In this document: one piece after another, positions 1 through 24,000 of the stretch
How positions within the stretch are numbered: the first letter of the stretch is position 1
How the letters are laid out: the number at the start of each line of letters is the position of its first letter
From: an archaeon GW2011_AR15
Lineage (GTDB): Archaea > Nanobdellota > Nanobdellia > Woesearchaeales > GW2011-AR15
DNA length: 24,000 bases
Assembly: GCA_000830295.1 (NCBI GenBank)
Contig: CP010425.1
Location: 753,424 to 777,423, forward strand
Reading direction: 5' to 3'
Notes under the pieces: model-generated
Told to the model about the DNA's origin: nothing
What the model saw: the letters and a program-made list of their open reading frames with translations, nothing else
Database searches by the model: none
Made by a program: the position numbers and the translations under genes

Positions 1-363
1 CAGGAACAGGTTAATCACATATGTCCTGTTTAGCAGAGAGCCGTAATTTCCTGCAATGAAAACAAAAACCGGGAGAGGGGCTTCCATTATATTCAGCATG
101 GGCAGCACAGTCGTAATATAAGACAATAATATAAGCACAGCTCTCTGGTATTTTACATATTGCCTCTTAATCAGGTTGGAGAACCACCAGCCCATGGATA
201 CTGCAAAAGCCCCTATGAAGAGTCCTATTACTCCCTGGTTGACACCCAGCCACGCTGCACCGCCTGCAGCAGCTGCAGCCCCGATAGTACATAAAGGGCA
301 ATGGGCTCTGGCCTGTTGTACCATCAGGATGAATGCAGCCGGAAGGAGGATTTTTTGTTTCAT
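1..363 (-). CDS. Membrane protein, N-terminal 121 codons only (gene runs off the left edge); signal-like N-terminus followed by an HCPLC motif
   Basis: Absent from the ORF track because no stop lies in the window. Minus-strand ATG at 363..361, 1 nt after the stop of the 365..805 gene. Open to position 1: MKQKILLPAAFILMVQQARAHCPLCTIGAAAAAGGAAWLGVNQGVIGLFIGAFAVSMGWWFSNLIKRQYVKYQRAVLILLSYITTVLPMLNIMEAPLPVFVFIAGNYGSLLNRTYVINLFL. Several hydrophobic helices. The + strand ORFs 176..451 and 333..551 look like shadow ORFs. Confidence 0.5.
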   Translation of the reverse strand, partial: MKQKILLPAAFILMVQQARAHCPLCTIGAAAAAGGAAWLGVNQGVIGLFIGAFAVSMGWWFSNLIKRQYVKYQRAVLILLSYITTVLPMLNIMEAPLPVFVFIAGNYGSLLNRTYVINLFL

Positions 364-364
364 T

Positions 365-805
365 TTATATTGTCATGAATACCGAAGCCTGGCCGTCTTT
401 TATGGCATATATTGTCCAGATGGTATTTTTTGGACCAGGCATTCCGGGTGAGCCGGAAGGCATTCCAGGCAATGCAATCCCGTCAATATCAGGCCTTTCG
501 GCAAGAAGCTTTTCCACAGCCTCTGCAGGAACATGGCCTTCAACGAAATAGCCTTCTACAAAAGCAGTATGACAGCTGTACATGTTTCCGGGTATCCCAT
601 TTTCTGCCTTTATGGAATTTATATCGGCATTTTCAATTATCTTAATATTGTAATCATCGGCAATATAACCTGCCCAGCCTGTGCAGCATCCGCATGTTGG
701 AGATTTATAGATAATCATCTCCGGCTTATTGGCATTGCTAGAAGTGCATGCCGCTACTATAATGCTTAACAGCAATATTACTACGATGAATATTTTTTGT
801 TTCAT
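365..805 (-). CDS. DUF411 (CopG-like) metal-binding protein with lipoprotein-type signal peptide
   Basis: 146 aa. N-terminal MKQKIFIVVILLLSIIVAAC (lipobox-like). Family-typical motifs: YKSPTCGCCTGW, SCHTAFVEGYFVEGHVPAEAV, GIALPGMPSGSPGMPG. GAGGT Shine-Dalgarno-like sequence about 7 nt upstream of the ATG. Confidence 0.85.
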   Translation of the reverse strand: MKQKIFIVVILLLSIIVAACTSSNANKPEMIIYKSPTCGCCTGWAGYIADDYNIKIIENADINSIKAENGIPGNMYSCHTAFVEGYFVEGHVPAEAVEKLLAERPDIDGIALPGMPSGSPGMPGPKNTIWTIYAIKDGQASVFMTI

Positions 806-877
806 TCTTTTACCTCTCAGTTAATTTTAGTGCTGGAGAACATGAAACAGCATATATCAGTACTGATGAAACTAGTT

Positions 878-1354
878 TCATTTAAGAATAACTATATTTG
901 TCATGCCCCTTCTCTGACGACCAATTATATCCTTTGAGGCCATCCTGTCGAGAACTCTTGTGGTCTGCACTTTTGAGAGCCCGGTCTCCTTTACAACATC
1001 ACTCTGGTAGAGAGAACCATTGTTTTGTTTTAATAATTCATAAATCTGTCTTTCTTTTTCATCAAGCTTTGAGGTGTCTATCTTCTTAAACTCTTTTTCT
1101 CTATCTTTTTGGAATAGGAGATATATTCCGGCGCCCACCATCAGAAATACAATCCCAAATGAGAGGCTTAGCAGCCATGAGCTTATGCTTTTATGCGCAG
1201 GACAGTCTGCCATCTCAAGAGCCGGGTCTGCGCCGATTTCCTCGCAGAGAAAAACATCTTTTTTGTCTGTATCAATTTTCACTAATACCAGTATGATAAA
1301 TAATAGGAGCGATATGCCAATGATTATTTTTCCCAAATCTCTCTGAGATATCAT
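878..1354 (-). CDS. Membrane-anchored winged-helix (MarR/TrmB-like) DNA-binding protein
   Basis: 158 aa. Two predicted TM helices (IIIGISLLLFIILVLV; WLLSLSFGIVFLMVGAGIYLLF) flank a loop with Cys/Met/His (FLCEEIGADPALEMADCPAHKS). C-terminal wHTH-like segment: ERQIYELLKQNNGSLYQSDVVKETGLSKVQTTRVLDRMASKDIIGRQRRGMTNIVILK. Confidence 0.65.
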   Translation of the reverse strand: MISQRDLGKIIIGISLLLFIILVLVKIDTDKKDVFLCEEIGADPALEMADCPAHKSISSWLLSLSFGIVFLMVGAGIYLLFQKDREKEFKKIDTSKLDEKERQIYELLKQNNGSLYQSDVVKETGLSKVQTTRVLDRMASKDIIGRQRRGMTNIVILK

Positions 1355-1433
1355 ACTTGGCTAGAAGAACACTAGGATTATTTAAACGTTTTCATTGAAT
1401 TTTGAATAATGTATTGAAATCGCAATAAGTGGA

Positions 1434-1922
1434 TTATGGGATTAATATTTTTAAAATATTCTCTTTTAATTTTACACTCCTGACTTTTCCAATAGCTGTT
1501 TTCTCAATTATATTTTTGTTCTCCATCCTCTGCAACGCTCTGTAGGTCCTGACCTTGTTCATCCCGGGCAGTTTGGATATTTCTGCCTGTGTCGCGGAGC
1601 CCTTATTTTCAATAAGAAAATCAATGATTATCCTTTCTTCTCTGCTTAGGAAACCCATTAAAATATTTGTTACATCCTCTGTATCCCTTTTTTGTTTTTT
1701 AAACTCATCATAGTATAAATTTGACCAGAAAAAGCCAAAAGAAACCGAAATGAGGGTAAGGAGTATCATGATTGGAACATGGTTCTTAACTGCTATTGAT
1801 AACAGAGGATTATCAGATTCATGATGCTGGTAAGTGTAAGTCAGTATTGCTATCACCAGAACTACAATTATTAGCAAAGTTGAAATCCCAAACCCGATAT
1901 TCCTGTATCTTTTTATGTCCAC
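1434..1922 (-). CDS. Membrane-anchored winged-helix DNA-binding protein (same architecture as 878..1354)
   Basis: 162 aa with a GTG start in the track. Two TM helices flank a His-rich loop (YTYQHHESDNPLLSIAVKNHVP). C-terminal wHTH-like segment: EERIIIDFLIENKGSATQAEISKLPGMNKVRTYRALQRMENKNIIEKTAIGKVRSVKLKE. The exact start is uncertain. Confidence 0.6.
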   Translation of the reverse strand: MDIKRYRNIGFGISTLLIIVVLVIAILTYTYQHHESDNPLLSIAVKNHVPIMILLTLISVSFGFFWSNLYYDEFKKQKRDTEDVTNILMGFLSREERIIIDFLIENKGSATQAEISKLPGMNKVRTYRALQRMENKNIIEKTAIGKVRSVKLKENILKILIP

Positions 1923-1995
1923 CAGTGTGATTAATTATCCTCCATTTATTAAATCATCGCTTGGAATAACCTGTCTTTCCGTGGTTTCAAAACGA

Positions 1996-2002
1996 TTTAA
2001 AT
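1996..2002 (+). promoter_or_regulatory. TATA-box-like TTTAAAT upstream of the multicopper oxidase gene
   Basis: Same heptamer as upstream of the tRNA genes. 24 nt later lies a C/G (pyrimidine-purine) step at 2026/2027, implying a 36-nt leader containing AAGGAGA before the ATG at 2063. Confidence 0.4.
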
Positions 2003-2062
2003 ATGGTTTCAGATAATGAAATATACGGAATCCACTATATCCGAAAAGGAGATGAGTAGAAA

Positions 2063-3733
2063 ATGCTTAAAATCAGAAAACCGAATACATTGATATATAT
2101 TGTTTTGCTGGTTATCTTGAGCCTAGTTGCTTCAGCATGCACAAAACAGCAGGAAAATGAACTGGTATCAAACGGAATGGAAGGTATGCCGTGCCACAGA
2201 ATGCCGAACGGAGAGTTGATGGGAGATTGTGATGGAGTTGAAGAAACACAGGGAGAAGAAACAATGGGCATGATGTCCCAGCAGGCAACATTTAGAATAG
2301 GCTCTTCAGCTGATTCTTCTTCTCTTAAGGTGGCAAAACCAACATCAATACTTGACTTGGAAGACGGCGACGAAGTTGATATAACAGCAGAAATAGTACT
2401 TAAGGAAATAGATGGCCAGACCTTTAGGATGTATGCATACAACGGGAGGATACCAGGGATTGCACTGAGGGTGAAACAAAATTCGAAGATTACTGTAAAT
2501 TTTCATAATAAAATAGATCAGGAAACAACTATACACTGGCACGGTCTTAGGCATGATATTAAAGATGACGGCGTTCCAGGAATATCGCAGGATCCTGTAA
2601 AGCCAGGGGAATCTTATGTGTACAGTCTCTTTTTTCCTGATGAGGGAATCTATTGGTATCATCCTCATGTAAGAGAGGATATACAGCAGGAAGGGGGATT
2701 GGCAGGAAACATGCTTGTTGTTCCATCAGATCCGGATTATTGGAACCCTGTAAACAGAGAAGAATTATTGGTATTAGATGATTTGTTGATTAGAAATGGG
2801 GAATTAATGCCATTTGGCAAAGAATATGCAACACATTCCACAATGGGAAGATTTGGAAATGTTCTTTTGACTAACGGCGACACGAATTACTCTCTTTCAG
2901 CTAATGAAGGGGAGGTAATAAGGTTCTATATAACAAATGCGGCAAATGTCCGCCCGTTTAAATTATCATTTGGAGGAGCCAGAATGAAACTTGTGGGTTC
3001 AGATATGGGAAAATATGAGAGGGAAGAATTTGTTGAGGGAGTCATCATGGCTCCTGGAGAAAGATACATAGTTGAGGTATATTTTGACAAAGCAGGAAAA
3101 TACTATTTAGAGCATAATACCCCAGAAAAAAGATACATGCTTGGTGAAATTCAGGTTAGCGGGAGTAAAGCAAAGTTAGATTATTCTTCTTATTTTAATA
3201 ACCTGAAAACTAATGAAGACATTAGTGAAGAAATAGATGAGTTCCGGCAATATTTTGAAAAGCCTGTTGATTACAGTCTTGTGCTTGATATTGATATGCC
3301 AGGTATGCAGATGATGGGCGAAGCTGAAAATCATGAAAGCATTGAATGGGAAGACACAATGCAGCAGATGAATGAAATGATGGATTCCAGCGATATGACC
3401 TGGATACTAAAGGAGGAGAATACAGGAAAAGAGAATATGGACATATCAATGGATTCTAAAGTTGGCGATAAGGTAAAGATAAGGATATTCAATGACCCCG
3501 AATCCATGCATCCGATGCAACACCCCATCCATCTGCATGGCCAGAGGTTCCTCATCTTAAAGAAAAATGATGTTCCTGCAGATAATCTTGTATGGAAAGA
3601 TACAGTTCTTGTCGGGATAGGGGAGACAGTTGAGATATTAGTTGATGTTACTAATCCAGGGGAGTGGATGATGCATTGCCATATTGCAGAGCATCTTGAA
3701 GCAGGAATGATGGCAGAATTTAGTGTTGGATAG
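2063..3733 (+). CDS. Multicopper oxidase (laccase/CueO-like), lipoprotein-type signal
   Basis: 556 aa. All four copper-ligand motifs are present: TIHWHGLRH, WYHPH, HPIHLHGQ, HCHIAEHLEAGMM. N-terminal LSLVASAC lipobox-like signal. Met/His/Cys-rich segments occur near the N-terminus and between domains. Confidence 0.9.
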   Translation: MLKIRKPNTLIYIVLLVILSLVASACTKQQENELVSNGMEGMPCHRMPNGELMGDCDGVEETQGEETMGMMSQQATFRIGSSADSSSLKVAKPTSILDLEDGDEVDITAEIVLKEIDGQTFRMYAYNGRIPGIALRVKQNSKITVNFHNKIDQETTIHWHGLRHDIKDDGVPGISQDPVKPGESYVYSLFFPDEGIYWYHPHVREDIQQEGGLAGNMLVVPSDPDYWNPVNREELLVLDDLLIRNGELMPFGKEYATHSTMGRFGNVLLTNGDTNYSLSANEGEVIRFYITNAANVRPFKLSFGGARMKLVGSDMGKYEREEFVEGVIMAPGERYIVEVYFDKAGKYYLEHNTPEKRYMLGEIQVSGSKAKLDYSSYFNNLKTNEDISEEIDEFRQYFEKPVDYSLVLDIDMPGMQMMGEAENHESIEWEDTMQQMNEMMDSSDMTWILKEENTGKENMDISMDSKVGDKVKIRIFNDPESMHPMQHPIHLHGQRFLILKKNDVPADNLVWKDTVLVGIGETVEILVDVTNPGEWMMHCHIAEHLEAGMMAEFSVG

Positions 3734-4076
3734 AAAGAGTATTTGACGCTATAACATGGCACACACACTCTTTGCCATGGCATTTATCAGGGATTACAAG
3801 AGTATTGGTGATACTCCAGTCTTTTACTCTATGCAGTATTACCTTTAGCTCTCTTCCTGAATTTGTGAGATGATAATAATCATCCTGCTTCCTGACTATG
3901 CCGAATTCCTGCATCTTTTTCAGCCTCTCGGACAGCAGGGTCTGGTTTATCTTTTTTCCCATGAGATTATGCAGCTCATTGAAGCTTTTGCCGTTCTCAT
4001 CAATATTTGAGAACACCATGAATGCCCATTTTTTCCCGAGGAAATCAAACAGTTCAATAAGGTCGCAATGCTCCAT
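3720..4076 (-). CDS. HxlR-family winged-helix transcriptional regulator with Cys/His-rich C-terminal tail
   Basis: 118 aa. HxlR-type core: FLGKKWAFMVFSNI...FNELHNLMGKKINQTLLSERLKKMQEFGIVRK. Tail: IPDKCHGKECVCHV. The 3' end overlaps the convergent oxidase gene by 14 nt. Confidence 0.8.
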   Translation of the reverse strand: MEHCDLIELFDFLGKKWAFMVFSNIDENGKSFNELHNLMGKKINQTLLSERLKKMQEFGIVRKQDDYYHLTNSGRELKVILHRVKDWSITNTLVIPDKCHGKECVCHVIASNTLSIQH

Positions 4077-4133
4077 AACTACAGAAATGTGTAGTGAATA
4101 TTTAAATATGTTTATGGCTTAGACAAATAGAAC

Positions 4134-4646
4134 ATGGACAAACATCAGTATGTATGGGCACTTCTTAGAATATCTCTCGGACTAATCTTCCTCTGGGCAT
4201 TCTTTGATAAGACATTTGGGCTGGGATTTACAACATGCAGCACAGAGACCGGCATACAGGTCATGTGCGACAGTGCCTGGCTGAACGGAGGCAGCCCGAC
4301 AGCGGGTTTCCTTAAATTCGCCACAGCAGGGCCGCTTGCAGCATTTTACCAAAGCATTGCAGGCAGTGCTTTTGTTGAGTGGCTTTTCATGTTAGGTTTA
4401 TTCGGTATAGGATTTTCCTTGGTATCAGGGATGGGAGTCAAACTAGCTGGCTATTTCGGTGCTCTACTGATGGTCCTCATGTGGTCAGCTACCCTCCCCC
4501 CTGAACACCATCCTTTCCTTGATGAGCATATAATTTATGCTCTTGTGCTTTTAGGCCTCGCTTTTGCAAAAGCAGGCCGTTTCTGGGGCTTAGGCAGATG
4601 GTGGTCCAAAACAAAAATTGTAAAAAAATACCCTGTTTTGGAATAG
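4134..4646 (+). CDS. DoxX-family membrane protein
   Basis: 170 aa, four hydrophobic helices. N-terminal ALLRISLGLIFLWAFFDKTFGLGF is typical of DoxX/DoxD-like proteins. Divergently paired with an HxlR regulator, a recurrent pairing. Confidence 0.7.
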   Translation: MDKHQYVWALLRISLGLIFLWAFFDKTFGLGFTTCSTETGIQVMCDSAWLNGGSPTAGFLKFATAGPLAAFYQSIAGSAFVEWLFMLGLFGIGFSLVSGMGVKLAGYFGALLMVLMWSATLPPEHHPFLDEHIIYALVLLGLAFAKAGRFWGLGRWWSKTKIVKKYPVLE

Positions 4647-4676
4647 ATTAAAAATAGAGACGTATTTTGATTTCGT

Positions 4677-5690
4677 ATGGATATAGCCTTTTTTGAACTA
4701 GAGAACTGGCAGAAACAGGAAATAAAGCAGAAGCTGAAAAACCACAGGCTGGCTTTTTTTGACAGCCCTCTCAAAGAAGAGCATATCAGTAAGATAAAAG
4801 ATACGCAGGTTCTCGGGATTTTCATATACTCAAAGATTACAGCAGATATAATAGACCGGCTGCCGAAGCTCAGGCTTATTGCCACAATGTCTACTGGCTT
4901 TGACCATATTGATATTGAATACTGCAAAAGGAAAAACATAGCAGTATGCAATGTGCCGACTTACGGGGAGAATACAGTTGCAGAGCATACTTTTGCGCTT
5001 ATACTTGCACTGTCAAGGAAATTATACCCTTCAGTTAAGAGGACTAGGGAGAACCATCTCTTTGAGACTGATATCTCACTCAGGGGGTTTGACCTCAAGG
5101 GAAGGACAATAGGCCTTATAGGCTGCGGCAATATAGGAAAACATGTTGCCAGGATGGCAGCAGGGTTTGAGATGGACATACTTGTCTATGATATCTATAA
5201 GGATGAGAAACTTGCCAGAAAAATAGGTTTCAGATATGCAGAGTTTGATGACCTTCTCACTGAATCTGACGTAATAAGCCTCCATGTGCCTTATAACAGC
5301 AAGACGCACCATCTTATTAATGAGGAGACAATAGGCAGGATGAAAAAGGGGGCCCATATAATCAACACTTCAAGAGGCGCAGTGATTGACACAAAGGCCC
5401 TTGTGAGAGGTCTGGAGTCAGGAAAAATTGCAGGGGTAGGAATAGATGTGCTTGAGGGAGAGGGGGAAATAAAGGAAGAGATGGCTGTCCTCAAGGATGA
5501 ATTCAAATCCAGTTCAGACCTCCAGACAGTACTTGCCAATCATGTGCTCATGAAAATGGATAATGTCTTAATCACGCCTCACAACGCATTCAATTCAGCC
5601 GAGGCCCTGCAGAGGATACTGAATACGACAATAGAGAATATCTTTTCTTTTTCATCAGGAAAAAAAGAGAACCTTGTCTGGCAGCATTAA
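4677..5690 (+). CDS. D-isomer-specific 2-hydroxyacid dehydrogenase (D-lactate dehydrogenase-like), NAD-binding
   Basis: 337 aa. Rossmann motif GLIGCGNIGKHVARMA. Catalytic-triad context: NTSRG, DVLEGE, ITPHNAF. Confidence 0.85.
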   Translation: MDIAFFELENWQKQEIKQKLKNHRLAFFDSPLKEEHISKIKDTQVLGIFIYSKITADIIDRLPKLRLIATMSTGFDHIDIEYCKRKNIAVCNVPTYGENTVAEHTFALILALSRKLYPSVKRTRENHLFETDISLRGFDLKGRTIGLIGCGNIGKHVARMAAGFEMDILVYDIYKDEKLARKIGFRYAEFDDLLTESDVISLHVPYNSKTHHLINEETIGRMKKGAHIINTSRGAVIDTKALVRGLESGKIAGVGIDVLEGEGEIKEEMAVLKDEFKSSSDLQTVLANHVLMKMDNVLITPHNAFNSAEALQRILNTTIENIFSFSSGKKENLVWQH

Positions 5691-5722
5691 CATTAATAAA
5701 CTTCCTTCTAATCCCACATTTT

Positions 5723-6652
5723 ATGGAATTCTGCCCGGGATGCGGAAAAAAAAGCAAGGGAATATGCAGGGACTGCAGGCCACAGAAGGAGATTAAGGTT
5801 AGAGATATCAATATAAAATTCTGCAGCTCCTGCAAAAAATATTTTCACAGGAACAAGTGGACAGAGTATACTGACATTGAAGAGGTAGTAAAAAAAATAG
5901 CTTCTGAGAACATAAAAGAAGAGAATATTTCCATAAATCCCATACTTCCGGAAATCAGGATGAAGCCAGGCATTACAGAAGAGGCTTTCATTGAAATTGA
6001 GATAGATGGGGATATCTCCTATATCCCGGCGAACCTGGAAATGACCTACTGCGATAAATGCTCAAAAAAACAGGGTGAGTATTTTGAGGGGACATTGCAG
6101 CTGAGGAATGTTGATGAGGAGATGGTAGAATTTGCCCGCTCTTTTTTCAGGAAGAATAATGTCTTCATATCAAAGGAAAAGGAGCAGCCGAAGGGCATTG
6201 ACATGAATGTTACAGATAAAAAAAGGCTGCAGAATATAGGGCTCATGCTGCAGAGAAAATACGGCGGCTCAATAAAAGTCAGTCCGCATATACATACGCA
6301 GGACAGGCAGACCAGCAAGCAGGTCTACAGGGTGAACCTTCTTTATGAAGCTCCGGAGTTCAGGATCGGCCAGGTTATCAAGGTCGATAATAAGGTTCTG
6401 CTTGTAAAAAACATCTCCAAGACTGTTTCCGGTGTGGACCTGGCCACAGGGAGCAGAGCATCAGTTGATCTGAAGAAGAAGGAATACAAAATATTGCGGC
6501 CTTCTGAATCAAGAATCTCCAAAGTGCACCCGGGAATTGAGATTCTCGACCCTGAAACTTATCAGAGCGTACCCCTGAGAAATAAGAAAAAGGTGCAGAT
6601 TGGGGAGAAGGTAAATGTTGTCAGCGACAGAGGAGTCTATTATATTCTCTGA
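5723..6652 (+). CDS. NMD3-family protein (archaeal homologue of the 60S subunit adaptor)
   Basis: 309 aa. N-terminal paired CxxC zinc motifs (CPGCG...CRDCR...CSSCKKYFHRNKW, later CDKCSKK) in NMD3-like order and spacing. Called from motif recall only. Confidence 0.6.
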   Translation: MEFCPGCGKKSKGICRDCRPQKEIKVRDINIKFCSSCKKYFHRNKWTEYTDIEEVVKKIASENIKEENISINPILPEIRMKPGITEEAFIEIEIDGDISYIPANLEMTYCDKCSKKQGEYFEGTLQLRNVDEEMVEFARSFFRKNNVFISKEKEQPKGIDMNVTDKKRLQNIGLMLQRKYGGSIKVSPHIHTQDRQTSKQVYRVNLLYEAPEFRIGQVIKVDNKVLLVKNISKTVSGVDLATGSRASVDLKKKEYKILRPSESRISKVHPGIEILDPETYQSVPLRNKKKVQIGEKVNVVSDRGVYYIL

Positions 6653-6713
6653 TTTTTTGTAAGGATAAGCTTTTTATATACGCAGTTTAACTGAAGTATT
6701 TAGGGGGAGATAT

Positions 6714-7787
6714 TTGGGAAGAAACAGATATGGCTACTGTCTGATTGGATGCGAGGGCGGTAGATATCTTACTGAAAAAATTGATGCTGAGCTTAAAGGT
6801 TCTGAGGGATACAGAGGCATAATAAAGTCTGAATCAGTGAAATTCCATGATGGCGAGATTGAAGCCAGGATAATGGAGCATGTCAGGGGGAGCGACGTGT
6901 ATATTATCCAGCAGCTGTATTCTCCGACAACATCGGGCAGGAATCTTAATGATAATCTGTTTGAGCTGTGCTTAACAATACAGGCAGCAGGCAAAGCAGA
7001 TGCCCATAAAATAACCGCGGTTATACCGTATCATGCATACTCACGCGCTGACAGAAGGTCCGGAAAAGATGAAGGTATCCGAAAATCAATAGGCGCAAAG
7101 CTTGTGGCAGACGTCATTGTAGCTTCAGGGGCTGACAAAGTGATGAGTTTTGATATACATAATGAGAGTATAGAAGCATTCTACCCTAACAGGTTCCCTG
7201 TAGAAAATATATACCAGACAAACCTTTTCAATAATAAACTTAAAAATGATTTTCCGGAATACCTGGAAAATGCAGTCATGTTAGCCCTGGACCTAGGAGG
7301 CGCAAAAAGAGTCGCACGCCAAGCAAAGATTATGGGACTGCCTCTGGCAGTAGTGGAAAAAGGCAGGGATACTGTGTCAGGTGAGCTTAAAATCGAGGGG
7401 ATTATGGGTGATGTAAGAGGAAAATACTGCGTCTGCCTCGATGATATCGGGGGAACATTCGGAACATTTCAGGAAGGCGGGGGAGCAGCTATGGCCAGTG
7501 GGGCGCTTGGTATTATAGGGGGTGTATCATTCCCTCTTTTTGTCGGGCCCGCAATAGAAAGAATGGATAAAATGCATGAAGAAGGGGGGCTTATTGCGAT
7601 GCTGGGAACAGATGCAGTCTGGCATGGGGAGGAGTTTCTTGAAGAGCACCCATATTTTTCTTATATACCTCTTGCACCTACGCTTGCCAATACAATAAGA
7701 GCAATCCAGAGGGGGGAAGACTCACTGCACCAAGAACTTGATGTAAAGCCGCTGGAACAGAACGGATTAATACTTCCCAAGCCCTAA
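6714..7787 (+). CDS. prs: Ribose-phosphate pyrophosphokinase (PRPP synthetase)-like protein, divergent and long
   Basis: 357 aa. FHDGEIEARIMEHVRGSDVYIIQ and AVIPYHAYSRADRR match Prs N-domain motifs. LDDIGGTFGTF lies at the PRPP-loop position. TTG start preceded by GGGGGAG at 6702..6708. Confidence 0.65.
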   Translation: MGRNRYGYCLIGCEGGRYLTEKIDAELKGSEGYRGIIKSESVKFHDGEIEARIMEHVRGSDVYIIQQLYSPTTSGRNLNDNLFELCLTIQAAGKADAHKITAVIPYHAYSRADRRSGKDEGIRKSIGAKLVADVIVASGADKVMSFDIHNESIEAFYPNRFPVENIYQTNLFNNKLKNDFPEYLENAVMLALDLGGAKRVARQAKIMGLPLAVVEKGRDTVSGELKIEGIMGDVRGKYCVCLDDIGGTFGTFQEGGGAAMASGALGIIGGVSFPLFVGPAIERMDKMHEEGGLIAMLGTDAVWHGEEFLEEHPYFSYIPLAPTLANTIRAIQRGEDSLHQELDVKPLEQNGLILPKP

Positions 7788-9326
7788 CTGTCCCTTCCTC
7801 TTTCCTTTTGAAACTTTTTCGATGTCTTCACCGATCTGCTTCTTGAGGTTAAGCGCAGTCTTCTCGCCAAGCAGCTGGGTAAGCTTTGTCATATCTGCTT
7901 TTTTTATGTCTCCGATATCTTTTATCCCGTTCCTGTAAAGCTTTCTTGCCCTTACCCTTCCGACATTTTTCAGCCTAGCCAGAGGTATAAGCTCCTCCTT
8001 AACTCCCTTGTCCAGCCTGAACCTTGTCTTTCTTATGTTTTTTATTATGTCCCTGAAATTGAGCAGTGCAGCAAGCTCCTCGCCTGCATAAAGTATCCAG
8101 TCGCACAGATTCCTTTTCAGATGAAGCTCTCCGGGTGCGATATTGAATTCCTCAAGTATCTCATTTTCAGTCTTCTCCTCCATCCATGATTCAAGCGCAA
8201 TAGCCAGCTTCATGCTCTTCAGGAATTCATCATATTCCGGCTCAAATACGCTCGGTTCAAATGCTATCAGGAGAGAGGAGGATTCATTAAGCTCTGCTTC
8301 AATAAAATCAGTTTCCTTTACCCTGACAGAAGGAAGAGGCCTCAATTCAAGCGTGGAGCAGGCCAGCTGCAAATAAGAAAGTTCAGTTGCTGTTTTCTGT
8401 GTCGCCCTTCTCAGAGCTGTTATTATCTGGTGTGCAGTGAATGGGTCAAGATACAGCTGGGCAACCCTCTCCCCGAGTTTTGTAACTTCTATTTTGTCAT
8501 CGCCCAAGCTGTTGGCAGAGACGAAATCATCTTTCTTTGACTGCCTTATGAACTCCCATTCCTCAAGGTAATTCAGCATCTTGTCTAGTATGGATTCAAT
8601 TGCATTCATATCCTGGAATTGATAGCCGTAGAATGTCTTCTCAAAGAAATCGACAAGCTCTTTTTTTGAATGGGCAAATCCTGTTGCTGCAAGGCTCAGG
8701 CAGTATGTCCTCAGTACAGGCTCGACAGCCAGTTTCGAGTATATATTTTCAGGAGGGGCATTTATAAATTTCTCTACTATGTCCTCTGCTTCTTTCTCTG
8801 TTGATGCAATGCAGATTGCCTCCCCATGTGTATCATTGAAATCAGGCCGGCCTGCCCTGCCTGCCATCTGGTGGTATTCAAGAGCAGGGATGTACTGGAG
8901 GCCCCATCTGCCGCCATATCTCTTGAGGTCCTTTATTACTGCCCTGAATGCAGGCAGGTTAAGCCCGAACGCCAGCGTGGGAGTGCTTGCTATAACCTTT
9001 ATCCTGCCATTCCTGAAGTTATCCTCAACAAGCTTTCTCTGCTTTGAGGCAAGCCCTGCATGGTGGAACGCCATGCCTTTCCTTATGCAGTATGCAAGCC
9101 TCCTGCATTGTTTTGTAGGAGAGGAGAGGACATTCAGTATTTCATCTGCAAGCTTTTCAAGGTCATCACTTTTTGAGTCTATCTTCCTGGCCAGCTTTTC
9201 CGCAGTAGATTCTGCAGACCTTCTTGTATTGCAGAATACCAGCGCCTGCTTGTTCCTTTTTACAGTATCCAGTGCTATGTCCAGGGCAGGATGATCCGTA
9301 AGCTCAGGAATTGAGAGCGGCTTCAT
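7767..9326 (-). CDS. Ski2/Hel308-type helicase, RecA2 + winged-helix + ratchet + HhH portion only (no RecA1/Walker A domain)
   Basis: 519 aa. Starts just before motif IV (QALVFCNTRRSAESTA), then FHHAGL, motif V STPTLAFGLNLPA and motif VI QMAGRAGRP. Long helical C-terminal region ends in an HhH-like segment (RLKNVGRVRARKLYRNGIKDIGDI). An in-frame stop lies 16 codons upstream of the ATG. Confidence 0.85.
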   Translation of the reverse strand: MKPLSIPELTDHPALDIALDTVKRNKQALVFCNTRRSAESTAEKLARKIDSKSDDLEKLADEILNVLSSPTKQCRRLAYCIRKGMAFHHAGLASKQRKLVEDNFRNGRIKVIASTPTLAFGLNLPAFRAVIKDLKRYGGRWGLQYIPALEYHQMAGRAGRPDFNDTHGEAICIASTEKEAEDIVEKFINAPPENIYSKLAVEPVLRTYCLSLAATGFAHSKKELVDFFEKTFYGYQFQDMNAIESILDKMLNYLEEWEFIRQSKKDDFVSANSLGDDKIEVTKLGERVAQLYLDPFTAHQIITALRRATQKTATELSYLQLACSTLELRPLPSVRVKETDFIEAELNESSSLLIAFEPSVFEPEYDEFLKSMKLAIALESWMEEKTENEILEEFNIAPGELHLKRNLCDWILYAGEELAALLNFRDIIKNIRKTRFRLDKGVKEELIPLARLKNVGRVRARKLYRNGIKDIGDIKKADMTKLTQLLGEKTALNLKKQIGEDIEKVSKGKRKGQLGLGKY

Positions 9327-9537
9327 AGCAACTAAAAAACAAACTTCATTAATTAAGCTTTGCGATGTTTCTTATTCCTTTTTTGCAGAAAGAGCAGCAG
9401 GGTATCATAGGAAACAGGGACATTCCTCGTTAAGAGTGGCTGTAAGAATCATAAAAATAAAAAAAATGAAAAAAATATTTTATTCCTATGCTCCTGCACT
9501 ACCTTATTAACTTTATCTGTAAGTGAATTAAAAGAAG

Positions 9538-9628
9538 TGGGCCCGAGCGGATTCTCACCAATCCTTACCAGCATTGATGGGGCTAGTGTGTTTCCTCGCT
9601 TTGCTCGTCAAGCACACGTTATATAAAA
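9538..9628 (-). repeat. Type A tRNA-trailer insert ending in a 16-nt duplicate of the tRNA-Ile 3' end
   Basis: 9538..9553 is identical to 9629..9644 (tgggcccgagcggatt). The interior folds into two hairpins and is homologous to 16099..16180. Confidence 0.75.
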
Positions 9629-9752
9629 TGGGCCCGAGCGGATTTGAACCGCCGACCACTCGATTGCTGACTGATATGCTATCAGTCGAGCGCTCCATTA
9701 TCCCATCGCCCAGGTACAACCCAGGCGAGTGACCAGACTAAGCCACGGGCCC
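9629..9752 (-). tRNA. tRNA-Ile (anticodon GAU) with two introns (D-loop about 35 nt; canonical 37/38 about 15 nt)
   Basis: Minus strand: GGGCCCG TG GCTT[AGTCTGG..insert..]GAGC G CTCGA CTGATA[GCATATCAGTCAGCA]A TCGAG TGGTC GGCGG TTCAAAT CCGCT CGGGCCC A. All stems pair. No encoded CCA. Confidence 0.8.
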
Positions 9753-9776
9753 GATGGTTCTCAGAATTTGAACTGC

Positions 9777-9783
9777 ATTTAAA
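9777..9783 (-). promoter_or_regulatory. TATA-like TTTAAAT exactly 24 nt upstream of tRNA-Ile position 1
   Basis: Minus strand: TTTTTTTAAAT-GCAGTTCAAATTCTGAGAACCATC-GGGCCCG, with a C/G step at -1/+1. Confidence 0.55.
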
Positions 9784-9818
9784 AAAATTGCGATAAATAT
9801 AAGAGATAGCGCATTATT

Positions 9819-10184
9819 TTGGAGATTATGGATCTATCAGAACTGACACTGATTCTGCAGGTATCAATAGTGCCGGTCGCCCTTATCTCGGGAATAGGGC
9901 TTATCATCCTTTCCATGACAAACAGGCTCGGGAGAATCATGGACAGGATAAGAGCGCTGATCGGCAACAAGAAAAAGAGGCAGCAGGCGGATATGCTTTA
10001 CAGGAGGGCAAAAATAATGCAGCGCGCTGTGATACTGGGAAGCATCAGCATATTATTTGTTGCAGTTCTCATAATAATGAATTTTCTGTTTCTTATCCTA
10101 AGTGTGAACAGCGCAGTTATGACCATACTAGTATTCTCGCTTATTCTGGCCCTTCTTATAGTGTCCCTGTTTCTCTTTATCTAA
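9819..10184 (+). CDS. Small membrane protein, DUF2721-like
   Basis: 121 aa, three hydrophobic helices. VPVALISGIGLIILSMTNRLGRIMDRIRAL resembles the DUF2721 signature as I recall it. Confidence 0.5.
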   Translation: MEIMDLSELTLILQVSIVPVALISGIGLIILSMTNRLGRIMDRIRALIGNKKKRQQADMLYRRAKIMQRAVILGSISILFVAVLIIMNFLFLILSVNSAVMTILVFSLILALLIVSLFLFI

Positions 10185-10245
10185 GACTTGACTTTATCAT
10201 TAAAAGCAATAGAGTTAGAAATAAAAGACAGTTTATGAAGTAAAG

Positions 10246-10349
10246 AAAAAGTGGGACTTCATTGATTCTCATCAAGCCTTTAAGAAAAGCCTTGAGGGAA
10301 ACAAATCCGGTTCTGTTAACAAGTTAACAGAACGACAAAATTAAAAAAG
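10246..10349 (-). repeat. tRNA-Phe trailer insert (type A-related 3' module) ending in a 15/16 duplicate of the tRNA-Phe 3' end plus T-run
   Basis: 10246..10261 matches 10344..10359 with one mismatch. Contains a perfect 11-bp inverted repeat at 10310..10333. The module AAAGGCTTGATGAGAATC aligns with GTAAGGATTGGTGAGAATC of the Ile insert. Confidence 0.7.
10343..10348 (-). terminator. Oligo-T run (T6) 1 nt after the tRNA-Phe discriminator
   Basis: Minus strand: AGGTCCC A C TTTTTT. Archaeal RNA polymerase terminates at oligo-T. Confidence 0.5.
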
Positions 10350-10459
10350 TGGGACCTCAGGGATTTGAACCCTGGACACCACGGTTACTAAATTCTCACC
10401 AGTTACAGACTGGTGGTGGTGCTTCAGCCGTGTGCTCTCCCAGGCTGAGCTAAGGTCCC
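10350..10459 (-). tRNA. tRNA-Phe (anticodon GAA) with a 36-nt canonical (37/38) intron
   Basis: Minus strand: GGGACCT TA GCTC AGCCTGGGA GAGC A CACGG CTGAAG[36 nt]A CCGTG GTGTC CAGGG TTCAAAT CCCTG AGGTCCC A. The intron contains the hairpin CACCAGT-CTGTA-ACTGGTG. Confidence 0.85.
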
Positions 10460-10483
10460 GCCAATGCCCTGAAATTAAGCACG

Positions 10484-10490
10484 ATTTAAA
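10484..10490 (-). promoter_or_regulatory. TATA-like TTTAAAT exactly 24 nt upstream of tRNA-Phe position 1
   Basis: Minus strand: AATTTAAAT-CGTGCTTAATTTCAGGGCATTGGC-GGGACCT. Confidence 0.55.
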
Positions 10491-10507
10491 TTGTTTTCTA
10501 TAAGCAG

Positions 10508-11431
10508 CTACAATCTGTACTCGACAGGCAGATGGAAGAAGCCGGAAGGTGATTTGTAATTGTCAAGCGGAAATTTTTTCAGGCCATGCTTCACAGCCGC
10601 TATATCTGGAATTGCAAAAGATATGGGCCTGCCGTAGTCGGCATTTTCAACTCCGCTATCTTTTTTATAGTGGGCTATCCAGTACAATTTTTTCCCTTCG
10701 TTATTGAGGGTTAGTCTGAACAAATGAAGTTTTTCTCCTTCTTTATCTAAGACAGTGTATTTTCTATCTCCTGAAAAAGCCACTTCAGCGATGAGGTTCC
10801 AGAAAAAAATAAGCCCCCCATTCATTCGGTCTATATCAGGATTCCTTTTTCCTTTCAGCCAATTGAACATTGGGCTTATCTTATCACTTGCCTGAACAAA
10901 GCCATAGACAGGCCCGAAATCACCTATAAGCAGGCCTTCAAGATGGTCCAGCTCATGATGGGCGTATCTTGCCTGGTCTTTGCTGCTGATAGATATCTCC
11001 TCTTCAATCCCTTTTTCAAGAACATACCCTGACAATACCATGCTTTTTGGCCTTGCTACAGGCATATAAGGCTCCCCAAGAGAGCCGCAGCCCTCAAGAA
11101 AGTCTGCTTTCTCATATTCCTCTTTAGAGATTATCTCCGGGTTTACTACCGTAATAAACCTATTTTTTGCAGAATAATCAGGATTAGGTATCTGCATCAT
11201 CCTTAGAGGCCGTTCAGTTTCTTTCCAGTAGATATTCTGTGAGGCTACAGCGTTCCACTTCTTTTTTGTTCTGAATTCTGTCATGAGTTTTGCAAGCTTC
11301 TTTACAAGCCCCATCTCAGTATTGGTATCAACGTGCATTGCAGGAGTCCTGACCCATTTCGCATATTCTATGCTCTTATACACGTCGCAGACATCCGCTC
11401 CTGTTTTTAGCGCAAGCATTGATTTGAACAT
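10508..11431 (-). CDS. Peptide deformylase-like metalloprotein with about 130-aa C-terminal extension
   Basis: 307 aa. PDF motif 1 remnant NAVASQ, motif 2 EGCGSLG and motif 3 HHELDHLEG occur in the correct order and spacing (residues about 60-165). Residues about 176-307 have no similarity I recognise. Confidence 0.7.
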   Translation of the reverse strand: MFKSMLALKTGADVCDVYKSIEYAKWVRTPAMHVDTNTEMGLVKKLAKLMTEFRTKKKWNAVASQNIYWKETERPLRMMQIPNPDYSAKNRFITVVNPEIISKEEYEKADFLEGCGSLGEPYMPVARPKSMVLSGYVLEKGIEEEISISSKDQARYAHHELDHLEGLLIGDFGPVYGFVQASDKISPMFNWLKGKRNPDIDRMNGGLIFFWNLIAEVAFSGDRKYTVLDKEGEKLHLFRLTLNNEGKKLYWIAHYKKDSGVENADYGRPISFAIPDIAAVKHGLKKFPLDNYKSPSGFFHLPVEYRL

Positions 11432-11473
11432 CAGGAGAAGAACTATGAGGCTAAATTTAAAACTATCAGAAAA

Positions 11474-11800
11474 TCAGTTTGGCAAAGCAATAAGAGTCTC
11501 AAGAGGAACATAGAATCTTGATACTCTGTGTTCGCCGGTGTCATTAATCCCGACAAGAACATATCTCTGGTTATTTTCCTCAAGAAGTATCGGGGATTTC
11601 CCGTCATTCGACATTACTCCAACCTTTACAATTCCGTCTCTTACTTTATCGTCAAGAGGCATATCTTTTGGGGATACATCAGTCCGATTTACATAAATTC
11701 CCGTTATTCCGTCCTTTGTATGAAAAGTCACAAAATACTCATGGCTGAACATTCCCGGACCGTATTCCGTGTAGATATAATGGTTTACTTCATCACCCAT
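11474..11800 (-). CDS. Hypothetical protein (108 aa)
   Basis: Clean ORF with no overlapping alternative of comparable quality. Non-repetitive composition. No recognisable motif. Confidence 0.45.
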   Translation of the reverse strand: MGDEVNHYIYTEYGPGMFSHEYFVTFHTKDGITGIYVNRTDVSPKDMPLDDKVRDGIVKVGVMSNDGKSPILLEENNQRYVLVGINDTGEHRVSRFYVPLETLIALPN

Positions 11801-11862
11801 GCAGTGTCCAAAGGAAATGTTATATTTAAATCTTCATAGTTTCCAAAATAATGTTTAGAAAA

Positions 11863-11976
11863 TAAGCCTCCGAAGATATCCTCACTTGCGTTCGGAAACC
11901 TTTCGGAGTCTTTAAATTAAGCCTCCGAAGGGTTAAGTCACTTTCGTTCCTGAACCCACGTAGCCTTAATAAATTA
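11863..11976 (-). repeat. Two tandem type B trailer units, each ending in a copy of the tRNA-Thr 3' end
   Basis: 11914..11932 is identical to 11971..11989 (19 nt). 11863..11875 is a third 13-nt copy. Each unit contains a GA-tandem/GNRA hairpin (11936..11951 and 11880..11895). Confidence 0.75.
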
Positions 11977-12077
11977 AGCCTCCGAAGGGAATTGAACCCT
12001 CGACCTGCGGATTGCTCCCAACCTTTTCTTAAAAGGCTGTTACAAGTCCGCCGCAATAGCCGCTATGCTACGGAGGC
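11977..12077 (-). tRNA. tRNA-Thr (anticodon UGU) with a 28-nt canonical intron
   Basis: Minus strand: GCCTCCG TA GCAT AGCGGCTA TTGC G GCGGA CTTGTA[28 nt]A TCCGC AGGTC GAGGG TTCAATT CCCTT CGGAGGC T. The intron contains the hairpin CCTTTT-AAG-AAAAGG. Confidence 0.85.
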
Positions 12078-12132
12078 ATTTTTGCCAAAGTAGCTTTCGA
12101 AAATCCTTGATTTTCGATGTGCTACGGAGGCA
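12078..12132 (-). repeat. Upstream insert beginning with a 13-nt duplicate of the tRNA-Thr 5' end
   Basis: 12120..12132 is identical to 12066..12078 (tgctacggaggca on +). Between the copies is a long hairpin: GTAGC-ACA-TCGAAAATC-AAG-GATTTTCGA-AA-GCTAC. Confidence 0.7.
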
Positions 12133-12155
12133 CGTATATTCAGGATTAAAAAGCC

Positions 12156-12162
12156 ATTTAAA
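12156..12162 (-). promoter_or_regulatory. TATA-like TTTAAAT 24 nt upstream of the distal (duplicate) tRNA-Thr 5' end
   Basis: Minus strand: TTATTTAAAT-GGCTTTTTAATCCTGAATATACGT-GCCTCCGTAGCA. No comparable box lies upstream of the tRNA proper at 12077. Confidence 0.5.
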
Positions 12163-12177
12163 TAAGTTTTTAATATT

Positions 12178-12849
12178 TCAGAACCACTGCTTCTCTTCAG
12201 ACATCCTTTTCCTTGCTTCTGAAACCCTGTTCAGCTCTAGATAAAACTTGAGGTCTTCTACAAATCTTTCAGCTCTCCTCCTCAGCTCTATCTCCTGTTC
12301 CCTGAACCTGTCCTTATAGATCATTCTCAGGAAATACTCATGCAGCACTTTCCCGAGTGCAAATTTTGAATTGTCGTTGAACCAGCCGTTTATGTCAATC
12401 TCAAGTATTGAGTTGAACCACATCAGGAATTCCCCTACATACGGCTTTATCTTTTTTCCCTTGTACATTATCTCTACACGTTTCATATTAGTCGTTAGGA
12501 CGTCAATATCCCACCTGTACCTGAAAAAGGGGTGCTCTCCTGCTATTCCGCCATGGTTATTTCTCAGGCGCCACCACCACCTTATCTCCTTGTGGCCCTG
12601 CTGGTCCCTGTATTCTCCATAGAAATCCTCTATCCACTTCCGGTCGCCGACACTGTGTATTGACGTCCATCCTTCCTCTGTAAGCCAGTGGTGCATAAAT
12701 CGGTATATATTCTCAAGATGGACTATCCTGACTTGTTTTATCTGTGTGCTGTATACAAGAAGGTTGCCTTCTGTCCAGGAGGTGTCTTCAGGAGGGGGTG
12801 CCCACTGGGTCCTTACTCCGCCGGGATGCTTAGGGGTCCAAATAGTCAT
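12178..12849 (-). CDS. Hypothetical Trp-rich protein (223 aa)
   Basis: Long clean ORF. Unusually rich in Trp and aromatics (e.g. EIRWWWRLRNNHGG, FFRYRWDIDV). Helical, charged C-terminus. No family recognised. Confidence 0.55.
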   Translation of the reverse strand: MTIWTPKHPGGVRTQWAPPPEDTSWTEGNLLVYSTQIKQVRIVHLENIYRFMHHWLTEEGWTSIHSVGDRKWIEDFYGEYRDQQGHKEIRWWWRLRNNHGGIAGEHPFFRYRWDIDVLTTNMKRVEIMYKGKKIKPYVGEFLMWFNSILEIDINGWFNDNSKFALGKVLHEYFLRMIYKDRFREQEIELRRRAERFVEDLKFYLELNRVSEARKRMSEEKQWF

Positions 12850-12967
12850 GCTATATCTAACAGGGAATGTGCTATATAAAAGTTTCGGAAAAATGTATAC
12901 TAGTTTAGATAATAGCTTATACTAGAAAACTCATTAATTTATATTCCAATGCCAATTCACTCTCCGC

Positions 12968-13711
12968 ATGGTAAACTTCTGGAAGCTCGTGAATAAGGTA
13001 ATAAAAGAGGCTGATATACTCCTTCTTGTATTGGATTCCAGGATGCCGGAGCTCACAAGGAACAGGGAGCTGGAACAGAAGATCGGCAGCAAGAAGCTTA
13101 TCTATGTACTTAACAAATGCGACCTTATCCCTAAGGATGAGATGGAGGAGGTAGCCAGGAAATACAGTCCATCAGTCTTTGTCTCAAGCAGGGAAAAGCT
13201 AGGAGGGACGCTGCTGTTCAGGAAGATTATGGAATTGTCAAGAGGAGAGCCATGCATCGTGGGAGTTATAGGCTACCCAAATGTCGGCAAAAGCTCAGTC
13301 ATCAACCTGCTGAAAGGCAAAAAATCAGCTTCCATCAGCCCACAGTCAGGGCATACAAGAGGCATACAGTTTATCTCTGCAAAAGGCAAGATAAAATTAA
13401 TAGATACCCCGGGGGTATTGGAATTCAGCGAAAAGGAAATTATGAAGCAGATAATGATAGGCTCAAAGAACCCGCAGCATGTCAAAGAGCCGGATTACTA
13501 TGCGGCAAAGCTTATTGAGCAGTTCCCGAAAATGTTTGAAAAGCATTGCGGGCTTGAATATGCAGGGGACCCCTATGATTTCCTGGAGAAATTTGCCCTG
13601 AAAAGCAATACGCTTGTCAAGGGCGGAAACCCGGATATGAACAGGATTGGCCGCATGCTTTTGCAGGACTGGCAGAAAGGCAAAGTGCACGAGAAGTTTC
13701 TGGAAAACTAA
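12968..13711 (+). CDS. Circularly permuted GTPase (YlqF/RbgA/MMR1-HSR1 type), ribosome-biogenesis family
   Basis: 247 aa. G4 LNKCDL precedes G1 GYPNVGKSSVIN and G3 DTPG, which is the permuted motif order of this family. Confidence 0.8.
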   Translation: MVNFWKLVNKVIKEADILLLVLDSRMPELTRNRELEQKIGSKKLIYVLNKCDLIPKDEMEEVARKYSPSVFVSSREKLGGTLLFRKIMELSRGEPCIVGVIGYPNVGKSSVINLLKGKKSASISPQSGHTRGIQFISAKGKIKLIDTPGVLEFSEKEIMKQIMIGSKNPQHVKEPDYYAAKLIEQFPKMFEKHCGLEYAGDPYDFLEKFALKSNTLVKGGNPDMNRIGRMLLQDWQKGKVHEKFLEN

Positions 13712-13824
13712 TAGATTAAAAGGGTAAGCAACACCAAAAAACCAGTTGTTTTTCTATTAAAACAGCTGGAAAACCAAATAATTTATATGATGGATTTACT
13801 TCCTACCTCTTATAAGGAGTAAAT

Positions 13825-14424
13825 ATGGCTGAAGCAATTAACCCAGAAACAAAAACAAATCTGCATCTAAATGTTAAAGATCCTGTTTCAGAAGGGAAAG
13901 TAACGCTTACCAAAAATGAGCAAAAAGTGCTAAAGCAGATAATTATTAAGGAAAAGCTATCAGACACTACTATAGCAGGCAGTATGAAGCTTTCCCAGCA
14001 GGCAGTTAACCAGATTAGGTCAAAGCTGGAAAACTTAGGCGTGATTAAAGGGTATTCTCCGATAATAGATTTTGAAAAAATAGGCATTACTGTTATCATT
14101 TTAATAGGTATCAGGCTTACACATAAAGTTTGGGAGAATAAGAAAGAATGGGAAATTGAACAAAACCTAAAGAAAATCCCTTTTATCTTTGAAGCTTATA
14201 GGATAGCCGGCCAGGATATCTCCCATGTACTATGCATGGGATTTAAAGATGACATTCAAAAAGATAAATTCATAAAAAAACTTCAGACTATATATGAAGA
14301 TCAGCTGAACCTTAAGTGGAGTTATTCTTTTTCTGCTAAAGATATAATACTACAGGATCAACTTGGGCTGTTGTATCAAATTATTGATAAAAAAGATTTT
14401 GAATTCGAAAAATTATTCTTGTAG
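13825..14424 (+). CDS. Lrp/AsnC-like transcriptional regulator with N-terminal extension
   Basis: 199 aa. HTH: LTKNEQKVLKQIIIKEKLSDTTIAGSMKLSQQAVNQIRSKLENLGVIKGYSPIIDFEKIG, followed by a RAM-like domain. GGAG 8 nt upstream of the ATG. Confidence 0.7.
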   Translation: MAEAINPETKTNLHLNVKDPVSEGKVTLTKNEQKVLKQIIIKEKLSDTTIAGSMKLSQQAVNQIRSKLENLGVIKGYSPIIDFEKIGITVIILIGIRLTHKVWENKKEWEIEQNLKKIPFIFEAYRIAGQDISHVLCMGFKDDIQKDKFIKKLQTIYEDQLNLKWSYSFSAKDIILQDQLGLLYQIIDKKDFEFEKLFL

Positions 14425-14510
14425 GTTCAATGTGTTTTAGTTCACAATTTTTAATGCTGTAAATCTTGTAGACTACTAGCGATTATTTATGAATTCATGG
14501 CTTCTTATAA

Positions 14511-14729
14511 ATGAATATGGTGAATCATAAAAACCCAATAACGACCTGTTGGTGTTGCAAAAAGAGCTTTGACGGCAACTTTGAGATAAAAAATCTACAA
14601 ATAGTTTGTCCTTATTGTAAAAAACCACAATCGTCTGTCTTCGAAAAAAAATCTCAGGCTGAAATTATAAGAAAATCTAAAGTCACACTAAAAAAGTTTA
14701 AAACAGCATTCAAAAATTCACAGCCATAA
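14511..14729 (+). CDS. Small zinc-ribbon protein (hypothetical)
   Basis: 72 aa. CWCC...CPYC cysteine pairs 24 residues apart. Basic C-terminus. No other support. Confidence 0.4.
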   Translation: MNMVNHKNPITTCWCCKKSFDGNFEIKNLQIVCPYCKKPQSSVFEKKSQAEIIRKSKVTLKKFKTAFKNSQP

Positions 14730-14748
14730 AAAAAGCGGGGCAGAGAAA

Positions 14749-14898
14749 ATGTTATATGTTGATAATAAAGGGAAATTCTTTTCAGAAGAAGAAACTGCAG
14801 CACTCTCATCCTGGGAGATTGAGCTGAGGGGAATCCATGCATATGAAGAGAATCTGGAAAAACGACTCTTCAATCACATGGATGATATGATTATCTAA
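14749..14898 (+). CDS. Possible small protein (49 aa), hypothetical
   Basis: Below the ORF-track cutoff. ATG at 14749 follows the zinc-ribbon gene by 19 nt. Reads MLYVDNKGKFFSEEETAALSSWEIELRGIHAYEENLEKRLFNHMDDMII. Weak support only. Confidence 0.25.
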   Translation: MLYVDNKGKFFSEEETAALSSWEIELRGIHAYEENLEKRLFNHMDDMII

Positions 14899-15080
14899 TT
14901 GGCAGTTTCAGAAATTAGAGATTGTGTCAGTCCAATATAAATATTAAAAATTTTTCTTAATAGTGTGTATCTGCGTATACTACAAGGTTTCTTTGCAAGA
15001 GTATGTTAGTTCACTAGAACCTCTTTATATAGCTATAATCATTAATCTAGTATACAATAAAGAACCATGAGGTGGTTTTA

Positions 15081-15725
15081 ATGGGAAAAAAATATGAATA
15101 CCATAAACAAAATGACTATCCTGGAGAAAGGGTAGCAGAGCAAAAAAGAATCTCTGATAGAGAAGATATTACAAATAAGCGATCTAATACAAAGTCACTT
15201 ATTATTGTAGGGCTATTAGTAATTCTAATTGCTGGAGTTACTTGGGGTTATATGGCTTCGTCACAAGAATCTGATGAGCTAAACTCAAATGATGAGGTGC
15301 TTTTTACAGCAGACACCATGAGGCCAGGCATAGTTAAAGTTTCACCAGCAAACAACGAGTTGAATGTCGAAACGCAAGACGCAGTGACAGTACGATTCAG
15401 CGAACAGATGGATGCGAGTACTATCAATAAATATACTTTCACCGTAGTGCAGAGGACAACTCCAGAAAATGGGCCAACTTCGCCAGATTATCGATCAAGG
15501 CAAATTGAGGGTATAGTTACGTATAATGACTTAGGTCTTATCGCAACCTTTACACCAAAAGAGAAGTTTACACCAAACCAAGAATACGGGAACGTGTTTA
15601 CTGTATCGATAACAACAGCAGTAAAGGATCTTGCAGGCAATTCGCTTTCGCAGGATTATGTGTGGAGCTTTACTACAGGTAGCAACCCGTTTAATACCGG
15701 CACTACAACTTCACAAACAGCTTAA
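15081..15725 (+). CDS. Membrane-anchored protein with bacterial Ig-like (SbsA/Big_5-type) domain
   Basis: TM helice LIIVGLLVILIAGVTWGY, then VSPANNELNVETQDAVTVRFSEQMDASTINKYTFTV...DLAGNSLSQDYVWSFTTG, typical of Big_5 domains. I prefer the ATG at 15081 (GAGGTG 9 nt upstream) over the track's GTG at 15072. Confidence 0.7.
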   Translation: MGKKYEYHKQNDYPGERVAEQKRISDREDITNKRSNTKSLIIVGLLVILIAGVTWGYMASSQESDELNSNDEVLFTADTMRPGIVKVSPANNELNVETQDAVTVRFSEQMDASTINKYTFTVVQRTTPENGPTSPDYRSRQIEGIVTYNDLGLIATFTPKEKFTPNQEYGNVFTVSITTAVKDLAGNSLSQDYVWSFTTGSNPFNTGTTTSQTA

Positions 15726-15932
15726 TTTTTTTTTATTTTTTTAATCAAACCTAAAAATCATGAGTACACTGTTTTCTGAAATATTTCATATTGTTTCACC
15801 GATATTAAATATATCTAAAATGCTACCCTGCATTTACGACTATCGGGGTGAGGAAAATGAGAAGAATAATCCTGCATTGCAGGCAATTTGGGACATTTTC
15901 TTTGAAATAATCCCTTCTATATCAATAACATC

Positions 15933-15939
15933 TATAAAT
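15933..15939 (+). promoter_or_regulatory. TATA-like TATAAAT; 24 nt later begins a degenerate copy of the tRNA-Pro 5' part
   Basis: TATAAAT plus 24 nt leads to G15964 of GGGACATTGGTTAAACTTGGT. This matches GGGGTTGTGGTCTAGCTTGGT (tRNA-Pro 1-21) at 14 of 21 positions. No TATA-like box lies directly upstream of tRNA-Pro. Confidence 0.4.
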
Positions 15940-16024
15940 TAAATGCTTTTCCGATTGTCTAAAGGGACATTGGTTAAACTTGGTTACGTTCACGGAAACC
16001 AAGTTTCCGAGAACCCGAAAAAGC

Positions 16025-16098
16025 GGGGTTGTGGTCTAGCTTGGTATGATTCGCGGTTCGGGACCGCGAGGTCGGGGGTTCGAATCCTCCCAACCCCA
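16025..16098 (+). tRNA. tRNA-Pro (anticodon CGG), no intron
   Basis: GGGGTTG TG GTCT AGCTTGGTA TGAT T CGCGG TTCGGGA CCGCG AGGTC GGGGG TTCGAAT CCTCC CAACCCC A. Confidence 0.85.
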
Positions 16099-16180
16099 CT
16101 TTCAGGTACGCTTGAGCAAAGCGAAACGTACCTTCTCCGTCAATGCTGAAAAGGATTGGTGCGTAATCCTCCCAACCCCA
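16099..16180 (+). repeat. Type A tRNA-trailer insert ending in a 16-nt duplicate of the tRNA-Pro 3' end
   Basis: 16165..16180 is identical to 16083..16098 (aatcctcccaacccca). Homologous in block order to the Ile insert. Hairpins: GGTACG...CGTACC and GGATT-GGTGCGT-AATCC. Confidence 0.75.
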
Positions 16181-16186
16181 TTTTTT
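16181..16186 (+). terminator. Oligo-T run (T6) directly after the distal tRNA-Pro 3'-end copy
   Basis: CAACCCCA TTTTTT. The tRNA itself is followed only by CTTTC. Confidence 0.5.
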
Positions 16187-16241
16187 CGAGGTATTCAAGG
16201 TTCGGGACCTTGAGGTCTGGGTTCGAATCCCAGGAACCCCA
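16187..16241 (+). pseudogene. 5'-truncated tRNA-Pro(CGG)-like fragment: part of D-loop, anticodon arm, T-arm, 3' acceptor strand
   Basis: CGAGGTATT CAAGG TTCGGGA CCTTG AGGTC CTGGG-type T-arm (TGGGTTCGAATCCCAG) GAACCCC A. Stems are perfect but differ from the neighbouring tRNA-Pro. No 5' acceptor strand (GGGGTTC) or D-stem 5' strand is present upstream. Confidence 0.6.
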
Positions 16242-16245
16242 CATC

Positions 16246-16318
16246 GGGCTCGTAGCTCATCGGCCAGAGCGTTCCCCTCGCACGGGAAAGGCAGCGAGTT
16301 CAATTCTCGCCGGGTCCA
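16246..16318 (+). tRNA. tRNA-Ala (anticodon CGC), no intron
   Basis: GGGCTCG TA GCTC ATCGGCCA GAGC G TTCCC CTCGCAC GGGAA AGGCA GCGAG TTCAATT CTCGC CGGGTCC A. The G3:U70 alanine identity pair is present. 73 nt. Confidence 0.9.
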
Positions 16319-16364
16319 TCCTAGATTTTCCTAAAATTATAGTTATTAAATACACAGAATAAAG

Positions 16365-16473
16365 AGCGAGGGGGGGGACTCGAACCCCCGATGATCGGGA
16401 TCTACATGTCATAGCGTTAGCTCATCATCCCGGATGTTGCAGCCGATTGCCTTAGCCGCTTGGCGACCCCCGC
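16365..16473 (-). tRNA. tRNA-Cys (anticodon GCA) with a 37-nt intron at 37/38
   Basis: Minus strand: GCGGGGG TC GCCAAGCGGCTAAGGC A ATCGG CTGCAA[37 nt] CCGAT CATC GGGGG TTCGAGT CCCCC CCCTCGC T. The intron carries ATGATGA inside a GGGAT/ATCCC stem. Confidence 0.8.
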
Positions 16474-16518
16474 GATTCTAGTTACCGTGAAAACAGAGTT
16501 GTTTATAAAAGTTTTTGA

Positions 16519-17439
16519 ATGCAGAGAGAAATACTTAAATATGCGCGTAATACACTTCAGCCGATGTTTGAGACGTTTTCAAGGAGTTGGGAGATAACCA
16601 AGCAGACATTCAGGGTTATTAATGCAGACAGGGAGATACTGCTCTATCCAGTTGTATCGTCAATAATCTCTATAATCTTCTTCGTGGTGATGGTTTTTCC
16701 ATTTATAGCTACAGGCCTTGTCTCAGAAATTCTGTCAAGAGACGCAGGTGCCTTTCTGTTCTGGGTAACATTGTTCGGATTTTACCTGGGAGTTTCATTT
16801 GTGGCAACATTCTTCAATGTGGCAACAGTATACTGCGCAAACAAGAGGTTCCACAAAGGAAACCCAACATTCACAGAAGGGCTCAAAGAGGCATTTAAGA
16901 GGATACACCTGATTTTTCTCTGGTCGCTTGTCTCAGCTACTGTAGGGATACTGATAAACAGCCTTGAGAATTCAGCAAAAAAATCAAAAGGAATTAGCAG
17001 GGTAATAATTTCAGCAGTTGCCAGCCTTGTTGGCATGGCGTGGAGCATAGTAACGCTGTTTGTCATACCTGCCATTGTTATAGAAAATGTAGGCCCTGTT
17101 GACGCAATAAAAAGATCGGCCCAGACACTGAAAAAGACATGGGGAGAAAGCCTTATAAGACATTTTGGGCTCGGAGCTGCTCAGGGTATGTTCTCATTTG
17201 CAGGCTTTTTCTTCTTGTTGGCACCTGCAATAGTAAGCCTTGTATTTTTTCAGAGCATCCTTATGTTTGCCGTCCTGATGGCACTCTTCATTATCTATAT
17301 AGTCATAGTAAGCCTGGTGTTCTCAACAGCAAACACAGTCTTCAACACAGCCCTTTTTGTCTATGCCAAGACAGGCAAGATTCCCGGATTCTATTCCAAA
17401 GATACAATGAAGCACGCTTTCAAGGCAGAGAAGAAATAG
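16519..17439 (+). CDS. Polytopic membrane protein of unknown function
   Basis: 306 aa with at least six hydrophobic helices. The N-terminal amphipathic segment FSRSWEITKQTFRVINADREILLYPVVSSI resembles a widespread uncharacterised membrane family. No catalytic motif recognised. Confidence 0.65.
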   Translation: MQREILKYARNTLQPMFETFSRSWEITKQTFRVINADREILLYPVVSSIISIIFFVVMVFPFIATGLVSEILSRDAGAFLFWVTLFGFYLGVSFVATFFNVATVYCANKRFHKGNPTFTEGLKEAFKRIHLIFLWSLVSATVGILINSLENSAKKSKGISRVIISAVASLVGMAWSIVTLFVIPAIVIENVGPVDAIKRSAQTLKKTWGESLIRHFGLGAAQGMFSFAGFFFLLAPAIVSLVFFQSILMFAVLMALFIIYIVIVSLVFSTANTVFNTALFVYAKTGKIPGFYSKDTMKHAFKAEKK

Positions 17440-17443
17440 TAAG

Positions 17444-17451
17444 AAAAAAAA
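17444..17451 (-). terminator. Oligo-T run (T8) directly after the distal tRNA-Arg 3'-end copy
   Basis: Minus strand: GCAGGCTCA TTTTTTTT. The tRNA itself is followed by TAAGCGAAG with no T-run. Confidence 0.55.
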
Positions 17452-17511
17452 TGAGCCTGCGAGGAGAACTCACTTGCGTTCGTGCTCCTCTGGTCTCATT
17501 CGCTTCGCTTA
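17451..17511 (-). repeat. Type B tRNA-trailer insert ending in a 15-nt duplicate of the tRNA-Arg 3' end
   Basis: 17451..17465 is identical to 17511..17525 (atgagcctgcgagga). Hairpin GAGGAG-[CACGAACGCAAGTGAGTT]-CTCCTC; its 3' strand is part of the duplicated segment. Confidence 0.75.
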
Positions 17512-17585
17512 TGAGCCTGCGAGGATTTGAACCCCGGTATTCAGCTTAGAAGGCTGATGTCCTATCCAGGCTGGACGACAGGCTC
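17512..17585 (-). tRNA. tRNA-Arg (anticodon UCU), no intron
   Basis: Minus strand: GAGCCTG TC GTCC AGCCTGGATA GGAC A TCAGC CTTCTAA GCTGA ATAC CGGGG TTCAAAT CCTCG CAGGCTC A. 74 nt. Confidence 0.9.
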
Positions 17586-17609
17586 GATACTCTATAGAAT
17601 TCTGCAGGC

Positions 17610-17616
17610 ATTTTAA
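17610..17616 (-). promoter_or_regulatory. TATA-like TTAAAAT exactly 24 nt upstream of tRNA-Arg position 1
   Basis: Minus strand: GTTTTAAAAT-GCCTGCAGAATTCTATAGAGTATC-GAGCCTG. Confidence 0.5.
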
Positions 17617-17650
17617 AACGTTTTGGATATAACTAGTAAAAAGCCAAAAG

Positions 17651-18739
17651 TTAAGGCAGCCATGTCTTCGGGTTTTTCAGTTTATCCGGAAGATAATTGC
17701 TTATGACGAAATTCAGGCCGTGCTGTGCGAGTGCCTGCTGCTCCGCCCTTTTTTTCAGCTTTACCATCTCTATGAGGGATTTCTCCCATTGCTTGTAATG
17801 TTTTACAAAAGGATCATTCTTTATACCGTCCTTTATCCTCTTTATATCGACTTCCTTCAGCGGATGCGTAGGCAGCTTGTAGTCTATTATATCCTGAGTT
17901 GTAATGCCGAAGAATTTTGCATTTGGGACGCAGAAATATTTGTTTATGTGCGCGGCGTTTCCAGAGCCAACCTTAAAAGTCCTGTATATGTTCAGGAAGC
18001 CGTATGGGTCGCCGTCTGTGAATACATAGACCGGCAGTTTTCTCTCATCGCTTAATCTTCTTACAAACCGCCTGCATGCCCTTGTCGGCACTCCTCCCAT
18101 TGAAACCAGGATGCAGTTGGCTGTTTTCCAGTAAGTGTGCTTCACAAGCCTCTGGAACATACCTGCAGTCTCTATAGCGAGTATGAATTTTGCATTTGTC
18201 TCGAATTTCAGGTGCTCGACGGAGATTGGTATAGAGTACGCGCCGGAGCCGAACTTGGTGCAGTCTATCCTTATCTCTTTGCCTGTTTCAGGATCCTTGT
18301 CTATCACTACAAGCTTTCCTGCAATGTCCCCTCCTTTCTCCTCAGGAACAAAGCCCATCTGCTCCCGGTTGACCATGAACATGGCTTCTATGTCATCCAT
18401 GACAGTATCTGACTCAACCTGCTCTTTGAACCTTGCATCCCCCCAGTTCTTGCTCACATAATATGTTTCCCTCTTTGTTGCGATATCATCTGTCTCAACA
18501 AGGGTTTTGGAGAGCGCCATCATCTTAAGGGTCTGGGCGAATGTCTTTACAGTTGAAGCAGTCAGAGTTCTCGATTTGAACTTATTGTCCAGCTGGAAGT
18601 AACCCTCTTTTTCGTCATATGTAACATTCTGCAGGCTCCTCAGTGGCATTGAGACTTCAGGCTTTTCCTCTTTAAGTATTTCAGTATATATTCTCTTGGA
18701 TACACTCTTTATCTTCTTTGGAACATCTTCTTCAGTCAT
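17651..18739 (-). CDS. top6A: DNA topoisomerase VI subunit A (Spo11 homologue)
   Basis: 362 aa. Catalytic-Tyr region KRETYYVSKNW. Toprim motifs ILAIETAGMFQRL and VFTDGDPYG. Starts 2 nt after the top6B stop. Confidence 0.95.
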   Translation of the reverse strand: MTEEDVPKKIKSVSKRIYTEILKEEKPEVSMPLRSLQNVTYDEKEGYFQLDNKFKSRTLTASTVKTFAQTLKMMALSKTLVETDDIATKRETYYVSKNWGDARFKEQVESDTVMDDIEAMFMVNREQMGFVPEEKGGDIAGKLVVIDKDPETGKEIRIDCTKFGSGAYSIPISVEHLKFETNAKFILAIETAGMFQRLVKHTYWKTANCILVSMGGVPTRACRRFVRRLSDERKLPVYVFTDGDPYGFLNIYRTFKVGSGNAAHINKYFCVPNAKFFGITTQDIIDYKLPTHPLKEVDIKRIKDGIKNDPFVKHYKQWEKSLIEMVKLKKRAEQQALAQHGLNFVISNYLPDKLKNPKTWLP

Positions 18740-18741
18740 TT

Positions 18742-20532
18742 TTACAATTCCTCTTCTTCATTATCAGAGTAATCTCTCTCCTGATCATCTTCACTGCTTC
18801 CTTCCTCTTCTTCATCAAAATTATCAGCTTCGTTGCTCTCCCTTTTCCTTTTCGGCCCGTAATCTTTTTTCAGCTCATCAAGCTCTTCTTTCTTTATTGA
18901 CCTTGTCTTTTCAAGCACAACTCTCAGATGATCCTCCAGCCTTGCCTTCTCCCCTTCATCCAGGGTTAATATTTCCTGCAGTGCCCCGCTGACATGAGGG
19001 AGGTATTTTGAGATATAATCTACTTTTGTAAGTTCCTGATGCAGTCTTCTCTTCTTTCCAAGGTATTTCCCAAGCTCACGCCCAAGCTCCTGCAGCGCCA
19101 GTTTTATCTCCTTTATTATTTCAGGATAATGGGCAATGGCTTCCTTTGCTTCACTTGTAAAAGGGACCCAGACAGAAGCCATGTGGACAACTATAAGGCA
19201 TCCTCCTATCGGGATGCTTCCCTGGGACTGCTTTAAGCCATAAGGCCTCCAGTTTGTTGAGGTTATTGATTTTGTCACAGCACATGCGCCCTGCTGGTAT
19301 AATAGGGGGACTCTGTTTGCGAATCTCATTATCTCTATTGGCTTGTCTTCGGGCATGTTGCCGCCATATGCTATTGCAGCCTCGATAATGAAAGGGTTTC
19401 CCCTGTAAACAGAAGGGGATCTTGATATTGAATGATAGAATTCAGCATTGAGCTCTTTTTTCAGCCCTTTTTCTATAAGCTCCTTTCCGAGAGGAGAAAT
19501 AGAGTCTGTTGGGGGAGCCATTATCTTTGTTTTCTTTATCCCTTCGAGGAGCTTCTCAGCCATTTCCCTGCTTATGTTTCTCGGGGAAGTTGAAGGAAGA
19601 AGAAAAGACTGCTCGCATATCTCTTTTGCAGTTCCAGCTCCGACTCTGCTGAATTCATTTGTGAGAAAGGCATTCAAAGTCCTGTATTCAGTGTTCTCCA
19701 GCATCTTCATAAGTATGCCGAGCTCCACTCCATATGGATGCGGTTTTATCTCCTTAGGCTCTTTTGGCAGTTCTTCTGTTGCCCTTACGAACATAATCTG
19801 GGAATCCTGGGGCGGCTGGTAAATTATTGTGACATGCGGGTTTATTATTGCAGTCTCCCTCAGATACTCGTCAACAGACTGCGCACCTTTCATATAGTCG
19901 CCTTCAAGGTCAATCTCGACCCTTGTTCCATGATCCCTATGCCATTCAACTTCTTTTTCTGAAACTATAAGGGGCTTGTTTTTTGATGTGTCAAGCTTCA
20001 GTTCTATCTCATGTGCGGGGTATTCAGGCCCTATTTTAGAAATTATTTTGGCAGGCCGTCCTGTTGTAAGCTGGCCATACATGACAGATGCGGAGATACC
20101 TATACCCTGCTGGCCTCTGGACTGCTTTAGCCTGTGAAACTTGCTTCCATACAGCAGCTTTGCGAAGATATTTGGGATCTGCTTTCTCACAATTCCAGGG
20201 CCATTGTCCTCCACGGCAATCCTGTACCTGTTCTCGCCCATATTAGTTATTTCCACTACTAATTCGGGAAGTACTTTTGCCTCCTCGCAGGCATCAAGAG
20301 AATTGTCGACCGCCTCTTTTACAGTTGTAAGAAGAGCCTTTTTCCTGTTGTCAAATCCGAGAAGGTGCCTGTTCTTTTCAAAGAATTCTGCTACAGAAAT
20401 CTCCCGTTGTTTTTTTGCAAGCTCAACTGCAACAGGAGCGGCTTTCTCTTTTTGTGCGTTTGCAGCAGCCCGGGATTCTGCTTTGTCGACTCCATTTAGG
20501 TCAGAAGAGCCAAAATCAAGCGTCTTTTGCAT
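18742..20532 (-). CDS. top6B: DNA topoisomerase VI subunit B (GHKL ATPase) with acidic C-terminal tail
   Basis: 596 aa. Bergerat-fold motifs [23 protein letters not shown]. Transducer domain. Tail rich in D/E ([26 protein letters not shown]). A TATA-like TTTAAAA lies 23 nt upstream of the ATG. Confidence 0.95.
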
Positions 20533-20612
20533 GGATTAATCAAAACGAGCAGTGTTTTTAAAGATTTTGATAATGAATAGAAATATAAATCCGGCAAGAC
20601 TACCTCCTGCAA

Positions 20613-21020
20613 ATGAAAAAGATAATACTTGACACCAATTTTGTGTTCCTTCCTTTTACACTGAAGATAGACATATTTTCAGAGATAGACAGGATAATGC
20701 ATGAGCCGTATAATCTTTTTGTTATGGAAGATACAATTGATGAACTTGACAGGATAATGCAGGAACAGAAAGGAAGAGACAGGGAAACAGCCAAAATGGC
20801 CCTCCAGCTCCTCGAGAAAAAGGGAGTGGGAAAACAAAAAAGCTTATATATGACTGGCAATTCCAAAAAACCTATTGTAGACGATATTATCCTTGCTCTT
20901 GCAGACAAAAACCATATAGTTGCGACACAGGACAGGGAGCTCAGGAAGAAACTTACGGAAAAGGGCATAAGGACAATATATGCAAGAAAAAAATCACTGG
21001 AGATAAAAGATGTTCTATAA
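20613..21020 (+). CDS. PIN-domain protein (Fcf1/Utp24-like)
   Basis: 135 aa. Acidic PIN residues in KIILDTNF, VMEDTIDELD, ATQDRELRKK. Its position directly upstream of rpoE' is a conserved archaeal arrangement. Confidence 0.75.
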   Translation: MKKIILDTNFVFLPFTLKIDIFSEIDRIMHEPYNLFVMEDTIDELDRIMQEQKGRDRETAKMALQLLEKKGVGKQKSLYMTGNSKKPIVDDIILALADKNHIVATQDRELRKKLTEKGIRTIYARKKSLEIKDVL

Positions 21021-21561
21021 GACAATAGTTAAGGACCATATAAGGGTGCCTCCAAGCCTTTTCGGGGAACCATTGGAAAAAGCACTGCTTAAGCAGATCA
21101 AAGAGAATTATGACGGCTTCATATCGAAAGACATGGGCATTGTAATTGATGTTGCTTCAATAGAGGATGTCAAAGAAGGAAAGATAGTCCCTGGAGACGG
21201 GGCTGCTTTCTACGAGACAACATTCAGCCTGCTTGCATTCAAGCCTGAGCTTCAGGAAGTGTTTCCCGGCCAGATAAAGGACATGGCTGATTTCGGGGCA
21301 TTCATTAACCTTGGACCTATAGAAGGCATGATCCACATTTCACAGACCATGGATGATTTTGTGTCATTCAGCAAAGACAAGGCCCTTCTTGGAAAAGAAA
21401 GCAAGAAGAACCTTAAAGTAGGGGATAAGTGCAGGGCAAGGATTATCGCAATAAGCTACAAAGACATAACAAACCCCAAGTTCGGGCTTACAATGAGGCA
21501 GAAAGGCCTGGGAAGGCTTGACTGGATACCTGAAGACCTGAACCCAAAACCAAAGAAGTAA
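21010..21561 (+). CDS. rpoE: DNA-directed RNA polymerase subunit E' (Rpo7) with S1 domain
   Basis: 183 aa. N-terminal MFYKTIVKDHIRVPPSLFG. S1-like GQIKDMADFGAFINLGPIEGMIHISQ. Overlaps the PIN gene by 11 nt. Confidence 0.9.
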   Translation: MFYKTIVKDHIRVPPSLFGEPLEKALLKQIKENYDGFISKDMGIVIDVASIEDVKEGKIVPGDGAAFYETTFSLLAFKPELQEVFPGQIKDMADFGAFINLGPIEGMIHISQTMDDFVSFSKDKALLGKESKKNLKVGDKCRARIIAISYKDITNPKFGLTMRQKGLGRLDWIPEDLNPKPKK

Positions 21562-21562
21562 G

Positions 21563-21751
21563 ATGGCAAAAGAAAAAGTATGCAAGAACTGCAAGGTATT
21601 TGTAGAAGGCGTTACATGCCCGCAGTGCAAGGGCAACCAGTTTACGACAATATACCAGGGAAAGCTGAATATTCTTGATTCAAACAAATCCTTTATAGCA
21701 AAGCAGATAGGGATAGCACAAAAAGGAAGATACGCTATTAAAGTAAGGTGA
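21563..21751 (+). CDS. spt4: Transcription elongation factor Spt4 (RpoE'')
   Basis: 62 aa. Zinc ribbon CKNC...CPQC. Sits immediately downstream of rpoE', as in most archaea. Confidence 0.8.
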   Translation: MAKEKVCKNCKVFVEGVTCPQCKGNQFTTIYQGKLNILDSNKSFIAKQIGIAQKGRYAIKVR

Positions 21752-21755
21752 TTAC

Positions 21756-22112
21756 ATGCAGGTCCTAAAAGAAAACGAAATGAAGCTCCTTTCAAGGAAG
21801 AGAGTTACACTAGTGATGGAGAATAAGGGAGCAACCCCTTCAAGAGCAGAGCTCATTAAGGAGATTGCAAAGAAATTCAAGACAAAAGAGGACCTTGTCA
21901 TAATAAAGCATATCTATCAGCAGTTCGGCAGCAACAGGACCAAGCTTATAGTACACCTTTATGAAGACAAAGAGAAAATGAAGATATTTGAGCATAAGGA
22001 CCTTCTTAAGAAGCACTCTAAGAAAGAGGAGAAGCAGGAAGGTGCTGAAGCGCCAGCTGAACAGGCAGAGTCTGCCGCAGCCAAAAAAGAGAGCGAAGAG
22101 AGTGAAGGCTGA
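21756..22112 (+). CDS. rps24e: 30S ribosomal protein S24e with Lys/Glu/Ala-rich C-terminal extension
   Basis: 118 aa. [35 protein letters not shown]...[24 protein letters not shown] matches the S24e pattern. Confidence 0.85.
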
Positions 22113-22276
22113 TGGCAGACAGGAAAAACAGGAGAGTATCAAAGATGAGCGGGATTTTTGAAGGCGGGAAACCAGCAAGGAAGCACTGCCCTAAATGCGG
22201 TCCTGGCGTTTTTATGGGTAAGCACGGCAACAGGCAGTCATGCGGAAAATGCGGATATACAGAATTTAACAAATAA
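22112..22276 (+). CDS. rps27ae: 30S ribosomal protein S27ae (zinc ribbon)
   Basis: Not in the ORF track (54 aa). ATGA overlap with the S24e stop. Reads [58 protein letters not shown]...CGKC ribbon and conserved gene order. Confidence 0.85.
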
Positions 22277-22287
22277 TTCTATTGATT

Positions 22288-23211
22288 CTATCTAGATTTT
22301 TTATTACTGCTTTCTTCAGAACTCTCTTTTTCAGCAGTCTTCTGGAACACCAGCAGATCCTCAGTTGTAAGCTTCTTTCCTGTCTTTATTTTCTCATCAA
22401 CTTCCCTGCTTTTTTCCTTGAGGCTTTTCTTTTCTTCCCTTCTCTTCTCTTCTCTTGTCTTTATCTTATGCTCTTTCAGCTGGTCATTTATTTTGTTGAG
22501 TTTCACAAGAAGCTCTTTCAGCTGCTCATTTACCTTGTTGAACTCGTCCTTTTCAGTGCTGAATTTTGAAAAGAATTCTTTTTCCTTCTCTTTTAGGGTA
22601 TCTATCTCTTTTGATAGTTCAAGTATCTTTTCATGCCTTGTCTGGCTCTCTTTTGCATTTTCCTGGACCTGCCTGTGTGCAGCATTTGCTTTTTTCCTTG
22701 CCTCTCTAAGCTCTTTTCTTGCATCGTTCAGCTTCCTGCTTGCTTCTATGGCTCCTTTAGCGCCTTCAAGAGTTTTTCTGAGCTCATTTATCTTCAGCAT
22801 GACCTTTTTCTCCTTTTCAAAAGACATGCCCTCTGTTTCTATTTTAAACTCAAGGGAGTCTATCTCCCTCCTTACCTTATCAGGGTCTATCCTTGTGTCG
22901 CTTTTATCTTTTATATTATCACGGGCCTCAAACTGCTCTTTCAGTACAGCAGAGAATTTCTTGATTTTCTCATTATTCTCTTCTCTTTCTTTTTTCAGCT
23001 CTTTTACCTTCCTGGTGAATGCATCCCTTTCTTTTTTGAGCTCTTTTATCTGCGATATAAGGCCGATAATCTGCTCAGAATACTTGTCTTTCTCCTTGAA
23101 CACGCCCTCTTTCTTATCGTTAAGAGTGTTAAGTTTAGACCTTAGTTCAGAAATCTGGCTCTTTATCTGAGAGTGCTCATTCATTAGTTCCTTTGCATCT
23201 GTTGATGGCAT
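22288..23211 (-). CDS. Lys/Glu-rich coiled-coil protein (uncharacterised archaeal coiled-coil type)
   Basis: 307 aa with heptad-like K/E/L periodicity throughout. The opposite-strand ORFs are low-complexity mirror images. Confidence 0.7.
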   Translation of the reverse strand: MPSTDAKELMNEHSQIKSQISELRSKLNTLNDKKEGVFKEKDKYSEQIIGLISQIKELKKERDAFTRKVKELKKEREENNEKIKKFSAVLKEQFEARDNIKDKSDTRIDPDKVRREIDSLEFKIETEGMSFEKEKKVMLKINELRKTLEGAKGAIEASRKLNDARKELREARKKANAAHRQVQENAKESQTRHEKILELSKEIDTLKEKEKEFFSKFSTEKDEFNKVNEQLKELLVKLNKINDQLKEHKIKTREEKRREEKKSLKEKSREVDEKIKTGKKLTTEDLLVFQKTAEKESSEESSNKKSR

Positions 23212-23257
23212 ATTTGTTCCACTTCATTGTAAAAATCAATAAAAAAATATAATTGAT

Positions 23258-23563
23258 TTAGCCGAAAAGTGCGCCTAGCCCGGCTGCAGCTTCATCTTCG
23301 CTTTTCTTTTCTTCCTGCTTCTTCTCTTCAGCTTTTGGCTTATCTGAGCCTGCTGCTGCGTGAGCTGCCGGAGCTGCTTGAGCTACTGGGGTGGCCTGTT
23401 TAACAGCCTCATCAATGTTTACATTTGCCAGGGCTGCAACCAGTGCCTTGATTCTTGAAGCGTCTGCTTCAACACCTGCTGCTTCCAGCACTTTCTTAAG
23501 GCTGGCTTCATCTACTTTCTTCCCTGCTTTGTGTAAAAGCATTGCTGCGTAAACGTATTCCAT
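23258..23563 (-). CDS. rpl12: 50S ribosomal stalk protein P1 (L12e)
   Basis: [34 protein letters not shown]...[23 protein letters not shown] use the ATG at 23563 (GGAGGT 7 nt upstream) rather than the track's upstream Met at 23593. Confidence 0.9.
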
Positions 23564-23607
23564 TTTTGTTACCTCCGATTGTTTATTTGGCACAAGAGTA
23601 CCATAAT

Positions 23608-24000
23608 CTATGAATCTGATTTGTTTTCAGGATTTCCTTCTTTGCTTTCTGCCTTTTCCAGAGCTTCTTTCGGAAGGCTTCCTGATAGAGACAGGTTTTC
23701 AGCATGGGCCTTTCTTAATATGTCTGCAGTTGTCTCATCTGTAAGTATATTAGCGGACAATGCAAGTGCCCTTGCTTCCCTGCCTGCCTTGCCAAGCAAT
23801 AGTTTGACGGATTCCTCTGTCGGATATCCTGTAAATACTGCAAGGTTTAGTGATTCCATATATGCTTTCTGGATCTTATTCTTGTATTCTGATTCATCGA
23901 TATGCAGAACTTCTGCGGTGAATATCTCACTTTCTTCATATACTGCCCTTAAATCAAGTCCTATTTCCATAGGCTCTATCCCAAGCCTGGTAAGTATTGA
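23608..24000 (-). CDS. rplP0: 50S ribosomal stalk protein P0 (L10), C-terminal part; gene continues past the right edge
   Basis: The frame stays open upstream of the track's Met ([27 protein letters not shown]...). P0-type sequence ...[23 protein letters not shown]..., lying upstream of P1 as in archaeal stalk operons. Confidence 0.85.

Follow-up and report, generated by a model that had tools for sequence, protein, structure and literature searches.

Structured inserts bounded by copies of the tRNA 3' end look like miniature tRNA-targeting cassettes in a groundwater archaeon

Why should a tRNA gene be followed, within 100 nucleotides, by a second copy of its own 3' end? The question was raised by a stretch of 24,000 nt (hereafter the window; positions 753,424 to 777,423 of contig CP010425.1, assembly GCA_000830295.1) from archaeon GW2011_AR15, a Woesearchaeota-type (DPANN) archaeon from the Rifle aquifer. 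An earlier note, made from the sequence alone, had described same-strand duplicates of the 3' end behind the genes for tRNA-Ile, -Phe, -Thr, -Pro and -Arg, and none behind tRNA-Ala and tRNA-Cys. We therefore first re-examined these repeats, and every coordinate and identity in that description was found to hold. The duplicates are 16/16 at Ile, 15/16 at Phe (extending to 19/22 if the T-loop/T-stem part is included), 16/16 at Pro and 15/15 at Arg. At Thr the 19/19 match is really 20/20 (11913-11932 = 11970-11989), with a third copy of 13 nt. All seven tRNAs were confirmed with Rfam, while ARAGORN found only 3 because four of them carry introns. Each repeat runs on the tRNA strand and ends at, or a few nt beyond, discriminator position 73. 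The 3'-terminal suffixes of these tRNAs almost never recur beyond 7 nt in random 150-nt windows of the same sequence, except where such a window covers a tRNA or one of its copies, and the analytic expectation for a 13-mer within 150 nt is about 2e-6 per tRNA. The loci are identical in several independent assemblies, so they are not assembly artefacts; an apparent 101-nt deletion at tRNA-Phe in GCA_013331675.1 is an NN assembly gap. The observation of the earlier note is thus real and far beyond chance: five of seven tRNA genes are followed by an insert of 44-92 nt and then by a same-strand copy, here called X, of tRNA positions 58/63-73. When the contig was followed for about 10 kb on each side of the window, no further tRNA was met.

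To see what lies between the copies, the inserts were compared with each other, and they fall into two related families. In type A, two hairpins are followed by X. Behind tRNA-Ile (9629..9752, minus strand, two introns, Rfam 47.8 bits), whose positions 58-73 are the inner copy of X, the type A insert is 75 nt long (9554..9628, minus). Its first hairpin, HP1, contains GAGCAAAGCGA and its second, HP2, is CAUCAAU-GCUGGUAAGG-AUUGGUG. The outer copy of positions 58-73 (AATCCGCTCGGGCCCA; 9538..9553, minus) comes next, followed by CTTCTTTT. Behind tRNA-Pro(CGG) (16025..16098, plus) the type A insert has 66 nt (16099..16164, plus), and the outer copy of positions 58-73 (16165..16180, plus) is followed by T6. 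A divergent type A insert lies behind tRNA-Phe (10350..10459, minus, one intron, 52.2 bits, followed at once by CTTTTTT). This insert (10268..10343, minus) has a 10-bp hairpin GTTCTGTTAA/TTAACAGAAC and an HP2-like stem with a GCU...AAAGG loop, and it ends at a decayed outer copy of positions 58-73 plus CTTTTT (10246..10267, minus; AATCAATGAAGTCCCACTTTTT; 19/22). The type A model scored 68.7, 67.7 and 59.7 bits at Ile, Pro and Phe respectively. HP2 is 96% paired, with 3 compensatory pairs. A GGAUU/AAUCC pairing was considered for type A, but it is supported neither by Phe nor by L098, another metagenomic contig with units of this kind; it is the HP2 stem that covaries.

In type B, a GA-bracketed mini-hairpin linker is followed by an imperfect, tRNA-specific complement of X and by a conserved apex (short helix, tandem G.A, AC/GU and a GNRA loop). 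With X, the unit folds into an imperfect hairpin that resembles the cognate acceptor/T minihelix. Behind tRNA-Arg(UCU) (17512..17585, minus) the unit has 46 nt (17466..17511, minus), with linker AAGCGAAGCGAA, complement TGAGACCAGAGGAG and apex CGAACGCAAGTGAG; the outer copy of positions 60-73 plus T (17451..17465, minus) is followed by T8. Behind tRNA-Thr(UGU) (11977..12077, minus, one intron, 54.9 bits) two units of different subtype stand in tandem. Unit 1 (11933..11976, minus; 44 nt) consists of linker, imperfect complement of X and apex GGAACGAAAGTGAC, and is followed by the middle copy of positions 61-73 plus TAATTTA (11913..11932, minus). Unit 2 spans 11876-11919, its first 7 nt (TAATTTA) overlapping the middle copy; the rest (11876..11912, minus) carries apex CGAACGCAAGTGAG. 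The outermost copy, of positions 63-73 plus TA (11863..11875, minus), is followed by the original flank TATTTTCT. The type B covariance model scored 52.5 bits at Arg, and 49.7 and 45.1 bits for units 1 and 2 of Thr. In the upper stem and apex 82.5% of cells are paired against 66% in shuffles, a value reached by 0 of 500 shuffles, and 6 pairs change on both sides. The complement is cognate-specific, at -14.7 against -8.1 kcal/mol, and the cognate ranks first in most rows.

Two features had been missed by the earlier note, both at tRNA 5' ends. First, the 5' 13 nt of tRNA-Thr are duplicated 54 nt upstream. The 5' unit (12078..12132, minus) begins with this copy, continues with the hairpin TCGAAAATC-AAG-GATTTTCGA and a partial complement, and mirrors the units at the 3' end; a TATA box plus 24 nt points at the upstream copy, and the promoter precedes the outermost copy. 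Secondly, tRNA-Pro has a leader of roughly 60 nt (15964..16024, plus), probably a decayed 5' unit, which starts with a degenerate copy of its own 5' end at the promoter-defined start (14/22 matches; 21 of 5000 shuffles do as well) and continues with a 10-bp hairpin. At the 3' side, the native terminator follows the outermost copy at Thr, Pro and Arg, where the first T-run of 4 or more lies behind that copy. In contrast, Ile (T4) and Phe (T6) have a T-run directly after the tRNA.

The earlier note left open whether the inserts are miniature integrative elements or their scars, insertions with long target duplications, T-loop introns, or co-transcribed trailer RNAs. The intron reading, in which the outer copy is the real 3' exon and the insert plus the inner copy is a T-loop or acceptor-region intron removed by the archaeal splicing endonuclease, could be rejected. 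Although these tRNAs are rich in introns, including ones at non-canonical positions, and although the 5' acceptor strand pairs with the outer copy in minimum-energy folds of the Arg and Pro precursors, the 4-bp central helix of a bulge-helix-bulge motif would have to form between two identical sequences, which is impossible unless they are palindromic, and the folds show no such motif. In addition, the inner copy already completes a normal tRNA, while the outer copy at Phe has 3 changes that would break the T and acceptor stems.

To see whether the units are peculiar to this locus, other sequences were examined. Type A or B units with their own matching X occur behind seven tRNAs in six other metagenomic contigs, namely L082 (Gln), L090 (Pro(UGG)), L091 (His), L092, L098 (Ala and Pro(CGG)) and L114 (Gln). 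The type B covariance model found 12 matches in 166 kb of related DNA, all of them next to an X copy. A scan of a collection of genome contigs with a type A 20-mer gave only two chance bacterial hits. A viral collection was scanned with the type A core, the type B 14-mer, the type B consensus, linker-plus-apex patterns and the cargo protein described below, and gave only coding or chance matches, or nothing. A search with a PDF-like protein had suggested that there were no close relatives, but a search with Top6A showed this to be wrong; one of the closest Top6A relatives had no tRNA at the corresponding position. Orthologous tRNAs in syntenic relatives lack the inserts: in the relative L111 the Thr (with the same flank TTATTTTCT), Ile, Phe and Arg sites are empty, as is the Arg site of L108. 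A near-identical strain, L005, also differs at Phe, where 92 nt (10245-10336) are replaced by 17 unrelated nt. This is not a clean empty site, since 13 nt of the supposed insert are kept. Moreover, precise loss by slippage between X copies could also produce empty orthologous sites, so gain and loss are not polarised.

At tRNA-Gln in three relatives (L082, L113 and L114), X copies bracket a cargo of 0.75 kb with two ORFs, together with zero or two type B units. In L082 a 66-nt perfect repeat flanks 757 nt with two overlapping ORFs; L113 has X-cargo-X without units; and L114 has X-U-X-cargo-X*-U*-X*, where U stands for the unit. These were the only three cargo-bearing loci seen, all at one tRNA, and the right end of the cargo shows no significant hairpin. 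Between L082 and L114 the unit next to the tRNA is 91.5% identical, the 3' part of the tRNA 90.2% and the cargo 69.8%, while the distal unit has decayed. X is not always a local copy: in L114 the outer X keeps C65 whereas the tRNA has T65 paired with a compensating A49, and in L082 the left flank of the second unit matches only 7 nt. The position-65 mismatch in L114, the lack of the insert in relatives, and a unit beside an X copy that is not part of any tRNA speak further against an intron.

These results also bear on the possibility that X is a true target-site duplication made by an enzyme cutting with a long stagger, a Cas1/casposase-like integrase being the model. Casposons insert at tRNA 3' ends with 14-15 bp duplications, a geometry and preference that the inserts resemble (PMC4779613, PMC5137440), and tandem reuse of one site, seen here at Thr, is known for casposons. 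Type A repeats are always 16 nt, covering positions 58-73 (Ile, Pro and Pro of L098), which would agree with this, whereas type B repeats range from 11 to 20 nt, which would not. However, no insert has terminal inverted repeats, a duplication mechanism cannot create the tRNA-specific complement inside the insert, and in L082 and L114 the outer X carries bases that cannot have been copied from the local flank or the local tRNA. No cas1 or polB gene was found in the window or its flanks. This reading is therefore disfavoured and seems unlikely. For a MITE or insertion sequence, too, inverted termini are lacking, and the repeats of 11-20 nt exceed the short fixed duplication of 2-10 bp. An origin by local replication errors, such as template switching or snap-back synthesis at small hairpins, seems very improbable. 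The order X, complement, X with small stable hairpins at both junctions resembles tandem-inversion-duplication products, and the mirror-image 5' unit at Thr suggests a strand-symmetric DNA process, but the junction modules (GAGCAAAGCGAA; CGAACGMAAGTGAG) are conserved between different tRNAs and different organisms, which largely refutes it. Furthermore, the complement is imperfect while X is perfect, and X-bounded cargo cannot arise in this way.

A more serious alternative, though we consider it unlikely, is that the units are functional parts of the tRNA transcription unit. Each would be a co-transcribed 3' trailer that mimics the cognate acceptor/T minihelix and serves as a processing, termination or insulation module, or as a decoy or substrate for tRNase Z, RNase P, the CCA-adding enzyme or a synthetase; the patchy distribution would then reflect easy precise loss by slippage between X copies. 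For type B the mimicry is structurally true, and such a function cannot be excluded. GNRA loops, tandem G.A pairs and G.U pairs lie on the tRNA strand with covariation, the complement is cognate-specific, and no T-run stands between tRNA and unit at Thr, Pro, Arg, L082, L090, L091 and L092, a T-run following the outer X instead. The unit next to the tRNA is as conserved as the tRNA 3' part, and a relative encodes the RNase P protein Rpr2, so leaders and pseudo-5' ends could be processed. On the other hand, close syntenic relatives do without the units at the same tRNAs, and Ala and Cys in the window have none. At Phe a T6 terminator precedes the unit and its X has decayed, the outer X of L114 did not follow a compensated change in the tRNA, and units also sit beside X copies 0.8 kb downstream that are not part of any tRNA. 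No Rfam family matches (E<=1), and no C (RUGAUGA) and D (CUGA) boxes or H/ACA boxes were found in the correct order, and a C/D-box or H/ACA sRNA was dismissed. A K-turn was dismissed because the internal loops are symmetric, a primer-binding site for reverse transcription because there is no CCA complement, a CRISPR-like array because the 'spacers' share modules, and a guide RNA because the scaffold is too small and, in type B, the putative guide is base-paired.

Taken together, we favour, with a probability of about 0.5, the reading that X is an att-like core and that the inserts are integrase-less mini-cassettes or scars of tRNA-targeting integrative elements. The interpretation of the earlier note is thereby partly supported, since the first of its possibilities is the one that the evidence favours. 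What the analysis establishes directly is the placement of each insert between an intact tRNA and a second X, the two structured families and their recurrence with matching X behind other tRNAs, the absence of inserts from orthologous tRNAs, and the X-bounded cargo at tRNA-Gln. The rest is inferred. In this view, X acts as a recombination core, and behind these tRNAs lies a small array, tRNA-X-[cassette]-X-[cassette]-X, moved in trans by an unidentified site-specific recombinase. An element of the form X-U-X-cargo would have two usable X sites, and integrating through one and excising through the other would leave U behind as a scar or yield a cargo without U, which would generate all arrangements seen. 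Recombination with the tRNA would reset X and keep it perfect, while the internal complement would lag behind and so be imperfect. The unit would be transcribed with the tRNA, and selection would therefore keep the extra X tied up in a local hairpin so that pre-tRNA folding and 3' processing are not disturbed. Against this, no integrase, Cas1, transposase or HUH gene lies in the window, its 20 kb of flanks or the cargo, and the complement has no proven role in recombination. A unit plus one X is only about 58 bp, too small for a double-stranded circle, so that unit-only sites must be scars or move as single strands, either of which is inference. The conservation of the proximal unit would equally fit a function of its own.

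A bolder form of this idea, doubtful but compatible with the data, is that these are a previously undescribed class of tRNA-end-specific, integrase-less hairpin cassettes in DPANN archaea. Their recombination site would be a folded single-strand mimic of the cognate acceptor/T minihelix, an archaeal analogue of integron attC or CTX-phage attP recombination with tRNA 3' ends as the docking site; alternatively, or in addition, the units would be expressed as cognate 'mini-tRNA' minihelix RNAs with a cellular role. If the main reading holds, tRNA genes of small-genome DPANN archaea carry fast-turning-over arrays of miniature cassettes. This would be a new route of gene capture, here of a possibly toxin-antitoxin-like pair (only on weak sub-threshold matches), and of tRNA-locus variation, in a lineage whose mobile elements are almost unknown. 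Linker mini-hairpin, cognate complement and GA/GNRA apex give a compact signature that can be searched genome-wide to find the responsible recombinase, and the units make it directly testable whether archaeal recombinases act on folded single-stranded sites and whether a cognate acceptor/T minihelix RNA can exist and be processed in cells. In practice, duplicated tRNA ends and orphan tRNA pieces can mislead tRNA annotation and assembly.

The earlier note knew of no described element class with this combination of features, and our literature searches agree. Of the systems that come closest, the dicistronic tRNA-sRNA genes of Nanoarchaeum equitans and plants, whose downstream RNA is released by RNase Z, likewise encode a small structured RNA immediately after a tRNA, in N. 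equitans in a related archaeal lineage and with the same leaderless-type promoter spacing (PMC3491384). The present units, however, have no C/D boxes, end in a copy of the tRNA's own 3' end and are absent from orthologous loci in relatives. Casposons share the tRNA 3'-end target, a duplication of similar length, and the reported tandem reuse of a site with leftover remnants (solo TIRs; PMC4779613), but differ in their terminal inverted repeats and their cas1 and polB genes, while the inserts here vary in repeat length and are 100 times smaller. In integron cassettes with folded attC sites, and in CTX-phage-type folded single-strand attP sites, arrays of cassettes also sit next to a fixed site, each cassette ends in an imperfect hairpin whose 3' side matches the chromosomal site, and cargo-free cassettes exist; the one cargo seen here may likewise be toxin-antitoxin-like, but only on weak sub-threshold matches. 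Here no RYYYAAC/GTTRRRY core sites occur in any unit and no intI gene in the DNA read, no IntI or Xer link has been shown, the target is a tRNA 3' end, the hairpin sequence is specific to each tRNA, and single-strand recombination is pure inference. Compared with integrative elements in tRNA genes and their integrase-less derivatives (CIMEs, tandem accretion at one att site), the inserts here are only 44-92 nt (757 nt with cargo), carry conserved structured modules and an internal complement of the att core, come without a detected integrase, have a short identity block (11-20 nt) that starts in or after the T loop, and have mirror units at tRNA 5' ends. With those elements they share a regenerated intact tRNA, flanking direct repeats identical to the tRNA 3' end, stacking of several inserts at one tRNA, integrase-less versions bounded only by att sites, and empty sites in related genomes.

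The 24-kb window (42% G+C) comes from an uncultivated archaeon of the Rifle aquifer, and one of its proteins is annotated in NCBI as Candidatus Woesearchaeota. The same locus occurs, identical, in many independent assemblies, one of which has a 1.16-Mb contig. Seven tRNA genes, Ile, Phe, Thr, Pro, Ala, Cys and Arg, were found with Rfam, whereas only three were detected by ARAGORN because four of the seven carry introns. tRNA-Ile (9629-9752, minus strand) has two of them, 38 nt in the D-loop region and 16 nt at the anticodon loop, and the orthologue in the related contig L111 has a different intron layout. The tRNA-Cys intron (16391-16429, minus strand) carries GATGATGA, which is C-box-like, both here and in two relatives (contigs L108, about 14210-14250, and L110, about 13795-13840), and this may be a C/D-box sRNA inside the intron. 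The genes around the tRNAs are ordinary housekeeping genes, such as those for topoisomerase VI, a Hel308-like helicase, NMD3 and a GTPase. No integrase, transposase or Cas1 is present among them.

The earlier note had claimed that the 3' ends of five tRNA genes recur as same-orientation copies a short distance downstream, and this observation was confirmed, every coordinate and identity in it being correct. tRNA-Ile is followed by an insert of 75 nt and an outer copy (X) of its positions 58-73 (16/16), and tRNA-Pro by an insert of 66 nt and a copy of positions 58-73 (16/16). At tRNA-Arg the insert is 46 nt and X comprises positions 60-73 plus one base (15/15). At tRNA-Thr there are two 44-nt units; the first X comprises positions 61-73 plus TAATTTA (20/20), and the outer one is a 13-nt copy of positions 63-73 plus TA. 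At tRNA-Phe the insert is 76 nt and X, positions 58-73 plus CTTTTT, is decayed (19/22). Such suffix matches almost never occur elsewhere in the window beyond 7 nt, except at the tRNAs and their copies, and tRNA-Ala and tRNA-Cys have none. At Thr, Pro and Arg the first T-run of four or more follows the outermost copy, whereas Ile (T4) and Phe (T6) have a T-run directly after the tRNA.

Several features escaped the note. First, tRNA-Thr, and probably tRNA-Pro, carries a mirror-image unit at its 5' end. The first 13 nt of tRNA-Thr are repeated 54 nt upstream, with a hairpin and a partial complement in between (12078-12132, minus strand). At Ile, Phe and Arg the promoter element TTTAAAT lies 24 nt before the first base of the tRNA, while at Thr it lies 24 nt before the upstream copy. 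The 5' unit has therefore pushed the promoter outward, just as the 3' units push the terminator outward. tRNA-Pro has a roughly 60-nt hairpin leader (15964-16024, plus strand) that begins, at the promoter-defined start, with a decayed 14/22 copy of its own 5' end; 21 of 5000 shuffles do as well. A relative encodes the RNase P protein Rpr2, so such leaders could be removed. Secondly, an orphan 3' part of another tRNA-Pro(CGG), consisting of the anticodon arm, T arm and acceptor 3' strand GGAACCCCA, lies at 16196-16243 (plus strand), between the outer Pro copy and tRNA-Ala. It starts 15 nt after the T6 that follows the outer Pro copy and ends 2 nt before tRNA-Ala, which has no obvious promoter of its own. 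Its T arm and acceptor resemble the tRNA-Pro of the relative L098 more than the window's own, and no matching 5' piece lies in the window. It may be a displaced end from an older integration or gene replacement.

The inserts fall into two related families. Type A is found at Ile and Pro, as a divergent copy at Phe, and at Pro in the relative L098. It has a first hairpin that contains GAGCAAAGCGA and a second hairpin, CAUNNNN-GCUGNNAAGG-NNNNGUG, and X follows 2-3 nt later. The second stem is 96% paired across the four copies, with three compensatory pairs, while slid controls give about 30%. Type B is found at Arg and twice at Thr. It begins with a short linker, often a GA-bracketed mini-hairpin such as AAGCGAAGCGAA, followed by a 12-14-nt imperfect complement of X, a conserved apex, and then X itself. 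The apex comprises a 1x1 pyrimidine mismatch, a 2-3-bp helix that covaries (AC/GU, AG/CU, UCC/GGA), tandem G.A pairs, AC/GU and a GNRA loop. Eight type B units from five tRNA types show 82.5% pairing against 66% in shuffles; none of 500 shuffles reaches this, and six pairs change on both sides. The complement pairs far better with its own X than with the X of other units (-14.7 against -8.1 kcal/mol). Each unit is therefore an imperfect look-alike of the acceptor/T minihelix of its own tRNA. The motif GAGCWWAGCGA(A) is shared by the type B linkers and the first hairpin of type A, thus the two families are built from shared modules. No Rfam family matches.

To see whether these families occur elsewhere, metagenome contigs were scanned for a T-loop followed by the type B apex. 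This identified archaeal tRNAs in five unrelated low-GC contigs (L082 Gln, L090 Pro(UGG), L091 His, L092, and L098 Ala), each followed by a type B unit and an exact copy of that tRNA's own 3' end. L098 also carries the Pro(CGG)...Ala(CGC) pair of the window, and its Pro is followed by a type-A-like insert and a copy of its own positions 58-73, which differ at five bases from those of the window's Pro. A covariance model of type B finds 12 matches in 166 kb of related DNA, all of which lie next to an X copy. That the modules are shared between tRNAs and organisms makes it very improbable that the units arose by local template-switch duplication. The roughly ten bacterial hits of the scan match the chance expectation in number and carry no tRNA copy. 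In the bacterial metagenome contigs L087, L093, L095, L097, L100, L102 and L103, however, the 13-mer GAACGMAAGTGAS sits at the apex of terminator-like hairpins after tRNA or tmRNA genes. The number of hits is about what chance predicts but the apical position is striking, and the 13-mer may be a generally favoured stable hairpin cap (tandem G.A plus a C-GNRA-G loop).

Topoisomerase VI subunit A has many relatives with 76-91% identity. In contig L111 (83% identical, strongly syntenic), tRNA-Thr(UGU) is almost identical to that of the window but has neither the 5' nor the 3' units, and its 3' flank (TGTTATTTTCT) matches the flank after the window's outermost copy (TATTTTCT). The Ile, Phe and Arg tRNAs of L111 are likewise bare, and L108 has a bare tRNA-Arg at the same place, which was missed by Rfam at the gathering threshold. 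In relatives, tRNA-Phe and tRNA-Ile lie only 3 nt apart, and ORFs with faint LAGLIDADG_3 hits lie directly beside or overlap tRNA-Ile (L111) and tRNA-Arg (L108) (L111 15055-15284; L111 15266-16090; L108 11217-12082). One strain with only 2 SNPs per 2.3 kb of flank (contig L005) differs at Phe, where 92 nt of the insert and outer copy (window 10245-10336) are replaced by 17 unrelated nt (TAATTAATAGTCTCTTA; L005 3880-3896). Just upstream, between L005 1528 and 1539 (window ~12678-12711, inside the ORF at window 12178-12849), the alignment breaks: ~34 nt of window sequence correspond to ~10 nt in L005, and the ORF is called 8 codons shorter in L005 (215 vs 223 aa), although a scaffold gap is not excluded there. 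In another public assembly (GCA_013331675.1, DUFY01000008.1; contig L106, 484-485) an NN gap removes 101 nt spanning the tRNA-Phe 3' half and part of the insert, and the repeat-bounded locus probably broke the assembly there. These results show turnover, but they do not strictly polarise it, because slippage between two X copies would delete a unit precisely. The bare relatives also speak against a T-loop intron, a reading that we consider most unlikely since it fails in addition on the bulge-helix-bulge logic and on the decayed outer copies.

The key additional finding is that X also bounds gene-carrying DNA. In L082, tRNA-Gln is followed by X-unit-X, then by 757 nt with two overlapping small ORFs, and then by a second identical unit, which makes a 66-nt perfect direct repeat followed by the terminator-like flank. 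The second ORF has weak, sub-threshold AbrB/MazE- and MqsA-like antitoxin similarity. Homologues of that ORF exist and led to two more loci. In L113 (cargo 84% identical) the arrangement is tRNA-Gln-X-cargo-X with no unit at all, whereas in L114 (70% identical) it is X-unit-X-T6-cargo-X*-unit*-X*, with the distal block decayed. X copies therefore delimit cassettes from 44 nt to 0.75 kb, and units can also sit beside an X copy that belongs to no tRNA, which is a further difficulty for the intron reading. In L114 the outer X keeps C65 although the tRNA now has T65 paired with a compensating A49. So X is a historical copy or is carried by the element, and it is not kept identical by selection. 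Between L082 and L114 the unit next to the tRNA is 91.5% identical, that is, as conserved as the tRNA 3' part (90.2%), while the cargo is 69.8% identical. A genuine RNA function of the proximal unit, as a trailer RNA that mimics the minihelix, would explain this conservation equally well. It remains the main alternative, though we consider it clearly less likely, and it is not exclusive of the cassette reading.

Taken together, the repeats, the two structured families with their own matching X, the bare orthologous tRNAs and the X-bounded cargo at tRNA-Gln are shown by the analysis, whereas the mechanism that follows, including co-transcription of unit and tRNA, is inferred. The most likely possibility, to which we give a probability of about one half, is that X is an att-like core and that the loci are small arrays of integrase-less cassettes behind (and sometimes before) tRNA genes, moved by a recombinase encoded elsewhere. 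A circle of the form X-unit-X-cargo would have two usable cores, and integration through one and excision through the other would yield unit-only scars (the window), cargo without a unit (L113) and doubly flanked cargo (L082, L114). Each recombination would reset X to the tRNA sequence while the internal complement drifts, which would explain a perfect X with an imperfect partner. However, no recombinase was found in any of the DNA read, a unit plus one X is too small to circularise as duplex DNA, the Phe variant is not a clean empty site, the cargo evidence rests on one tRNA type, and the role of the complement is unproven. In this view the unit would be transcribed with the tRNA, and a free second X can compete for the 5' acceptor strand: in minimum-energy folds of the Arg and Pro precursors the 5' strand is paired with the outer copy. 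Sequestering X in a local hairpin is therefore expected to be selected, and this would explain the strong conservation of the tRNA-proximal unit and the decay of the distal ones. The mini-hairpins (GCGAAGC-type) and the unit hairpins are also predicted to fold as single-stranded DNA, and a folded single-strand recombination site, as in integron attC or CTX-phage attP, is therefore possible, by analogy only. The note had left open miniature integrative elements or their scars, long target duplications, T-loop introns and trailer RNAs; its interpretation is thus partly supported, the first of these being favoured.

A staggered-cut, casposase-like insertion would fit the target and the size of the duplication, but it does not fit the missing inverted termini, the variable repeat length or the tRNA-specific internal complement, and it seems unlikely. 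Full-text literature searches, and the casposon and Nanoarchaeum papers that were read, revealed no precedent for the miniature size of the inserts, the structured modules, the cognate complement, the 5' mirror units or the occurrence in DPANN archaea. It is possible, though doubtful, that the loci represent a distinct recombination system or RNA class. tRNA 3' ends as integration sites, att duplications, tandem accretion and integrase-less att-bounded derivatives are all well established; what differs here is that the inserts are miniature, that conserved structured modules are shared between inserts at different tRNAs, that a cognate complement makes each unit a minihelix look-alike, that mirror units occur at 5' ends, and that the hosts are DPANN archaea.

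Follow-up and report, generated by a model that had tools for sequence, protein, structure and literature searches.

Why should an intact archaeal tRNA gene be enclosed by further copies of its own ends? The question is raised by the tRNA-Thr locus of the archaeon GW2011_AR15, a Woesearchaeote from groundwater, which lies in the window, by which we mean the whole 24,000-nucleotide stretch of DNA that was analysed. A contiguous tRNA-Thr(UGU) gene occupies positions 11977-12077 of the minus strand and scores 54.9 bits against the Rfam covariance model RF00005, for which the threshold is 29; ARAGORN missed it. Its two exons (12041-12077 and 11977-12012) flank a 28-nt intron at 37/38 (12013-12040), in agreement with an earlier note on this DNA that had recognised an intact, intron-bearing gene. 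Along the minus strand a TTTAAAT box (12156-12162) is followed by an exact outer copy of tRNA positions -1 to 12, TGCCTCCGTAGCA (12120-12132), a 41-nt leader spacer (12079-12119), the intact tRNA-Thr, two 3' units, B and C, and a T-run. The gene's own 3' end, copy A (11970-11989, CCCTTCGGAGGCTTAATTTA), comprises tRNA-Thr nucleotides 61-73 with 7 nt of trailer. Unit B (57 nt, 11920-11976, minus strand) is a linker and a minihelix-like hairpin with an exact 20-nt copy at 11913-11932; unit C (56 nt, 11864-11919, minus strand), homologous to B yet diverged from it, is a linker and a hairpin with an exact 13-nt copy at 11863-11875. The T-run TATTTTCT (11857-11864, minus strand) is the first after the Thr gene and the only one, and it matches the trailer of simple orthologs (L009, TGTTATTTTCT). 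From promoter to terminator the frame measures about 275 nt (12131 to about 11858, minus strand) and holds one complete tRNA-Thr and three satellites of about 55 nt, one upstream (a copy of nt -1 to 12) and two downstream (nt 61/63 to 73 with trailer). In each satellite an exactly copied terminal strand of the same tRNA is paired with an imperfect complement and capped by a small hairpin.

The repeats themselves are secure. The 24-kb window contains the exact 13-mer TGCCTCCGTAGCA at just two sites, 12120-12132 and 12066-12078, with the 54-nt offset first described, while 0.40 matches with up to two mismatches would be expected by chance. At the other end of the gene CTTCGGAGGCTTA occurs exactly three times (11975-11987, 11918-11930 and 11863-11875), that is, in the gene and in the two further 3'-end copies that had been noticed downstream; copies A and B have 20 nt in common. 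TRF, at a score of 30 or more, reported no tandem repeat in the window, and an Rfam search gave no tRNA hit to the Thr satellites even at E <= 10 and no hit to any other family. The locus is identical base for base in two independent assemblies (L001, L002), the protein next to tRNA-Thr is on at least 24 contigs, and the architecture is not an assembly artefact. The shortness of the repeats is all that speaks for chance or misassembly, and we regard that explanation as negligible because the exact 13-mers stand at these sites only in 24 kb, the independent assemblies agree and the architecture is present in many independent genomes.

The TTTAAAT box is the sole promoter-like box in the Thr unit and stands exactly 24 nt upstream of G 12131 in the outer copy, the probable transcript start; inspection by eye of the 20-35 nt before the inner G1 revealed nothing TATA-like. 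A box-to-outermost-G1 spacing of 23-25 nt recurs at tRNA-Ile, -Phe and -Arg of the window, and a script that checked 16 tRNA-Thr loci, both nested and simple, found a TTTAAAT-type box at this distance upstream of the outermost G1 in 11 of them, which supports the earlier proposal that the promoter belongs to the outer copy; the observations on box, spacing and proximal end from which that proposal was drawn all hold. In L023 the box lies, by eye, 23 nt before the outermost copy, which is degenerate. L013 and L029 have box and outer copy 36-42 nt apart, and these two loci therefore need an activity that removes the leader, whichever way the copies are read.

Structure is a common property of the additional sequence. 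The long imperfect hairpin that had been seen between the two 5' copies is real: the 54-nt Thr leader folds as a single long irregular hairpin of -20.7 kcal/mol (z = -6.4; none of 200 shuffles was as stable), in which a strand of the spacer, GCTAC..GGC, is complementary to the outer copy and an A-rich linker, AAAAA(T), is left free. Its core TCGAAAATCAAGGATTTTCGA (12097-12117, minus strand) is homologous to the 37/38 intron of L023. Unit B (GGCTACG..GGGTT-c-AG-GA-AC-GAAA-GT-GA-CT-t-AACCC..CGGAGGCT) folds with a z of -2.0 and unit C (GACTCCGAA-AGGT-t-TCC-GA-AC-GCAA-GT-GA-GGA-t-ATCTT-CGGAGGCT) with a z of -3.6. Every extra unit folds as a closed hairpin of copied strand and imperfect complement, and the evidence that these structures are conserved, which rests on single-sequence folds, is of two kinds. 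The leaders (window, L003, L023, L013, L029 and tRNA-Pro) have a P1 of GCC/GGC, a P2 of GUAGC/GCUAC and a variable P3, and the 3' units have a common tip, GA-AC-GNRA-GU-GA, on variable stems (AG/CU, UCC/GGA, AC/GU, UAU/GUA, GUUUC/GAAAC). RNAalifold gave no consensus on a MAFFT alignment of six leaders, which the variable hairpin had scrambled. In the nested leaders that were folded (Thr and Pro of the window, L003, L023, L013), 6-8 nt of unpaired, A-rich linker stand before the inner G1. The Thr pieces, then, are not inert debris; they form closed hairpins with compensatory changes across genomes, and what had been termed 3'-end copies sit in minihelix-like units rather than being bare repeats. 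A K-turn or C/D-box reading of the GA-AC-GNRA-GU-GA tip was rejected by eye, the 3-nt bulge being absent.

Three other tRNAs of the window carry exact 3' copies in the same copy-spacer-copy layout. The 16-nt 3' end of tRNA-Ile, AATCCGCTCGGGCCCA, stands at 9629-9644 and again at 9538-9553 (minus strand; span 9538-9644), with a 75-nt two-hairpin spacer between the two. For tRNA-Pro the 16-nt copy AATCCTCCCAACCCCA lies at 16083-16098 and 16165-16180 (plus strand), with TTTTTT after the distal copy and a spacer homologous to that of tRNA-Ile, and for tRNA-Arg the 14-nt copy TCCTCGCAGGCTCA lies at 17512-17525 and 17452-17465 (minus strand), with T8 after the distal copy and a 46-nt spacer whose hairpin tip, CGAACGCAAGTGAG, is the same as that of Thr unit C. 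The tRNA-Phe copy is decayed. At its 5' side tRNA-Pro has a structured leader of 61 nt (15964-16024, plus strand; fold z -3.5), 24 nt after a TATAAAT (15933-15939, plus strand) and made up of a decayed, vestigial copy of tRNA-Pro nt 1-32, a hairpin and a GAAAAAGC linker. Across the loci the copies measure 12-19 nt and are bounded by the mature tRNA end or come close to it; the 13-16-nt copies of the 3' end begin within the gene, at nt 58-63, and the 5' end is copied as well. The window also contains a 3' fragment of a foreign tRNA-Pro type at 16190-16241.

The nested architecture is a lineage-wide pattern and is not peculiar to tRNA-Thr. Nested 5' or 3' copies, or both, are found at tRNA-Thr or tRNA-Ile in many related Woesearchaeota, amid simple orthologs: 5' copies in L003, L006, L013 (-7 to 12), L023, L029 and the tRNA-Ile of L007, and 3' copies in the tRNA-Ile of L004 (16 nt) and the tRNA-Thr of L008, L020 and L023, with simple tRNA-Thr genes interspersed in L004, L007, L009, L016 and L030. 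The distribution is patchy, unit number ranges from 0 to 3, and both tandem amplification and decay occur. The L023 leader has two units (57 nt x 2.2 at 92% in TRF), L020 and L026 form a clean presence/absence pair that differs by 95 nt (an 82-nt spacer and a 13-nt copy), and the tRNA-Phe distal copy and the copy of unit C in L010 are decayed; the outermost L023 copy has two changes that break acceptor pairs, although it lies nearest to the box. In six lineages the outer 5' copy is the same as the resident tRNA, though the tRNA itself varies at nt 9 and 12 (GTAGCA, GTGGCT, GTAGCT), and this exactness extends to positions that are unpaired in the leader fold. Alignment identified homologs of unit C in L023, L010 and L008, and its core, GGTTTCCGAA..GGATATC, is kept in the window, L023 and L010 even with a decayed tRNA-end copy. 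The leader unit can still be recognised in relatives that have no more than 31-62% identity in the neighbouring protein, and so can unit C, a persistence that suggests selection beyond mere tolerance. Among relatives gathered via TopoVI-A, synteny with tRNA-Arg is not conserved. In L011 a 3' fragment of a different tRNA-Thr allele lies downstream of the tRNA-Thr gene.

The earlier note had pictured repeated insertions into a once simple gene, with the original promoter and terminator left on the outside. The flanks of simple orthologs (L009, L007, L004) match what stands outside the copies at the Thr locus, in favour of that picture; the 5' unit may be an exception to the 'once simple gene', since the leader unit is present even in distant relatives. 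Spacer modules are common to different tRNAs and to genuine 37/38 introns. The Arg and Thr trailers share the CGAACGCAAGTGAG tip, the Ile and Pro trailers share CAATGCTGnnAAGGATTGGTG, and the Thr leader of L006 shares GGTTACGCTnnGGTTGAC with the Ile leader of L007, which also has GTGGGTTTC..AAGCCCAC in common with the Thr intron of L003/L004. In the same way CGAAAATCAAgGATTTTcG is found in the Thr leader of the window and in the Thr 37/38 intron of L023, and TGGTGAGAAT in the Phe intron and the Ile trailer. Descent of the spacers from a decayed body of the cognate tRNA was rejected because local alignments did not outscore those of shuffled sequence (z <= 2), the tRNA-Pro leader alone being an exception with z 2.6. 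Collapsed tandem gene copies were dropped as a pure model on the same grounds, and because they also leave unexplained the spacer families common to different tRNAs, and retroposition with an A-rich tail was dropped too, because the tail is found only at 5' spacers, where it is better read as an RNase P linker.

The note had left it undecided whether the outer sequence at the 5' end is a leader to be trimmed or an exon with an intron behind it, and the geometry of the junctions bears directly on this choice. We looked for bulge-helix-bulge (BHB) motifs with two 3-nt bulges, a 4-bp helix (H) between them, flanking helices and sites that yield mature tRNA, using a script that tried all repeat-consistent site pairs in both arrangements and recovered the canonical intron as a control. 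The canonical Thr intron has a BHB of H 3/4, outer 5 and inner 7. At the outer-to-inner 5' junction of the window and of L006 none of the pairs reaches H >= 3 together with outer and inner helices of >= 2, and L003 and L023 have one weak candidate each (H 4/4 counting G-U, outer 2, inner 2). The only repeat-consistent Thr 3' sites that the script picked out in the window lie in the self-complementary CGGAGGCTTA/trailer stretch (H 3-4, outer 3, inner 3); for a BHB that would join the T loop or T stem to a distal copy, no hit fell at the start boundary of the repeats. Scoring the splice pairs in this way leads to the same view as the earlier note, that the Thr junctions have no convincing BHB. 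A BHB-like match between leader and trailer, TTTGG-CAA-AAAT.. / ..TTA-TTTT-CTAAA (H 3/4), is A/U-rich and was not taken as functional. A split or permuted tRNA, with no contiguous gene and with halves joined by a leader/trailer BHB, is not what we see, since the Thr locus has a contiguous gene. Scans of whole precursors are noisy and give meaningful geometry only for the canonical intron and for the tRNA-Ile trailer. The latter would join 59/60 to the distal copy with a strict hBHBh' geometry (H 4/4 TTCA/TGAG, outer 5, inner 3), in which the outer helix is automatic and the H' strand overlaps a predicted hairpin.

This tRNA-Ile motif, whose product would equal the mature tRNA, speaks for the idea that the outer 5' copy, the distal 3' copy or both are the true exons, with spacer and inner copy spliced out near 12/13 and about 60/61 by an endonuclease of relaxed specificity. 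Such an arrangement would have the promoter and terminator flanking the outer copies, as they do, and would explain the exact co-variation of the outer copy with the tRNA; the spacers are related to real introns, and in DPANN, tRNA gene disruption and relaxed motifs go together with L3-loop splicing endonucleases (PMC5829648). Minimum free energy folds of whole precursors also prefer the distal 3' copies, which pair with the 5' acceptor strand in Thr, Ile, Pro and Arg; when a single 3' strand is on offer, the outer and inner 5' copies compete equally. By eye, a TGAG-type strand precedes the distal copies in Arg, Thr unit C and L008, but that strand is already used in the conserved GA-AC-loop-GU-GA hairpin, and in the Pro and Arg trailers the geometry is relaxed only, with 4-nt bulges (Arg by eye). 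We judge splicing between nested exons distinctly unlikely: neither a strict nor a 3-of-4 BHB fits the Thr 5' junction of the window or of L006, and L003 and L023 offer only a weak candidate; splice sites within repeats would need a self-complementary central helix; copies are degenerate at the L023 outermost position, the tRNA-Pro leader, the Phe distal copy and L010 unit C; and unit C has ATCTT in place of CCCTT. Splicing of the Thr satellites is unnecessary and probably does not occur.

Partial direct repeats of tRNA genes are a classic mark of integration (PMC3293823; PMC9897764), and the copies could be scars of a dedicated site-specific integrase, either att duplications of a tyrosine enzyme or target-site duplications of a staggered-cut enzyme such as a Cas1-type casposase, guided by the T or D arm, with the spacers as the insert or its remains. 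The identity blocks reach, or nearly reach, the mature tRNA end, as they would in an att site, and the copies (12-19 nt, clustered at about 15) start beside the T-arm or D-arm palindrome and form tandem arrays, much as a casposase makes a 15 +/- 2 bp duplication next to the T-psi-C of tRNA-Pro and inserts in tandem (PMC5137440). The 3' tRNA fragments in L011 and at 16190-16241 of the window fit as well. We nevertheless think this origin unlikely, because the inserts are only 37-95 nt long, non-coding and, by eye, without terminal inverted repeats, Pfam found no integrase, transposase or Cas1 among the 26 ORFs of the window, and the spacers are structured and mutually related, unlike captured DNA, the same family occurring in different tRNAs, each with its own gene end, in a manner unlike an attP-carrying element. 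Neither a kb-scale element with an integrase or attP nor, in the window, the Cas1 and PolB of a casposon was found. Scans of IMG/VR gave no match to an att-like 20-mer or to two spacer modules, and a 15-base pattern had 10 hits, all of them by chance and lacking tRNA context. The opposite emphasis, that the satellites are selected small RNAs or cis elements, for example tRNA-end minihelices set free by RNase P and tRNase Z, or near-terminator DNA or RNA sites, that act as decoy, processing signal or regulator, would account for the compensatory changes that keep the hairpins across genomes, for a unit C core that outlasts its decayed copy, for the retention of the leader unit in distant relatives and for copies that are exact where the fold leaves them unpaired. 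We are doubtful of it because the satellites are wholly absent from many close relatives (the five genomes with simple tRNA-Thr genes listed above), vary from 0 to 3 in number and belong to no Rfam family and give no tRNA-like hit at E <= 10, and because self-sequestration of a spare acceptor strand accounts for the hairpins with no further function.

We prefer, with roughly even credence, a reading in which intron-related cassettes went in together with a duplicate of the gene end, the tRNA is made from the inner, contiguous gene, putative RNase P and tRNase Z trim the leader and trailer, and the hairpins sequester the spare copies. Small hairpin cassettes, kin to the tRNA introns of this lineage, would have been inserted at the extreme ends of compact tRNA genes, whose promoter precedes +1 by about 24 nt and whose T-run directly follows nt 73. 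Every insertion that survives would come with a duplicate of the displaced gene end, such that a contiguous gene persists and the original promoter and terminator end up outside; later slippage or unequal exchange between copies could amplify, homogenise or delete units. Transcription is predicted to start at the outer copy and to end after unit C, whereupon RNase P would cut after the single-stranded A-rich linker, tRNase Z after U73 of copy A, and the splicing endonuclease would remove the 37/38 intron alone. The complementary strand in each satellite would sequester the spare end of the tRNA, for the leader already during transcription, and keep it out of competition for the acceptor stem, which would account for the closed hairpin in every satellite. 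That the inner gene is the functional one is supported by the lack of a convincing BHB at the Thr 5' junction, by the degenerate outer copies (L023, tRNA-Pro, tRNA-Phe, L010), by the A61 that unit C would give in place of the conserved C61, by the unpaired A-rich linker before the inner G1 and by the leader removal needed at L013 and L029. The evidence thus leans to removal of leader and trailer at the inner contiguous gene. Against this reading of inserted cassettes and a working inner gene we count the exact outer copies, the deep conservation, the distal-copy pairing in MFE folds, the equal competition between outer and inner 5' copies and the tRNA-Ile BHB geometry. Exact outer copies across six lineages require a recent origin, concerted evolution or a function of the copy, since simple relics should drift. 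Nor did we find an enzyme that could insert the cassettes, a donor copy or a free element.

Fragments of tRNA genes left by mobile elements offer the nearest comparison. In Caldiarchaeum a 5' fragment of tRNA-Thr lies 1.8 kb upstream of the gene (PMC3293823), and in Thermococcales tRNA fragments arise from the integration of mobile elements (PMC9897764). Those cases share with ours an end copy outside an intact gene, identity to or near the end, a native flank on the far side, the involvement of tRNA-Thr and a link to intron gain. They involve elements of 1.8-23 kb with recombinase genes and repeats of about 44 bp, whereas the inserts described here are 37-95 nt, non-coding, hairpin-shaped and inside the transcription unit, and the units are often in tandem, stand at both ends of one gene and belong to families common to different tRNAs. 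Casposon insertions at tRNA 3' ends (PMC5137440, PMC9939771) resemble our loci in the duplication of about 15 +/- 2 bp beside the T-psi-C palindrome and in the tandem insertions, which are separated by the duplicated segment alone; they differ in their terminal inverted repeats and nearby Cas1/PolB and in the size of the insert, which is tiny here, where 5'-end duplications are present too. In A. boonei the casposon duplication overlaps the gene by 5 bp only; here the duplication is within the gene. A very improbable variant would have a staggered-cut integrase, casposase-like or an analogue, read the T-arm or D-arm palindrome as its 'leader', duplicate an end of about 15 nt and insert hairpins that derive from excised tRNA introns. 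Were this true, the loci would be miniature repeat-spacer arrays between casposon insertion and CRISPR adaptation, and would mark a concrete route to ectopic introns, leaders and fragments in archaeal tRNA genes.

Fujishima and colleagues reportedly described non-canonical BHB introns and the transposition of introns between tRNA genes of Thermoproteales. Both phenomena have been reviewed for archaeal tRNA genes (PMC4090602, PMC5829648). As with transposed introns, related short sequences occur here at varied positions and in varied tRNA genes, the cores match 37/38 introns and the lineage is rich in multi-intron tRNAs; unlike them, with their unique exons and their BHB, the insert here has a duplicated exon end at its flanks and lacks, for Thr, a convincing BHB. 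The RNase P-free Nanoarchaeum equitans is said by Randau et al. (2008) to have compact tRNA genes whose promoter keeps a constant distance to +1. The simple genes of the present lineage resemble it in their box-to-+1 distance of 23-25 nt, a pyrimidine at -1 and a G at +1, but several genes have structured leaders of 54-113 nt and some boxes lie 33-45 nt away, from which it follows that a leader-removing activity is implied rather than dispensable.

Kb-scale integrative elements are so far the one concrete model for how archaeal tRNA genes come to be disrupted, whether by ectopic introns, splitting or fragmentation, and literature searches for a copy-spacer-copy architecture in DPANN or Woesearchaeota found no description of one. 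The presence/absence pairs, tandem amplification and decay series seen here show a micro-scale, recurrent and still active process that, on our preferred reading, puts intron-related hairpins at both ends of tRNA genes, the duplication of the end preserving function. Loci of this kind are natural intermediates for the origin of introns, leaders and tRNA fragments, and the folding of their precursors is predicted to be steered by self-sequestering hairpins. As we read the Thr-type loci, tRNA annotation in DPANN genomes misses transcribed, structured flanks.

Every element that the earlier note had described at tRNA-Thr, namely the box, the 5' copy, the gene and the 3' copies, was confirmed on the minus strand. 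The tRNA-Thr(UGU) gene occupies 11977-12077 (54.9 bits, Rfam), with exon 1 at 12041-12077, an intron at 12013-12040 and exon 2 at 11977-12012. A 41-nt leader spacer (12079-12119) separates it from an outer copy of its own 5' end, TGCCTCCGTAGCA (tRNA positions -1 to 12; 12120-12132), and a TTTAAAT box lies 24 nt before that copy, at 12156-12162. Downstream, the 3'-end 20-mer CCCTTCGGAGGCTTAATTTA occurs in two exact copies (11970-11989 and 11913-11932), the 3'-end 13-mer CTTCGGAGGCTTA has a further exact copy at 11863-11875, and the first T-run after the gene, TATTTTCT, is at 11857-11864. In the 24 kb, the 5' and 3' 13-mers are confined to these sites. The nesting described by the note is real and more widespread than it stated: tRNA-Thr is no special case, since other tRNAs in the window and in relatives share the pattern.

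Within the window, the last 16 nt of tRNA-Ile and of tRNA-Pro are repeated with 75 and 66 nt, respectively, between the copies, the last 14 nt of tRNA-Arg are repeated with 46 nt between them, and about 80 nt downstream of tRNA-Phe lies a copy that has decayed. The tRNA-Pro gene also has a structured 61-nt leader whose nucleotides 1-32 are a decayed tRNA-Pro copy, with a TATAAAT box 24 nt upstream of it. Among the loci compared with the window (L numbers, mostly from related Woesearchaeota), nested 5' copies precede tRNA-Thr in L003 (nucleotides 1-12, period 58), L006 (-2 to 13, period 91), L013 (-7 to 12, period 113), L023 (two tandem units, 57 nt x 2.2, 92%, the outermost copy with two changes) and L029 (tandem 113-nt units). 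Nested 3' copies follow tRNA-Thr in L008, L020 and L023, the last with three ends like the window, and a 16-nt copy follows tRNA-Ile in L004. The 5' layout recurs at tRNA-Ile of L007 (= L018; about 4945-5070), where outer AAAACAAACGGGCCCG and inner AAAACAAGCGGGCCCG lie about 83 nt apart around a spacer built of modules known from other Thr leaders and introns, with a TTTTTAAT box about 22 nt upstream of the outer copy. Simple tRNA genes are scattered among the nested lineages.

The window derives from a Woesearchaeota-type DPANN archaeon. The 223-amino-acid protein encoded directly upstream of tRNA-Thr is identical on at least 24 contigs, among them one from a Rifle groundwater assembly (ENA ERZ909588, PRJNA268031), and its homologues are in MAGs labelled Woesearchaeota. 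Two independent assemblies, L001 and L002, equal the window across the entire tRNA-Thr region. Seven tRNAs were found in the window with Rfam, four of them containing introns; ARAGORN reported only three, all intron-less.

The promoter and terminator of the tRNA-Thr unit belong to its outermost copies. A TTTAAAT-type box lies 23-25 nt upstream of the outermost G1 in 11 of 16 tRNA-Thr loci (window and relatives), both simple (L004, L007, L008, L009, L010, L026, L028, L030) and nested (window, L003, L006); in L023 a box was seen by eye 23 nt upstream of the outermost, degenerate copy. A similar box ends 24-25 nt upstream of position 1 of tRNA-Ile, -Phe and -Arg in the window. The sequence preceding the outer copy is homologous to that upstream of simple tRNA-Thr genes, and the trailer of one such gene (L009), TGTTATTTTCT, matches the window sequence after unit C, the farther of two 3' satellites of about 56 nt (units B and C). 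For Pro, Arg and Thr in the window, the T-run follows the distal copy and not the gene.

Whether the 5' satellite is a leader or an intron was approached by scoring all tRNA-regenerating splice-site pairs for both bulge-helix-bulge (BHB) arrangements. The script recovered the canonical tRNA-Thr intron (central helix 3/4, outer 5, inner 7 base pairs). At the 5' junction, no BHB was found among all repeat-consistent pairs in the window or L006, and L003 and L023 gave one weak flagged pair each (central 4/4 including G-U, outer 2, inner 2). For the 3' side of tRNA-Thr, flags fell solely within the CGGAGGCTTA/trailer stretch, which is self-complementary; a splice site located in a direct repeat would indeed be expected to need a central helix of this kind. 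The exception is tRNA-Ile, where T-loop TTCA pairs with the TGAG directly before the distal copy in strict BHB geometry (central 4/4, outer 5, inner 3); in the Thr and Arg units TGAG is taken up within a conserved hairpin. Pro (scored) and Arg (by eye) offer relaxed versions only. Relaxed-motif splicing (PMC5829648) is a live alternative to leader and trailer removal.

Four independent points favour the inner contiguous gene as the functional copy. The box-proximal copy of L023 carries two changes that break acceptor pairs; other copies have decayed (tRNA-Pro leader, Phe distal unit, unit C of L010); unit C reads ATCTT in place of the CCCTT required by the T stem; and in L013 and L029 the box and the outer copy are 36-42 nt apart, which makes removal of a leader necessary there regardless. 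An A-rich linker, conserved and left unpaired, precedes the inner G1 and would suit an RNase P substrate. The leader before this G1 (12084-12089) can also pair with the trailer after unit C (11854-11862, minus strand) as TTTGG/CTAAA, giving with the acceptor helix a BHB-like geometry (central 3/4, outer 5, inner 7). This pairing is A/U-rich, has no clear equivalent in L023 and is probably due to chance.

Every satellite unit is predicted to fold as a closed hairpin. The tRNA-Thr leader forms a single long irregular one (-20.7 kcal/mol, z = -6.4) comprising P1 (GCC/GGC), P2 (GUAGC/GCUAC) and a variable P3, followed by the free A-rich linker. The design is repeated in L003, L023, L013, L029 and the tRNA-Pro leader, while the P3 sequences all differ (UCGAAAAUC/GAUUUUCGA, AAAAUCAAA/UUUGAUUUU, GCGC/GCGC, AAACUUGGUU/AACCAAGUUU). 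The 3' units fold as minihelices resembling the acceptor and T stems, with an exact copy of the tRNA end as 3' strand and a GA-AC-GNRA-GU-GA tip; the stem beside the tip varies compensatorily (AG/CU, UCC/GGA, AC/GU, UAU/GUA, GUUUC/GAAAC), and unit C can be aligned across the window, L023, L010 and L008. Minimum free energy structures of whole precursors use the distal 3' copies, and outer and inner 5' copies have equal energy, so the acceptor stem is open to competition from spare copies. A strand within each satellite would pair with the spare copy and remove this competition, in the leader immediately upon transcription. Such self-sequestration could account for the universal closed hairpins without any added function; that the satellites are functional is nonetheless a live alternative reading.

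The spacers form families whose members occur in different genes and at different positions. The flanking copies always come from the resident gene. Thr unit C and the Arg trailer share CGAACGCAAGTGAG (in unit B as the variant GAACGAAAGTGAC); the trailers of Ile and Pro have CAATGCTGnnAAGGATTGGTG and GAGCAAAGCGA in common; CCTCAAGGCTTT..TTGrTGAkAATC links the Ile trailer of L004 with the Phe trailer of the window; the L006 Thr and L007 Ile leaders share GGTTACGCTnnGGTTGAC; and the Phe intron and Ile trailer share TGGTGAGAAT. The L007 Ile leader also shares GTGGGTTTC..AAGCCCAC with the nested part of the L003/L004 37/38 intron, and the core of the window Thr leader hairpin, CATCGAAAATCAAGGATTTTCGAAAGC, matches the L023 tRNA-Thr 37/38 intron, TACGAAAATCAAAGATTTTTCAAGCA. 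This sharing indicates that the spacers are related to the tRNA introns of the lineage and mobile between loci. The tRNA-Thr 37/38 intron of L003 (4805-4885) and L004 (1497-1580), about 80 nt, itself resembles an intron within an intron, with TTAAGAAAAG repeated (period 52) around the GTGGGTTTC..AAGCCCAC hairpin.

The patchy distribution, presence/absence pairs, and tandem arrays and decay series argue that the units arise by insertion or duplication events with turnover. L020 and L026 form a clean pair, the difference between them being the presence of 95 nt made up of a spacer of 82 nt and a copy of 13 nt. Since families common to several tRNAs carry each resident gene's end, the duplicated end would be made from the target and not borne by the element. 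Known tRNA-gene fragments derive from kilobase-scale integrative elements (PMC3293823, PMC9897764); we found no recombinase by Pfam among 26 ORFs of the window and, apart from chance hits, no viral sequence in IMG/VR matching an att-like 20-mer or the spacer modules. In length (12-19 nt, many 14-16) and in lying beside the T-arm, the copies are similar to the target duplications made by casposases (PMC5137440). However, the inserts have no inverted termini, and Cas1 was not seen in the window. Both the leader unit and unit C are old, and in six lineages the outer 5' copy is identical to the corresponding part of the resident tRNA, which itself differs between them at nucleotides 9 and 12. Concerted evolution by slippage or unequal exchange is a plausible, though unproven, cause, since the tandem units of L023 and L029 show such exchange. 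We give about an even chance to the reading that intron-related hairpin cassettes inserted into compact tRNA genes with duplication of their ends, the inner gene making the tRNA and the satellites being self-sequestering leader and trailer. In the literature that could be searched, we came across no earlier account of such an arrangement.

Fragments of foreign tRNA alleles, downstream of tRNA-Thr in L011 and at 16190-16241 in the window, indicate that recombination with incoming tRNA sequences occurs in these genomes. In L011 (OY970338.1, 4814-4965), past tRNA-Thr and its T-run, there is a 3' fragment of another tRNA-Thr allele, GTCGAGGGTGCA[~95 nt]AATCCCTCCGGAGGCT, in which a long T-loop insert divides the T arm. 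The window fragment (plus strand) is the 3' two-thirds, from D loop to nucleotide 73, of another tRNA-Pro(CGG) that has diverged from the full gene (16025-16098) by compensatory stem changes. It is bordered by the terminator of tRNA-Pro on one side and, on the other, by tRNA-Ala (16246-16318), which lacks its own TATA-like box. The stretch adjoining this cluster, 14001-16000, has a G+C content of 0.32-0.36 against about 0.42 elsewhere, encodes an HTH protein and a Big_5-domain protein, and may be acquired DNA.

The tRNA-Ile (9629-9752, minus strand) has two introns, one of 38 nt in the D loop, kept in L003, L007 and L010, and one of 16 nt at 37/38. A tRNA with anticodon GCA (16365-16473, minus strand), which we assign to Cys, has a 37/38 intron with a C-box-like motif, GATGATGA, conserved in L044 (8173-8286) and L045 (7759-7875); this intron may hold a C/D-box-like guide RNA. 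Faint LAGLIDADG matches were seen in ORFs immediately 3' of topoisomerase VI subunit A in L044 (5214-6020) and L046 (5362-6458), and the corresponding position in the window is occupied by tRNA-Arg.

Follow-up and report, generated by a model that had tools for sequence, protein, structure and literature searches.

Short hairpin-forming modules between tRNA genes and duplicated tRNA ends in a Woesearchaeales archaeon

How does a tRNA gene come to be followed by a short structured insert and then by a second copy of its own 3' end? tRNA genes are classic landing sites for mobile DNA, and the elements known there are kilobase-sized integrase islands and casposons. In the window (the whole 24,000-nt stretch of DNA that was analysed), the question is raised by positions 16099-16180, which the initial annotation had described as a conserved two-hairpin module behind tRNA-Pro that runs into a duplicated tRNA segment.

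Inserts and tRNA-end copies in the window and in related genomes

The tRNA-Pro(CGG) gene (16025-16098, plus strand; Rfam tRNA, 57.3 bits; ARAGORN) is intact. It is followed by a 66-nt type A insert (16099-16164, plus strand), which was delimited by sequence, pair counts, and covariance model R1 (72 bits) and which consists of a 6-nt leader, hairpin H1 (16105-16132), a linker, and hairpin H2' (16138-16161). A repeat search then showed that the final 16 nt of tRNA-Pro, from T-loop nt 58 to discriminator nt 73, recur without a mismatch at 16165-16180 (plus strand), in line with the initial annotation. The duplicated target is AATCCTCCCAACCCCA, the last 16 nt of tRNA-Pro (16083-16098), and a T-run (TTTTTT, 16181-16186) lies directly 3' of the copy. 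Sequence reading and the repeat search also revealed a diverged tRNA-Pro(CGG)-like 3' portion extending from the D-loop to nt 73 (16190-16241, plus strand), in which the anticodon-stem and T-stem pairs are maintained by compensatory changes. Since several independent assemblies from one population have the same arrangement, it is not an assembly artefact. As a control, we looked at 13 tRNAs at unrelated loci, none of which had a copy of at least 11 nt of its own end within 250 nt.

The tRNA-Ile(GAU) gene, which contains two introns (9629-9752, minus strand; Rfam, 47.8 bits), carries a 75-nt type A insert on its 3' side (9554-9628, minus strand; H1 at 9586-9617, H2' at 9556-9579) that R1 scores at 94 bits, followed by a second, mismatch-free copy of its last 16 nt (9538-9553, minus strand; repeat search). 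The blocks CTTGA, GCAAAGCGA, TCAATGCTG, AAGGATTGGTG, and AATCC have an identical order in the Ile and Pro inserts, as had been noted from the sequence, and the window contains the 22-mer TCAATGCTGNNAAGGATTGGTG at exactly two places, where 0.01 occurrences are expected.

At tRNA-Phe(GAA) (10350-10459, mislabelled Ile by ARAGORN), the Phe-type insert (10268-10349, minus strand; fold z = -3.65) combines a perfect 11-bp palindrome (10310-10333) with an H2'-like hairpin, and a repeat search found next to it a decayed copy of the tRNA-Phe end that retains 13 of 16 positions (10252-10267, minus strand). Both the perfect inverted repeat and the related 3' module that the initial annotation had reported here are therefore present. 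Its wider claims, that a conserved module is common to the Ile, Pro, and partly the Phe loci and that every type A junction falls at the T-loop sequence AATC, likewise stood, the Ile insert being homologous and the Phe insert decayed. The Phe-type insert is absent from a strain variant that is 99.5% identical (L124). An apparent loss of tRNA-Phe in a GenBank assembly (L136) is an NN gap rather than biology.

Related type A copies were found in other genomes. The orthologous tRNA-Ile of a second species (L125/L139) also carries the insert, which is 92% identical to ours beside a 3' flank that is unalignable (48%, random-level identity). Another type A copy lies behind tRNA-Leu(UAG) on another contig (L126) and is 89% identical to the Ile module, against 94% for Ile versus Ile across species; modules at different tRNAs thus resemble one another about as closely as orthologous ones do. 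In a third genome (L140), a distant relative lies 3' of tRNA-Ile, where two modules stand in tandem, and one of the repeats runs 15 nt beyond the tRNA. A strict 22-mer search of a metagenome collection returned two real copies and a third match (L127) that lies inside an ORF and was rejected as chance; a degenerate pattern over genome contigs gave 119 loci, all of them chance matches. With a four-copy covariance model, the best non-training matches in 171 kb were the L140 module and a Phe-like module of L125. The known copies number about 10, from 4-5 genomes, and one population shows an SNP within a tRNA-end copy.

A shorter insert, type B, was found behind two other tRNAs. The insert 3' of tRNA-Arg(UCU) (17466-17511, minus strand; repeat search, fold z = -2.9) is a single long hairpin with the cap CGA-AC-GCAA-GU-GAG, and it is followed by a 14-nt tRNA-Arg end copy (17452-17465, minus strand) and then by T8. 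Behind tRNA-Thr(UGU), the repeat search and folding revealed two type B inserts in tandem (11865-11976, minus strand; z = -2.0 and -4.1), namely B1 (11933-11976) with a 13-nt copy (11920-11932) and B2 (11876-11919) with an 11-nt copy (11865-11875). The end copies are exact at Arg and, twice, at Thr. This tRNA (11977-12077) was assigned to Thr by its anticodon UGU; ARAGORN mislabels several intron-containing tRNAs. In type B, the 3' strand of the long hairpin is supplied by the tRNA end as far as the discriminator base, giving a minihelix-like shape, and the type B inserts, like insert 1 of L140, contain a strand that is the complement of the copied tRNA end. A GA-stem-loop-GA core is common to type B (Arg, Thr) and type A.

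tRNA-Thr has an insert on its 5' side as well (12079-12132, minus strand; repeat search, fold z = -4.5). Here, a copy of tRNA nt 1-17 (12115-12132, 16 of 18 positions) with a TATA-like box upstream is separated from the gene by a 36-nt insert (12079-12114) that contains a perfect 9-bp hairpin, and a similar 5' insert is found in L141. The type A module is a member of a wider family of tRNA-end inserts that includes type B and the 5'-side inserts.

Fold of the type A module

The claim that compensatory changes preserve the shape of hairpin 1 was borne out: the outer stem of H1 is 100% paired in five variants and two of its pairs are changed on both sides, a result matched by 2 of 500 shuffles. 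In the Pro copy, H1 reads GGUACG-C-UU-GA-GC-AAA-GC-GA-AA-CGUACC. The 5' strand of H1 runs stem-CUU-GA and the 3' strand GA-AA-stem, the UU/AA pairs are invariant, and only the C is bulged. Judged from the sequence, the tandem GA...GA elements lie opposite one another in every one of the five H1 variants, and the type B core shows the same placement.

Hairpin 2, annotated as GGATT paired with AATCC, did not survive, being 80% paired, devoid of covariation, and broken in the Phe-type copies. A GGATT-N6-7-AATCC hairpin can be drawn, yet the sequence variation favours another fold, H2', in which TCAATGCTG pairs with AAGGATTGGTG and replaces the GGATT/AATCC pairing. H2' has the form C(A/G)UCAAU-G-CU-GNNA-AG-G-AUUGGUG and is 96% paired; one pair occurs as U-A, G-C, and A-U, and a G.G mismatch is invariant.

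The tandem G.A/A.G pairs beside Watson-Crick stems, together with the pyrimidine-rich CUU before the 5' GA in H1, recall kink-turns and K-loops. Unlike a kink-turn, H1 has two extra A residues on the opposite strand, and since these can pair with UU, the bulge would be 1 nt rather than 3 nt. We agree with the initial annotation that a canonical K-turn, with a 3-nt bulge opposite an uninterrupted strand, is not evident, and binding of the module by L7Ae is only a suggestion that the motif invites.

Box C/D and hammerhead readings of H1 were compared with their consensus and rejected. Box C/D sRNAs have a C box (RUGAUGA) at the 5' end, a D box (CUGA) at the 3' end, terminal pairing, and 10-12-nt guides to rRNA or tRNA. 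The module has only partial look-alikes of these boxes (UUGACGA; CUGA in the Pro and Leu copies), and H1 is self-closing. As for a C/D guide role, the tRNA-derived segment is sense, not antisense, and no Rfam C/D family matched at E<=10. The hammerhead core is CUGANGA ... GAAA with three stems; CUUGA(CGA)...GAAA in the module does not match its 7-nt part, and no Rfam small ribozyme matched. Rfam searches at gathering scores and at E<=1 and E<=10 returned tRNAs only and no module family. An archaeal BHB tRNA intron would lie within the mature tRNA and be bounded by a bulge-helix-bulge motif; here the first tRNA copy is complete without splicing, and the insert junctions showed no BHB by eye.

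Layout rules and distribution

All 3'-side modules lie between the discriminator base and the oligo-T run of a tRNA, and each is followed by a repeat of the last 11-17 nt of that same tRNA; the tRNA genes beside the modules remain intact. The duplications (16, 16, 15, 14, 13, and 11 nt) begin at T-loop or T-stem positions 58-63 and all stop at nt 73, and the original terminator is now found 3' of the copy. In 7 of the 11 copies the start is T-loop nt 58, and for the 5' copies the boundary is in the D-loop. The inserts measure 44-102 nt, all are oriented as their tRNA, and T-runs come after the copy. At tRNA-Arg, the sole T-run is located 3' of the module, which supports co-transcription of tRNA and module.

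The module is specific to one Woesearchaeales (DPANN) lineage of tiny groundwater archaea, within which its presence differs among related genomes and tandem arrays of modules occur. Empty sites were found in L132 (Arg, Thr, Phe, and Ile) and in L141 (Ile), and because the tRNA-Ile end is identical in L141 and L140, these two genomes form a before-and-after pair. LAGLIDADG genes adjoin tRNA-Ile in L132 and tRNA-Phe in L141; they were rejected as full-length parents of the inserts because no second tRNA-end copy lies beyond them. L134 and L138, close relatives by TopoVI-A, have no tRNA beside the TopoVI-A gene.

Searches for mobility genes covered the 20 largest ORFs of the window against Pfam as well as the precomputed Pfam assignments of genes on flanking contigs, and in about 44 kb around the window they returned no transposase, Cas1, PolB, integrase, or reverse transcriptase. 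A further stretch of about 10 kb and another of about 8 kb of the source genome added no tRNAs and no mobility genes. Viral contigs gave 0 matches for the type A 22-mer and the H1 pattern, and BLAST of the Ile insert against phages and plasmids gave nothing or chance matches of 22-23 nt. No terminal inverted repeats were found on reading the insert ends, and the viral, phage, and plasmid collections searched held no parent element of the MITE kind with a transposase.

Explanations for the modules

The module has the appearance of a small insertion element of a kind not described before, one transcribed along with its tRNA, and the best explanation for the family is a short (~45-100 nt), strand-specific, hairpin-forming module inserted at tRNA gene ends. 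In the specific form that we favour tentatively, and would place just short of probable, it is a non-autonomous, orientation-fixed insertion module of Woesearchaeales that duplicates its target from about T-loop nt 58 to nt 73 and forms a structured trailer on the tRNA transcript. The module would land between the discriminator base and the oligo-T terminator, moved by an enzyme encoded elsewhere, and the duplicated tRNA end would be a target-site duplication, arising when breaks staggered by about 11-17 bp are filled in by synthesis. The tRNA and the module would be transcribed jointly, with the module as 3' trailer that RNase Z could then free as a structured RNA. The conserved features (the bulged C, UU/AA, and tandem G.A of H1, the G.G of H2', and the GA-stem-loop-GA core) may be needed for movement or protein binding.

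A Cas1/casposase-like integrase is the best precedent for a duplication of this size at tRNA 3' ends. Casposons, which are Cas1-dependent self-synthesising transposons, duplicate 14 bp in the 3'-distal portion of tRNA genes, and neighbours in their tandem arrays share one duplication (PMC4779613). Like casposon and Cas1-Cas2 integration, the inserts have a 3'-distal tRNA target of which ~14-16 bp are duplicated, in those systems via staggered cuts and fill-in, and the repeat-insert-repeat layout at tRNA-Thr resembles a two-unit array. In contrast, casposons are kilobases long, encode Cas1 and PolB, are bounded by terminal inverted repeats, and are found in either orientation, whereas the inserts are 44-102 nt long, have no terminal inverted repeats, keep one orientation, and have no Cas1 in ~44 kb.

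Several observations fit an insertion module less well, among them the lack of a transposase, Cas1, integrase, or reverse transcriptase in the ~44 kb, the lack of terminal inverted repeats, the single orientation, and the small number of copies (about 10). The 3' boundary of the copies is fixed at nt 73 and the 5' boundary varies (58-63), and this variation together with the 15-nt overrun in L140 means that a single fixed stagger fails in some cases. The complementary strand in type B and in L140 insert 1 is unexplained by simple cut-and-fill insertion. Lastly, the strong conservation of the Ile module beside an unalignable flank also fits host-level selection on a functional RNA.

This last point leads to the alternative that the inserts are host-selected trailer RNAs, co-transcribed and 3'-processed into small RNAs, in which the copied tRNA end is itself functional, for example as a mimic or decoy; variants would be a protein-binding hairpin or, in type B, a mimic of the tRNA acceptor/T-arm. 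We consider it rather unlikely, though it draws on several lines of evidence: the Ile module is 92% identical between species against 48% for the flank, changes are compensatory and non-Watson-Crick positions invariant, and the minihelix-like type B hairpin ends at the discriminator base. Co-transcripts of this kind have been described as tRNA-sRNA dicistrons, namely C/D box sRNA-tRNA in Nanoarchaeum equitans and sR44-tRNA-Met in Pyrobaculum (PMC6009581). As in these, which include a DPANN archaeon, a structured, G.A-rich small RNA lies within a few nt of a tRNA and is probably co-transcribed with it. Unlike these, the inserts lack terminal C/D boxes, a guide, and an Rfam C/D match, and the dicistrons lack a duplicated tRNA end. 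The patchy distribution also speaks against a host RNA: the sites are empty in L132 and L141, L140 has a different module at the same tRNA, one strain has lost its insert, one population has an SNP in a copy, and the copy at Phe has decayed. Neither an Rfam match nor a canonical K-turn nor C/D boxes were found. Moreover, selection leaves the origin of the copies unaddressed, and it is compatible with, not opposed to, an insertion module.

That the modules are active miniature elements, with the tRNA T-loop-to-3'-end as landing pad, repeat-insert-repeat arrays built by duplication, and the insert expressed as a tRNA-linked structured RNA, appears unlikely to us. On that reading, were a Cas1-like integrase the driver, the loci would represent natural, non-CRISPR repeat duplication at a "leader" (the tRNA) and would bear on the origin of CRISPR arrays; were there an RNA intermediate, the module would be the first archaeal SINE-like retroposon.

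The inserts resemble MITEs in being short, non-coding, and multi-copy, with a target duplication and with filled and empty sites among relatives. In Pyrobaculum calidifontis, a MITE-like sRNA element, structured and similar to a small RNA, has multiplied (PMC6009581). They differ from MITEs in lacking terminal inverted repeats, in strict targeting of tRNA ends, in fixed orientation, and in unusually long duplications.

We also consider unlikely the proposal that the loci are scars of tyrosine-integrase islands, in which an island regenerates the tRNA, displaces a fragment of it, and later deletions leave only sequence adjoining the attachment sites. Islands in tRNA genes cross over within the T-stem region or else in the anticodon loop, and a regenerated tRNA with a displaced same-orientation 3' (rarely 5') fragment is their signature (PMC4383910). 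Our loci share with such islands (the Islander principle) the same-orientation direct repeat of tRNA and displaced fragment with its T-stem/T-loop start, as well as the occasional 5' fragments and tandem arrays (PMC4383910). The longer diverged tRNA-Pro fragment at 16190-16241 and the tRNA-Thr 5' fragment fit as well, and a hairpin in which an insert strand pairs with the T-stem strand of the copy looks like a recombinase core site. Yet no integrase or island body lies between the repeats, the intervals are 44-102 nt, no integrase occurs within ~44 kb, and virus, phage, and plasmid collections hold no match. An island element carries the tRNA segment that regenerates the gene, so that one family has one target, while the inserts sit at Ile, Leu, and Pro; with the same ~65-nt module and the same boundaries at all three, three islands would have had to decay to one remnant. 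A recombinase is unable to copy a new tRNA end, so the recurrence of one module at three tRNAs, flanked in each case by the end of the tRNA concerned, is beyond recombination that involves no DNA synthesis. A module that is 92% conserved in a flank of random-level identity is also unlike a decaying scar.

Retro-insertion is doubtful. A trailer or small RNA would be joined, or template-switched, to a tRNA 3' fragment starting in the T-loop, reverse-transcribed, and recombined into the gene. The breakpoints do fall at RNA features: 7 of the 11 copies start at nt 58, the 5' copies break in the D-loop, and the 3' limit is exactly the mature end at nt 73. The duplication length varies as in target-primed reverse transcription, and the orientation is fixed. 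On the other hand, none of the junctions carries CCA, tails of the poly-A kind are absent, the region examined has no reverse transcriptase, and since nt 58-73 is 16 nt in every tRNA, a T-loop-anchored DNA enzyme with a fixed stagger gives the same boundaries.

Templated filler from error-prone repair of breaks in tRNA genes (e.g. homing-endonuclease cuts), with local direct or inverted duplications, is highly improbable: it would fit the perfect 7-11-bp palindromes and inverted tRNA T-arm copies inside several inserts and the LAGLIDADG genes adjoining tRNA genes in related genomes, but local templating leaves the same H1/H2' at Ile, Leu, and Pro and the shared type A/B core unexplained, and beyond the LAGLIDADG genes there is no tRNA-end copy.

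Returning to the non-autonomous insertion module, these loci have consequences for annotation, as island finders that pair a tRNA with a displaced fragment would misread them and tRNA finders would mis-set the gene ends. The modules offer a tractable system for finding the enzyme that makes 11-17-bp duplications at tRNA ends, and, as tRNA-linked small RNAs that conserve non-Watson-Crick motifs, they may form a new class. If the insertion reading is true, it would reveal a new route by which so small an element survives in DPANN archaea, whose genomes are very small.

Inserts at the tRNA genes of the window

The window is an archaeal chromosome segment coding for topoisomerase VI A and B, NMD3, a Hel308-type helicase and RpoE, and it contains seven tRNA genes, several of them with introns (Rfam). 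The population was sampled in Rifle aquifer groundwater metagenomes, and close homologues of the TopoVI-A and neighbouring DUF2721 proteins have source names that place it in DPANN, as Woesearchaeota or 'Nanoarchaeota' (NCBI naming). Inserts were found at five of the seven tRNA genes, as against 0 of 13 tRNAs in unrelated loci, and independent assemblies of the same population have the same arrangement.

Behind tRNA-Pro(CGG) (16025-16098), a 66-nt type A insert (16099-16164) precedes an exact repeat of the tRNA's last 16 nt, AATCCTCCCAACCCCA (16165-16180), with TTTTTT directly after. On the minus strand, a 75-nt type A insert (9554-9628) stands behind tRNA-Ile(GAU) (9629-9752), and then the last 16 nt of this tRNA recur exactly (9538-9553). 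The sequence blocks that the initial annotation described as shared by these two inserts are present in identical order, and the 22-mer TCAATGCTGNNAAGGATTGGTG has exactly two occurrences in the window (0.01 expected). The partial relationship proposed for the tRNA-Phe locus was also borne out: its second hairpin is related, its tRNA-end copy has decayed, and a perfect 11-bp palindrome is present (10310-10333). The observation at 16099-16180 is real and confirmed.

Between the type A copy and tRNA-Ala, we also observed part of another tRNA-Pro(CGG)-like sequence, its 3' section from the D-loop to nt 73 (16190-16241, plus strand). Its anticodon stem (CAAGG/CCTTG vs CGCGG/CCGCG in the intact tRNA-Pro) and T stem (CTGGG/CCCAG vs GGGGG/CCTCC) differ by compensatory changes, so its source is another tRNA-Pro that was functional; it is either a displaced fragment of the classical type or an old tandem gene.

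Shorter type B inserts lie behind tRNA-Arg(UCU), where 46 nt are followed by an exact 14-nt copy of the tRNA's own end and T8, and behind tRNA-Thr(UGU) (11977-12077), where two 44-nt inserts stand in tandem, terminated by a 13-nt or an 11-nt copy of the tRNA end. Type B inserts have in common the mini-hairpin CGA-AC-GNAA-GU-GAG, which is the inner unit of the first type A hairpin, H1 (CGA-GC-AAA-GC-GAG in the Ile copy, CGA-AC-AGA-GU-GAG in the Leu copy); the window holds six matches to this core (1.9 expected), five of them inside inserts. Directly behind tRNA-Cys in comparison locus L128 (14287-14320), the opposite strand GAACCCAAGTGA fits the core and adjoins the complement of the tRNA end; this match may be due to chance, as about two are expected per 24 kb.

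The 5' side of tRNA-Thr is occupied too, by a copy of the first 17 nt of the tRNA and a 36-nt insert (12079-12132, minus strand), and tRNA-Thr of the related contig L141 bears a similar 5' insert (8313-8375). First comes the stretch that repeats tRNA-Thr nt 1-12/17, next the insert, which contains a perfect hairpin of 9-10 bp (window, UCGAAAAUC-AAG-GAUUUUCGA; L141, AAAAUCAAAC-AG-GUUUGAUUUU), and last the real tRNA. A TATA-like box lies upstream of the tRNA-start copy, so the 5' inserts would be leader.

Copies and empty sites in related genomes

A strict scan of a metagenome collection returned two additional type A copies. In L125 (Hainich groundwater), the orthologous tRNA-Ile carries the module and an exact tRNA-end copy, and the Phe-type module has an orthologue as well; in L126, the module stands behind an intron-containing tRNA-Leu(UAG) and ahead of 15 nt copied from the end of that tRNA. 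L139, another assembly of the L125 population, has one SNP within the tRNA-end copy. L140, found via Hel308 homologues (72% protein identity), has two tandem modules behind tRNA-Ile, and one repeat runs 15 nt beyond the tRNA. Module 1 includes CGGATTTGAAC, the exact reverse complement of the tRNA T-arm, and terminates in a 17-nt tRNA-end copy, and module 2, whose H1 follows the type A pattern (GUGAG-C-UU-GA-GC-[9-nt loop]-GC-GA-AA-CUCAC), terminates in a partly deleted one. When a covariance model trained on the four close type A copies only was run on 171 kb of Woesearchaeales DNA, it matched nothing beyond these copies, L140 module 2 (16 bits, E 0.14) and the Phe-like module of L125 (12.5 bits). 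The sample examined is about 10 copies from four or five genomes.

Between the window and L125, the insert is identical at 70/76 positions (92%), the copied tRNA end at 16/16, tRNA-Ile with its introns at 93%, the 5' flank at 80%, and the 100 nt directly after the tRNA-end copy at 48%, about the level of unrelated sequence. The neighbouring coding gene is clearly more diverged than the insert (63% by global alignment with a 57-nt length difference counted; the aligned part is about three quarters identical by eye). Type A copies of tRNA-Ile and tRNA-Leu are 89% identical, about the similarity of orthologous copies across two species (94%), and the Pro copy is ~70% identical to the remaining ones. 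The tRNA-Ile has introns in the D-loop and the anticodon loop (window 9629-9752, minus strand; L125 643-767), and paired changes in the D-loop intron (CCUGG...CCUGGG vs CUAGG...CCUUAG) are consistent with a conserved intron helix.

Bare sites occur in relatives. In L132, a syntenic contig (TopoVI-A 83% identity), tRNA-Arg, Thr, Phe and Ile have a T-run alone behind them. The 3' end of tRNA-Ile in L141 is the same as in L140 and is immediately followed by T8, so the two form an empty/filled pair. The strain variant L124, 99.5% identical to the window, is without the Phe-type insert; since 17 unrelated nt, TAATTAATAGTCTCTTA, stand where it would be (L124 3880-3893 vs window 10248-10336), the insert has been replaced, not cleanly excised. 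In the public MAG L136 (GenBank DUFY01000008.1), tRNA-Phe is missing its 3' half, along with the beginning of the insert, through an NN-bridged gap at about 380-480 of the locus; the repeats evidently disturb assembly.

Free-standing LAGLIDADG-type genes adjoin tRNA or TopoVI genes in relatives without inserts (L132 11301-11540 and 15266-16090; L141 1-1003 and 8704-9396; L128 11217-12020; L134 5362-6458). Two of the gene calls extend, on the opposite strand, into the final 10-20 nt of the tRNA beside them, and the motif ATGTCCAGTGA or its complement recurs close to these genes. In L130 (12037-12085), a tRNA with an intron and the anticodon CAU has T6 behind it and then a perfect palindrome of 11 bp (GTGACATTAGC-TTAC-GCTAATGTCAC), a hairpin of the Phe-type kind, without a tRNA-end copy.

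RNA-like structure of the inserts

The type A insert had been read as a two-hairpin RNA-like module, and H1 stands. Its outer stem and UU/AA pairs are paired in 100% of cells across five variants, with two pairs altered on both sides (GUGUG/CACAC, GUGAG/CUCAC, GGUACG/CGUACC), a result matched by just 2 of 500 shuffles. No variant departs from the bulged C, the UU/AA pairs or the GA/GA positions, and one inner pair shows a compensatory change from G-C to A-U in the Leu copy but is broken in L125 (A.A). The second hairpin has to be re-drawn: GGAUU/AAUCC, as proposed, is only 80% paired, lacks covariation and is disrupted in the two Phe-type copies. Pairing is instead between the blocks TCAATGCTG and AAGGATTGGTG, and the resulting hairpin is 96% paired, with a U-A, G-C or A-U pair beside an invariant G.G mismatch and a GNNA loop. 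Since whole type A inserts do not stand out by folding energy (z = +0.6 to -1.5) and few copies were sampled, the evidence for structure is suggestive, not statistically secure.

Each type B insert is predicted to fold into one long hairpin (z = -2.0 to -4.1), in which the copied tRNA end, as far as the discriminator base, forms the 3' strand and a sequence complementary to it forms the 5' strand. A similar fold is predicted for the 5'-side insert at tRNA-Thr (z = -4.5), and insert 1 of L140, like type B, has a strand complementary to the tRNA end.

A search of the inserts against Rfam gave zero family matches, even at E<=10. The suggestion of L7Ae binding found no support. H1 lacks a 3-nt bulge facing an uninterrupted strand and is therefore not a canonical K-turn. 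Readings as a C/D sRNA (C/D boxes with guides absent) and as a hammerhead (core absent) were rejected. Separately, a C-box-like pattern, GGGAUGAUGA...GAUGA...GAUCCC, is kept in the tRNA-Cys(GCA) intron of three Woesearchaeales genomes (window 16365-16473, minus strand; L128 14173-14286; L130 13759-13875) and may represent an intron-borne K-turn or C/D-like RNA.

Origin of the inserts

We tentatively favor an insertion module that is non-autonomous and specific to this lineage; it would target the ends of tRNAs, duplicate what it targets and be transcribed together with the tRNA. The copy always matches the adjacent tRNA, and the insert is common to different tRNAs; the copy must thus be made at each site by DNA synthesis, as a target-site duplication, and cannot travel with the element. 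The inserts lie between the tRNA and its only strong T-run, most clearly for tRNA-Arg, so they are very probably transcribed as the 3' trailer of their tRNA. That they are trailer RNA selected by the host is an unlikely alternative.

Scars of integrase islands, in which the tRNA segment is carried by the element (PMC4383910), are less likely still. The ~44 kb around the window showed no integrase, transposase, Cas1 or reverse transcriptase, judged by scanning its 20 largest ORFs against Pfam and by the precomputed Pfam annotation of gene calls on the flanking contigs. Retro-insertion ranks lower again, and filler left by repair is very improbable.

Archaeal casposons make 14-bp duplications at tRNA 3' ends and form tandem arrays with one duplication in common (PMC4779613), but the present inserts have no terminal inverted repeats and are always in a single orientation. 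They matched none of the viral contigs, phages and plasmids searched, and no description of such modules was found in the searched literature.

From nt 58 in the T-loop to nt 73, the discriminator base, every tRNA has 16 nt. An enzyme anchored on the conserved T-loop box could nick the two strands ~16 bp apart, and copies would then terminate automatically at the exact end of the tRNA; their 5' boundary varies between nt 58 and nt 63. The non-Watson-Crick features are conserved, and this points to selection on the RNA (or the single strand), which could serve propagation of the element or a function in the host, the two being compatible.

What the first reader, a model, noticed from the sequence alone, without database searches (positions are those of the whole stretch)
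17451..17511. Type B insert: GA-tandem/GNRA hairpin shared by the Arg and Thr trailers, with covariation
Seen directly. Three units contain the same 16-nt hairpin core.
- Arg: ACGAAC-GCAA-GTGAGT (17468..17483).
- Thr unit C: CCGAAC-GCAA-GTGAGG (11880..11895).
- Thr unit B: AGGAAC-GAAA-GTGACT (11936..11951).

The fold is a GNRA tetraloop, then C-G and A-U pairs, then tandem A.G/G.A, then a Watson-Crick pair that covaries (C-G in two copies, G-C in the third). The loop changes GCAA to GAAA and so stays GNRA. The 14-mer ctcacttgcgttcg is identical at 11881 and 17469.

In Arg the core is the loop of a GAGGAG/CTCCTC stem. The 3' strand of that stem is the duplicated T-stem of tRNA-Arg, so the insert supplies a new partner strand matched to this particular tRNA.

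In Thr unit C an upstream GACTCCGAA (11902..11910) pairs with the duplicated acceptor strand TTCGGAGGC (11866..11874). This gives a self-contained acceptor-stem-like minihelix capped by the GA/GNRA hairpin.

The Arg insert also carries AAGCGAAGCGAAT, close to the type A core GAGCAAAGCGAAA, which links the two types.

Inference: these look like selected RNA structures rather than decaying spacer DNA.
Basis: partly seen in the sequence, partly recalled or inferred. Interest (0 to 1): 0.7.

Follow-up and report, generated by a model that had tools for sequence, protein, structure and literature searches.

The report
tRNA-end echo hairpins in Woesearchaeota
The hairpin is real: it caps a small, apparently undescribed element that DPANN archaea (Woesearchaeota) carry at the ends of tRNA genes, built from an antisense and a second sense copy of the tRNA's own 3' end, and it appears related to the T-loop introns of the same lineage, whose mode of spread is an open question.

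Summary
**Observation confirmed.** The 16-nt GA-tandem/GNRA core sits exactly where stated. There are 3 copies in 24 kb, all in tRNA trailers and all in tRNA sense.

**Anatomy.** The core is the apical cap (L2) of a larger unit: tRNA 3' end (X) – cap L1 (GAGCRAAGCGA-like) – imperfect antisense copy X' – L2 – perfect second copy of X.

**Distribution.**
- A metagenome scan found about 25 more units behind at least 12 kinds of tRNA. Those whose lineage was checked are Woesearchaeota.
- The two base pairs closing the cap covary (95% paired; 0 of 500 shuffles reach this).

**Signs of a DNA-level origin.**
- Mirror-image units occur at tRNA 5' ends, with the caps on the opposite strand.
- Repeat length varies from 9 to 30 nt, and tandem arrays occur.
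- One unit pair flanks 0.8 kb of cargo.
- The stems show no G·U over A·C bias.

**Link to introns.**
- One of the three sister type A units in this window (A1) meets the bulge-helix-bulge rule of genuine 59/60 T-loop introns, which are common in this lineage.
- Type A shares L1 and the TGAG end with type B.
- Type B itself fails the rule.

**Best reading (about 0.45).** An intron-related duplication/insertion element, co-transcribed with the tRNA and discarded as trailer. The hairpin sequesters the redundant 3' end.

**Main rival (about 0.25).** A functional minihelix-like RNA.

The parts
17512..17585 (-). tRNA-Arg(TCT), intact and contiguous
   Evidence: ARAGORN; Rfam tRNA model 62.6 bits
17511..17525 (-). 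DR1 (X): the last 14 nt of tRNA-Arg (T60 to A73) plus 1 trailer nt, TCCTCGCAGGCTCAT
   Evidence: exact 15-nt direct repeat
17500..17510 (-). L1 cap AAGCGAAGCGA. It has the GA-GC-RAA-GC-GA design and matches the cap of hairpin 1 in type A units
   Evidence: The same motif sits at the same position in L093, L198, L123, L190 and L141
17485..17499 (-). X': imperfect antisense copy of X, ATGAGACCAGAGGAG. It includes the complement of the discriminator and of the first trailer nt
   Evidence: read from the sequence; folds; 10 of 14 positions complementary
17468..17483 (-).
17451..17465 (-). DR2: perfect second copy of the tRNA-Arg 3' end. It forms the 3' strand of the X'-L2-X hairpin
17444..17450 (-). 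Oligo-T run after DR2 (T8 counting the last T of DR2). Probably the tRNA gene's original terminator, shared with the convergent DUF6159 gene that ends at 17439
11977..12077 (-). tRNA-Thr(TGT) with a canonical intron
11918..11976 (-). Thr unit B: X' at 11953-11970, L2 core at 11936-11951, repeat copy CTTCGGAGGCTTA at 11918-11930
11863..11917 (-). Thr unit C: X' at 11899-11913, L2 core at 11880-11895, last repeat copy at 11863-11875, then TTTT
12079..12132 (-). Mirror-image unit on the 5' side of tRNA-Thr: distal copy of the tRNA 5' end TGCCTCCGTAGCA (12120-12132), a hairpin (12097-12117), and an imperfect antisense copy GCTACTTTGGCA (12083-12094)
   Evidence: a homologous unit occurs in L007, where the repeat matches that species' own tRNA
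9538..9628 (-). Sister type A unit A1, behind the tRNA at 9629-9752: hairpin 1 with cap GAGCAAAGCGA (9596-9606), hairpin 2, [TGAG][AAT], and DR2 AATCCGCTCGGGCCCA (9538-9553). It meets the 59/60 bulge-helix-bulge rule
16099..16180 (+). Sister type A unit A2, behind tRNA-Pro(CGG): cap at 16114-16124, DR2 at 16165-16180
10251..10348 (-). Degenerate type A unit behind tRNA-Ile. Its right end CTTGATGAG|AATC matches type A, and its DR2 has decayed (14 of 17 identical)

Best explanation
**What it is (shown).** The 61-nt stretch is one copy of a family of 'echo units' that Woesearchaeota (DPANN archaea) carry at the ends of tRNA genes. The order of parts is:
1. The genuine tRNA 3' end (X), running from about position 58-61 to the discriminator.
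2. A short cap, L1.
3. An imperfect antisense copy of X (X').
5. A spacer of 3-4 nt.
6. A perfect second copy of X.

X', L2 and the second X fold into a long imperfect hairpin that resembles an acceptor/T-stem minihelix. X' and the second X are specific to each tRNA. The caps are shared between units.

**How it arises (inferred).** The units come from a DNA-level duplication or insertion process that acts outward from both ends of tRNA genes. They are evolutionary kin of the T-loop (59/60) bulge-helix-bulge introns that are abundant in the same lineage. Because a complete tRNA is kept upstream, the unit does no harm.

**What happens to it (inferred).** It is co-transcribed with the tRNA and removed as 3' trailer by tRNase Z, or as spacer in tRNA clusters.

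**What the hairpin does (inferred).** X' and the very stable cap lock the redundant 3' end into a self-contained stem, so that it does not compete with the true acceptor stem. The cap sequence is a generic, very stable hairpin cap rather than a specific protein-recognition site.
For: **Anatomy and recurrence.**
- 5 of the 7 tRNAs in the window carry a unit.
- About 25 further type B units lie behind tRNAs called as Pro, Arg, Thr, His, Ser, Phe, Ala, Asn, Val, Lys, Leu, Gly and Ile. Some ARAGORN calls are uncertain.
- Lineage: the window and L190 are both Woesearchaeota.
- The cap-closing pairs covary: CG 13, AU 6, UA 2, GC 1 at one pair, and CG 16, GC 6, UA 1 at the other. 95% are paired, 0 of 500 shuffles reach this, and slid controls give 13-32%.

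**Signs of a DNA-level process.**
- 5'-flank units are mirror images with the GA caps on the antisense strand: L042, L045, L078, L033 and L069.
- Repeat length varies from 9 to 30 nt.
- Tandem arrays occur in the window Thr locus, L176, L130, L180 and L170.
- Identical units flank 0.8 kb of cargo in L093, and a 13-nt tRNA-Cys repeat flanks 1.2 kb in L006.
- L100 carries a nested hairpin insertion.
- Transition-type mispairs in the X':X stems split evenly: 16 G·T against 17 A·C-type.
- DR2 can decay, as in the Ile unit, L130, L150 and L198.

**Kinship with introns.**
- One scanner, with one set of criteria, finds 8 true 59/60 T-loop introns in related loci and also the window's type A unit A1, which reads [TTCA][AAT]...[TGAG][AAT].
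- The T-loop intron of L012 shares TTGACGA(G)CAAAGC(G)AGG with A1 (sequence; my alignment by eye).
- Type A and type B share the L1 cap and the ...GTGAG + 3-4 nt + DR2 end.

**Generic cap.** The same 12-mer caps long hairpins after bacterial tRNAs: 8 of 78 have at least 5 flanking pairs, against 0.58 expected.

**Co-transcription.** No run of 4 or more T follows DR1 in any of 21 units.

**Literature.** The mechanism of archaeal tRNA intron transposition is unknown and thought to be DNA-level (PMC4090602). A 59/60 hBH intron and heavily disrupted tRNA genes are reported in DPANN (PMC5829648).
Against: - No enzyme, donor molecule or autonomous element was found, so the generating mechanism is unknown.
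- DR2 is nearly perfect (18 of 252 positions differ), whereas X' is not (69 of 252). A single simultaneous copying event followed by neutral decay does not predict this. It requires either homogenisation of the direct repeats or an X' that pre-exists the insertion.
- L2 and its flanks are conserved between AT-rich and GC-rich Woesearchaeota, and they sit at orthologous tRNAs. Examples are tRNA-Arg beside Topo VI-A in the window and L100, and tRNA-Pro beside rpl37ae in L123 and L141. This fits purifying selection on a function as well as it fits my reading.
- Sense-strand hairpins are more stable than antisense ones in 18 of 22 units.
- Type B itself fails the bulge-helix-bulge test.
- The similarity between the L012 intron and A1 is short.
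- There are no expression data.
- No filled-versus-empty polymorphism was seen in the source population: 24 contigs are identical.
Confidence: 0.45

Rival explanations
1. A functional structured RNA. The trailer hairpin is a selected minihelix mimic: acceptor/T-like stem, discriminator and GA/GNRA cap. It would act at RNA level, for example as a processing or insulation signal, as a substrate or decoy for tRNase Z, RNase P or the CCA-adding enzyme, or as a binding site for an L7Ae-type protein.
For: - The cap-closing pairs covary.
- Hairpin z-scores run from -3 to -4.7.
- All type B caps lie in tRNA sense, and the sense fold is the more stable in 18 of 22 units.
- L2 and its flanks are conserved in AT-rich and GC-rich Woesearchaeota and at orthologous tRNAs.
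- X' tracks the acceptor sequence of each tRNA, ATGAG... in the window against ACGTC... in L134.
- DR2 is kept identical to the tRNA end.
Against: - G·U pairs are not favoured over A·C in the stems (16 v 17).
- 5'-flank units carry the caps on the antisense strand, so the sense leader would read UC...UC.
- Most tRNAs in related genomes lack units: 5 of about 70 T-arms have one.
- tRNA-Ala is empty in the window but filled in L174.
- DR2 decays in several units.
- A T-run follows DR2 in only 5 of 21 units, so a terminator role is not general.
- No Rfam family matches the units.
- There is no K-turn bulge.
Confidence: 0.25
2. A relaxed (hBH or BHL) splicing-endonuclease intron at T-loop position 59/60. 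The true 3' exon would be DR2. The stretch DR1-L1-X'-L2 would be excised, with TGAG of L2 pairing to T-loop 54-57. The tRNA could then mature by either route.
For: - TGAG or TGAN lies upstream of the copy of the T-stem 3' strand in all 23 units and can pair with TTCA/TTCG.
- Sister unit A1 fits the canonical motif, and genuine 59/60 introns are common in this lineage.
- The minimum-free-energy fold of tRNA-Arg plus trailer pairs the 5' acceptor strand with DR2.
- DPANN splicing endonucleases cleave relaxed motifs (PMC5829648).
- DR2 is maintained.
Against: - The spacer between TGAG and the T-stem copy is 4 nt rather than 3 in 13 of 23 units. Splicing by the 59/60 rule would therefore give an 8-nt T-loop or change nt 60.
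- The inner helix h' is about 1 bp, because the 5' half of L2 intervenes.
- The nucleotide after GTGA covaries with the nucleotide before GAAC rather than staying G or A opposite the invariant T54. This supports the hairpin and not the central helix H.
- A contiguous tRNA makes splicing unnecessary.
Confidence: 0.12
3. Scars or recombination sites of integrative elements. The direct repeats would be attL/attR cores of elements that integrated at the tRNA T-loop to 3' end. The 45-nt insert would be what remains after deletion, or a folded attC- or attP-like site for small cassettes.
For: - The repeats start in the T-loop or T-stem and run through the tRNA 3' end. This matches the T-loop class of integrase sites, a point that rests on my own knowledge of Williams 2002.
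- L093 has two identical units flanking an 0.8-kb two-gene cargo, and L006 has a 13-nt repeat flanking a 1.2-kb single-gene insert.
- A displaced 3' fragment of tRNA-Pro lies at 16196-16241.
- tRNA fragments produced by integration are well known in archaea (PMC9897764, PMC3293823).
Against: - No integrase or other mobile-element gene lies in or near the window.
- The inserts are only 40-100 nt, yet they share conserved caps across different tRNAs and genomes. Random deletion remnants would not.
- An inverted copy spanning the whole repeat is not att-core architecture.
- Mirror-image units occur on the 5' side.
- The viral-contig scans found nothing: no type A match, and the five anchored type B matches look like chance.
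- Cargo cases are rare: 2 among all the tRNA T-arms I scanned.
Confidence: 0.1

Closest known systems
Archaeal bulge-helix-bulge tRNA introns at the non-canonical T-loop position 59/60 (ARMAN-2 tRNA-Cys hBH intron, PMC5829648; 'transposed' introns of Thermoproteales, Fujishima 2010 as cited in PMC4090602)
   Same: - It occupies the T-loop to 3' end boundary of tRNA genes in a lineage rich in such introns.
- Sister type A unit A1 meets the motif.
- It shares the L1 cap and the TGAG end.
- Related sequences sit in different tRNAs.
   Different: - A complete tRNA precedes the element, so the 3' exon is duplicated.
- Type B has a 4-nt spacer and no inner helix h'.
- Its TGAG is locked into a covarying hairpin.
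- It contains a full antisense copy of the exon.
Duplication of tRNA 3' ends at attL/attR by integrating archaeal plasmids and viruses (PMC9897764, PMC3293823)
   Same: - Direct repeat of the tRNA 3' part, starting in the T-arm.
- An intact tRNA is retained.
- Rare cargo-bearing versions exist (L093, L006).
   Different: - The insert is 40-100 nt with no genes.
- The caps are conserved.
- There is an inverted copy of the repeat.
- Units also occur at 5' ends.
- No integrase is present.
Casposon target-site duplications at tRNA 3' ends (PMC5137440, PMC4779613)
   Same: - Duplication of about 14-15 bp of a tRNA 3' end.
- Tandem repeat-insert-repeat arrays.
   Different: - No terminal inverted repeats, Cas1 or PolB.
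- Repeat length varies from 9 to 30 nt.
- The insert carries the complement of the target.
K-turn and K-loop (L7Ae) motifs, and box C'/D' of archaeal sRNAs
   Same: - Two GA dinucleotides flank a short loop and form tandem sheared G·A pairs.
- CCGA...UGAGGA resembles CUGA...UGAUGA.
   Different: - No 3-nt bulge.
- The U·U position is a covarying Watson-Crick pair.
- No terminal C and D boxes.
- The would-be guide is sequestered by its own target copy.
- No Rfam match.
GNRA-capped intrinsic terminator or REP-like hairpins
   Same: - The identical GAAC-GNRA-GTGA 12-mer caps long hairpins after bacterial tRNAs.
- GA-capped hairpins unrelated to tRNAs occur in Woesearchaeota loci L046 and L073.
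   Different: - Here the stem is templated by the tRNA end.
- A T-run follows DR2 in only 5 of 21 units.
- The consensus terminator scan does not flag the units.

Membership tests
BHB (hBHBh') tRNA intron at 59/60 | A 4-bp central helix between T-loop positions 54-57 and 4 nt near the 3' end of the element | tested here: inconclusive
   TGAG or TGAN can pair with TTCA/TTCG in all 23 units. However, its fourth nucleotide covaries with the cap's own 5' side and not with the invariant T54.
BHB (hBHBh') tRNA intron at 59/60 | Two 3-nt bulges flanking the central helix, plus an inner helix h' | tested here: not met
   In type B the spacer is 4 nt in 13 of 23 units and the inner helix is about 1 bp. 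Type A unit A1 does meet this feature: [TTCA][AAT]...[TGAG][AAT]CCGCT.
BHB (hBHBh') tRNA intron at 59/60 | The mature tRNA sequence is interrupted in the gene | tested here: not met
   A contiguous tRNA-Arg scores 62.6 bits and a contiguous tRNA-Thr 54.9 bits upstream of the units.
K-turn (L7Ae-binding) | Tandem sheared G·A pairs next to a 3-nt bulge and a canonical stem | tested here: not met
   The sequence allows tandem G·A, but the helix continues directly into covarying Watson-Crick pairs with no bulge.
K-turn (L7Ae-binding) | Binding by L7Ae | not testable with these tools
   This needs a gel-shift assay or a structure.
Box C/D sRNA | C (RUGAUGA) and D (CUGA) boxes with a free guide; a match to known models | tested here: not met
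   No C/D family matches the units even at E<=10. No D box follows DR2 (contexts).
Integrase att-site duplication at a tRNA gene | Direct repeat of the tRNA 3' part flanking an element that encodes, or once encoded, an integrase | tested here: not met
   The repeat is present. The insert is only 45 nt, and there is no integrase in the window or in the 10-kb flanks.
Transposon / MITE / casposon | Fixed-length target-site duplication and terminal inverted repeats | tested here: not met
   Repeat length is 9-30 nt. The insert ends (GAGC... and ...GGATA) are not inverted repeats, as read from the sequence.
Intrinsic-terminator-like hairpin | G+C-rich hairpin immediately followed by a T-run | tested here: inconclusive
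   The Arg unit and Thr unit C end in T-runs. Across units, only 5 of 21 have a run of 4 or more T after DR2. The consensus scan does not call the units.
tRNA-like minihelix | A stem of about 12 bp whose 3' strand is the T-stem plus acceptor 3' strand, ending in the discriminator | tested here: met
   The 3' strand is an exact copy of positions about 61-73, and the 5' strand is 65-85% complementary. Whether any enzyme treats it as a minihelix was not tested.

The most novel reading that the evidence does not exclude
Echo units would be the DNA-level footprints of how archaeal bulge-helix-bulge introns are born and move. In this reading, a small hairpin element inserts at the T-loop to 3' end, or at the 5' end, of a tRNA gene and duplicates the flanking exon. 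It first exists as a harmless trailer (type B and decayed type A). It becomes a true 59/60 intron once the upstream exon copy is lost or once the bulge-helix-bulge motif forms (type A unit A1, and the intron in L012). This would be a previously unrecognised class of tRNA-end-templated mobile element, and a directly testable mechanism for intron gain.
Probability: 0.25. Interest if true: 0.85.

Novelty: new variant of a known kind. Interest (0 to 1): 0.65.

Why it matters
- **An open question becomes testable.** How archaeal tRNA introns are gained and 'transposed' is unresolved, and the mechanism is stated to be unknown (PMC4090602). One lineage here shows genuine 59/60 introns, intron-like units that still carry a duplicated exon, and trailer-only derivatives side by side. 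That series can be tested with metatranscriptomes and with recombinant EndA and tRNase Z.
- **Annotation.** These units duplicate tRNA ends, create tandem arrays, and can mislead tRNA finders. ARAGORN missed or mis-called several of these genes.
- **If the RNA is functional.** It would be a new class of tRNA-matched minihelix RNA in DPANN archaea.

Tried and rejected
- **Known RNA families.** Rfam found only tRNAs at gathering thresholds, and nothing at the units at E<=10.
- **Viral contigs.** Type A had no match. The T-loop-anchored type B pattern gave 5 matches that look like chance: phage tRNA followed by a ribosome-binding site, with no repeat.
- **Strain polymorphism.** The 5 contigs I retrieved and compared with the same Topo VI-A protein match the window at 99.97-100%, with no insert polymorphism; 19 more places reported as similar were not shown.
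- **Close relatives.** The nearest genomes are only about 75% identical in DNA, and most lack the tRNA-Arg beside Topo VI-A. The only syntenic orthologue found is L100.
- **Canonical bulge-helix-bulge intron for type B.** Rejected.
- **K-turn and box C/D.** No 3-nt bulge, no D box, no Rfam match.
- **General terminator role.** Weak.
- **X' derived from the tRNA's own 5' strands.** Rejected, because X' includes the complement of trailer nucleotides, for example ATTAA opposite TTAAT in Thr unit B (read from the sequence).
- **Primer-binding-site idea.** Rejected, because X' has no TGG that would pair with CCA.
- **Single fold-back copying followed by neutral decay.** Does not fit a perfect DR2 alongside an imperfect X'.
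- **MFE folding as a bulge-helix-bulge test.** Uninformative, because it does not show the motif even for the true L012 intron.
- **Cargo genes in L093.** Pfam gave nothing useful.
Full report

Yes. On the minus strand the three cores are ACGAACGCAAGTGAGT (17468-17483), CCGAACGCAAGTGAGG (11880-11895) and AGGAACGAAAGTGACT (11936-11951). The 14-mer shared by the Arg and Thr-C copies is exact.

GAACGNRAGTGA with up to one mismatch occurs three times in the window, always exactly, against 0.41 expected from shuffles. All three copies lie just downstream of tRNA genes, in tRNA sense. There are none in 1.2 Mb of related loci.

The Arg trailer folds at -22.8 kcal/mol (z = -3.2), and the two Thr units together at -40.9 kcal/mol (z = -4.7).

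**2. Setting**

The window is archaeal. Rfam finds seven tRNAs, four of them with introns. The flanking genes are housekeeping: topoisomerase VI A and B, ribosomal proteins, peptide deformylase.

Relatives of the Topo VI-A gene are labelled Woesearchaeota or Nanoarchaeota. Identical contigs come from Rifle groundwater metagenomes.

**3. What the core belongs to**

The core is the tip of a larger, regular unit. For tRNA-Arg the order is:

| Part | Sequence | Coordinates |
|---|---|---|
| tRNA 3' end (DR1) | TCCTCGCAGGCTCAT | 17511-17525 |
| L1 cap | AAGCGAAGCGA | 17500-17510 |
| X', imperfect antisense copy of the repeat | ATGAGACCAGAGGAG | 17485-17499 |
| L2, the GA/GNRA core | ACGAACGCAAGTGAGT | 17468-17483 |
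| Perfect second copy (DR2) | TCCTCGCAGGCTCAT | 17451-17465 |
| Oligo-T run | | 17444-17450 |

- X' includes the complement of the discriminator and of the first trailer base.
- tRNA-Thr carries two such units in tandem. It also has a mirror-image unit on its 5' side (12079-12132).
- Three other tRNAs in the window carry the sister 'type A' unit. It has two hairpins, the first capped by GAGCAAAGCGA, followed by a repeat of the tRNA 3' end.
- In all, 5 of the 7 tRNAs here have a duplicated end. Among the 80 related loci, 5 of about 70 T-arms do.

**4. A larger sample**

One metagenome scan used a T-loop, a 28-58 nt gap and then GAACGNRAGTGA. It returned 115 loci. About 25 are genuine units with the same architecture, lying behind at least 12 kinds of tRNA. 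The rest are bacterial tRNAs without a repeat.

- One GC-rich carrier, L190, is also a Woesearchaeote: its RpoB'' is 86% identical to a protein named as Woesearchaeota.
- L100 is a syntenic orthologue of this very locus. It has Topo VI-A (75% aa identity), then tRNA-Arg, then a type B unit whose X and X' match its own tRNA.

**5. The covariation claim**

On 25 units the two pairs that close the cap covary.

| Pair | Composition |
|---|---|
| Outer closing pair | CG 13, AU 6, UA 2, GC 1, other 3 |
| Inner closing pair | CG 16, GC 6, UA 1, other 2 |

Overall 95% of these pairs are standard pairs. None of 500 shuffles reaches this, and partners slid by 1-3 columns give 13-32%. These positions were not fixed by my search pattern. 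The GNRA loop and the tandem GA were fixed, so their conservation is untested.

**6. RNA-level selection or DNA-level origin?**

Several results point to the DNA level.

- In the long X':X stems, transition-type mispairs split evenly: 16 G·T against 17 A·C-type. Selection on the sense RNA should favour G·U.
- The mirror-image units at tRNA 5' ends carry the GA caps on the antisense strand: L042 TAGCAAAGCGA, L045 and L078 GAGCGAAGCGA/GAGCGAAGTGA, and L033 and L069.
- Repeat length ranges from 9 to 30 nt, and tandem arrays of identical units occur.
- In L093 two identical units flank 0.8 kb with two small genes. In L006 a 13-nt tRNA-Cys repeat flanks a 1.2-kb single-gene insert.
- DR2 has decayed in some units, including the Ile unit, L130, L150 and L198.

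Other results point the opposite way.

- DR2 is almost always perfect (18 of 252 positions differ), while X' is not (69 of 252). X' mismatches cluster in the middle of the stem.
- The sense hairpin is more stable than the antisense one in 18 of 22 units.

The cap itself looks generic. The identical 12-mer caps long hairpins after unrelated bacterial tRNAs: 8 of 78 have at least 5 flanking pairs, against 0.58 expected. GA-capped hairpins also occur away from tRNAs in Woesearchaeota loci L046 and L073. There are 20 such caps in total against 4.2 in shuffles, and 5 of the 20 lie within 200 nt of a T-loop, a zone that covers 4% of the sequence.

**7. The intron connection**

Related Woesearchaeota have many true introns in the T-loop at position 59/60. 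A scanner looked for this arrangement:
- the T-stem 5' strand, then TTCR, then 3 nt;
- further downstream, 4 nt complementary to positions 54-57, then 3 nt, then the T-stem 3' strand and the acceptor strand.

It finds eight such introns (L021, L027, L034, L041, L067, L070, L072, L078). With the same criteria it also finds the window's type A unit A1: [TTCA][AAT]...[TGAG][AAT]CCGCT.

So 'tRNA + A1 + repeat' can equally be read as a tRNA whose 59/60 intron begins with a full copy of its 3' exon. Splicing would give the same tRNA as the contiguous copy.

Further links:
- The T-loop intron of tRNA-Arg in L012 shares TTGACGA(G)CAAAGC(G)AGG with A1. The stretch is short, so this is suggestive only.
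- Type B shares the L1 cap and the ...GTGAG + 3-4 nt + DR2 end with type A.

Type B nevertheless fails the rule.
- Its spacer is 4 nt in 13 of 23 units.
- It lacks the inner helix.
- The base after GTGA covaries with the base before GAAC, rather than staying complementary to T54.

Reviews state that the mechanism of archaeal intron transposition is unknown and presumed to be DNA-level (PMC4090602). A 59/60 hBH intron and heavy tRNA gene disruption are documented for DPANN (PMC5829648).

**8. Other known families**

- Rfam has no match for the units, even at E<=10.
- There is no K-turn bulge, and there is no box D.
- There are no terminal inverted repeats and no fixed-length target duplication.
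- No integrase lies nearby.
- No type A match occurs in viral contigs, and the five anchored type B matches there look like chance.
- A T-run follows DR2 in only 5 of 21 units, and some units sit between tRNAs of a cluster, so a terminator role is not general.

**9. Best explanation and rivals**

I favour the following, at about 0.45. The unit is a tRNA-end 'echo' element of Woesearchaeota, generated at the DNA level and related to T-loop introns. It is tolerated because the tRNA stays intact. It is co-transcribed and cut off as trailer. The GA/GNRA-capped hairpin keeps the redundant 3' end and its antisense locked together.

| Rival | Confidence |
|---|---|
| A functional minihelix-like RNA | 0.25 |
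| A relaxed bulge-helix-bulge intron that uses DR2 | 0.12 |
| att or cassette recombination scars | 0.10 |

Chance, or plain decaying spacer, is excluded.

**10. Limits**

- There are no expression data.
- No generating enzyme was found.
- The 12-mer was fixed by my search.
- tRNA identities from ARAGORN are uncertain for some intron-rich genes.
- I found no description of these units in the searchable literature. That library is incomplete, so this is not proof of novelty.

Noticed in passing
window 16196-16241 (+): A 46-nt 3' fragment (anticodon stem to discriminator) of a different tRNA-Pro(CGG) lies between the type A unit of tRNA-Pro and tRNA-Ala. Its T-stem 3' and acceptor end (CCCAGGAACCCCA) resembles that of the L174 tRNA-Pro (CCCAGGGACCCCA). 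This is the classic signature of a displaced tRNA 3' part after integration or gene replacement.
   Followed up: partly
window 12079-12132 (-); L007 about 19770-19823: The 5' side of tRNA-Thr carries a mirror-image unit: a distal copy of the tRNA 5' end, a hairpin, and an imperfect antisense copy. A homologous unit sits at the orthologous tRNA-Thr of L007, and in each species the repeat matches that species' own tRNA (GTAGCA v GTGGCT).
   Followed up: partly
window 9538-9644 (-): Type A unit A1 forms a textbook hBHBh' motif with the T-arm: T54-A57 pairs with TGAG, and both bulges are AAT. The tRNA could therefore mature either by 3' trimming or by splicing at 59/60.
   Followed up: yes
L021, L041, L078 (T-loop introns): The 59/60 introns of three tRNAs with different acceptor stems share AT(T/C)CC(G/A)(A/G)AGGGAGA...AAA(T/C)CCC. 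This suggests intron transposition among tRNAs within Woesearchaeota, as reported for Thermoproteales.
   Followed up: no
L012 3530-3760: tRNA-Arg(TCT) beside Topo VI-A appears to carry at least one long insertion in the D-arm region, in addition to the T-loop intron whose sequence resembles type A hairpin 1.
   Followed up: partly
L093 7930-8840; L006 14270-15495: Small cargo is flanked by repeats of a tRNA end. L093 has 0.8 kb with two small ORFs between two identical type B units, one ORF with an AbrB/SpoVT-like C-terminus by eye. L006 has 1.2 kb with one putative secreted protein between 13-nt repeats of the tRNA-Cys 3' end.
   Followed up: partly
L046 about 637 and 19102 (-); L073 about 8632 (-): A dispersed hairpin CCCTCGC-cap-GCGAG(C) is not next to any tRNA. 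It occurs with either cap type (GAGCAAAGCGA or GAACGTAGTGA) and looks like a REP-like element of Woesearchaeota.
   Followed up: no
This points to convergent use of a very stable cap.
   Followed up: partly
L100 1809-1870: A simple hairpin (CACAGACTC...GAGTCTGTG) is inserted inside a type B unit. The L2 3' half is duplicated on both sides (GAACGCAAGTGAAGATA and GAACAAAGTGAAGATA), so the insertion-with-duplication process also acts on the unit itself.
   Followed up: no
L083, L084 (ends correspond to window 17647): Two independent assemblies of the same organism break 4 nt after the Topo VI-A stop codon, about 60 nt before tRNA-Arg. This may reflect assembly trouble or strain heterogeneity at the repeat-bearing tRNA locus.
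   Followed up: no
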